This document shows, in pieces, positions 1 through 64,000 of a stretch of DNA of 64,000 nucleotides. The notes beneath the pieces were generated by a model. It was not told where the DNA came from. It did not search any database and saw only the letters and a program-made list of their open reading frames with translations. Numbering within the stretch: the stretch's first letter is position 1; the number at the start of each line of letters is the position of its first letter. Origin of the DNA: Pocillopora damicornis (lineage: Eukaryota); contig NW_020845861.1 of NCBI RefSeq assembly GCF_003704095.1, positions 372,001 to 436,000 of the forward strand, written 5' to 3'. The translations under genes were made by a program, and so were the position numbers.

Positions 1-99
1 GGTACAATCAAATTACTGGATGACAGGGTCAATAGCTTTGTTTTCTATATACATATTTTCATATCCAGCGATATTGACAAGAAAAGCTTAGCCAATACT

Positions 100-1175
100 T
101 TTGCGTCGTATACTGCTTTATTTCCATCAAGGGCAGCTGATCACAACTGAACAAGGCAAAATTGCGGTCTTTCCTTCTTAGAATTCGGCTCCTAACACCT
201 TGCATTTAATTTTTTTTTGAAAGCAGGGGCTCCCGTATCTTATCATAACTCTTCATTAATTCATCTACGGTATAACAGTTGCTTAATATAATCTTCTGAG
301 ATGTGAATCGCAATTGCCTCAACCCATTTCCTGTGTAGGAAACTTGAAACACCAGGAATTGTTACTCATCGGCGAATTGCTCTCAGTTATGCAAATTGAG
401 CGCGAATAAATCGAAATTCAAATCCAATATTATTTTTTACTTGAAAAAGAAAAAAAACTTTTTTGAAGATTAAGTAGCACAATTTGCGAAATTCTAAATA
501 GATACACTGTAGCCATATATATTCTGATTCATTATTCTCCGTTCTAGCTGTTGTACATTATTTTTTTACAAGTATTCCTGTCAAGAAAACACTCCCTTGC
601 GGAGAAAACTGTCATTCTATCACATGTCAGCTAAAATACATTGATACAGTAAATGCAGGTTATATGTTGATCGCTTTAAGAAGTCAAATTTTCTCGTAAA
701 TTCCCTTAATGATTTCAATTTGCAGCATTTACCGTTATTTATTCTGTTTTCCGTCAAGCTGTTTTTCAGTTACGTTTGTTTTAGTCAAAAATTGTCCCAT
801 TTATCAAAATAAAAATGTCCTCGTGTGTGTAAATAGTTATTGGCAATAAAACTTTGGAAATTTCTTTTGAGTTTCGAAGTTCTCCTTCGATTCAGGGGTA
901 CCCCTTTACCCAGACATCTTTAAACTCCAGGCCTCAGTCATTCGAAGGTCGGATGACACTATGCACTGGATAAATCTCTATCCGGTGGATAACACAGTAC
1001 GTTTTGCTATCACTTACCCCCTGGATAGCGATTAATCCGTTGGATATATAGCGTTATCCGCCCTTTATACAAGTGGGCCCAGCTGTACAGTTCGAGAGAT
1101 AAAACTTGACGTCGCATTGAGGGACGCCGTCAGAGTGAGAGGCGAAAGCCTTTAAAACGTGGAAAGGAAAAAAGC
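100..1175 (-). repeat. Left arm of a diverged inverted segmental duplication; partner at ~5835-6274 and 6766-7413
   Basis: 101-200 (ttgcgtcgtatactgctttatttccatc...) is the reverse complement of ~7310-7413. 820-930 matches the reverse complement of 5900-6025, and 1083-1175 matches that of 5835-5900. Confidence 0.85.
931..1079. mobile_element. Palindromic MITE, probably PIF/Harbinger-type, with a CAG target-site duplication
   Basis: Imperfect terminal inverted repeats (gcctcagtcattcgaa ... tttatacaagtgggcc) and internal ggataa/ttatcc mirror motifs. CAG lies on both sides (928-930, 1080-1082). The empty site is present in the paralogous arm at 5901-5903. Confidence 0.75.
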
Positions 1176-1837
1176 GAAGCGTGAAAGCATTGTGTTCTGT
1201 GGTTTTCATCTCTAAATCCAAACTCGCTAAAGAGCAATTTCTTCCCTGAACCCCCATTAAACGGCCGCTCACGAGGAGACATCGTCTGGTGTAACTTCCT
1301 TTGCCTCTCAAAGTCGCTCTGGCTCTTACTTAAGCTGGGTGGGAAGGCCTGGCGAGGTGGCTGACTTGGCGTCCTCCAATGTGCAGAATGGCTTTCTCGA
1401 GCTGGTTGTCTTGGAACACTCCAATTAAAAGAACCGATTTGTTCGGCTTGAACAGTATTTAGAAGCTTTTTATTTTCCACAAAACCAAACTCTGAAAGGC
1501 GTTTCTCTTGGGTAGTCTTAGGATTTCATCAAATTGTTTGCTAACTCTTCAATTTCCTTAGCAACAGTTGTTCCTTTTTGTACCAGTTTATCGCAATCTG
1601 CCTCAAGTTTCTTCACCGTGTTTCGCTTTGCTTGCAAATCGCTTTTTTGCTGTTCAATCAGGGCTTCAATATCGGCCCTTTGTTTTTCGGCCTCATCATC
1701 TATGTGATCAAAAGCGTGGCCATTGTGGTTTAAAGTCACGCAGGTTTGACAAACAGCTGTTTTACAGTTCTTGCAGTAATATTTCAGTTCTTCGTTCTTG
1801 TGTCGTGGTTCGGGACAAAATACAGGCCGTTTTAACA
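1130..1837 (-). pseudogene. TRIM-family remnant: B-box2 plus truncated coiled coil; 5' part lost in the gap
   Basis: Reads LKRPVFCPEPRHKNEELKYYCKNCKTAVCQTCVTLNHNGH (B-box2 Cys/His spacing), then a coiled coil to NNLMKS* at 1518. The downstream motif FGFVENKKLLNTVQAEQIGSF continues in another frame, implying an internal deletion and frameshift. Confidence 0.75.
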
Positions 1838-1938
1838 NNNNNNNNNNNNNNNNNNNNNNNNNNNNNNNNNNNNNNNNNNNNNNNNNNNNNNNNNNNNNNN
1901 NNNNNNNNNNNNNNNNNNNNNNNNNNNNNNNNNNNNNC

Positions 1939-2967
1939 TTGACTTGCTCGACTCTTTGTAGACTGGTCTTTTTTGAAATGAGAGGAGGTGAGAATTGATA
2001 ATTTCTTCTCCTTTGAGATTTCAGTACCTTGATCCATTTGTAAACATGGCAGGAATTTCTTGAGAATTTCTAAAACATATCTCCGTATCTCTCTCATCCG
2101 CCAGCAGTATAAGATGGGATTCAAAGACGAATTCAAAAATGCTAATGTCATTGAAAACTGAAACATTCCTTTCAGAAATAATCCGTGCTCAGACGTTACT
2201 ATGATCAGCATTGTACCAGTATAGGGAAGATAACAAGCGGTGAACACGATGTAAACATACAAGATGTTGACGGCCGATTTAAGCTTTCTTTTGCTCAGCG
2301 CTAATTCTTTGCAATTTTCACTTGCCGTTTGTTCTTGAGATTTTATTTGCAAATGATGTTTGCGGACAATGAGGTAGATTCTTACAAAAGTTATGGTGGT
2401 TGTGATGAAAAATATTACCGCAAATGTGCTGGACACTGCCTCTCGGTTAACATCTCCCAGGAACAGGTAACCGAGAGCTGCAACCGCGCTGAGCGTCCAT
2501 AGTACGGTCAGAGTAATGCCTACTCTCCTTTCTGTAACAATTTCCCTGTAACGAAGATGCAGGCTGATAGCGAGGAAGCGATCAAAACTGATCGCGGAAA
2601 CGATGAAGAATGAAACGCCGGCAAGAAAAGTTCCTACAACCAGAAAAGCAATCTTGGTTTTGCACTCAGAGTCATCCGGAGAAGCAGAATCACTTCGGAG
2701 CATCTCAAATATCACGGAGATGTACAAGGGCTGTACGACTAAGCCAACACCTAGATCGGAGAAAGCCAAACCAAGCAGCAGTATTTGCGAAGGAGATAGG
2801 GCACAAGTTGTCTTTGTTAGGGCACAGATGATAATCGTATTGCCAAATATTGCAGAGAGAGCCAAAATTCCGTTGATTATACAAAGCGCGATGTACCAGC
2901 TATAAAAGTCGTTCGTGTCGGGATAGTACTTGGAAATATCGTTACAAAACTCTTTTACTACCTTCAT
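1939..2967 (-). CDS. Intronless class A (rhodopsin-like) GPCR, cnidarian melanocortin/adenosine-receptor-like family; stop codon lies in the N gap
   Basis: Seven hydrophobic helices, with GN in TM1, LAxSD in TM2, FDRF (DRY-like), CYLP in TM6 and NSSLNPILY in TM7. The ORF runs into the gap at 1938. Confidence 0.9.
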
Positions 2968-3319
2968 GGTGTTCTGTCGACGGTGCCGCTGTAGACTGTA
3001 GAATATGTTAAAAAATAATCAGTGAAGTCTCGCCTTATGTACTTAATTTGAAGCCAAATTCGTAAACCACGAAAAGCTGGTTATTCAAAATTTAAAAGAA
3101 ACACCAAGGTATTAATTGCGGAAAGAGTAGAAACAAAATTTCAATAAGTTAAAACGAAAGTTTATAGCTCCACAAAAACGAACTGCGTGAACGTGATATG
3201 TTTTCGAGTCAGTTTATTTATGCAAAATCGTGGCACTGTCATATTTGCTCTCAGCCACTTGCGGATCGTTTACTCGAGAGGGACACCAATTTGTCAGATA
3301 ACTAGAAGCAAATGGTATC

Positions 3320-5070
3320 AATAATCTCAGTCCGCTAAAGGGTGTCACAAGTTACCAAAACGATGATAAAGCGGCTAAAGGCAATCAATCAGACAATCAG
3401 CTTCCCCGTTATCACCTCGTGTTCTTTGAATTTGATGCTTGTATTAAACTAAACAATACCAGAATCAAAATCAAACTCACCTGATCCACAAGGTCTTTTA
3501 ATTAACACTGCTTCACGATCGTATGAATTTTGGTTAAATTAGTTACCAGACAACTGAAACCCTCTGTCAACACCACCGTCTTGGCAATGAACATGAGAAA
3601 AATTGTCATTAATTTTCATTCCAGACACCTTTGCAATTCTTTTATCATAATTTTTTCCTCACAGTTTATCATGACATCCATTTTGTTTTTAATATAACTC
3701 AGAATAATTTGCAAGTTTTGGGATCTTTAACACCTTTGAAAGCTGGTTTCGAATACATTTCATTGAAACATTATGCGTGCTTACCTAATTCCTAAATCTT
3801 TTTTCGATATTCTTCGCGCGCTTAAAAATTCGCCGAGATTGGTAAAACGACTTCTTGATGAAAACGTAGAAAACGATTTAAGACTTTGACCAACGATGTC
3901 TATATCTGATGAAAATTCCACTAATGAAAAAAGACATCTCGATTGAATTAACTGAACAGATATTTGATATTTAGAAAATGAAAAGACATCTATGTTTGAC
4001 TTTTAAGACAACTCTTTAAAAAAATGTATGTTAAGGAAAATACTATTAATCGCATTTCGCTGAAATAAATTTTTTGGGTGAGAATTCGTAAAAAGCAGAT
4101 TTCTCCAGCGCATCCAATTACCATCACAATTGTTTGGGATATCATTCATTACCCACACAAAGAAAACCGAATCAAACTTTTTGACGGTATTCAGCGAGAA
4201 ATGTTAAGAAAAAGCAATTATGTGTTATTCAAGTTCCAAGCTAATTTGCTCATTCTAAAGAACTTACTTCGCATTGGTCCGGCGAGATGTTGTAACATCT
4301 GCATGCGTGGGCTCAAATTACCAGAAAATTACACATTCAACTCAAAAAAAAGGCGAAAACTTACTATGTCTATCATTTTCAGTCATTTTCTGTCCTTCTT
4401 TTATTTATTAGCAGGCTTCTGTAAATATGATTCTGAGGAAATCAAAGATGGCATTTAAAAATCCGTACATCGTAATTTGCGCAGAAAAATAAGGATGTGT
4501 TTTTTCAACAGTGCAAGAAACATCACAAAGCGATATTAAACATATTTAACCTCAGCTGGTTTTCCGGAAACATTATATTAAGTGAAACATATANNNNNNN
4601 NNNNNNNNNNNNNNNNNNNNNNNNNNNNNNNNNNNNNNNNNNNNNNNNNNNNNNNNNNNNNNNNNNNNNNNNNNNNNNNNNNNNNNNNNNNNNATTATGT
4701 GTTATTCAAGTTCTAAGCTAATATGCTCATTCTAAAGAACTTACGTGGCATTGGTCCCACGAAATATTGTAACATCTGCATGCGTGGGCTCAAATTACCA
4801 AAAAATTACACATTCAACTCAAAAAATAGGTGAAAACACAATATATCTATCATTTTCAGTAATTTTTTGTCCTTTTGTTAGTTATTAGCATGTCTCTGTA
4901 GATATAATTCTGAGGAAATAAAAGATGGCCTTTTAAAAATCCGTACACCGTAATATGCGCAAAAAAGTGAATAGCTGGGTTTTTTTAACAGTGTAGAAAC
5001 ATTACGAAGCGATATTAAATATATTTAACCTCAGCTGGTTCCCCGGAACATTATATTAAGTGAAACATAT
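3320..5070 (+). repeat. Non-coding block upstream of the GPCR, with an internal duplicate across a gap (4217-4593 vs 4694-5070) and an inverted copy at 11214-12576
   Basis: 3331-3470 is the reverse complement of 12438-12575. 4035-4110 matches the reverse complement of ~11537-11610. 4694-4850 matches that of 11214-11355. Confidence 0.8.
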
Positions 5071-5525
5071 ATTGGAAACTTACTATTTCAGTTAAGTGAA
5101 AACCAGTTGCGAGTACGAGAGACTGAAAATTACCTGCTTATTTCAATAAGGCACATTAAAAGTTGCCGCCATGTATATTCATTCGATCGTTGCCATTGTA
5201 GCGGGTGAAAAAAATTAAACATCTTTTATCCTCCCTCAATAAGTTCCCCTACACCTCCCCCCCCCAAAAAAAATGCATAAAAACGGGCAAAATAATAATG
5301 CCATGTAAAGACACCCTTTATACTTAAGTATTGTGCTAATTATCGTTTCCGTTCCAAACGGCAAAATGGTATTTGAAAGCATACTTCAGTTTCCCTGTAA
5401 GATATTGGACTTTTGGCAACCAAAAGAACGGCTGACTGTACACAATAGAGTGTTCATTGAAGCTGGAAGGGAGTTCGGAAACAAAATAATGACTAAAATC
5501 CCCTCCCCCAGCACCAGTTAGAGGC

Positions 5526-5830
5526 ACATGTAACGTGTGGAAATTGCGAGCAGAAATATTCCGAAAGTTCTCAAGTTTTTGTTTTCAGTGTTGTTTGTTT
5601 TACTGCGCCAAGTGCGAAAATGCACACAACATCATGCAAAGTAATAAGGATCACTGTGTCATGGTGCTAAAAGAGTTTCAAGACAAGGACTTTGGGCATG
5701 TGTTAAAACGGCCTGTATTTTGTCCTAAGTCACGGCTCAAGAACGAGGAGCTGAAATATTAGCGCCCGCGAGTCTAGAGACACAGTTGGATCAGAAACAG
5801 GCTCTAAAGGACAAAATTTTTAAATTGCAA
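5526..5830 (+). pseudogene. TRIM remnant (B-box1 into the start of B-box2), inverted relative to the other two copies
   Basis: Reads FCFQCCLFYCAKCENAHNIMQSNKDHCVMVLKEFQDKDFGHVLKRPVFCPKSRLKNEELKY*. It is homologous to 8890-9146(-) and 1775-1837(-). Confidence 0.75.
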
Positions 5831-6379
5831 GATTGGCTTTTTTCCCTACCACGTTTTCTGCGTCTCTCAATGCAATGTCAAGTTTTCTCTATTTGTACAC
5901 CTGGATTTTAAACTTGTCTGGCTGAAAGGGATACATCTGAATCGAAGGAGAATTTCAAAACTCAGAAAACTTTGCTAAGGAATTTCCCAAGTTTTATTGA
6001 CAATAACTATTTACACGCACGAAGAAATTTTTCTTTTGATGGAAGGGATAATTTTTTATTAAAACCAAAGTAACTGAAAAACAGCTCGACGGAAAACCAA
6101 ATAAATAACAGTGAAGGCTGCAAATTGAAATAATTAAGGAAAATTACAAGAAGATTTGATTTCTTAAAGCGATCGACATATAAACTGCATCTACAATATC
6201 AATTTATTTCAGCTGACATGTGATAGAATAGGCTATTTTTTTCTGCAAGGGAGTGTTTTCTTGATAGGAATACANNNNNNNNNNNNNNNNNNNNNNNNNN
6301 NNNNNNNNNNNNNNNNNNNNNNNNNNNNNNNNNNNNNNNNNNNNNNNNNNNNNNNNNNNNNNNNNNNNNNNNNNNNNNN

Positions 6380-6665
6380 GTTCAGTTGTGATCTGCTGCC
6401 CTGATGGAAATAAAGCAGTATACGACGCAATAGCACAGACCAGAGGCACTACCGAAAGAAGGAGAATTGTAAAAAGATTATTTTCGAAACCACAATCCTC
6501 TTATTTTCCTCCTGTCCTTCTTAGCTTTAGTACCAGAATTTCACCGCACCACACCCCACCTCCCACCTCTTCGTTCTCGTCCCCCCAACCCCTCCCCCTG
6601 CCAACCCACTGGATTATTCTCGTATTTGATCATTCGATTGCGCAATCCTCTTAAACAAGTGCTCC
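6380..6665 (+). repeat. Apparently identical duplicate of 7360-7645 sitting between two N gaps (probable assembly redundancy)
   Basis: Same sequence and same spurious ORF (ICCPDGNKAVYDAIAQ...), bounded by gaps on both sides. Confidence 0.8.
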
Positions 6666-8889
6666 NNNNNNNNNNNNNNNNNNNNNNNNNNNNNNNNNNN
6701 NNNNNNNNNNNNNNNNNNNNNNNNNNNNNNNNNNNNNNNNNNNNNNNNNNNNNNNNNNNNNNNNNTTTCCCAAGTTTTATTGACAATAACTATTTACACG
6801 CACGAAGAAATTTTTCTTTCGATGGAAGGGATAATTTTTTATTAAAACCAAAGTAACTAAAAAACAGCTCGACGGAAAACCAAATAAATAACAGTGAAGG
6901 CTGCAAATTGAAATAATCAAGGAAAATTACAAGAAGATTTGATTTCTTAAAGCGAACAACATATAAAATGCATCTACAATATCAATTCATTTCAGCTGAC
7001 ATGTGATAGAATAGACAGTTTTCTCTGCAAGGGAGTGTTTCCTTGATAGGAATACATGTGAAAATAATGAACAACAGCTAAAACGGAGAATAACGAATCA
7101 GAATCTATATGGCTACAGTGTATCTAAATAGAATTTCGCAAATTATGCTACTTAATCTTCAAAAAAGGCAAGTTTCATACACAGGAAATGGGGTAGAAAC
7201 AACTGCGATACACACCTCAGAAGATTATTTTAAGCAACTGTTATACCGTAGATGAATTAATGGAGAGTTATGATCATTTACAGGAGCCCCTGCTTTCATA
7301 CAAAATTAAATGCAAAGTGTTAGGATCCGAATTCTACGAAGAAAACACCGCAATTTTTCCTTGTTCAGTTGTGATCTGCTGCCCTGATGGAAATAAAGCA
7401 GTATACGACGCAATAGCACAGACCAGAGGCACTACCGAAAGAAGGAGAATTGTAAAAAGATTATTTTCGAAACCACAATCCTCTTATTTTCCTCCTGTCC
7501 TTCTTAGCTTTAGTACCAGAATTTCACCGCACCACACCCCACCTCCCACCTCTTCGTTCTCGTCCCCCCAACCCCTCCCCCTGCCAACCCACTGGATTAT
7601 TCTCGTATTTGATCATTCGATTGCGCAATCCTCTTAAACAAGTGCTCCCTGGAACAAGATAGTGGACGGTCGTAGAAGAACTTAAACGTTCATGTGTCAA
7701 ATGACTGGAGATTTTGGTTCATACTTATTAAGTTTCTGGGTCTTCAAAGTCTTCCATCTCTTTATGTTTACTCTGCGCGCTCTTCAGCTCCGAGTACACG
7801 ACAGGGATTTTATCACTACTATTAATGCAATTTCTCATTGAAATATGACAATGTTTCGGTAAGACAGTTTATGTGTAATACTGAATATAGGGGTTAATCA
7901 TCTCTCGAAATCAAGCACCAGAGAAAAAGGATCTGATTTTCAACGGAAATGGGTCGAAATCATCAGGAAATACGTTTCGTTCACCGCATTCAAAGAGATC
8001 CACAGCCGCTTGGTTTTAAAAAAAAAGCCGTCATATCATTATGTGGCTGATTTTGTGGGCGCCCAAGATGAAACAAATTTTGTGTTCTGTAGGCAAGATG
8101 GGCTGGTTTGTCCTGTTTTACCATAATAAATTGCTTTTAGTTGACGTGCACCAATTTCGCACTCCCCTTCTTTTTATGGTGGTGCAGAAATGGATGCGCA
8201 AAACACAATTTACCTGCACAGCTGTAAAGACAAAATAAACGAAACCGAAAATGAATTATCTGAATGCATTTTCAGTTCTTTCTTGTAATCATTTATCATA
8301 TCATAAATCTGTTCATTGGTTAAGCTTTTCTGCTCAAAATCACTGGATATAAAAGTATATATAAAGAAAACAAAGCTATTGACCATTTCACTCAGTAATT
8401 TTATTGTAACCCTACTCATAAGCTATATCTTACTGACTGTCGCCTAGAAAAGAATCCTTAATTCATACACGNNNNNNNNNNNNNNNNNNNNNNNNNNNNN
8501 NNNNNNNNNNNNNNNNNNNNNNNNNNNNNNNNNNNNNNNNNNNNNNNNNNNNNNNNNNNNNNNNNNNNNNNACCAGTTTATGGTTAAACGGAATTAGGAG
8601 AGATGGGTAATTATAGGTGGTTTATTGGAGCTTTACAAATTCATCTTTTAAGGTAAATCAGATAAAAATTAACAAAGGTATTCGAAAATAAGACTAGTTT
8701 AAGTGAGATCCATGAAAAACTCCTAACAAAATTTATTTAAATAAGAAGGCTATATTCTTGAGTCTGTTCATCTTGCAATCGAGAATGTGGCGCCTGAGTT
8801 CATTTCTCAGAATTGAAGAAAACTACATTTGCTTGCTTGACTTTGGCCAAAATATTTATTATCTGTGAAAAGGATTATATCTGGTGTCC

Positions 8890-9415
8890 TACAACATTTT
8901 GTCCTTTAGAGCCTGTTTCTGATCAATTTCAGCTCCTCGTTCTTGAGTCATAACTAAGGACATAACACAGGCCGTTTAACACATGCCCGAGGTCCTTGTC
9001 TTGAAACACGCCATGACACGGGGATCCATATTACTTCGCATGATGTTGTGTGCAGTTACGCATCTGGCGCAGTAAAACAAACAACAATGAAAACAAAAAC
9101 GTGAGAACTTTCGGAATATTTCTGCTCGCAATTTCCACACGTTACATACCAGTACATTAATCAAACCGTTTTGGTAAAAACTCGTCGGCAGATCTTTCAG
9201 ATCGCCTCTTCTCGGCATAAACTTTGCTAGTGGTGCTTAGCATTTCAGACATTTGATTGTTCTGTCCTGCCCTATCTTGCTCTGTGTCATTGTTGTAAGC
9301 AGGTTAGGCAGAAACTGTGTTAACACGAAGGCTGTTTTGGATAGGTGAAGATGTTGAAGCATGCAGAACAGGAAACTTCCTCACGAAAATTACGCAGCAA
9401 CGTTTGGAATTCCAT
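8890..9415 (-). pseudogene. TRIM pseudogene (RING - linker - B-box1) with in-frame stops and frameshifts
   Basis: From the ATG at 9415 it reads MEFQTLLRNFREEVSCSACFNIFTYPKQPSC*HSFCLTCLQQ*HRAR* (RING C-x2-C...C-x-H-x2-C-x2-C). It then continues as GDLKDLPTSFYQNGLINVL and FCFHCCLFYCARCVTAHNIM. Confidence 0.85.
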
Positions 9416-9992
9416 TTCGTTTCCTTTTGAAATGTACTTGGAAAACGATAGTTGTTCTCTGTTTTCTTGGAAAAACCACCGCGCGTAAATGGGCTCCACA
9501 AATTTGGGAAGGCCTGACTATTTTCGACCTCGCTTAAGCCGCTTACAGAGGCTTACAGCAGTTTAGACACGAATGGTAAATAATGAGAAAATTTTTATTG
9601 TAAGTCCTAGATGAAAATAACATTCTGAGGTAAAACTGAAGCAAAAAAGCAAATTTTTGGGTTTTCAGACCTTCATTCCGTTAGATGCACTTTTTTTAAA
9701 AACTTTTTCTGGGAAAACCCACCGCGTGTAAACTGGGAACTATATATCTTGGAACGCCTGACTGTTTTCGCCCCTACGTGTATGTTTTGCAGTGGTTAAT
9801 CCACGCGAGGCGTAAAGAAACGGAGAATTTCTCGTGAGTCTTTGCAAAAAAAAATGTTTTAAACGCAAATAATGGCAGCAGATAAGCGACTTGCTACAAT
9901 TTCAGGCCATCTTCAGCCAAGGTTGTCTCACGGGGAAAAATATCGGCAATCTCTTTTGGACAATTTACGACAGGCAAGTATCTTTTAACTAC

Positions 9993-10135
9993 ATGGGTAA
10001 AATTTCCGCACAGCCCCATACTATTGTAAAACAATTCTGTTTTCCCAATGGTAATGTATTGTTTTTGTCATTGTTTTCTCTATCCAAGAACTGAATGCAT
10101 AATGTAGGATGGGGCTGTGCGGAAATTTTACCTAT
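9993..10135. mobile_element. Small MITE-like element with ~30-bp terminal inverted repeats
   Basis: atgggtaaaatttccgcacagccccatacta (9993-10023) pairs with taggatggggctgtgcggaaattttacctat (10105-10135). Confidence 0.6.
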
Positions 10136-10534
10136 CTGTTAATTGGGGTCGAAGAAAATTTTTTTAAAATTTCGATTCGATTTCGATTCAATGAGCAACC
10201 TTGTTAGGTCGTCATTCGACGTTTACTGCCGTTAGATATCCAATCCACGATGGAGGTAAGGAGACCAGTTTCAATAAGATCGTGGCGATCTATATAATCG
10301 TATGGTTATGGTCAAGCGAAAAATGTTTAGAAGCACTTTTCTTACTACTGGTTGAACAAGGAGATACATCATATTATCGATAGTGTAATGAAGCTATACA
10401 GTCGCAGTTCTTGAGCTAAATCGGATGAAACTTTACCAAAAAATTCATAAAATAACAAAAAGCTATTCGTGGAAAAAGGGTTAAGTTTCTAAGGAAGCTG
10501 TGGTTCTGGGCTGGCAGGGGTCAGTATAGCAAGG

Positions 10535-10748
10535 TTATTTGGTTTTATAAACTGAATTGATAATATCAATTGGCTACTGCAAAGAGCCTCTAAAGCAGAT
10601 ATTTTGCATGTTAGCCCTTCATCAGAACAAAACCTTTTTGCCCTTGTTTGCCTGTCACTCTGACGAAGGGCTAAGGCATGAAACATCAGCTTTAGCAACT
10701 CTTTACAGTGACCACTTTACACTATCATCTTGGTTGATAAAACAAAGC
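10535..10748. mobile_element. Degenerate palindromic MITE-like repeat
   Basis: Arms tttggttttataaactgaattgataat...ttagcccttcatcaga and tctgacgaagggctaa...gttgataaaacaaa are imperfect reverse complements. Confidence 0.6.
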
Positions 10749-12700
10749 TATTCTTGATTCTACTTACTTTGCAAATAGGATGTGATATCTTTGATTAGTT
10801 CTCAACCAAAAAATTTAGGTATGGGGCTCTGGCAAGACTCTTTAAAATTTGTGATCAAGATTACTACTGAGGACCTAAAACATATCAAAAATTTGAGCTG
10901 TCTCTGATTAAGGAGTGTGTCTCAACTGGTGAGCACTACTTCCTCACATTAGGTGACATCCAGGAGAAAAGTTTTTACAGCATACCTCCCACTTGTTTGA
11001 CAGTTAGCTTAGGAGTAAATTATGAAAAACTGGAGAAGGGCACTCTGATAAGTTCGGTGCATGTTGTGTAAAAAGTTATGAGCCACCGGTAATTTTTGCA
11101 TGAGGATCAGTTGNNNNNNNNNNNNNNNNNNNNNNNNNNNNNNNNNNNNNNNNNNNNNNNNNNNNNNNNNNNNNNNNNNNNNNNNNNNNNNNNNNNNNNN
11201 NNNNNNNNNNNNNTAGATATATTGTGTTTTCACCTTTTGTTTTGAGTTGAACGTGTAATTTTTTGGTAATTTGGGCCCACGCATGCAGATGTTACAATAT
11301 TTCGTAAGTTCTTTAGAATGAGCATATTAGCTTAGAATTTGAATAACACATAATTGCTTTTTCTGAATATTTCTCTTTGAATACCGTCAAAANNNNNNNN
11401 NNNNNNNNNNNNNNNNNNNNNNNNNNNNNNNNNNNNNNNNNNNNNNNNNNNNNNNNNNNNNNNNNNNNNNNNNNNNNNNNNNNNNNNNNNNNNNNNNNNN
11501 NNNNNNNNNNNNNNNNNNNNNNNNNNNNNNNNNNNNATGCGCTGGAGAAATCTGCTGTTTACGAATTCTCACCCACGAAATTTATTTTAGTCAAATGCGA
11601 TTAATGACATTTTCATTTAAATACATTTTTTAAGAGTTGTTTTGAANNNNNNNNNNNNNNNNNNNNNNNNNNNNNNNNNNNNNNNNNNNNNNNNNNNNNN
11701 NNNNNNNNNNNNNNNNNNNNNNNNNNNNNNNNNNNNNNNNNNNNNNNNNNNNNNNNNNNNNNNNNNNNNNNNNNNNNNNNNNNNNNNNNNNNNNNNNNNN
11801 NNNNNNNNNNNNNNNNNNNNNNNNNNNNNNNNNNNNNNNNNNNNNNNNNNNNNNNNNNNNNNNNNNNNNNNNNNNNNNNNNNNNNNNNNNNNNNNNNNNN
11901 NNNNNNNNNNNNNNNNNNNNNNNNNNNNNNNNNNNNNNNNNNNNNNNNNNNNNNNNNNNNNNNNNNNNNNNNNNNNNNNNNNNNNNNNNNNNNNNNNNNN
12001 NNNNNNNNNNNNNNNNNNNNNNNNNNNNNNNNTCTCAGCGAATTTTTAAGCGTGAGAAGAATATACAAAAAAATTCGGAATTATGTAAACACGCACAGTG
12101 TTTCAATGAAATTTTTCCTAAACTAGCTGTCATAGGTGTTTAAAGATCCCAAGACTTGCAAATTATACTTAGTTATATTAAAAACAAAATTGGATGTTAT
12201 GATAAACTGTGAGGAAAAAATGTANNNNNNNNNNNNNNNNNNNNNNNNNNNNNNNNNNNNNNNNNNNNNNNNNNNNNNNNNNNNNNNNNNNNNNNNNNNN
12301 NNNNNNNNNNNNNNNNNNNNNNNNNNNNNNNNNNNNNNNNNNNNNNNNNNNNNNNNNNNNNNNNNNNNNNNNNNNNNNNNNNNNNNNNNNNNNNNNNNNN
12401 NNNNNNNNNNNNNNNNNNNNNNNNNNNNNNNNNNNNNATTTTGATTCTGGTATTGTTTAGTTTAATACAAGCATCAAATTCAAAGAACACGGGGTGATTA
12501 CGTGGAAATTGTTTGTTGCCGCCGTATCATCGTGTTGGTAACTTGCGACACCCTTTAGTGAACTGATGATGATTGANNNNNNNNNNNNNNNNNNNNNNNN
12601 NNNNNNNNNNNNNNNNNNNNNNNNNNNNNNNNNNNNNNNNNNNNNNNNNNNNNNNNNNNNNNNNNNNNNNNNNNNNTAAATGATTTTTCTGTACATATAG

Positions 12701-15700
12701 ATGCTAAGATATCGCAGCATCAGGAAACTGACTCTACTTGACTCAGGAGAATTGCCATTCTTCCAACCACAAAGTGTAGAGGTTAGGGATAAAACCTGGA
12801 GGGTGGCACCTGTACCTTCCAGGTTGCAGTGCAGAGCGGTTGATATTGGAGACATCTCCCCTGCTGATACAGAAATGTTCATGAAGGCTTTAAATTCACC
12901 AGCTTGTGGCATTCAGGTAAACTGCTAAGTGATTTGCCTCAATCTATTTAATCCTTTCTCTCCCAGGTCTTATTAGTAATTCTCCTTACTGTCTGCCACA
13001 CAATTCTTATCATGTCAGTTCTGAGAATTTGGTACAAGATAAAGTGGTAATCCCCAATCTCTAATCTCATCTCTTTTGTTCTTGATAACCTATTGTGCTA
13101 ATATGGTAAGGAGAAATTTTGTCTTGTTCCTTCATGGAAGTTAATGGGTTAACAAATGATGAAAGTAGGGAAACTTGATTAGGAGTGAAGAAAAAGAATT
13201 TATAGAGAGGCTAAAAAATTATAATGGATGGGAAAAGAAGGAAAATGTGGAGAAAGAAAATGAATGAAGAAGAAGAAAAGGAGGAATAAAGGGGATAAAG
13301 AACAGATGGGGGAAAAAATAAGTGAAGAAGGATAAGAAATGGAAGAATGACAAGGAAGTGTGAAGTACTGAGACAGAAGAAGGTTGGATTCAAATTAAAT
13401 CTCCAGCTGAAGGGAAAGTATGAAGATACATGAAGTAAGTTTTTAAGAATGGAGCAAGCTTCCAACATTATATTTGATAAATGTATGAATGAGTAGGTAT
13501 TACTGCTAAATGAAGGGAACCCTGAAACCACTGCTCTCTTTGAACAGATAACTTATTAGTCTTTTTATTTCTTGTAGACTGATCTTGATGATGGCCATTG
13601 TCCCTCTTGGTCAAATCAGTTAAGAGGCCTTTATAACATCTACCAGTTTGTACGTGGTAACCTTAGGGGTTAGTTCTTACCTGTAGCTAATGTGCTTCAT
13701 AATGCTTATGTTTCAGCTGTCTCTAATATTTTGTATTTCTGTGTGATGTATGTCAGAAGTCTCAGTTATCCAATATAATTGTTTTTAAATGAAGTGGTTA
13801 GTGATATGATCAGTTTCTACATATGGGATTTAGATGATTTTACCCTTTGTTTGTGAAATTATTGAAATTTTTAAACAGGTGTTCCAGTGATGTCTGATGC
13901 TCCAGTAATCATGTTTCGACCAAGAGCATGGAACATGTTTGAATTTAATATGATGGTAAGGGCTACTGCCTTGTGTACAATTTAATAATGTGTGTGCTCT
14001 GAGGCTCTGAGTCAATCATAAGATGGTGAAGATAGCAACCTCTGGAGAAAATTGATTTTGGATTGCATTCCAACCCCTTGTCAAATTTGTTCTTTGACTT
14101 CCTTATTTAAGTCTGCTGCTAATTGTAGTTGCTTAAATGGATGTGCATAATCCAAAATCTTGAAAGAGGACAAAATTTTTATGATGCTTTGGTAAACAAA
14201 AACAGAAAAAACATCTGAATTTACTTTAGCTGGGAGATTTAGTCACCTTCCAAGGACTAATATTTACTGGCTTTGCTTTGAATCAGGGAATGTGGGGAAA
14301 AAACACTGTATATGGGTTACCTTGAACAGTCTTTATGTCCTAACATCAGTATGCAAGTTCTCCATACTGTTCTCTATACATTTCCTATGGTACTCATAAT
14401 GAGGATTTGTCTAACCAAGAATTTCTCGAGTTTGGGATCATTTCCTGTACTCTTGTGACCTAAATGTGTGATTCAAGTGTGATACTGTTGGGAGAAACTA
14501 CTTGCTTATCACTCTTAGGGGTTAAAAGGCTGAAAGACTTCTGCTTCAAGGAAAACATTCCATCCTTGTGCCCCTCTACTATTTTGAGTTCCACTTTTTA
14601 ATGCAAGGTGTGTTGGAGTGTATTCACTCAATTTGGGAATGAAAAACAATAATTAATAGCTACTATTAATTATTCTTTGTAGGTTGGAGGAAAGGTGGTG
14701 CCGGGTCCATTGTTTGATTTTGGTCTTCACATGTTCCACAACAGCAAACTTATGATGAAAGATGGGAACGGTCCTTTCTTTTACTTACCAAAGGTGATCT
14801 GCCGTGTCTTTGTGATTGAGAACCCACTCTGTAATGAGCACCTTCCCCTGTGATACTTGGTGAACCTGTGTTTCAATACATCTAATAAGCACCTCCTTCC
14901 GCACCCCCCCTCCCCCCTCTCGTTGTTTTCATTAAAAAGTATTGATACAGGATAAAACTGCTTTTGTTGTCACTGTTATTTTCATTTTATAATGGCATTG
15001 TGACGTGTAAGAGAGTAGTTTCGTTTTTGTCAAGTCATCCCCAGTATCTTTCATGGACTATGGCGTCAATTTATGGTCATTTAAATAATAATACAGTTAC
15101 AGTTTGCTGATGAAAGAATAAAAGGATTCGATCAACGTTTCAACATCCTGGGTGCCATCCAGTTCAGCTCATGGAATGATTCATTTTTTTAAGTCAACAA
15201 GTGCCCTTCTCGAAAATATCCCCATGCCATTCCTTAAGTGATAGATTGTGCAAGTAGTTGTTTAGGTTTTGCTCACTGCCCATTAACTAGTCTGCTCTAG
15301 ACGTTCGGGTGGTAAAGCGGAGTAAAATACTGAATGGCGCGATCGTAGCAACGGAGTGAGAAACCAAGAGAAGTTTGAGACCGGCCGTGACCCGACCCAA
15401 ACCTCTCTCCTTCTTTTCCCTGCTCTACTATTGCGCACTACACTATTGCGCTTCGTTTTGCGAACTGAACGCCTGGAACAGGCTACCCAGCCAACACACT
15501 TGTGAATCAATGGGTACTTACCAGCACCAAGCTTTCAGAGTACTTACAGCCTTACCAGGTTTCTTGGAATTGGAAAAAAAGCCTTTCACTCGCTCCACTG
15601 TACGAAACTAGGGGAAGTATAGCTGCTGAACAAGTTAGCCGCTTGGCTCAACATTATATTTCTGACTTTTTAATTTTAGCTTGAAGGATCCAATGAAGTG

Positions 15701-18700
15701 AAGTTGTGGAATGACATCTTTGTTTGGACTCAACAAAGGGTAAGTCGTGAAAAAACTAGAGGCGTATCGTAATCTCCGTGTAGTCAGGCGCTCGTAAATG
15801 GAAGGTCTAAGCATTATTTTCAAACACTGTTTCACACCTGTTTCACGAGAAAATTTGCGTACGAGAATTGCATTTGCAAGGCCTGTGAAAAGTATATGAA
15901 TTAGAAGCATATGAAAATTATTATCCCTTCCATACACTGTTTTTACATGCTATTCAACTCGTTTTTCAAGCCTAATTGTGGCAACTCGGCCAGACGCCTG
16001 CGCGTAAGAGCCTTAACGGAGATTTGTGACTAAACACGAACGACCCCGAATTTACATGGCCTCTTGGGGGAGGGCTTGAGTTAACAAACAAACTAACAAA
16101 CAAAAGAGGACAGAGGAAAATGAAATACGTACCCAGGGAATGTCGTTTATAATGCTCTGTATTCAGTTACATGCACTCTGTACCAAGCAGTACCATTTGA
16201 TATGCCAATTTTTGTTAATTCGATGACCAAACATCGAGCTCAAAATTTACTCCTTTGTTACATGGAACTCTTTCAACATTAGTGATAGTAGGAGTAACTG
16301 TATACAAGATGCTTTTGAGGTCATTTGAGATAAGAATATAAATGATCTAACTCAACAGCGCGGTCCCAAGCTCAGTTGATGGTGCATGCAATTTAGAAAT
16401 CGGAGTTAGTGTGTTTGAATCCTTTCGTTTTCAGTTGTTCACCGCTCGTTACAAAGTTTAAAAATCATTTTTTAAAAAAACCAACGTGTTTCTGTCTTTA
16501 TGTGTTGGTTTGTTCTTCTGATTTTCAGCTCGGATTACCGCAAGGATCTATCAAGGCCAGTGTTCTGATAGAGAGTATCTTTTGTTCATTTGAACTTGAT
16601 CAAATCCTGTTTGAGCTGCGGCATCACTCCGCTGGTCTGAACTGTGGCATGTGGGATTACTCCGCTTCTTTAATTAGCAACTTTGGTAAGTGAAAAAGTA
16701 GTAGCTAATGTCCTTTTTTACCTTTTCACCTTGACATCAGTATGCATATTCTCCATACTGTTCTCTGTGCATTTCCTAAGGTTCTGACAAGGAGAATTTG
16801 TTTAACAATCGAGAGTTTCTTTAGTTGATGATCATTTCCTTCATTCTTGTGACCCTCGTGTTTGATTTAGGCGTCATACTGTAAGGAGAAATTAGATACT
16901 GGTCATTGTTAGCGATTAATAACCGCGACTCAACTTCTCAACTCTTTTAGTCCATTTTAAAGTATCTCATTTACCATGTTTACAATCAGTGTTAGAATTT
17001 CCCTCCTTAACCATCAAGTCGTTTTATGCAGTTGGACGGACAATTAAATTTTGGTTTAGCTATTTCTGCGCTATGTTATACAGGCACTTGTTTATGAAGC
17101 TGGGTAAAACATTGTCGTTTCAGGACACAGGGCCGATTTCATTTTGCCTGATCGTAAGAAGTACGTATCTATGGACAAGCAGTACCTTAAAAGTTACATG
17201 CAGCTGGTTATTAAGGTACATTACATTGCAATAAATGCCTTAAATTATTAAAGTAATAACGGCCTGTCCATTGATTGAAAAAACAATACCATGTGCTTAG
17301 TATGCGCTCGTGCGTATTTTCCTACTCACGTGTGTTATGCGTAGTACAGGATGCGCGGTGCAATAATGAGGAATCACTTTAAAAAGAATTGTGATTCCTT
17401 TTCTTGTTGTCCAGACATGTCACGCACGAGGGTGTCACGCAACAGGGGGAATGGCGCCAGTTGTGTTACCGAAAGATAATCCGCATCTTCGACAGCAAAT
17501 CACTAATAAAGTCTGCAGGTAAGAATAGGAAATGAAAACAGATCCTTAGCTCTTTACATTTGTTTACGTAATGGTTCATGTCTAAAGTTCTCTCCAGAGA
17601 AATTCGGTGTAACTTTGTCTTGATGTTTTTTTGTTTAGAGCAAAACTGAACGAAATCAAAGCAGGAGCGGATGGATTTTTAGTGTTTGATCCTGATCTTG
17701 TGCAGCCTTTGATTCAGGTCAGTAATTTAGTGTGCAATTAAGTCACGTCGACTTTTATTGTTATTTTTTGTTGAGAAGAGTTTGTGAATTTTTTTTATAA
17801 AGAAGCCATTTAAGTGAGCTTGGCGGATGAGTAAGAACAAGGGGATATGCCAATTAACTTTGTTTCTTGTCAACCAATGTTATTTTCAGATGTGGAAGAC
17901 AGAGGTAAATTCCAAGAACCAGCTTCATGTAAGCCGTTCTGAACTGATGGTCTCTAGAAACGACCTTCTACAACTACCAAGGGTGAGAATACTGCTTGAA
18001 CGCGATAATTTATGAAGGCGCTCGAAGTTTTCATTTTAACTTATAGCTTTGTACATTTTTAGGGTGGATTCACCTTACAAGGATTACAGGATAACATTAC
18101 TGTCGGAATCCTGTTCATAGATGCTTGGTCAAGAGGTTTGTGTCTGGTCGTTGCATATCAGAATATTTTAGGCAATTGTATGCAAGGCAAAGCAAACTTC
18201 AGCTGAAAGACGGCTGCAGAATATTAGTTTGGTAAAGTAGAAAAATGTAACAGAATCTGTGATAAATCAAAAGGAAGCGTGGATTGATGAGGATTGAGGA
18301 GATGGAAGCGGATTACAATTCGTTTTGTAGCAGCGTAACCCGTTATACCCTAATATGGATATCCATATTCTCCATACTGTGCTCTACAAAATTTCTATGG
18401 TGCGAACGCGGAGAATTTGTTCATCTATCAAGAGCTCTAGTTGGCGATCATTACCTTCATTCTCGCGACTTTAATATTTGATTCCGCAGGGATACTGTAA
18501 GGAGAAATTAGATGCCAATCACTCGTAGGGGCCAAAGGGTTTAAAAACAGATTTTGAGATAAGTTGTACGGCTTATTGCATATTCAGTATAATGGCCCTC
18601 ACTCCGGATTAGAGTGCTTTAATGCTAATTATCATTGTTATTAAATATCAATTAATCAATGTAATCAGTTATCAATCTCAATTATCAATGTCCATTTCTC

Positions 18701-19202
18701 TGTCTTACTGCACGCACGCTCGTTCGCATTAACTTTTGTATGTTGCTCATTTATTCGTACCCAGGCCAGGGTGTGTTTGTGCTCAATGGAGCTGTAGAAG
18801 ACTCGGCCACAGCCGAAATTTCAAGGTCACAGGTAAGGTGGACACTGTTTTAGACACTACATACACAAGGGGATGATACACTTAAAGTTGTCTGAAAAAT
18901 GATCATGACAAATTTCTTAGCATATACTTCCTCCGTGTTACTTTCAGATTTGGCAGGCAATTCGCCATCGGTGCAAACTGGAAGGAGATGGCCTCATAGT
19001 GACTAAAGCCCTCGTTTGTGGTGAAATTAAACGTATCACAGACGAGCTTGTCAGCCAGAAATCTTACAACTCTGTTGATACAGAAAGACTTACGATGTCT
19101 GCTAAGATATTAGAGGAGCTCGTATTGAAGCGAGACTTCCCTCAGTTTATAACCACATACCTCTATGAACATCAAGCGTTTAGGAACAGCTTGCAATTAT
19201 AA
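12701..19202 (+). CDS. Malate synthase (glyoxylate cycle). 13 confident exons: 12701-12916, 13578-13668, 13879-13955, 14683-14793, 15680-15739, 16529-16685, 17124-17215, 17415-17518, 17639-17717, 17890-17982, 18063-18135, 18765-18832, 18949-19202. N-terminal exon(s) uncertain; candidates are 10250-10255 and 10779-10818, and others may lie in gaps
   Basis: GT-AG phase-consistent splicing gives DLDDGHCPSW, MFRPRAWN (catalytic Arg), PGPLFDFGL, GPFFYLPKLEG, SVLIES, GLNCGMWDY (Mg ligands), ATGGMA and VEDSATAEISRSQIWQ (catalytic Asp). Confidence 0.93.
12948..13152. mobile_element. TTAA-flanked ~200-bp MITE family A (piggyBac-like ends); other copies at ~19748-19950, 29960-30171, 30564-30775, 35170-35379
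   Basis: Shared core ...ttagtaattctccttactgtctgcc...gagaaattctgtcttggtcactc... with ends ttaaccc...gggttaa. Confidence 0.8.
14325..14533. mobile_element. TTAA-flanked ~200-bp MITE family B; other copies at ~16715-16920, 18335-18544, 22425-22626 (reverse), 22893-23090 (reverse), 26213-26426, 30369-30567, 38568-38778
   Basis: Shared core aacatcagtatgcatattctccatactg...gatcatttcc...ggagaaattagatg...cactcttagggg. The best copies end ttaaccc/gggttaa. Confidence 0.8.
15288..15485. mobile_element. MITE-like element in a malate synthase intron
   Basis: Termini tagtctgctctagacgttc and gaacgcctggaacaggcta are inverted repeats (15/19 match). Confidence 0.55.
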
Positions 19203-21627
19203 GCAGTGAATTAAAGGCAACTGAAGACTGAAAAACGGCTCATTTCTTACGGTGGGCTGCAACGACGCAGGTTATTAAGATGAAAGGCCCAGATCCGGTT
19301 GTTGGAAAGGCGGTGACTGGGAAAAAAAAATGACACAAAAGAAAAATCCGTGGGAATTGAGAGAATGGGGGCCGAAACTCTCCCTTCCCTTGGTTTCAAA
19401 CAGAACGGAAGCGAGTTATCAAGCAGTGAGTTTTTTTTCATTCTGCCGTGCCTTTTAATAGAGTATTATTTAATAATATACTATTTATGGATTTAATGAT
19501 ATTGTTTTACTTTGAGAAATTTAACAAAGAGCAACTATTATGAAGATTAAAGATGTTATGGTATTGGTTTGTATTAATATTTCCGAGGTCTTGTGAGAAT
19601 CCCTCTTTTGCATAGGACGCACGACTTCGGGCCGTAAATCTCTCTTAGGACCGTCATTACGGCGCCTTTATGGGGTTAAAAATTGAGTGAAATATTTTGC
19701 ATGGCGAATTACCCTACCACACTTGCGCGAGTAGTTTGCGTTTTTGGTTGACCCTTCCATTCTCAAGATGTCACCAGTAATTCTCCTTACTCTGTTATAC
19801 AATTCTTATGATGCTAGTTCGTAGAATTTGGTATTGGATGATGATAATAGCATGACTTATATGTCTTTATTTTCATCACTTTGTCTGCTTGATATTGTAT
19901 TGATATAGCAGAGAGAAATTCTGTCTTCGTCACTCGTGGGAGTTAAGAAACGTTTCTCTCGGAATGATAAACATTATGTGGGTATGTTTAGAATTTCATC
20001 TCCTTCAAATTTATTTTACACAGTCGATTTAAAGTTAAATTCAATCTGGTCAGGAATACCCAATGAAAACGGACTCTTCTATTTTCCTCAAAGGAAGGGA
20101 AATTCAATGATCATTTCGCGTCGATTGATGTCAGTTGTTGTTGCCCGATCAATGACCATCTGCGCGGAATTCAAACTACTTATTTGTGAGTGTTTTACGA
20201 AGGGGCATCTCGTTGTAACAGCTTTTTTAGATCACTTTTACCTCAAGAGTTCAGTATTTTCATAAACGGGACATCTGTCTTCTAACGTCCGTCGTATATT
20301 ACCTAGTCCAACTCTGAAGGAGATACCGATCTCATTCAAATATGGGTCTGTTAAGCTCTCTCTCCTATAAAATGTTTTCTACTGAACACCCTTCTCCTCC
20401 TCTCTTCACACACTCGTCATCTGTCACAGTTTCGTAATAAGTTCATTACCACAAAGCATTGCTTGAGTTTTGTCCAAGAAATCATCGTTTTATTGATTGA
20501 TCGAGATAAGAACGCGCTGTGTGGGTGAACATTAATTGTTATGTTCAAGTGTAATCTTCAGTTCTCTTCCGAGTCGCGCCAAAAACCTATGCAACTCGGG
20601 GATATTCATGTTAACTCGCGTCGAAAGTCATCAAAATAGGTCAATCCTCACTCTCCAATCAAAGAAAACCAATCAGATTAGAAAGTTTGGATCACATTTG
20701 ACGCGACTTGCGTCCGTTTCAAAAGCCAATCCATTCGTGAGCCCGAGTCAAATTCGTATAGGGCCAACCGAAATTATTAAAAGGACGCATTTTTGATCCT
20801 GAGGTTGAACGTGTCTCTAACAAAGTTCCAGGATATTTAGTGGTTTGAGAAAAGTGCCTTTTTTCTGGCTCTACTTAGCTAAGGAAGTCAGCGAAAATGG
20901 CTCTGTCATTTCCTATGGAAATAGCCGTTCTTAATTAAGACAAACGAACATAACTATACTCCAAATTCCAGTTATACGTTTCAGCTCATAAAATCTTTGG
21001 CGTTTGAAGTAGACCTTAAATGGAAATGTTTAACAATATTTTCTTTAGGCTTGGCGAAACTAATTCCATCGTGAATTGTTCGTTTATTTTTAAAAATAAG
21101 CTGCGTTGTGATTCAAATGGTGATAAGTAATTTTTTGGAATATCTCAAAGAGCTCTCGTCTCCTTCGTAGCCGTTCACAAGATGTCAAACAAAGTTTTCT
21201 GGCATATTAAAGAAAAGCTACGAAGGAGGCTTATGGGAACAATGTTTGGATTTTTTACAATTTAACTTCAGCTTTCAGCGTCAAAATCTAAGTTGAACTC
21301 GGTTCCTGGTTAATCGTTTCTGCATGGGACAAGAGTCAAGGTGTAACACCTCGCGAGAATTTAGTACAATGTTTGTTGCAATCATTTGTTGGAGCAGCTC
21401 CTCCAAGTCCTAAGAACACTTTCGACCACTTTTTCTCTGAGTAGCCCGTTTCTACCCAACGAAGTGGTTTTCATATTTTGCAGCATTCTTTCACCAAAAT
21501 ACTTAAAATTCTCTGAACAAAGTACATCATGGACTTTTCATCTTCCATTCTCCACACATTTAAAAGGCCGTTGGGCGTGTCTGCATAAAATGGCAGTTTA
21601 AATTGCTCAGGTGTTTCGTCATTCAAC

Positions 21628-33860
<12,233 letters not shown>

Positions 33861-34241
33861 GATGGTGGACTACTCAAGGACAGGCCTCTACCACCGAAAG
33901 GTCAGATTTGCTGGCCGGCCTCGTGGAACGAACCAAAATGGCGACTGCATCGATGGCTGATTTATTACCCGTAGTGCTTCGGGACACTGAGCAAGTCGAT
34001 TGATTGAGTGACCAAGCCTGCTCTACGGTTAAGTCTTGAGATCTACACAAACATGCATCAGGGGTTATTTTTCCCGTAACTTTATCCGTCAGAAAAAGAG
34101 TAATTCTACTTCTTAGCTGTAGGATAGTATAGCGTTTTCTCTTTACCGTTATTTTAAATATTTCAAAGTCGCCTTTTGAAAATAACCTTTGTCCTCGACC
34201 CAGTTTTCCACCCACTACGAACAGCCACGTTCATAAGCAAG
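33861..34241. promoter_or_regulatory. Probable bidirectional promoter between the divergent NAA15 and RNF121 genes
   Basis: The start codons at 33860(-) and 34242(+) are only 381 bp apart. A YY1-like AAAATGGCG lies at ~33935. Confidence 0.6.
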
Positions 34242-41342
<7,101 letters not shown>

Positions 41343-43347
41343 CTACGGCTGCTGTTTCTTCAAAGAATGATTTAATCTACCAAAAACTCGCATAAATTTA
41401 TCGTCAAACAAAGTTTTATTTGCCCAAATTCAAACAGCAATTGGAAGAAATGCCCAGATATTTGTTCAGTACTTTATTATATCAAGAGATTTTTTTTTAA
41501 TTGTTAAAAGTATGGTTCCGTTCGTAGTTTGGTTTTCGAATTGGAACATGTATTTATCGCACCAAACAAAACGTCGTATTTTTTCGTTCAAAAATAGTAT
41601 GAAGAGTTATTTTCAAAGTTTTGCTATTAACTTGTCCCTCGGTTTCATCGCAGAGCGTGCGTTTTGATGGTACTTTCATGTATGACCTTAAAATACTTAC
41701 CGATTTTTACGCTAACAGCTTCGATTTCTTCGTAGGAGAGCATTTTAAAAGTGTTTTTGCTCTGGAAGTAGCGAATATTTTCTAAGACCTACCACGGTTG
41801 GAGTTTGATTATAAATAACCGCATGGGTCACTGTTTTGTTCCGAGCTGGTTTCTGAAAGTGCCAGTCACTTTTGTCTTAAACTATCGGTGTCACTATTTC
41901 TTTTCTGATTGGCCGGCTAAAAGCACACAGCTGTTCGTCTTTAGCGTGGTTTCGTTACGCAATTAGAGACCAAAGGTTTATTGCAAGTGGCGCACTCTAA
42001 GGCCGAATTACGTAAAAACAGTTTTCAATTCTTAGAGCTCAAAGGGATCGTTTGCTTTGAATTAATATTTTAAATAAAAGAGTGCTCAGCCTCTTTATTT
42101 CTAAATTTCAATCTGTCTTTCTTTGTTAGTTTTAATAAATTTCAACTTTGCCGTCTAACGATTACTTGAAATGTATTATTGTCAGTGATAATCTTAATTT
42201 TATCAGAATGTTTTTTTTTCTTTTTTTTTTAAAGGAAACTCTCATCCTTAACTCTCTGTCGGCGAAATAAAACGTTTTATCCAGCACAGTTGTTGCACGC
42301 GTACGAGAATCTTCTAGGCCTTGGTTTGTTTTACCTTTTTTTGCGGCTTTCGGAGAAGACACAGACCACGGCCTTTATGATTCTCAGAGTTATTCTGAAC
42401 CTTATCTATTCTTAATCCAACAAATACGTTTCCTGCCGTCTGAAAGTTCGAAAAAATAATTTTATGAGAATCGCAGTTGGTGGGCAAACTGTGCAACTGA
42501 CATCTCCGATTACATTTGGATTTGATGGTGCAACAAAAATCTTTTTTTTGATCAGCAGACATAATAATCTCGCATATTGATTTTCGTTTTTAGAGGAATT
42601 AAATACAGAATTTCTCGCAATAGTATCTATAAATAAATGAAAAATGAAGTTTTTGAAGGCATAGTATGTGAATAAGATAGAATAATTGGAAAACATTTTA
42701 TTAAAGGCACGCTGGAGTTCTAATGGAAAACAGAGTTGGAAAACCTGTCAAAATATTGCATATTGATCGACGGAACAAAGATAGCAGCTTTATATTAGAA
42801 GGGGGTTTTCGTGGAATAATAATAGTTAAGATGATCCTATTCTGCTTTTCTCTTGCACACCTTTTCCATCGCCATTACGTGAACACCGTTGCAATTAATT
42901 TTAGTGAAAACAAATTCTGATTGTGCTGAGTAGGTAGAGCAAAAAAAAACAATTTCCCTCCAAATGAAAATCAATTTCCTGCTAAGAGAGGAAATTGCGA
43001 TCTCTCCGTTTGAAGGCCGAGGTACTCAGTGAGAGAAATTACCAATTAGTCAACTTGAAAGGTTTGGTGGAGAAAACATCACTCTTTTGTCATTTACACG
43101 TTTGTTAAATGAAATAAAGTAACTGGCGCCGGGGGAGCGTAAGTTAATTCGAAGTGGAGGAGTGGTGTGAATGTCGACAAGCAGAACCTCCGTTTTCTTG
43201 ATTTTCATGGTAAATAAATGAATTATTTCGTCTGAAAGTCATGCCCAGCTCAATTACAGATTTTTAAAATGCAAACCTCTTTTCAGAAAAGGTAAAAAGC
43301 TTTCGGTATTTATATTAAAAAGAGAAAAAATTAAGAAACTTTCCTCT

Positions 43348-43363
43348 ATCCTCCTCCTCTTCC

Positions 43364-43399
<36 letters not shown>
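43348..43399. repeat. (CCT)n plus poly-C tract upstream of the GPCR; other homopolymers at ~24286-24306 (G) and ~39668-39688 (C)
   Basis: Direct reading of the sequence. Confidence 0.9.
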
Positions 43400-43578
43400 A
43401 CAACACTAACACATCCTTCTAGGGCTTTAAATAAAAACTTAAAAACATAGGCTTCGCAGCTGGCCGTCAGCAAAAAAGTTTATCTGATAAACTTATTCCG
43501 ACAAAGCATAAAGATAAGGAACGGAGGAAAACCTCTGTAGTTACGTGAGGTTGCCACAATACATTGCTATCTTCCTAA

Positions 43579-44532
43579 ATGGAGAACTCGAGTCTAACTT
43601 TAGCTCTAAATTCATCAGCGTCAAAATCAGGATGCGATGAATGGTTGGACATGATCTTTTTAGTGTTAGACGGATTATTATCAGGCGTAATTATAATCGG
43701 CAATGGAGTAACTTGTCTTATTCTCCTGAGAAACAGCCATTTCAGAAGCTGTTTTATGAACACTTTCCTCGTAAGTTTGGCTGTTGCGGATATTTTAATG
43801 GCTGTGTTTGTGATGCCGGGTGAGGTGATCTTTTGTACAAGTTGCAGCCAACCAGTCAGCGAATATTGCTGGCTAATCGGTTCCGTGAGATATTTTGTTT
43901 TTTCGGCAACGAAACTCAATCTGCTCGCCATTACCTACGACAGATACACAGCGGTGATGAGTCCTCTAAGGTACAACGCAAAAATCAACTTGAAGAAAGT
44001 CATCTCAATTCTTTCATTAGTATGGACGTTTCCCATGATTTTAACACTGAGCCGTTTAGTTTGGTGGATCAAGCTACCTCGGCATCAAGCTTTATACGCG
44101 GACCGTATCTTTAACACGTGTCTTATGTTCTCGCTGGTTACTCTACCTGTTGCTGTACTATTAGTTGCGAACCTCAGGATTGTATTGGAAATCAGAAAAC
44201 AGCATCGTCGAGTGAACACAATGGACAAAGCAAGCGTAACAGAAACTTGCTCAAGTAGCAACAATGCAAGCAATAAGCACAGACGGAAAACATCGCGTCA
44301 GGCGGGAAGAAAGGGAACAACGGCTTGTGTTCTTGTGGTGTTTATTTTTGTGATGTGTTGGTTTCCCAGGGGATTGTATAATACTTTCAGGCTGTTTGGC
44401 AAAGAAGGGCCGTTGTTGAGGGAACTAAGCCTGTTTTTCCTGTTTGTTCAGTCAGCCATTAATCCGTTCGTATACTCGTTTTACAGAACTGATTTTAGAC
44501 GTGCGTTGGTAAGACTTCTGCGATGTCGTTAG
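43579..44532 (+). CDS. Intronless class A GPCR, biogenic-amine/adenosine-receptor-like orphan, 317 aa
   Basis: Seven TM segments, with GN in TM1, SLAVAD in TM2, YDRY, CWFP in TM6 and NPFVY in TM7, plus N-terminal NSS/NSS glycosylation sites. Confidence 0.92.
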   Translation: MENSSLTLALNSSASKSGCDEWLDMIFLVLDGLLSGVIIIGNGVTCLILLRNSHFRSCFMNTFLVSLAVADILMAVFVMPGEVIFCTSCSQPVSEYCWLIGSVRYFVFSATKLNLLAITYDRYTAVMSPLRYNAKINLKKVISILSLVWTFPMILTLSRLVWWIKLPRHQALYADRIFNTCLMFSLVTLPVAVLLVANLRIVLEIRKQHRRVNTMDKASVTETCSSSNNASNKHRRKTSRQAGRKGTTACVLVVFIFVMCWFPRGLYNTFRLFGKEGPLLRELSLFFLFVQSAINPFVYSFYRTDFRRALVRLLRCR

Positions 44533-45237
44533 TCCCGACTTCTCTCCAGTCTCCTCCACAGCTGCTAATATAGTTGACATGACAGTGACACAAATTATTA
44601 CCCCCTCCAGCCCCCAATGACTCTTTTGCCTGAACAACTCTGTGTGAGTTGTTAAGGCAAAAGAGTAGCCCCAAGTTCAATCGTTGCAGAGAAAAGAGCC
44701 TACAGCACAACCACAGAGTTCCTAGAAACGTAGGCTACCCTAGAAGCAGGTTAAAATAGATAAGATAAAGATGTAGGCAAAATAAAAACATGGAACAATT
44801 TAGATCTTCTGAACATGTAGCTCTTGTTTGGTTTATTTATTCTCGGTACATTTCAAGATTCAAAACTTCGTTATGTATGACTCATTAGCCGGTTGCGTCC
44901 CAGCATTTTTTGCTGTAATGACGCCTTAATATCTAGCTAGCCGAAGTGCAGCTGTATTGTGAGATAACAGATATAGAAATTTGGCCGGACTTCCTGACAT
45001 TAGTAGTAAAAGAAAGGCGGTGCTTTAAAGACAATTAAATGGCTCCGCTATGACAAGGCTAAGTGGTATAATTTATTTAGCTGTTCTGAGGCTATAATTT
45101 AATGTGTCTGTGAATATTATTTGTCACCCATGAGTAAGTACTGGAACATCCATGAGAATTATTCCAAGACGTCTATTGCTATAGGCTCTTTGGCGTGCTA
45201 TGATCAGGAAATATTCGATTCTGTCTCCCTGTGAGCA

Positions 45238-45594
45238 ATGCCGACAGAAGAAATCAAAACTAATCCCAAATACCAGAAGCAAATTGACAAGTCTTTTGCG
45301 GTTATATATCACAACCTGAAACGGATACATGATGCCAAGCCAACAGAGGCGGAACAACTCGAAATTACGGACCCTGGTTCGTCGTCACAGCGTAGAAAAA
45401 ACCGTTCATATTCTTCGCCATCAGAGAGAACTCTCGTGGGTACGGAAAAAACATCTTTGGCAACGACACACCAAAATCCAACTCACTTCATGGTAAAACA
45501 AAGATCTCTTTCCTCCATGCAAGGTTCTAAAACAGAGGGGCTAAAGAACAGAAGAGTGAGTTTTTCAGTGGACACACTTACCAGTTTTAGATAG
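45238..45594 (+). CDS. Hypothetical 118-aa Ser/Thr/basic-rich protein with a C-terminal RVxF (KNRRVSF) motif
   Basis: Isolated ATG-to-stop ORF, more GC-rich than its flanks, with protein-like composition. No homology recognised. Confidence 0.45.
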   Translation: MPTEEIKTNPKYQKQIDKSFAVIYHNLKRIHDAKPTEAEQLEITDPGSSSQRRKNRSYSSPSERTLVGTEKTSLATTHQNPTHFMVKQRSLSSMQGSKTEGLKNRRVSFSVDTLTSFR

Positions 45595-47585
45595 TGTTTG
45601 AAATGGTACGAGACCCTACCAGACAAGGATCGAAACTTTCACCCGATGTTCTACACCGTTCATTAACGAAAAAGGTCCGTCCTTGGTTGTGGATTTATCA
45701 TCCTTTCATCTATCATACCTGTCAAGTGATCGCCATTTTCTGATAACTTAATGAAAGAGTTGTTTTTAAAGCAGGTTAGCGTTATTATTATCGGGACTGA
45801 TTTTGTGAAAAGATACGAAATGAGTGAGAAGTGTTTTTGATATTTCACCTAACTTTTTGAGGTTCTTGGTTAGATAGGACCTATGTATGTTTGGAGGTGG
45901 TAGATGGTAGATGCGCTCTTGTTCTGTCATTGTATATTCTGCCTTTCTTTAATGTTTAAATCGCCATTGATGTTCGAAGGGCCACCTCTTACAAGGGGCT
46001 CTGTAAACTGTATGGAAGGCAGGTTGAAAGTCTTGTCTTGGGGCATTACATATTTTGATTGCCAGACTGATCTTTGTATCATCAGTGCGTTGCTGCAGTT
46101 AAGTAAATCATGCCTGTAGTATATTTTAACGCCGACAAAACTCTCAGTGTCAGAAGAAGACCAGCTATTTACATTTTTTGCTCAAAATTTTACGATTATC
46201 AGTAAAAACTAGTCGAAGTCTGCGGAGCAAAAGATTCAAAGAAGCTTGAAGGAATGAAACGAACCCACGGGCGCAGGATCCACGTATTTGTCAAGTTCAC
46301 CTGACTCGGAAGCAGTCGTCATCTCTTTAGGCAGATCAACAAGATAGCAAAACCACGATTCATCATGGAAAAGCAATAATTTTCAAGCCTATATTTGTCT
46401 GCGGTCACTTTTTTTATATATATACAGGAAGCTGGGCATGCATTCCAGTGAACTACTATCGAAAATTCGAGCATAGTCAGCAAGGCAAGAGTTTATTTTA
46501 AGACCTCATTAGAAGCAATTAAAAGGGTCTTTTTTTTTTTTTTTTTAGTTTAGGCTTTTACCTTGAATACCTGGACAAACGTTTTTCGTGTATGCCACTG
46601 ATAAATCTAGGTATTGATCTCAAGACAAGCACAACGTAATAAATACGAGACTCGAGAGTGAAACGTTGTTCTTGTTGACAAAGTGCTGCTCATTCAACCA
46701 TCGTTTGTTGATGATCCTTAGCGGTGCGCTAATTCAGAGAGCGATTTACAGAGAAGCTCGAGGTGATAAACACACCTAAGCAAATAAAGATTTTAGGCAG
46801 TGAAAACGTGGCATAAAATCAAGGATTTTTTTTTTTTTACTTAAAATCATGGTTTTTATAAAGGAACTACCATCTCGGTGAGCGAACTTGCCTATCACGA
46901 CAACTGGTGCATATAGGTGTTGCTCTCTCTATTGTTAGGAAGACTCTCAAGCTAATGGCATTATATGAGTGTAAGTCTGAGAGGCATTGATTTGGCATGG
47001 GACCATGATAAACTGCACGTAAATTAGATAAAGCTCTGGATGGGTGAAACTTTCATGGATCCCGCTAAGATATACGTATAAATATTTTTCAAAGCATCGA
47101 GAAAACGAAGGATCGATCTGGAAGAGTATTGTTGTAGGATATAACCCAAGTCTTTTAATTGTCTTCTTTCGCATGAATAACTTGATCTAGATAAGAATAA
47201 AATTAATCGTGAAAATGAAAACATTCAAACTAGCCCCGAGGGAGTTTATTGATTCTTACGGATTCCGCAGAAAATAAAAATACATATTATCTTATTATTA
47301 TTATATATATAGATAGATATTTAAACATCCCTCTCCCATGAAGAAATTAGAGTCCAGTCTTTCATGCAGGTGTGGTAAATTCAGCCTTTGGCTGTTAATG
47401 ACGCCCAAAAAGGTCTTGAACTCCAAATAAAAACAAGCGAAACATTTGAGACAATAAAAAGCTCTAAACTGTTACTTAACTTAAAAAACGTGTGTCCACG
47501 TCTCTATCAATGTCAAGTTGAAGGTCTTTGAACATGATTGGTTGATTAATCAGACAAGGCATGCCGCACGTGAATACCTATGTAA

Positions 47586-47718
47586 CATTAGACATTTTGG
47601 CGTGTAGTATCGATGAGTATTTTCACGAGTGATGTCGTATTTTGACGAGCCCTGCGGGCTAATTAAAATACATAAAGGTAAAAGTACTCAGTGATACTAC
47701 ACACCGAAACGTGTAATA
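47586..47718. repeat. Palindromic interspersed repeat
   Basis: ttagacattttggcgtgtagtatc...gagtatttt pairs with aaaagtactc...gatactacacaccgaaacgtgtaa. Confidence 0.55.
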
Positions 47719-48671
47719 CGTTATTTATTATCCAATTGCTTCATTCTATCTTTCTTTTCTAAGCAAGCGTAGCCAACCTGTCAATCAGGTGTTTTTTTAA
47801 CGTTAAAGATAACCACCTTTATTGTAGCGCAGCGCCATGATTGGTCAAATTTCTCTGATCGAACTTTCGCCTAATGCCAGATAGATGTGCACCGCTGAGT
47901 TTTGATAATATTCATCTCGAAGTGCTATCCTTTTTAGTACGTTTGAGGGTCTTACATAAGAGAGAGAAAGAAAAGTTGTTTTATTTTATGTACCATCCCG
48001 CTGAAGCTCTTGAGCTCGTTTTTAGTATACGAGGTCCTCATTATCCCAATCTTGGGCCTTTAAAATTAATGTGTGGCACGTCTTTCAGAATTCGATCATA
48101 CAAAGATTGATTTTCTTGAAGGTTTCGTGCGCTGTTATCACGCGGCATCTATACCTTAATGAAATTTATATCTTCATTCCGTTTCTTATCATCCAATCAG
48201 GATAAATGAGGGCGAAGCGGGAGGAGAAAAAAAAAAAAGACGAGAGAGGGTTTTTATCTTTGCATGTGCGTCACTTTCGCCTTGCCAAAGCTTCCCTAGT
48301 TTGTCATAAAGGAAAATTTTGTGACCCAGGCTTTTAGTAAATAAAATTATTATTTCTACTTGGTTCAGTATTTCCCAATTCTTATCAAGATAACTATTTC
48401 AAAATAGTTAAAACTCTCCCTATCATCGCAAACAATGAGTATTGACAGTCGAACGAGTATAAGAATAGAATATCAGTCTAACTTGAAAAACGATTTTTTC
48501 ATCATTTATCAATTTTTTTAGGTTAGCTCTTTATTTAAGGTTAAAAAAACAAGGTAAAAAACTTTCACTACATTTTTAAGTGTCGAAATTTTCATTAAAT
48601 TTTGAAGATACTTCAAATTATCAAATTCACGCCGTTATTTTACGCGACTGCTGAATATTATGATTACAGTT

Positions 48672-51600
48672 CTAGATGGTCAATAACTTCAGAGCAAACA
48701 CAGCCTCTACCATGTTATAAAACGCTTTCAAATCAGAGTAATCACAAAATTCCAAGTTGTACACGTGGCGACTTGTCGCAATCGAAGCAATGTGCCCAAG
48801 GTTTCCACTTTCATAACCTCCAACTCTTCTTTTTCGCCAGGTATACTTCAGGGCACTGGAGACGAGCCTTCCTGGCTGTACCATGCTAAGCTCTGAAACA
48901 TTGATTTTCATTTTAAGAGATTTTTGGTGCGCTCATGAATTTAAGAATAGGAAAAAGAATATATCCCATGATTCTTTATGTCTGCCTTACAAGAGATGCT
49001 TGCAATTGAGTTGTGAAAGTAAATGTTTGTTTTAAAAAACAGACGCATATTCCATACGTGAATACCCTCAAAGCAGAGGTATCACAACCATCCCCTACAG
49101 TTTTTTCAAGTTTCTCTTAGAGAATAAAGGTACTCTTTGTTTGGGTGAAGGGCGACAGAATGAGGGTCAAGTGGGTCGGTGACTGTTAAGTGTCTTGTTA
49201 GAAGCAAAAATTAAACAACCTGACCTGATACTTCACTTGAGAGCATTTGGAAAACAGAAAATAGAGGATCAAGCGGAGGGACTTTAACTTCCACATGAAC
49301 TTATTTCTATGGTAATTATTCCATTTTCAAATCAGCTATCCCAGGATGACTTAAATTGATCATATTCATTGAGGCAATTGAATTCTTCCCGGGAGACTCA
49401 TACGTCCAGATCCTAAACTTATTTAATTTTGGAGGGATTAGACCTGTATTAGGGATTGGAGTTCATAGCTTGATCCCCTTTTGACTAAGAAGCATGTTTC
49501 CTATCTTGGGGAACTGGTCCCAAGAAAAAAATGTTCACAAAAAACGAAAAGATTGATAAAGTTGCGCAGGGTAAAAACGTATAGTTACCTTTCAAATCGA
49601 TGATCTTTTTAGCTTTCTCGTTTTGAATCACTTCTCCTTCGCCAGATTTTGATCTCAACTCAAGTTTGTGGGAATCTTCATGAAAAAATAGGTCTCCGTA
49701 ATGCGGCATTTTGTTTCCTAATACAACAGAAAGGTGTTAATTAAGCATTAGATTCAGACAGGATACCTCTATCTATCATCTGAAAAGCTACATTGAGGCA
49801 GATCTCCAACATTTTCAGGCCTTCAAAACCTAGACCATAGAGGTCATAATGGCAATGAAAAGAGGGGAAATTTGCATGGAGTCAGTGATAACTCAGGGTA
49901 AACAATGGGAAAAGGCGAGTGACAAAGTCTCTACAGTTTTCAGAATGATTTTCTAGAAGAGTAATGGAACCACCGAAAATCCAGCATGCCTTTAGACAAT
50001 GATTGTATTTGAGAGAAGAAAAAGAAACTATGCTTCTTCAATAAAAGTACAGGCGTTTTTCAAATCACCTTTCTTCGAGTGGAGGAACACGCCTACACCA
50101 CCGGAAAGTTTCCCCACGGCGCGTCTTTGGTTGAACGTTCTTGGAGGTGTAGGGAATTCTGGGAACAACATGCGGTAGGTGAAGGCCAGGGCTGTTGCTA
50201 GGATACCCCCTGTTACTTGGGCTTGTGGTAACTCACTTAAGGAATAATGATCACCAGGACAAACGAGTACTGTGGTACCTCCATCTACCAACTCGCTCCA
50301 GACTTCCTCGATGCCGTGTGACGTGGGATTACGGGGCAAAAATCTGCTGTTCTGGCATTTGAGGAAAGTGAGGGGACCTCGATAGCGAACCTATTGAATA
50401 TAAGGAATGCAAAAATGCAAATAAAGTTATTCTCCAATCATAATCATCTTTCTAATAAATTTATGATGTCCAATGGCTTGATACTCTTCTCGTTATGTAA
50501 ATTAAATTTGGACAACCTACTTCCTTACTGTAAGGATATTCGTTATTCCTTACCTCTGCAGGCTGCCATTCTTGGTGCGTCCTATTGGCAATGGTTTGAT
50601 TCCTCAGAAGAGCGTCTCTTAGAGTCCTTAAATCGTAGGTAGTAAGACCTTTAGTAAGACTTCTTTTCTGTAACTCATCAACGGTCCAGTCTTGACTGTG
50701 TGTCTCTCTCATTTGTCGATATTCGTCAACGGACATCTTTAAGGAGTCTACTGCAAGCTTTTCCAAATAGCTTTCGAATTGGAGCTGAATAGAGATAAAA
50801 AGAAATCTGTTAATTTTCTAATGGAAGTAAAATACTCGTCATGGATCAAATGTAAAGCTACAAAACAGCTGTAGACCAATTGGAACGGTTAGTTATCAAG
50901 TCAATCAGGACAGATCTCTAAAAGCAAAGGAGATATTCTTTCTCCTTTACCTCCCTTTGGGTTCGTAAATCAATGATCCAATGATTTCCACTAGGTTAAA
51001 CCCATGCATTAAAACTATGATTCATAAAGAAGTGTCCTCACGAGCCAAAGTTATTGGAAAAATCACCCCAAAAATCACCCAATGAGGTATACGTAATAAA
51101 ATATGTGTACAACACATAACGGAAAAAATCTCAAAAATGACTTATTTGTATTTCGAGATTTTAATTCAAAATGCGAAATTTTTACTTATTCTAATGACAA
51201 TAATTCGATGATATATATTGAATATGAATAATTTTGACTCGTCGAACAAACCTGAACATGTTGCGATGGCAGCCATCCGTCTTTCTTCATGGAAAATAAC
51301 CTGGTGGTTATGGTCCGTGAACGCGGTGACCAAGGAAAGGTGTCAATCATAGCAACGAACTCCACCCTGTGATCCTGTTCGGTCAGTAGGGAAGCCATTT
51401 CGTACGCCAAAAGTCCTCCATAGGAATATCCCCCGAGAAAATAGGGTCCATGGCGCTGTTCTTTGACGATTAGCTGAACGTAGTGAGCGGCAAGCTCACG
51501 TACTCCACCCCAGTCCTCACTAATGACCGTAGGGTCAGTAAAGCCCAGAGCATAAAAGGATACTAAGTCCTAATAATACATGATAAATGAAAAAATGCGA

Positions 51601-54600
51601 GTCACAAGATGAGATTTTCGAAAATTATGAAGTAAACATTCATTTTTTGAGGTTAGGCGGAAGTGCAACCAGCCTAACACCCCTTAGTGATATATTCGGG
51701 GGGACCAAAGGAGGAACCTCCACGGGACAAAAATTGTAAAATCTCTTAAGATTTGGGACGGAAAGCGACCTCGAGTGCGTATCGTTACTCCGCCATCTCC
51801 GCCATGAGATGTAGGTTACCATGAAACTGTAACAAAGACAGCAGAATATTCCTTAGCCATAGATCCAAATTAATGTAAGACGATTGATCATAAATAATAT
51901 CCAAATGATTATCGCATCACTGACCGCTAAAAAAGGGCTAAAAAATGTCAATACTTCTCAGGTATGTACCTGTCCTTGAAATCCGGTAGAAATGGGAACC
52001 AAATTCAACGCGTAGCGATGTGAAGGGTGCACACAGAAGAACTTTATTGCTGATCCCTCAGGAGTGTAAAGGGGTAAAACTTGGACCTCATTCTTGGAGG
52101 GTACCACTGAAGCATTTATATCCTCCGTTGACTGAGTTTGGTCGGGTTCATTTCCTTGGCTCTCGCTATTCTGTGGGCTGACTGATTTTCCACGAAGCCT
52201 GTCATAGATGTCATTGGCCATTTTTAGTGTGGTAGTGTCGGGCTGCATAAAGTAGAACACCTGAAACAAAATGTTTTAATTGTTTCAAGTTTAACATACA
52301 CGGGTAGATTTATCTGCATAAAAGATCGAATTGAACTCACTGCAATAAGCTGCTTGAATAGACCATAACTATTTTCTATACATGATGATTAAAGTAGCCT
52401 TTGAAAGGAAGAAACTCATGTGCAAGTTTGTCAAAGAACTTTTCAAAATAAGAAGCTTTCAGGAAAATTGGGAGCGTTTTCATTGACTGTGAATGTAAGG
52501 ATAAGAAATTACGTATGCGGACTTACGCGACTCTCTTATATCTATCATAGGAGGAAATTAGAATCCAGTTTTTTTTATTCATCTTATGAAATACCCACCT
52601 CAAAAGATACCTGCAAGTTCGATTCAAGCAGCATTTTCAAAGTCAAAGCTGCAGTTGAGTCAATACCGTAGCTATACAAGCTTTTGTTTAGATCCGTCTC
52701 TGAAGAAGATGAACTGCCTGTCAATTCCGCAACTGACATGCGAACATACTCAAGAATAAGTTCCCTTTTCTTTTCGGGATCCTTCTCTAAGCGATTTTTT
52801 TGCAGTAAAGACTCTGCTGTATTAGTTTGGCTATCAGAACCACTGGTTTCTGTAGTAATCATTGCGAGTCGGGAAGTCTTCTGTAGTCCGGTATTACTTT
52901 TGATAAATCGAGGCCAGTCCACACCAAATAACGAGATCTGCGGGCGACTCGGCTCCTCGGTTAAGACCTTGGCCATAAGTTTGACTCCTGCAAAATTAAT
53001 CAAAAAATTGGTCACGAGAACTACAAGATGAACAAAATTGCTCTGGTGCTACTGTAAATAGTATAATAGAGGAAAAGGCAAGATTTCGCGGAAGAAAAAT
53101 TCCAGTGAATCGCTCGGTAAATAAAGTTATCTACTGATGGTAAGTCCTTTCCTGTCGGTATCACCACCAAAGCTTGCAAAGAAGCTGATTTGTTCTTATC
53201 GGCTCACCCTCCAGCATGAAGATCAGTGAGCTTACATATCCCATCACACACATTACACGTAGTCGTGCTCATTTTCATTTGTTTTGACTATTCTAGGCTC
53301 ATTTTGTTCTGTTTCTAGCATATTACAATTTGATCATGTTACTGAAATAACATTTTACCATCTTTGGCATTTATGAAGCCCAGTCCGCCTACTGCCATCA
53401 ATTTTGTAAGAGCACTCTGCCGTTCCATCACGCCAGCTCCACTTATTGGTCCCCAGTTTATCGAAAGTCCGGGTAGACTGAGCACTCGTCTTCGATACTG
53501 GGCAAGAGAATCTTGGAAGGCATTGCAGGCGGAGTATGATGATTGACCCATGTTTCCTACGATGGATGCCATGGATGAGAACATAACGAAGAAATCAAGA
53601 TCCATCTTCAAGCTCATTTGGTGTAGCAAGTAGGAACCTAAAGAAAACGTAGCACACTGATGATCTTGATTTAATTCATAGCTTGGCTATGACATGAACA
53701 GCGTTACCCTGATGATATTTCTACACAGCAACAATTCAAACAAATGAATTTAAGTAACTTTACAAACTCGAAAGTGATAATGTTGTTTAAGTGTCTTTAA
53801 TTTGCATTTTTACAGACAAGCTAATTTCGGATTCTCGTCTAGATTGATTTACTTATGTTAAACGGGTTTGTTTGTGAGGGTTAGGTGCACTTGCCTTTTA
53901 ATTACGTTTGTTTCATATATTTACTGAAGGTGAAATAGAAAACAAACACAGAAAAGAAGGTAAAGTAGTATTACTTGAGGTGTCAGACCTGTTGTAAGGT
54001 GTTAATCAATATATTCTTGGGTCGAAAGAAATGGTTTAAGGATAATAAAGTATGATAGCAGGCATGACATGCACCTTTAATCTTAGGATCCATGACATCT
54101 GTGAAACTTCTAAATGACCAATCTTTGATAAATTCATCTCTGAGAACCATGGCAGTATGTACTATTCCAGCCACACTTGGAATAGAGTCTAGCTGCTCTT
54201 TTAATGACTGCATTTGCTCTTGGCTGGATATGTCAATCTATAGCAACAAAAAAGAAAACTGTGAAATCCATGAGATAAAATGTGCTTTACTTTCTGGACA
54301 TCACACAACGTGAGCTTATATAGCATTTCTTATAAGGGAAATGTAATCGTAAAAATGTTGCAGCAAGTGAAAATTTACTATGGCAAACATGCCATAAATT
54401 ACCTGGAAAATATGAAACTTTGCGCCTGTCTTGGTCTCAATACCTCGTACTTCTTGATACTCGGCATCTGAGGGCTTGGAACGACCAATCAGTCNNNNNN
54501 NNNNNNNNNNNNNNNNNNNNNNNNNNNNNNNNNNNNNNNNNNNNNNNNNNNNNNNNNNNNNNNNNNNNNNNNNNNNNNNNNNNNNNNNNNNNNNAATCAA

Positions 54601-57600
54601 GATCCATCTTCAAGCTCATTTGGTGTAGCAAATAGGAACCTAAACAAAATGTATCACACTGATGATCTTGATTTAATTCATAGTTTAGCTATGATATGAA
54701 CATCGTTACTGTGATGATATTTCTACACAGCAACAATTCAAATAAATGAATTTAAGTAACTTTACAAACTCGAAAGTGATAAAGTTTAAGTGTCTTAGCA
54801 TTTCTAAAGACACGCTAATTTCGGATTCTCATCTAGATCGATTCACTTATGTTAAAAGAGTTTCATTGTGAGGGTTAAGTGCACTTGCCCTTTAATTACG
54901 TTTTTTTTATATATTTACTAAAGGTTAAATAGAAAACAAACACAGGAAAGAAGGTGAAGTAGTATTACTTGAGGTGTCAGACCTGTTGTAAGGTGTTAAT
55001 CAATGTATTCTTGGGTCGAAAGAAATGGTTCAAGGATAATAAAGTATTATAGCAGGCATGACATGCACCTTTAATCTTAGGATCCATGACATCTGTGAAA
55101 CTTCTAAATGACCAATCTTTGATAAATTCATCTCTGAGAACCATGGCAGTATGTACTATTCCAGCCACACTTGGAAGAGAGTCAAGCTTCTCTTTTAGTG
55201 ACTGCATTTGCTCTTGGCTGGATAGGTCAATCTAGAGCAACAAAAAAGAAACTTTGAAATACATGGGATACGATGTGCTTTACTTTCTGGACATAACACA
55301 ACGTGAACCTATATAGAATTTATTATCAGGGGAATGCAATCATAAAAATGTTGCACCAAGAGAAAATTTACTATAACAAACATGCTACAACGAACCTGGA
55401 AAATATGAAACTTTGCGCTTGTCTTGGTCTCAGTACCTCGTACTTGTTGATACTCGGCATCTGAGGGCTTGGAACGACCAATCAGTCCAATAGACTTTGC
55501 TCCATTCTCGGCCATCCAACGTGCCACTTGAAATCCGTATCCTCTGATCCCGCCTGCCACCAAGTACGTTCTTTTTTCTTTCAGACCACACTCGTCTAGA
55601 CCGCGTGGAAGAACGGGGGTCTTTTGATAATCACCGCTTTCTTTAGATGGAGCAAATGAGTGAATCAGAAAAGAAATACTTTGAAATGTTCTCATGGAAT
55701 TTTTAAATGGTGAGTTGTCCACCGTGAAATCGTTTGTAGCTTCAATGGCCGTCGTTATGTCCATCCTTATCAATTTGATTTCTTGTGGCTTTTTCAAAAG
55801 TGGTCCACCTTTTANNNNNNNNNNNNNNNNNNNNNNNNNNNNNNNNNNNNNNNNNNNNNNNNNNNNNNNNNNNNNNNNNNNNNNNNNNNNNNNNNNNNNN
55901 NNNNNNNNNNNNNNCTTGGAACGACCAATCAGTCCAATAGACTTTGCTCCATTCTCGGCCATCCAACGCGCCACTTCAAATCCGTATCCTCTGATCCCCC
56001 CTGCCACCAAATACGTTTTGTTTTCTTTCAGACCACACTCGTCTAGACCGCGTGGAAGAACGGGGATCTTTTGACGATCACTGCATTCTTTAGATGGAGC
56101 AAATGAATGAATCAGAAAAGAAATACTTTGAAATACTCTCATGGAAGTTTTCGATGGTGAGTTGTTTACAGTGAAATCGTTTGTAGCTTCAATGGCCGTC
56201 GGTATGTCCATCGATACCAATTTGATTTCTTGTAGCTTTTCCAGGAGTGGTCCACCTTTTAGCAGCTCTAGACTCTCTATACTGAGCTGTTGATAAGTTT
56301 GTGGTGTTAGGAGGATGTCTGAAATGCTTTCTCTCACATACATAACATTTTTCTTCGCAGGGAAGACGACGTCTCCATCAAATTCGGCTCCCAAGATAAC
56401 AACTTTTCCTCCGCGTTTGAGATTTCGACTGCTTTTTTGGAGAGCGTTCGGAGGGGGTGGGTAGAAAAACAAAACTGCATCAAAGGCGTGTCTGGAGTCA
56501 TCTTCAAATTTGGCGAGGCTCTGATTTGTAACATTCTCAGCTCCCAGCTCTAGGAGGGTAGATTTTGTTACGGATTGACAAGTGTCAGACACAGTGCAAA
56601 ATACTTTGTGACCCATTGCTTTCGCAAGGGCAACTGCTGCAGGTCCAGGGCCACGGTGAGCTTGATGTATAAGTAATCTCATATTTTCTTTCTTTGTTGC
56701 TGTGCGTTTTAGTGCATGCAAAGCTATGGCTAGGCAGGCAGGGATGTATGTTGCTTGTTCCTGTGTCAAAATGGCTGGCTTCACAAACGTGTTGGTGACT
56801 TGTATGGGAAGGGAACGAGAAACGCGCCCAGAGGCTGTAACGCCGCACACAACGTCTCCTATTTGCATCTGATTATTTGCGGTCTCTCCTGATAGGTGAG
56901 TGACCTCTCCAACGGTGAAAACACAGGCATTTGGTTTGGATACATCAAGAATTGATTCCGAAGGTGTCCAGCAATAAAGCAGTTCTATTGTGACCTCGGA
57001 GGGCGATGGTTTTGAAAAGCTCTTCTGGCGAAGGCAGACTTTCCTTGTACCGGGGATAGACGATAAGTACAAAGAACCCCAGTCGCTTTCATTACTGTGT
57101 GGTGTGGGTTGCTCTATGGATATGTTTGATCTCACAACATGATTTATGAACCGCTTTCCATCTCGAAAGGCGACCTCCTCTTCAATGCTATCGCCAAGTA
57201 TTTCCGAAAGCAACAAGTCCACCTCAGTAATGTCATTCTTGTTGCCAAGATCAATGGTTGTGATACCCAGATCAAATTCTTCGAGTTTCGCTGTTCGTCG
57301 AAGTCCCCAGATAGTAGACGCCCAAGGAATGGAATTGACTTGAGACTCAGTTGTGGTATTTAGGAACTGTGTACTTTCAGAGACGAGTAACAGTCGAGAA
57401 TCAAGCATTCCCTTGCTTACGAGCTGTTGGATCAAGAAGACTGAGCTGCTGAAGGCGAGGTTTTGTGCTTTTTCAATAACATCAAATTTGTTTGGTAGGA
57501 GATTTGTCTCTACTGGCCACATGTTGACGACTTTGAGGAAGGATAAATTGCCTGAGGGTACACCAGTTAACGCTGAACTGATTACGTCTTCCGTTTTGGT

Positions 57601-60600
57601 GTCAAAAGATAGAGCATTGGGTGGATCAACTGTGATTACGTTGACTTTTGCGGTGCGAAGTTTTCCGATTAAGGTGTCTGATAAAGGAGAGCTGTCCCTT
57701 AGAAGAAGACAGGTCAAGTTTGGCGAAATTTCTCTTTGTGTCTGTAACTTATCTTCAATCCACTGCACTTCATAGACAAGGTCATCAGAGGGAAATCGTC
57801 GTGGTGTGCTATTTAATTCTGCAACACGGAATTCCCTCATGGTCAGTAGAATTTTTCCAGATGGACTGGTAAGCGTGACGTCGAATTTTCCGAACTCTTT
57901 GACATCCCCAATAACGTGACAATAAAGTTGATTGGTATTTGGAAGGTCATTCAAAGTGATACCTTCAAATCCCACCGGTACAACAGACTTCTCGTCAATA
58001 GCTGAAGATCCAAGAGGAATGAAGCAGGATTGAAGACAAGCGTCTAAAATGGAAGGGTGAACCACATAATTTTCAATTTCTGATTGAACCATGAGTGATT
58101 CACGGATATCGATCAGGCAAAGCCCCTCGTTATCACGGTACCAGGTCTGTTTAATGATGGAGTAAGCACCACCGTACTGAAAGCCGTACTTTTGTGTTAT
58201 TTCTCTGAATCGTTCAATCGGCATCTCTGTCATACTTCTGATCAGGTCATTAACAGCTGGTCCAACTTGATTGCAGGCTGTTAGAATCAAAATGATGGAG
58301 AGATGTATTTTTTTAACTTCTATTTAAGAGTTATTGTCTCTTAGAATTGTTACGGTCACAGCATCTTTTCCAAGAAAAATGCGTCATTAACTTGAACATT
58401 TTTTATCAAATTTTAAGCGATAAATTTTTTAAATTTTTAAACAAATGGATAGATAAATCGATATATAACGAATCGAGAATCTTGCAAGCGTTAAATGTTT
58501 TGGTACCTTCTTCCTCGAAGTTTCTTCTTGTGTGCAAGAGATCTACGGAGATGTTTCCACCACTTAACATAATTTCAGACTGGTCTTCCTGTACGCTCGT
58601 GATCTGGAACTGAGCGTTATCAATTATTTCGGTCCTTAAAAGGCGAAGACGTAAGGATCTAACCTAAAGTGCAAAGGACGAAGAAGTCAGATAAAGTCGA
58701 CTTAGCTCCTTAGCTTGCCTCTAATTAATTTGCACACATAATTATTACCTGTGTTTCAGGAAGAGTGAGAAGACTTGAAAGCTTCACATCACTTAGTTCC
58801 AGGCCAGAGGTATGAACGAATTTATCCTTTACCATTGCAAAGGCCATCTCCAAGTAAGCAGCTCCAGGCATCACAGCACCCCCCTCGCTTAGGGCGTGAT
58901 CCTTCAGGGATGGAAAGTTGAAAAGATCAATCTCAGTTTCCCAGCAGTGTAGGCCTGAATATAAGTCGGTCATTTTGACTTGTGCTAGATAGGGATGTGT
59001 TGGCTTCTTAATGGTTTCTTTAGAGTCAATTGGGTGTACTATCGCTTGTGGTGGGTGTTCCCTGTACCAAAAGCTGCTTTCCACCCATGGAGATTCTGGT
59101 AGCCGGATGAACCTCGCTGATTGGCTCCCCTGCACAGAAGTCCAGTCAACAGGAAATCCCATTGTATACAATTTGCACACCGTGTTCTGAATAAAGTATC
59201 TGTGCTGGTCCTCGATGGGCACTCTCTTACGAGGAAGAGTTGCAATGACAACAGGCCTTTCTTCTTCCGTCAGATCTTCCTGAAGAGCTATCTGTTTCAC
59301 GTAATGGGAAAGAATTGGCTGCGTACTGATCTCAATTATCTGTTTGTAACCATCCCGTAGTAGGTGTTTCATCGCTGAATAGAACCGAACAGGACAGCGT
59401 ATATTTTGCCACCAGTAATTGCTGTTTAATTGCTGACCCGAGACAACTTCACCTTTAACCGTAGAGTACATCGGAATTTTTGATAACTGAGGGTTAAATT
59501 TCACACTTTTCATAGCTTCCTGAAATGGTTTTTTGATCGGCTCCATGTGAGAGCTGTGAAATGCACGATTCGTTCCAAGAACGCGCCAGAAAACATCTTT
59601 TGCATTCAACGATAGATGTTGCCCAAGTGCCTCGATGGATTGCGAATCACCAGCAACTGTGACACTTTTTGCATCATTGACCGCTGCTATGTCGAGGGTG
59701 GCGCTTAACCTTAGATCAAAAAGTAACTCCCTGGCCTTTAATTCTGAGATTCCCAGGGCAGCCATACCTCCATTGTTCGGGCATCTATCTTGAAGATTGG
59801 CGCGAGTTAATACCAGCTGAACTGCTTCCTTGACAGTAATGATACCAGCAACACAGGCAGCTGCAAACTCTCCTAAACTGTGACCAATAACAGCAGAAGG
59901 ATGGACTTTCCAGGACTTAAGGAGCTGTGCAGTTGCGTACTGAACAGCAAAAGTGGCTGGCTGGGCAATGTAGCTTTCTGTTATTCGTGAAACGTCTTCT
60001 GGTGCCATCAATTCGTCCTCGAGTGACCATGTTTCTCCCAAGTCTTTAAGAAAGCTGCTGACTGTTAAAATAGCATCTCTGAAAACAGTTTCAAATTCCA
60101 TTAACTGCCTTCCCATGGCATACCATTGTGACCCTTGACCCCCAAACATGAAAACGACTTTTCTAACACTCGAAGTCACCTCGGCATAAGAAGCCAACTT
60201 TTCCCAACCAACGGAGTTAACAGCGAAAGCTTCCAATGACTTGGATGCTTCGAGAGCGGTTCCAAAGGCAAGAGCTAGGCGATGCGGATATTGGCTTCGA
60301 CGTTCGTTTAAGGAATAGCACAAGTCTTGCGCAAAGTGTTCATCCGTTTCATCAGCCTTGTTTTTAATCCACGCGGAGTAAAGCTCTGACATCTTCTTAA
60401 GACCCTCTAGAGAACGAGCTGTAATGGTGAGGACATTGTTCTTGCGTATATAGTTTTGACCTTCAAAACTTGGCGTCGGTGTAGCTTCACGAAGAATGGC
60501 ATGCACATTTGACCCACCATAGCCGAATGAGTTTACGGCTGCTATTCGCGGCTTGCCATTTTCTGTGTTCCAAGCCTCTCGAATTTGTTGCAATATAAGT

Positions 60601-63600
60601 CCTTTTTCTTCTAGCTTTAGTTTGGGATTCAACACCTTGACGTTGATAGTTGGTACAAACGTCTTGTTTCTTATCATCAGAGCGGTCTTAATAAGCCCAG
60701 CAAGTCCAGAAGTAGATTCCGTGTGATTGAGATTAGATTTTACAGAGCCAATCCTCAATTTTCGTGAAGAAGTTGCGCCCTGGTTAGAGTAAGTATCTGC
60801 TATAGAGTTGACTTCCACCACATCACCAATTGCAGTACCAGTCCCATGTGCCTCGAAGTAATCCACGTCTTCTGCGGTCACTCCTGACTGCTCAAGTACT
60901 CTTCTTGATAACTCAGCTTGCATCTTGGCACTTGGAGCAGTGATGGGCACGGCATTTTGACCATCGTTGTTCATTCCACATGCAACGATCTCGCAATAAA
61001 CATCGTCTTTGTCACACAGAGCATCTTTTGTCAACTTTAACACAACCGCTGCGAAGCCCTCCCCGCGTCCATAACCGTCCCCAGAAGCATCAAAACTTTT
61101 GCAACGGCCGTCTGGCGCGAGAAGTCCGGCCATACTAGTTACCATCTGCATGGAATGATCAAGGACGACATTGGGTGCACAAACGATGGCTATATCGCAA
61201 TCATCGTGATGGAGATTGTCACAGGCTAGTTTAAGGGCAGTTAGCGATGAAGAACAGGCTGTATCCACAGCAATACTTGGTCCTGTTAGATTTAGGCAAA
61301 ATGACACTCTGTTGGCAAGAATAGACGCCGTTATCCCCGTTGAAGAATACTGATTAATGTTGCTGTAATTAGACCGGTCTGTTGTGAGAGCGCCGTACTC
61401 AAGGTTCATCACACCAACAAAAACACCTGTTCTACACTTTTGTAAATCTTCAAGCCGCATTCCTGCATCTTCGATTGCCTCGTAGACTACTTGAAGGAGT
61501 ATTCTTTGCTGAGGGTCCATCGCGCGTGCCTCTTGATTGGAGATACCGAAGAACCTGTTGTCAAAAGTTTGTATTTCTTCCAAGTAGGAACCATTGATGG
61601 CACAAAGGCGTCCATTAACGAAGCGCTTAGGATTGTAGAGCTCAAAAAACGCTTTATGCTCCTGTGTTCGATTATCGGGAAACGGACGGATGGAACTCTT
61701 TCCTTCCTCAAGCAAAACCCAAAAAAGGTCCTTACAGTTGGCGCCGGGGAATCTACAACTGATGCCAATGATAGAGATCTGGGGACGTTTAGCCTTGAGC
61801 TTTGTTATGTCACCATTCCGTGCCTCAAGTAACATTGAGTCATATGCTTCCAGGTAATGTTCCACTAACTCCTCGCTATCCTTAGAATTAAAATAGTGAA
61901 CTAACTCCTCAAACAATACAAGGAACGTGGGAACGACAATCAGAGCATGGATTGACCCTAGAGCGAAGACCAGAGGAAGTAGTAGAAAGAAAATATCTGA
62001 CAGACTGGGAAATATAAATCCTAAGGAGATAGATGCTAATATGGATGAAATTGTGCCTGCTAGCACGGATACTCCAACAGAGCGTAGACCGTCGATCATG
62101 CGATCTTGTATACCCTTCTTAGCTGAGAGTACGTACGAATAACCCACTTCAATACTAGAATTCAAAGAAAGGATAATCGTCAAGTAAAGAGAAATGAAAG
62201 ACACAGGATCGAGATAAATTCCAAACGTGTTCATAATTGCAGCTGCTTCCAGTACTAGGACGTCGAATGCTAAAGTCAGGATTGTACTAACACCTAGATG
62301 ACACGTCGCAAATAGAGAAACTGTAAACACCACCACTGTGCCAACTGCGAGGACTATGGAGATTGTTTCTTCTTCTAACTTGACGAGGTCGTCAACAGCG
62401 AAAAACTTTTCGGAGACTGGAATAGCTTTCAGGAAAGAATATTCTTGTAAATCGCCCCTCAGTTTCCTCAGGGATTTTCTATCGTCTTGAAATCGGTTTT
62501 TAAGAGTCATTCTGAGATGAATTCGAGACGCCGATATTTTGACAAGGGATATAGAATCTTTTAGAAGCAAGTCTTGTCTAAACGGCAAACTTTGGGAATT
62601 GTTCAGGAAAATCTCAAAGCATCGGTAGAATTCTGAGTACCGACAATTCATGTTTTGATGTTTAACCCATTGTCGGAAGTCTTCCGTCCAACAAAGCGAC
62701 CTTCCTTTACTGTAAGGGGCCTCTTGCAGTTTTTCACACAGTGATACTACTTGATTTTGCACACTTTTTAGCGGGTAGTCAATGTCCTCGGAGAAAACGA
62801 TGCTTACATCAGTTTCGTTGCTAAAGAAAATTTGTCGTGCCTTATCGAATTGCTTGAAGTTTTCATTCTGGTAGTATGAGTCTATGGTACGTGCCCTCTC
62901 TCCAGTTTGAAATGCAGACAAAACACACAAAATAATGAGTAGGGCGAAGATACCAAGGGAGATAATTTTGCCGCCAGTTGATGTTATTTTACGAGCTAAC
63001 GTCTTCAGAATCCGTTGCAGTTTTGTTTTATGGTAAAGTGAGTGTCTTAGTTCAAAGCTGCCAGCTTCAACGTTCGACAACCTTCTTTCACATGCTGCCG
63101 CACAAGGAGTATTTATGGTCTTAAGCTTCCTTTCAAAATACAGCAACACAATGACTGTGATTGTCAAATTAGAAGCAGAAACAGCTAGATGAGCGGCAAG
63201 TGTTGCAAAGAAGAAATGGGAAATTCCCCTGAACGAGGATTTCACTGCCACTCCACAAAGAATTGACCCACAAAGCGCAGTTGCGGTGGCGAGGACCCCT
63301 GTTCTAGCCAGGCAATTGCCAACGCGATGTTCAAGTGATGGCACCATTTGATGCCTTTCCCATTCAACGAGGAAAAGTACCACGTCTGTAATTACTTTCC
63401 CCAACAAAAAGAATGGTATGAACAGTGAAGTTGAGGTAAAGGCAAAGTTCGTCATCGAGACAAAACCTGCAGAACACGTTAATGGTAACACAAAGCATGA
63501 GAATAAGAGGAGGACCGTCCTTAAACAAACGGCATTGGCAGAAGAAAAGTGTATTACAATGAATGCAAGGGCAGCTATCGCAAAAACTGTAACACAAAGA

Positions 63601-64000
63601 GGCCATAGCTCTGGTTTGAGGACGTCTTGCAAGGCCTTGGTTGTTGCTCTCCCAGTCTTGTAGGAAAGTTCTGCACATTTCAAGCGAGGACTGACTGATG
63701 TGAGGAGATTGCTAAACGTGACTTCAAAATCCTCGATTTTTTGGTACTCTTCTGGACTGGTTGTCTTTCTTACGAAGTAAATAGCCTGAAGAGCGTCGGC
63801 ATGAGCCGTTAATCGATCTCTGTTCCGCTCTAGGTAGAAATTGGCCAGCATTTGACGATAGGAATGTTTAAATGTTTGGCCAGAGGAAAGAACAGTAGTA
63901 GGCTTTACCGACTCGCGAGCCAGAATAGAGGAGAGATTTTTCAGATTTTGAAAATTAGTTCCAGCTAACTCAAGAGGACTGCTAATCATGCAATTTTTTT
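48672..64000 (-). CDS. Membrane-anchored iterative type I PKS: Patched/NPC1-like TM domain-KS-AT-DH-ER(degenerate)-KR-ACP-TE-PH-like; 5' end outside the window. Exons: >64000-58749, 58663-58507, 58277-55915 joined to 54474-54403, 54237-54075, 53637-53359, 52987-52599, 52260-51970, 51569-51252, 50784-50554, 50390-50069, 49717-49589, 48892-48672
   Basis: KS motifs DTACSSS, EAHGTGT and KSNLNH; AT motifs GQGSQW, GHSLGE and RAFHS; DH motifs DHALSEGGAVMPG and HPSILDACLQ; KR motifs GGIRGYG, VLRD and SSMAS...QSSYSACN; ACP GIDS; TE GYSYG, IDT and GDHY. Eleven hydrophobic helices lie upstream of the KS in the same ORF. All inferred introns are GT-AG with consistent phases. Confidence 0.9.
54595..55814 (-). 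repeat. Diverged second copy of the PKS ER-end/KR segment (exons and introns), placed between two 100-N gaps
   Basis: Duplicates 56261-55915 and 54494-53595. The flanks of the two gaps overlap by an identical 20-mer (55915-55934 = 54475-54494). Confidence 0.85.

Follow-up and report, generated by a model that had tools for sequence, protein, structure and literature searches.

The common picture of a megasynthase is that of a soluble assembly line in which the release domain comes last. The polyketide synthase (PKS) genes of Acropora digitifera (n = 3) were given in a Pfam-based survey as 'other-KS-AT-DH-KR-ACP-TE', with the thioesterase (TE) at the end (Hojo et al. 2015, PMC4604110). Sea urchin Pks2 (KS-AT-DH-KR-ACP-TE) and the fish otolith PKS (KS-AT-DH-KR-ACP) are iterative enzymes that have been linked to calcium carbonate biomineralisation and, by the published listing, they have no membrane region and nothing after the TE or ACP (PMC4604110). 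The window analysed here, a stretch of 64,000 nucleotides from Pocillopora damicornis, carries on its minus strand a PKS gene with the same domain order as those of A. digitifera, in which the N-terminal 'other' part is unnamed (PMC4604110). The numbers of genes are also alike: A. digitifera has a solitary gene and a further two that share a scaffold, and module-bearing PKS copies here are found once on contig C2496 and three times on contig C3843, where two copies are intact (after ACP-TE exons) and one is decayed (after TE exons). This is a likeness of layout and number, and the C-terminal PH-like module of the Pocillopora gene is unreported for the Acropora enzymes (PMC4604110). A full-text literature search for PH domains in PKSs returned no paper on such an enzyme; by that search and the survey (PMC4604110), an ending of the phospholipase-C (PLC) type is not described for such PKS enzymes.

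The gene runs from an NPC1/Patched-like membrane region through KS-AT-DH-(ER)-KR-ACP-TE to the C-terminal module. Its body (55309..63989), covering the membrane region and KS-AT-DH-(ER)-KR, was placed by Pfam matches. The domains found are ketoacyl-synt (E 4.2e-77), Acyl_transf_1 (4.5e-56), PS-DH, KR, PP-binding (4e-5) and Thioesterase (7.9e-16), and the score for ER (ADH_zinc_N) is just under the Pfam cut-off. With KS, AT, DH, KR, ACP and TE all in one gene, the enzyme is an iterative PKS of type I that releases its product by a thioesterase. Chains of NPC1, NPC1L1 and Patched are matched by its first 736 aa (E 5.5e-6 to 4e-3). The ACP (phosphopantetheine-binding) exon lies at 52596..52986, as indicated by PF00550 and RNA joints. 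It is followed by a region of exons and introns (50552..52257), also defined by RNA joints, in which the exons are 51969-52257, 51252-51568 (with the motif GYSYGG) and 50552-50784. The first of these, between the ACP and TE exons, has no family match, and the other two are part of the thioesterase domain (PF00975 on the frame 51189-51569). Most of the last TE exon occupies 50145..50390; RNA contigs cover 50068-50388 and the joint to 50552, and in the spliced homologues L029 and L030 the PF00975 match reaches up to this exon.

The PKS does not stop at the TE. Two small exons are spliced onto its end after the thioesterase, as confirmed by the RNA contigs described below. The last 25 codons of the final TE exon (50069..50144) encode the N-terminal helix and beta1 of the module, and end with HSKK and a split Gly codon. 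The first donor, AAAG/GTGATT at 50069/50068, opens an intron of 351 nt (49718..50068) that closes with the acceptor ..TTGTATTAG/GAAAC at 49718/49717. The extra exon 2 (49589..49717, 129 nt) encodes beta2-beta4 and a variable beta3/beta4 loop. The second donor, TTGAAAG/GTAACT at 49589/49588, and the second acceptor, ..TGTTTCAG/AGCTT at 48893/48892, bound an intron of 696 nt (48893..49588). The coding part of the terminal exon (48672..48892) encodes beta5, an insertion between beta5 and beta6 (a short helix and WRKRR), beta6, beta7 and the C-terminal helix, and it ends with the stop codon TAG at 48674-48672. Both introns are GT..AG on the minus strand and in phase 1, cutting the codon after its first base, and the interrupted codons encode G and E. 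The first-pass annotation had proposed the same coordinates, splice signals and phase, which match the sequence exactly, and its joined peptide agrees by eye with the three exon translations plus the two split codons. It had counted three extra exon segments. Two of these are new exons; the third piece is the end of the last TE exon, where the module begins some 25 codons before the exon closes. Beyond the stop lies a 3' UTR (47800..48671), for which one contig per run covers 47800-48894 unbroken. These contigs (1553-1736 nt) extend about 460-640 nt past 47800.

Both joints, which had been put forward for a check against RNA, are present in contigs of each of the four runs (X1, X2, X5 and X6), which come from studies P1-P4 and of which two are recorded as RNA-Seq. 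The joint from 48892 to 49589 skips 696 nt and that from 49716 to 50068 (cut +1) skips 351 nt, and both end in CT..AC on the plus strand, corresponding to GT..AG when read along the gene. The evidence consists of assembled contigs, not single molecules. The exon at 49589-49716 is connected with the TE exons by three contigs, of 9146 nt (X2), 7617 nt (X5) and 1023 nt (X6), and the two long ones reach the ACP exon too; in the four runs, no single contig extends over the entire gene between membrane region and stop codon. For the second intron there are low-depth retained pieces and a minor alternative joint, from 48892 to 49225, in X5 only.

The arrangement is shared with other genomes. In L001 and L002, both introns are at the same position, in phase 1 and bounded by GT..AG, with lengths of 945/344 and 1822/500 nt versus 351/696 nt here. 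Exon 2 is 129 nt in L002 too (42 full codons, 60% identity), 41 of the 42 codons align in L001 (54%), and exon 3 aligns with both genomes without gaps. The ratio dN/dS is about 0.15 overall (0.18 for exon 2 and 0.12-0.17 for the terminal exon) at a dS above 1, which is saturated. Judged by these ratios, the module is under purifying selection, and the shared exon structure and dN/dS together are far beyond chance. There are 27 close homologues of the terminal exon (72-94% identity), and 21 cluster representatives of it among 1.84 billion proteins. The search of these 1.84 billion representatives gave nothing longer than brief pieces of exon 3 predicted from genomic contigs, without any full-size PKS protein; the joined form was found in metatranscriptome contigs. 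Other corals have spliced contigs of cDNA type, or ORFs, in which the TE, exon 2 and exon 3 share one frame (L012, L029, L030 and P0052); a further coral contig or ORF of metatranscriptome type (L021) joins exon 2 and exon 3 in a single frame, and P0058 is a distant spliced form. Two distant genomic loci, L043 and L044, retain all three pieces of the module, and distant versions of exon 2 were found in these and in L004 and L045. The FLHS[KR][KR]G ending of the TE exon is kept in L001, L002, L043 and L044. Every intact paralogue in the Pocillopora genome ends with the module, which also occurs in more divergent lineages, and wherever the flanking DNA or cDNA sufficed, the family was found 3' of a PKS thioesterase exon.

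Sequence models do not recognize the module. Pfam has no match for its 140 aa at E up to 10, nor for the exons of the window, searched one by one, at E up to 1, and NCBIfam has none for the module. Models of the PH clan (PF00169, PF17787 and others) give no significant match, and a module profile searched against PDB sequences gave no PH match, just two chance matches (E 0.24 and 1.2). The fold was predicted with AF2 for the natural spliced tail of a homologue (L030:2029-2448) that is 62-72% identical to the module of the window, not for the window's own sequence. With an input alignment of 36 rows that included distant exon pieces, the model (md841a096816b) has a pLDDT of 81.5 and a pTM of 0.78, and the five models range from 76 to 81.5; an earlier model made from 17 rows of close corals was poor (pLDDT 49.7). 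The MAFFT alignments A2, A3 and A6 misplaced short exon pieces and were left out of folding. The model has, in order, H3-14 and E16-21, which are encoded by the TE exon's final 25 codons; E30-37, E42-47 and E59-65; and E69-74, H79-85, E102-107, E111-116 and H119-133, which are encoded by the terminal exon. For the homologue's tail this is the antiparallel, seven-stranded sandwich, capped by an amphipathic helix at the C-terminus, that defines the PH superfold (Pfam clan CL0266), the fold that had been read from the sequence of the window by its seven strands and closing helix. The model also has the N-terminal helix (H3-14) and the short helix between beta5 and beta6 (H79-85) that are marks of the PLC-delta1 PH domain.

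Structural comparisons of the homologue model agree. In an unbiased scan of 48,161 PDB representative chains, the best 50 all have the PH superfold. The best Foldseek matches are all PH (E 3.4e-4, TM 0.6-0.69). Outside these model-based comparisons, the ESM-Atlas feature matches, whose scores of 0.80-0.87 we treat as a lead only, all belong to the PH clan. The nearest solved neighbours of the model are of the PLC type, as the first-pass annotation had suggested: Z is 13.1-14.2 for PLC-gamma1/2, 12.3 for PLC-delta1, 11.1-11.3 for PLC-epsilon and 10.3-11.1 for PLC-beta. PLC-gamma2 (VIA-align Z 14.2) superimposes with an rmsd of 2.4 A over 117 residues. Ordinary PH domains have Z of about 9-10 versus 12.3-14.2 for PLC-gamma and PLC-delta1, and the alignments with the latter two begin at model residue 1-4 and cover 112-121 residues. 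Toxoplasma ISP1 (Z 11.9), ISP3 (Z 9.8) and ELMO1 (Z 9.8-10.5) are also near.

Two of these systems deserve closer comparison. The N-terminal PH domains of PLC-gamma1/gamma2, delta1 and epsilon (8jqh, 6pbc, 7z3j, 1mai and 9b13; Z 11.1-14.2) have the same fold in detail, with 112-121 residues aligned at 2.2-3.6 A and a basic open end of the sandwich. Sequence identity is just 8-13%, a likeness of fold that does not imply common descent, and the module is at the C-terminus of a PKS whereas the PLC domain is at the N-terminus of a phospholipase. Unlike the PLC domains, the module is without basic residues in beta2 and without the Trp of the C-terminal helix. This conserved Trp is absent from the helix in 22 rows of alignment A7, compared at the level of the whole helix; the aromatic positions of the helix are Phe, Tyr or Leu. 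Toxoplasma ISP1 and ISP3 (4chm and 4chj; Pfam ISP1_C and ISP3_C) are, like the module, PH folds that are missed by generic PH sequence models. ISP1 is the best Foldseek match (E 3.4e-4) and the ISP3_C cluster is the second ESM-Atlas match. These proteins differ in being small, palmitoylated and cytoskeleton-associated, in an unrelated organism and context, and identity is 12-15%. We conclude that the module family is a divergent PH family, invisible to Pfam, and the model supports the prediction that the module, of about 140 residues, is a PH domain of the phospholipase-C type. We consider the anatomy of the gene end and the PH fold of the module highly probable.

The module is strongly basic. 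Its pI is 9.7-10.2, with 20-26 K+R versus 11-17 D+E, in close and distant members (counted exon by exon for the window). The beta1/beta2 loop has the motif HS[KR][KR]G, which distant relatives also retain, and there is a conserved K/R at the end of beta3. The first-pass annotation had called the module basic on account of HSKK and WRKRR. The overall charge and the first motif bear this out, but WRKRR is limited to the close coral group and is replaced by non-basic stretches in distant relatives. The conserved basic residues sit in the beta1/beta2 and beta3/beta4 loops, the end that faces the membrane in PLC-type PH domains, and the PH domains of PLC-gamma and PLC-delta1 are lipid binders. Because of this basic character and the position of the conserved residues, we favor a role as a putative peripheral membrane anchor, which we propose tentatively, as a near-even call that falls a little on the doubtful side.

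We postulate that the acidic head groups of lipids in the cytosolic leaflet are the ligands of the module. Such an anchor could hold the ACP-TE release end of an already membrane-tethered megasynthase against the bilayer and thus keep it near the PKS's own NPC1/Patched-like, transporter-type region. With the ACP-TE end held there, a lipophilic product would be released at or into the membrane. The second membrane contact that was originally proposed, by a module binding phosphoinositides or protein, is plausible as a hypothesis. The basic charge and HS[KR][KR]G speak for a phosphoinositide contact; the incomplete canonical site (see below), the loss of WRKRR in distant relatives and the protein-binding domains among the nearest folds speak against it. 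Taken as a whole, the explanation that combines the anatomy, the fold and membrane anchoring of the release end is the best overall, and we lean slightly toward it.

The module might instead bind protein; candidate partners are the acidic ACP, the TE, the enzyme's own membrane region, the other subunit in the dimer and a separate enzyme. The PH-like domains of ISP1/3, PLC-beta and ELMO1 are protein-binding rather than lipid-specific, and ISP1, PLC-beta2/3 (Z 10.3-11.1) and ELMO1 are among the nearest folds. In addition, the canonical phosphoinositide site, K-Xn-[KR]-X-R, is incomplete because basic residues are not conserved in beta2 (consensus xFGxLFF). Conservation is highest in exon 3 (LPG, an invariant Lys, GN, YNxE and EA), away from the beta1/beta2 loop, and an acidic ACP would be a suitable partner for a net charge of about +9 to +12. 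However, the lipid-binding domains of PLC-gamma and PLC-delta1 are nearest by a clear margin, and the basic residues cluster in the very loops that face the membrane in those domains. We regard protein binding as a serious candidate that is nonetheless rather doubtful.

A second alternative is that the ligand is the lipophilic polyketide product itself, which the module would bind or shield beside the TE, serving as a small carrier or a lid and not as an anchor. The module directly follows the release domain, and fusions of a thioesterase with a lipid-binding domain are known elsewhere: ACOT11 and ACOT12 join a hotdog thioesterase to a START lipid-binding domain. These enzymes follow the same logic, a hydrolytic release domain and then a small lipid- or membrane-directed module, but by analogy only, since the thioesterase is a hotdog versus an alpha/beta hydrolase here and the appended fold is START versus PH. 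As a rule a PH sandwich is without a large hydrophobic cavity, and the model is a compact, basic domain, so that a carrier or lid seems improbable.

It could also be argued that exons 2 and 3 are a separate small gene, or a transcript from an internal promoter with its ATG at 49709, and that the junction with the TE is minor or chimeric. The third codon of exon 2 is indeed Met, and the terminal-exon contig has a greater word depth than the PKS body in X2 (201 versus 49) and X5 (86 versus 42). Contig depth is a poor measure, however, and oligo-dT libraries favor 3' ends. The main PKS contigs of all four runs carry the joint of the TE to exon 2, and the Met is not kept (Asn in L002; Trp in L029, L030 and L021; Arg in L012; Gly in P0052). 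Furthermore, the TE exon supplies beta1 and the N-terminal helix, and spliced homologues have the TE and the module in one ORF. The separate-gene reading is largely refuted, and we consider it very improbable. Lastly, that the extra exons are 3' splicing noise and the real protein reads through the donor at 50068 to stop at 50028, the outcome that the first-pass annotation had named as fatal to its proposal, deserves almost no credence: the short read-through ORF exists, as does a low-depth retained-intron contig, but that contig is a single one with a word depth of 4.7 versus 238 for the spliced contig of the same run, its peptide is not conserved and stops after 4-5 codons in L001 and L002, and the reading is refuted by RNA depth and by conservation (dN/dS of about 0.15 at saturated dS, and an exon structure that is kept in close and distant lineages and encodes a confidently predicted fold).

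If the module is a membrane anchor, then a more elaborate arrangement can be imagined. The NPC1/Patched-type head and the PH tail might pin both ends of the PKS to one membrane, making it a self-contained make-and-export machine in which a lipophilic polyketide goes from the TE straight into the transporter of the same enzyme. The lipid preference of the PH domain might then set which membrane this is, e.g., one facing the calcifying space, and so link the enzyme to coral biomineralisation. We think this full scheme unlikely.

The animal PKS described here thus combines a head like that of a membrane transporter with a PH tail of the PLC type. Should the tail prove to be an anchor directed at lipids, it would be an example of spatial coupling of product release to a membrane, and perhaps to export. 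At about 140 residues, the tail is a small, expressible handle for locating the enzyme in the coral cell, and the location of the enzyme matters for the suggestion that animal PKSs take part in calcium carbonate biomineralisation.

The extra exons that follow the thioesterase (TE) in this polyketide synthase (PKS) gene are real, as the first-pass annotation had observed. Its splice coordinates are all right: the donors are at 50069/50068 and 49589/49588, the acceptors at 49718/49717 and 48893/48892, and the stop codon at 48674-48672. Both introns are in phase 1, as claimed, and the proposed peptide is recovered from the exon translations together with the split codons for Gly and Glu. RNA runs labelled coral metagenome contain this sequence. 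Contigs from four runs, one from each of four studies, were mapped to 47800-53500. The joints 48892 to 49589 and 49716 to 50068 (cut +1) are present in all four runs, and both are GT..AG in the gene's orientation. Contigs of 9146, 7617 and 1023 nt connect exon 49589-49716 to the TE exons at 50068-50388, 50552-50784 and 51252-51568, and the two long ones (9146 and 7617 nt) also reach the acyl carrier (ACP) exon at 52596-52986. Retention of the first intron, with a stop at 50028, is the outcome that would have argued for a PKS ending at the TE; it is found in one contig only, at a word depth of 4.7 versus 238 for the spliced form in the same run. These contigs demonstrate presence and junctions, and single molecules and expression levels lie beyond what they can address.

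The 3' UTR that follows the stop in the terminal exon is well over 1 kb long. In the region 47800-49225, the contig covering this exon and the UTR is deeper than the PKS body in two RNA runs (word depth 201 versus 49 in X2 and 86 versus 42 in X5) but not in a third (X1), and a minor alternative joint, 48892 to 49225, occurs in X5. The higher 3' depth and the alternative joint could come from oligo-dT 3' bias, an additional isoform or a transcript that overlaps from the opposite strand, among which contigs cannot discriminate.

The exons are conserved in other corals. A word search with exon 3 (48672-48892) found 27 proteins with 72-94% identity, each an exon fragment predicted on a genomic contig, with similarity ending exactly at the acceptor. 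In two other coral genomes (loci L001 and L002), the last TE exon, exon 2 (49589-49717) and exon 3 occur in the same order with the same phases and GT..AG sites. Exon 2 is identical in length in L002 (42 full codons) and aligns at 41 of 42 codons in L001, and exon 3 aligns without gaps to both. Intron lengths differ (351/696 in the window versus 945/344 and 1822/500 in the two other genomes). Among these three sequences dN/dS is approximately 0.15, with dS greater than 1 (Nei-Gojobori), and the peptide read through the TE donor shows no conservation in L001 and L002. The Met of exon 2 is substituted in other species, so it is not a conserved start codon. Scanning metagenome contigs yielded 33 loci, of which four are spliced, cDNA-type contigs from other corals. 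A single open frame runs through TE, exon 2 and exon 3 in L012, L029 and L030, with Pfam family PF00975 upstream of the module in the ORFs of L029 and L030; exons 2 and 3 are read together in L021, and the protein P0052 is another spliced form.

The family is small, since a HMMER search of 1.84 billion cluster representatives returned only 21 proteins. These include a divergent lineage with 26-45% identity in exon 3, whose members come from metagenome and Logan contigs (L003, L004 and L043-L046; P0040, P0042, P0048, P0049, P0057, P0058 and P0060). The intron position before exon 3 is retained in this lineage. L043 and L044 keep all three genomic pieces, and their TE exons end in FLHSKK/G and FLHSRK/G. 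P0058 has exons 2 and 3 already spliced together, and P0038 has a thioesterase exon 6.5 kb upstream. Contig C3843 of the coral's own genome carries three further copies. Two are intact (80081-80308 and 122024-122248) and end in ACP-TE-exon 2-exon 3; their 68-74% identity in exon 3 indicates that they are paralogues and not haplotigs. Between them lies a decayed copy (113500-113689) that also follows TE exons, its exon 3 split and carrying a TAA. This layout resembles that of three PKS genes in Acropora digitifera (PMC4604110). Wherever enough flanking DNA or cDNA is present, the module follows a PKS thioesterase.

Sequence methods are blind to the module: Pfam, NCBIfam and PDB sequences yielded no family. 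The sequence we folded is that of a natural spliced homologue (L030:2029-2448), 62% identical to the window's module in exon 2 and 72% in exon 3, without gaps. From an alignment of 17 close rows, AF2 gave a poor model (pLDDT 49.7). With a 36-row alignment, inspected by eye, to which distant exon pieces and spliced forms had been added, pLDDT was 81.5 and pTM 0.78 (76-81.5 across five models). The model has a helix (residues 3-14), five strands (16-21, 30-37, 42-47, 59-65 and 69-74), a helix (79-85), two strands (102-107 and 111-116) and a closing helix (119-133). The top Foldseek hits in the PDB are solely PH or PH-like domains (ISP1, PLC-gamma1, PLC-delta1, ISP3 and ELMO1; E from 3.4e-4, TM 0.5-0.69). 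VIA-align Z scores are 14.2 for PLC-gamma2 (rmsd 2.4 A over 117 residues), 13.1-14.0 for PLC-gamma1, 12.3 for PLC-delta1, 11.9 for ISP1, 11.1-11.3 for PLC-epsilon and 10.3-11.1 for PLC-beta. A Foldseek-independent scan of 48,161 representative chains gave the same order, with the first 50 rows all PH-superfold. The PLC alignments start at model residue 1-4, indicating that the domain includes the helix contributed by the last codons of the "TE" exon. We take this N-terminal helix and the beta5/beta6 helix to be the pair of extra elements that distinguishes PH domains of the PLC-delta1 type. ESM-Atlas features, whether taken from exon 3 by itself or from the homologue module, point to PH clusters (PH_14, ISP3_C, PH and PH_12; scores 0.80-0.87), which we treat as a lead only. 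The model of the homologue thus supports the earlier proposal of a PH-like fold of PLC type. Because no PH family sequence model matches it, we assign the module to a new family of divergent PH-like domains rather than to PF00169 or PF17787.

The window is eukaryotic (GC 0.25-0.45; GT..AG introns of a few hundred bases). The large gene on its minus strand encodes, by Pfam, KS, AT, DH and KR domains, an ACP exon and a thioesterase with GYSYGG, with an ER domain near threshold: an ADH_zinc_N match of the enoyl reductase type (E 6e-7, just below the cut-off) between DH and KR at 55309-58290 (minus strand). No ER is listed in the published Acropora PKS architectures. KR-domain exons are present twice in nearly identical form within 53342-55231 (minus strand; 55231-54980 with 54237-53986, and 54688-54440 with 53686-53342), adjoined by N runs; they may have been duplicated in the assembly or may form a genuine tandem repeat of exons. 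Ahead of the KS (61782-63989, minus strand) are weak sterol-sensing (SSD) and Patched matches just under the Pfam cut-offs. Within the 736 residues that begin the large ORF, residues 137-242 and 524-709 align with the two membrane bundles of NPC1, NPC1L1 and Patched chains, at E-values between 5.5e-6 and 4e-3. The PKS thus has a transporter-like membrane head, which fits the unnamed "other" domain before the KS in three A. digitifera PKS genes (Hojo et al. 2015, PMC4604110). Upstream of the ATG at 63989 no stop interrupts the frame before the window ends, and the gene may therefore start beyond it.

An NPC1/Patched-like N-terminal region would leave the synthase on the cytosolic face, and a basic PH tail could then keep the ACP-TE end at this same membrane. 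We regard this putative membrane contact as plausible, and lean toward it tentatively. The module is basic, as first noted, with a pI of 9.7-10.2 in every lineage; K+R is 20-26 versus 11-17 for D+E in homologues, and 23 versus 13 summed over the window's three pieces. Conserved positive residues lie at the ends of beta1 (HS[KR][KR]G) and beta3, and the beta3/beta4 loop often carries a basic run. In PLC-type PH domains the beta1/beta2 and beta3/beta4 loops are the end that faces the lipid. Three features speak against the site being a specific phosphoinositide binder: the family alignment shows no conserved basic residue in beta2, the helix Trp is missing, and the WRKRR stretch (beta5/beta6 insertion) is limited to close corals. 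The divergent lineage has non-basic residues in place of WRKRR.

The main alternative, that the tail is a protein-docking module like those of ISP1/3, PLC-beta or ELMO1, seems to us possible but somewhat less probable; the residues that vary least (LPG, one Lys, GN, YNxE and EA) are all encoded by exon 3, where they could outline a docking surface. We give less weight to a product-binding role, and the readings of exons 2 and 3 as a separate gene or as splicing noise are effectively refuted.

The coral PKS family itself is known, described from its Pfam domains as "other-KS-AT-DH-KR-ACP-TE" (PMC4604110). That study does not report the domain that follows the TE. A full-text literature search with incomplete coverage found no PKS with a PH domain. 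We therefore consider, provisionally and by comparison with published descriptions, that a PH-like ending of a PKS is previously undescribed, and that these coral synthases have a new domain architecture made from known parts.

What the first reader, a model, noticed from the sequence alone, without database searches (positions are those of the whole stretch)
56050..57090. The PKS enoylreductase looks inactive while KR and DH are intact, predicting a conjugated polyene product
Seen: the ER NADPH-binding segment reads LLIHQAHRGPGPAAVALAK instead of the canonical xLIHxxxGGVGxAAxQxA. The N-terminal GLNFxD motif is replaced by CWTPSES. The KR keeps its GxGxxG-type motif, an LRD (B-type-like) motif and the S/Y/N residues, the DH keeps its His and Asp, and no SAM-binding methyltransferase motif is visible. 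Known: iterative PKSs with KR and DH but a dead ER leave double bonds and make polyenes, as in the parrot psittacofulvin synthase. Inference: the product is an unbranched polyene acid or ester (possibly a pigment, UV screen or signal lipid) rather than a saturated fatty acid.
Basis: partly seen in the sequence, partly recalled or inferred. Interest (0 to 1): 0.7.

Follow-up and report, generated by a model that had tools for sequence, protein, structure and literature searches.

The report
Coral polyketide synthase with dead reductase
This spliced, transcribed coral gene encodes a giant polyketide synthase fused to a membrane domain; its enoyl-reductase part lacks the cofactor-binding and catalytic motifs in every relative checked, so it likely makes an unsaturated, polyene-type lipid, a product that is still untested.

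Summary
The gene (minus strand, about 48,670 to beyond 64,000) is a stony-coral PKS: 12-helix NPC1/Patched-like domain, KS, AT, DH, psiKR, ER, KR, ACP, TE and a PH-like tail. Its ER lacks NFxD, GGxG and the catalytic-lysine motif. These occur in 0 of 20 family members against 132, 141 and 126 of 146 canonical ERs, and the same genome's FAS has all of them. The ER keeps the reductase fold but diverges like the non-catalytic psiKR. The loss is family-wide, shared with sea anemones, so it is not recent decay. A 1.44-kb duplicate inside the KR is an assembly artefact skipped by 2 RNA and 5 DNA runs; the spliced frame is open. A dead ER is about 0.93 likely. A polyene acyl product is about 0.55 likely; a plain psittacofulvin-like acid about 0.4. 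The same prediction failed for the slug enzyme EcPKS2. The patched-PKS family is already named in a 2026 preprint and polyene synthesis with a dead ER is known chemistry. The family-wide pseudo-ER was not found in ten paper searches.

The parts
61914..64000 (-). N-terminal NPC1/Patched-like membrane domain, 12 predicted helices; continues beyond the window end to about 64,480; start codon not located
   Evidence: Pfam Sterol-sensing/Patched below cut-off; NPC1L1/NPC1 E about 5e-6; Foldseek NPC1 E 2.5e-22 on a pLDDT 57 model; hydropathy
60483..61784 (-). Ketosynthase, Cys-His-His intact
59157..60161 (-). Acyltransferase with GHSLG and RAFHS (malonyl-type by the recalled bacterial rule)
57811..58997 (-). 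Dehydratase over three exons, His and Asp kept; His-to-Pro spacing 9 rather than the usual 8
57127..57786 (-). Structural pseudo-KR; no methyltransferase
   Evidence: position and low conservation; the label is inferred
56101..57078 (-). Pseudo-enoylreductase: reductase fold kept, NADPH-binding and catalytic motifs lost
56953..56973 (-). CWTPSES in place of the LNFxD motif
56635..56676 (-). Altered Rossmann loop, RGPG for GGVG
56380..56412 (-). ILGA in place of EIGK: catalytic lysine absent
   Evidence: role of the Lys from PMC7473843 passage
53359..56028 (-). Ketoreductase in four pieces (56028-55915, 54474-54403, 54237-54075, 53637-53359)
   Evidence: RNA joints, spliced model
54475..55914 (.). 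Assembly artefact: N gap, about 92% identical copy of ER end and KR exons, N gap
   Evidence: skipped by contigs of 2 of 3 RNA runs and 5 of 5 DNA runs; repeats
52195..52772 (-). ACP over two exons, Ser at GIDST 52667-52653
50175..52050 (-). Thioesterase over four exons, Ser-Asp-His present
48672..50126 (-). C-terminal domain of about 135 aa over three exons, PH-like (lead only)
   Evidence: ESM Atlas score 0.82 for the Nematostella relative P0164; alignment

Best explanation
This is a transcribed single-module polyketide synthase of the hexacoral 'patched-PKS' family whose enoyl-reductase domain lacks its NADPH-binding and catalytic motifs and is likely a dead, structural domain, so the enzyme would iteratively leave a double bond at most cycles and likely release a polyene acyl chain at a membrane. 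Shown: domain order, motif loss across the family, intact KS/AT/DH/KR/ACP/TE motifs, no MT, an open spliced frame and relaxed but purifying evolution of the ER. Inferred: iteration; malonyl loading; KR (LRD, B-type) plus DH giving trans alkenes (textbook rule, recalled); TE release as acid, ester or lactone; anchoring or lipid hand-off by the 12-helix domain. Split of odds: ER dead 0.93; product mainly a polyene acyl chain 0.55; a plain unbranched fully conjugated acid about 0.4.
For: Motifs: 0 of 20 family segments versus 126-141 of 146 canonical segments for three diagnostic motifs. Of 74 columns at least 80% conserved in 40 canonical ERs, 48 are lost in 17 family members, and those kept are mostly Gly/Pro/Ala. 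The same genome's FAS ER has all 9 patterns. Rate: at KS identity 55-70%, the ER is 31 points below the KR in 23 family pairs, versus about 1 point in 87 canonical pairs. The DH is better kept in the family (41%) than in canonical pairs (31%). dN/dS among three paralogs: ER 0.26-0.28, psiKR 0.17-0.24, KS 0.07-0.10, AT 0.08-0.11; rough, dS 1.3-2.3. Fold kept: pLDDT 88, MAS Z 26.1, rmsd 3.3 over 320 residues. Gene intact: 11 CT..AC joints from RNA contigs and 3,586 codons without a stop. Precedent, passages only: MuPKS/GgPKS, LpaA and PPS1 with Lys replaced, EcPKS1/2. No stand-alone reductase match on either PKS contig among 22 matches.
Against: No product, assay or tissue data. PMC10515154 (passages) reports that a motif-based prediction of a malonate-derived polyene for EcPKS2 failed: it used methylmalonate and skipped reduction in some cycles, and the authors state animal PKS products cannot now be predicted. 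The KS is only about 42% identical to the nearest canonical PKS in hand on a long branch; no vertebrate PKS was compared. The DH motif has a one-residue longer spacing, seen in 14 of 173 non-family matches. About 19 other reductase-family matches lie elsewhere in the genome and could act in trans. 'Canonical' ERs are unnamed homologues, not assayed enzymes, and the and sets were chosen on the GGxG motif. The ER model used an alignment containing canonical ERs, which favours that fold. No coral polyene acid was seen in the listing of one metabolite search.
Confidence: 0.55

Rival explanations
1. The ER is dead, but KR and DH are used only in some cycles (or the extender is not malonate), giving a partly reduced polyketide: a keto- or hydroxy-polyene, lactone, pyrone or small aromatic.
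For: EcPKS1/2 have a dead ER yet place ketones regioselectively and use methylmalonate. The TE's nearest non-family hits are NRPS/PKS terminal TEs at E 1e-13 or weaker, which can cyclise (recalled). Paralogs have diverged.
Against: A TE with a full triad is present; pyrones are linked to a missing off-loading domain. The KS-AT scores higher with bacterial PKSs (CurL 502 bits) than with FAS (318) or EcPKS1 (281), so the bacterial AT rule may hold better here.
Confidence: 0.28
2. A separate trans-acting reductase (LovC-like, recalled) completes some or all cycles, giving a saturated or partly saturated special lipid; in anemones it might even stand in for FAS.
For: Many stand-alone reductase-family genes exist in the genome. 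The preprint says actiniarians lack type I FAS. PMC6334511 raises the same caveat for the duck PKS.
Against: No such gene matched on contigs C2496 or C3843 or among 73 neighbouring frames. This coral has a FAS with an intact ER. Bird orthologues give polyenes alone in yeast.
Confidence: 0.1
3. The domain has been re-purposed (unusual cofactor, other chemistry, or a binding role) rather than simply silenced.
For: 20 columns are conserved in the family but not in canonical ERs, e.g. R104, P227, G254, R268. The loop often reads HEANRGPG (E or D in 25 of 30 parsed, R/K in 25 of 30). The last Gly is kept in 30 of 30.
Against: It diverges like the non-catalytic psiKR (25-27% versus 30-34% identity to anemone proteins; KR 53-59%). 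No candidate catalytic residue is invariant at the old active site.
Confidence: 0.05
4. The gene is broken or mis-assembled and makes nothing.
For: Two N gaps and duplicated exons inside the KR; a deleted copy exists elsewhere in the genome.
Against: RNA contigs are spliced across all introns and skip the duplicate; one 5,462-base contig runs from 57759 to past the stop. There is no stop in the model, and the Stylophora orthologue is 74-91% identical per domain.
Confidence: 0.02

Closest known systems
'Cnidarian PKS' clade with patched domain (bioRxiv 10.64898/2026.04.08.717340, section 12 read; Fig. S15 not seen) and Acropora 'other-KS-AT-DH-KR-ACP-TE' PKSs (PMC4604110, table passage and section 19)
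   Same: Patched-like N-terminus, KS, AT, DH, KR, TE; few copies per coral genome.
   Different: Neither text read mentions an ER remnant, a product or a C-terminal PH-like tail. PMC4604110 reports no PKS in Nematostella, whereas Nematostella and Actinia members were found here.
Bird MuPKS/GgPKS psittacofulvin synthases (seen through passages of PMC6334511, PMC11739604, PMC7036892; Cooke 2017 not held)
   Same: Iterative animal PKS with KR and DH and an ER lacking the NADPH motif.
   Different: The vertebrate PKSs are described without TE or membrane domain. Their product is shown (C14-C18 polyene acids). Orthology to the coral family was not tested.
Fungal polyene synthases LpaA and PPS1 (PMC7473843, passages)
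   Same: KS-AT-DH-ER0-KR-ACP-TE with the catalytic Lys replaced.
   Different: They carry an active MT and make methyl-branched polyenes; no membrane domain.
Slug AFPKs EcPKS1/EcPKS2 (PMC11831141, PMC10515154, passages)
   Same: Ordered but inactive ER; unsaturated products.
   Different: FAS-derived, methylmalonate users, no TE, pyrone products; more distant in KS-AT.
Mycocerosic acid synthase (MAS)-like PKS
   Same: DH-psiKR-ER-KR layout without MT; best sequence and structure match of the ER.
   Different: The MAS ER has its motifs (ATGGVG, EIG) and makes saturated branched acids.
NPC1 / Patched / PTCHD RND-type membrane proteins
   Same: 12 helices and the overall fold.
   Different: Fused to a PKS. 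The TM10 Asp of a stand-alone PTCHD-type gene is Asp in 0 of 11 family members, and the TM4 Asp sits one residue later in 10 of 11.

Membership tests
Active PKS/FAS enoylreductase | Two-domain MDR fold | tested here: met
   pLDDT 88; Foldseek CurF/JamJ/CurK E about 1e-18, TM about 0.68; VIA Z 26.1
Active PKS/FAS enoylreductase | GGxG pyrophosphate loop | tested here: not met
   RGPG; 0 of 20 versus 141 of 146
Active PKS/FAS enoylreductase | Catalytic Lys in EIGK | tested here: not met
   ILGA; 0 of 20 versus 126 of 146; K250 column 0.00 in family
Active PKS/FAS enoylreductase | NFxD, TAY, VLNS, HxGK motifs | tested here: not met
   All absent in register; all present in the genome's own FAS
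Active PKS/FAS enoylreductase | NADPH-dependent enoyl reduction | not testable with these tools
   needs an assay
ER0 polyene synthases (MuPKS, LpaA type) | Intact KS, AT, DH, KR, ACP with dead ER | tested here: met
   (motif level)
ER0 polyene synthases (MuPKS, LpaA type) | Malonyl-CoA extender | tested here: inconclusive
   GHSLG and R/KAFHS in 12 of 12 sequences with an AT; the rule is recalled and failed for EcPKS2
ER0 polyene synthases (MuPKS, LpaA type) | Conjugated polyene product | not testable with these tools
   no chemistry available
ER0 polyene synthases (MuPKS, LpaA type) | Orthology to vertebrate PKS | not tested
   no named vertebrate PKS was among the sequences compared
Cnidarian patched-PKS clade | Patched-like domain plus KS, AT, DH, KR, TE | tested here: met
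Cnidarian patched-PKS clade | KS groups with other hexacoral PKSs, apart from FAS | tested here: met
   13 coral and anemone KSs on one side of a branch with SH-aLRT 100, quick tree; the preprint's own sequences were not included
RND/NPC1/PTCHD transporter | 12 helices with NPC1-like fold | tested here: met
   12 hydrophobic peaks in 3 coral proteins, 11 in 2 anemone proteins; Foldseek E 2.5e-22, low-confidence model
RND/NPC1/PTCHD transporter | Acidic residues in TM4 and TM10 (ion coupling; role recalled) | tested here: not met
   TM10 Asp in 0 of 11 (Asn in 9); TM4 Asp offset by one in 10 of 11
LovB/LovC-type pair | Trans-acting ER encoded beside the PKS | tested here: inconclusive
   none matched on the two contigs, but the search is exon by exon and animal partners need not cluster
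PH domain (C-terminal tail) | PH fold | tested here: inconclusive
   Atlas feature score 0.82, under the 0.9 lead threshold; no Pfam hit

The most novel reading that the evidence does not exclude
Stony corals and sea anemones share an ancient, self-contained membrane machine: one polypeptide that builds a host-made conjugated polyene lipid and hands it through its own NPC1/Patched-like domain into or across the membrane. This would be a class of animal metabolite not yet described in cnidarians, and knock-out in Nematostella could test it.
Probability: 0.25. Interest if true: 0.8.

Novelty: new variant of a known kind. Interest (0 to 1): 0.5.

Why it matters
The products of most animal PKSs are unknown, and coral PKSs were proposed to help skeleton formation (PMC4604110). 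A dead ER across the family narrows the product to an unsaturated polyketide with a likely UV-visible signature, which can be sought directly in yeast extracts and coral tissue. Members in non-calcifying anemones argue against a calcification-only role and give a genetically tractable host. The fusion to an NPC1/Patched-like domain places the synthesis at a membrane.

Tried and rejected
Homodimer prediction for the ER domain: no verdict (score 0.01, alignment not used), so it is not used either way. A KS-region homologue search returned almost only multi-module bacterial PKSs and no animal comparators. The careful KS tree did not finish; quick trees were used. The FAS row ran into an intron and has a long branch, so its position is not relied on. 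Loose motif patterns ([DN]SR, GxE, VLNS) gave off-register hits in the family and were not counted as retained motifs. One of 31 family segments (P0168) was not parsed; 12 of 176 non-family segments gave no motif match; six partial family hits were left out of both sets. A real exon duplication in the KR was rejected; RNA run X15 showed no joint there, and the insert matches neither assembled paralog (73-85%), so its source is unexplained. No upstream first exon was found. Earlier scan notes: nothing by place, sequence or words. Cooke 2017 and Arbore 2024 are not held. 10.1101/2022.03.23.485437 and PMC11413580 (passages) and PMC10764717 (passages) had nothing on this ER. Contig depth was not used to rank expression.

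Full report
What the locus is. The window lies in a 234-Mb animal genome (G000:C2496). The nearest named protein is from the stony coral Stylophora pistillata, 80% identical over the DH-to-KR exon. The gene runs on the minus strand from beyond the window end (about 64,480) to 48,672. Pfam and alignment give a Patched/sterol-sensing-like N-terminus, KS, AT, DH, a reductase remnant, KR, ACP, TE and a 135-aa tail.

Is the gene intact? Two N gaps flank a 92% identical copy of the ER end and KR exons. Contigs of 2 of 3 RNA runs and 5 of 5 DNA runs join 55915 directly to 54474, so the 1,440 bases between are an assembly artefact. With 11 CT..AC joints from RNA contigs the spliced frame has 3,586 codons and no stop. 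One RNA contig spans 57759 to past the stop. The start codon was not found.

Observation. Four DNA runs show 0 to 2 other letters over the ER, none in the loop. Of the 9 listed variants inside the ER, 6 are silent and none is a stop (271 rows were not shown). The catalytic Lys named in PMC7473843 (passage) is also gone: ILGA stands for EIGK. In segments chosen by profile score, NFxD, GGxG and E[ILM][GAS][KR] occur in 132, 141 and 126 of 146 non-family ERs and in 0 of 20 family ERs each. The genome's own FAS carries all nine patterns tested. Two divergent members keep a GLG end of the loop (TGLG, SGLG) but lack the other motifs.

Dead but kept. The predicted structure is a full reductase fold (pLDDT 88; MAS Z 26.1, rmsd 3.3, 320 residues), with the caveat that canonical ERs were in the alignment. 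Of 74 columns conserved in canonical ERs, the family keeps 26, mostly Gly, Pro and Ala, and loses 48. At KS identity 55-70%, ER identity is about 1 point below KR in 87 canonical pairs and 31 points below in 23 family pairs (the pairs are not independent). Against anemone proteins the window's ER is 25-27% identical, psiKR 30-34%, KR 53-59% and KS 61-66%. dN/dS among the three assembled paralogs is 0.26-0.28 for the ER against 0.07-0.11 for KS and AT (dS near saturation). This is the pattern of a structural pseudo-domain. An ordered, inactive ER at the dimer interface is described for EcPKS2 (PMC11831141, passages); that role is inferred here, not shown.

The other domains. KS Cys-His-His, AT Ser, KR Lys-Ser-Tyr-Asn with an LxD motif, ACP Ser and TE nucleophile-Asp-His are conserved in the full-length members, apart from truncated or mis-predicted models; one Nematostella TE has Cys. 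The DH His is invariant in 13 of 13, and the DH is better conserved in the family (41%) than in canonical pairs (31%), despite a one-residue longer motif. No methyltransferase is detected.

Range. Two full paralogs lie on C3843. Named members come from Stylophora, Oculina, Desmophyllum, Actinia and Nematostella, and their KSs form one side of a branch with support 100. ER loss therefore likely predates the coral-anemone split. Anemones do not calcify (general knowledge), which weakens the calcification link proposed in PMC4604110 on the ground that Nematostella lacks a PKS.

The membrane domain. It has 12 hydrophobic helices and matches NPC1, NPC1L1 and Patched by sequence and predicted fold. 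In those proteins the C-terminus is cytosolic (recalled), which would put the PKS in the cytosol. Against a stand-alone PTCHD-type gene of the same genome, the TM10 Asp is absent in 11 of 11 members and the TM4 Asp is offset, so ion-driven export is doubtful; anchoring or passive hand-off is at least as likely.

Mechanism. Likely: AT loads malonyl, KS condenses, KR and DH give an alkene, no ER step follows, the cycle repeats, and TE releases a polyene acid or ester at the membrane. Bird PKSs do this in yeast and so do LpaA and PPS1. The main counter-case is EcPKS2, predicted by motifs to make a malonate polyene and found to make methyl-branched, partly unreduced pyrones (PMC10515154, passages). 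A trans-acting ER is not excluded: none matched on the PKS contigs, but other reductase genes exist. No evidence bears on pigment, UV screen or signal.

What is known. The family is named in bioRxiv 10.64898/2026.04.08.717340 (passages and section 12; supplement not seen) as patched plus KS, AT, DH, KR, TE, with no ER mentioned in the text read. Ten paper searches (listings only unless cited above) showed no paper on this family's ER or product; the library lacks most subscription journals.

Verdict. Known chemistry in an unusual, already noticed architecture: new variant of a known kind, interest 0.5.

Noticed in passing
G000:C3843 about 113.5-118.3 kb (L015:4497-9322): Internally deleted copy of the PKS, about 80% identical in DNA to the window's gene: KS C-half, AT and DH start joined to TE end and tail, with frameshifts.
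   Followed up: partly
L016:3834-6822, + strand (G000:C3843 about 106.8-109.8 kb): Stand-alone PTCHD-type gene with intact TM4 and TM10 Asp, next to the PKS copies; only about 20% identical to the fused domain, so not shown to be its source.
   Followed up: partly
window 48700-50414: Contigs of two RNA runs and one DNA run carry a second version about 88% identical (records 2, 10, 14): a further close paralog or divergent copy not placed in this assembly.
   Followed up: no
window 54595-55814: The source of the mis-scaffolded 92% copy is unknown; it matches neither assembled paralog.
   Followed up: partly
proteins P0164, P0318, P0326, P0327: Nematostella and Actinia have this PKS family although PMC4604110 lists none for Nematostella; the preprint says actiniarians lack type I FAS.
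   Followed up: partly
L005 / G000:C1436 199-208 kb: The genome's type I FAS, with a fully canonical ER.
   Followed up: yes
window 16397-19199 (+): Malate synthase exons (glyoxylate cycle enzyme).
   Followed up: no
window 23591-29357 (-), 1762-3018 (-), 43579-44532 (+), 40205-40468 (+): NatA auxiliary subunit exons, two rhodopsin-family GPCRs and a weak RING-finger match; no tailoring enzymes near the PKS.
   Followed up: no
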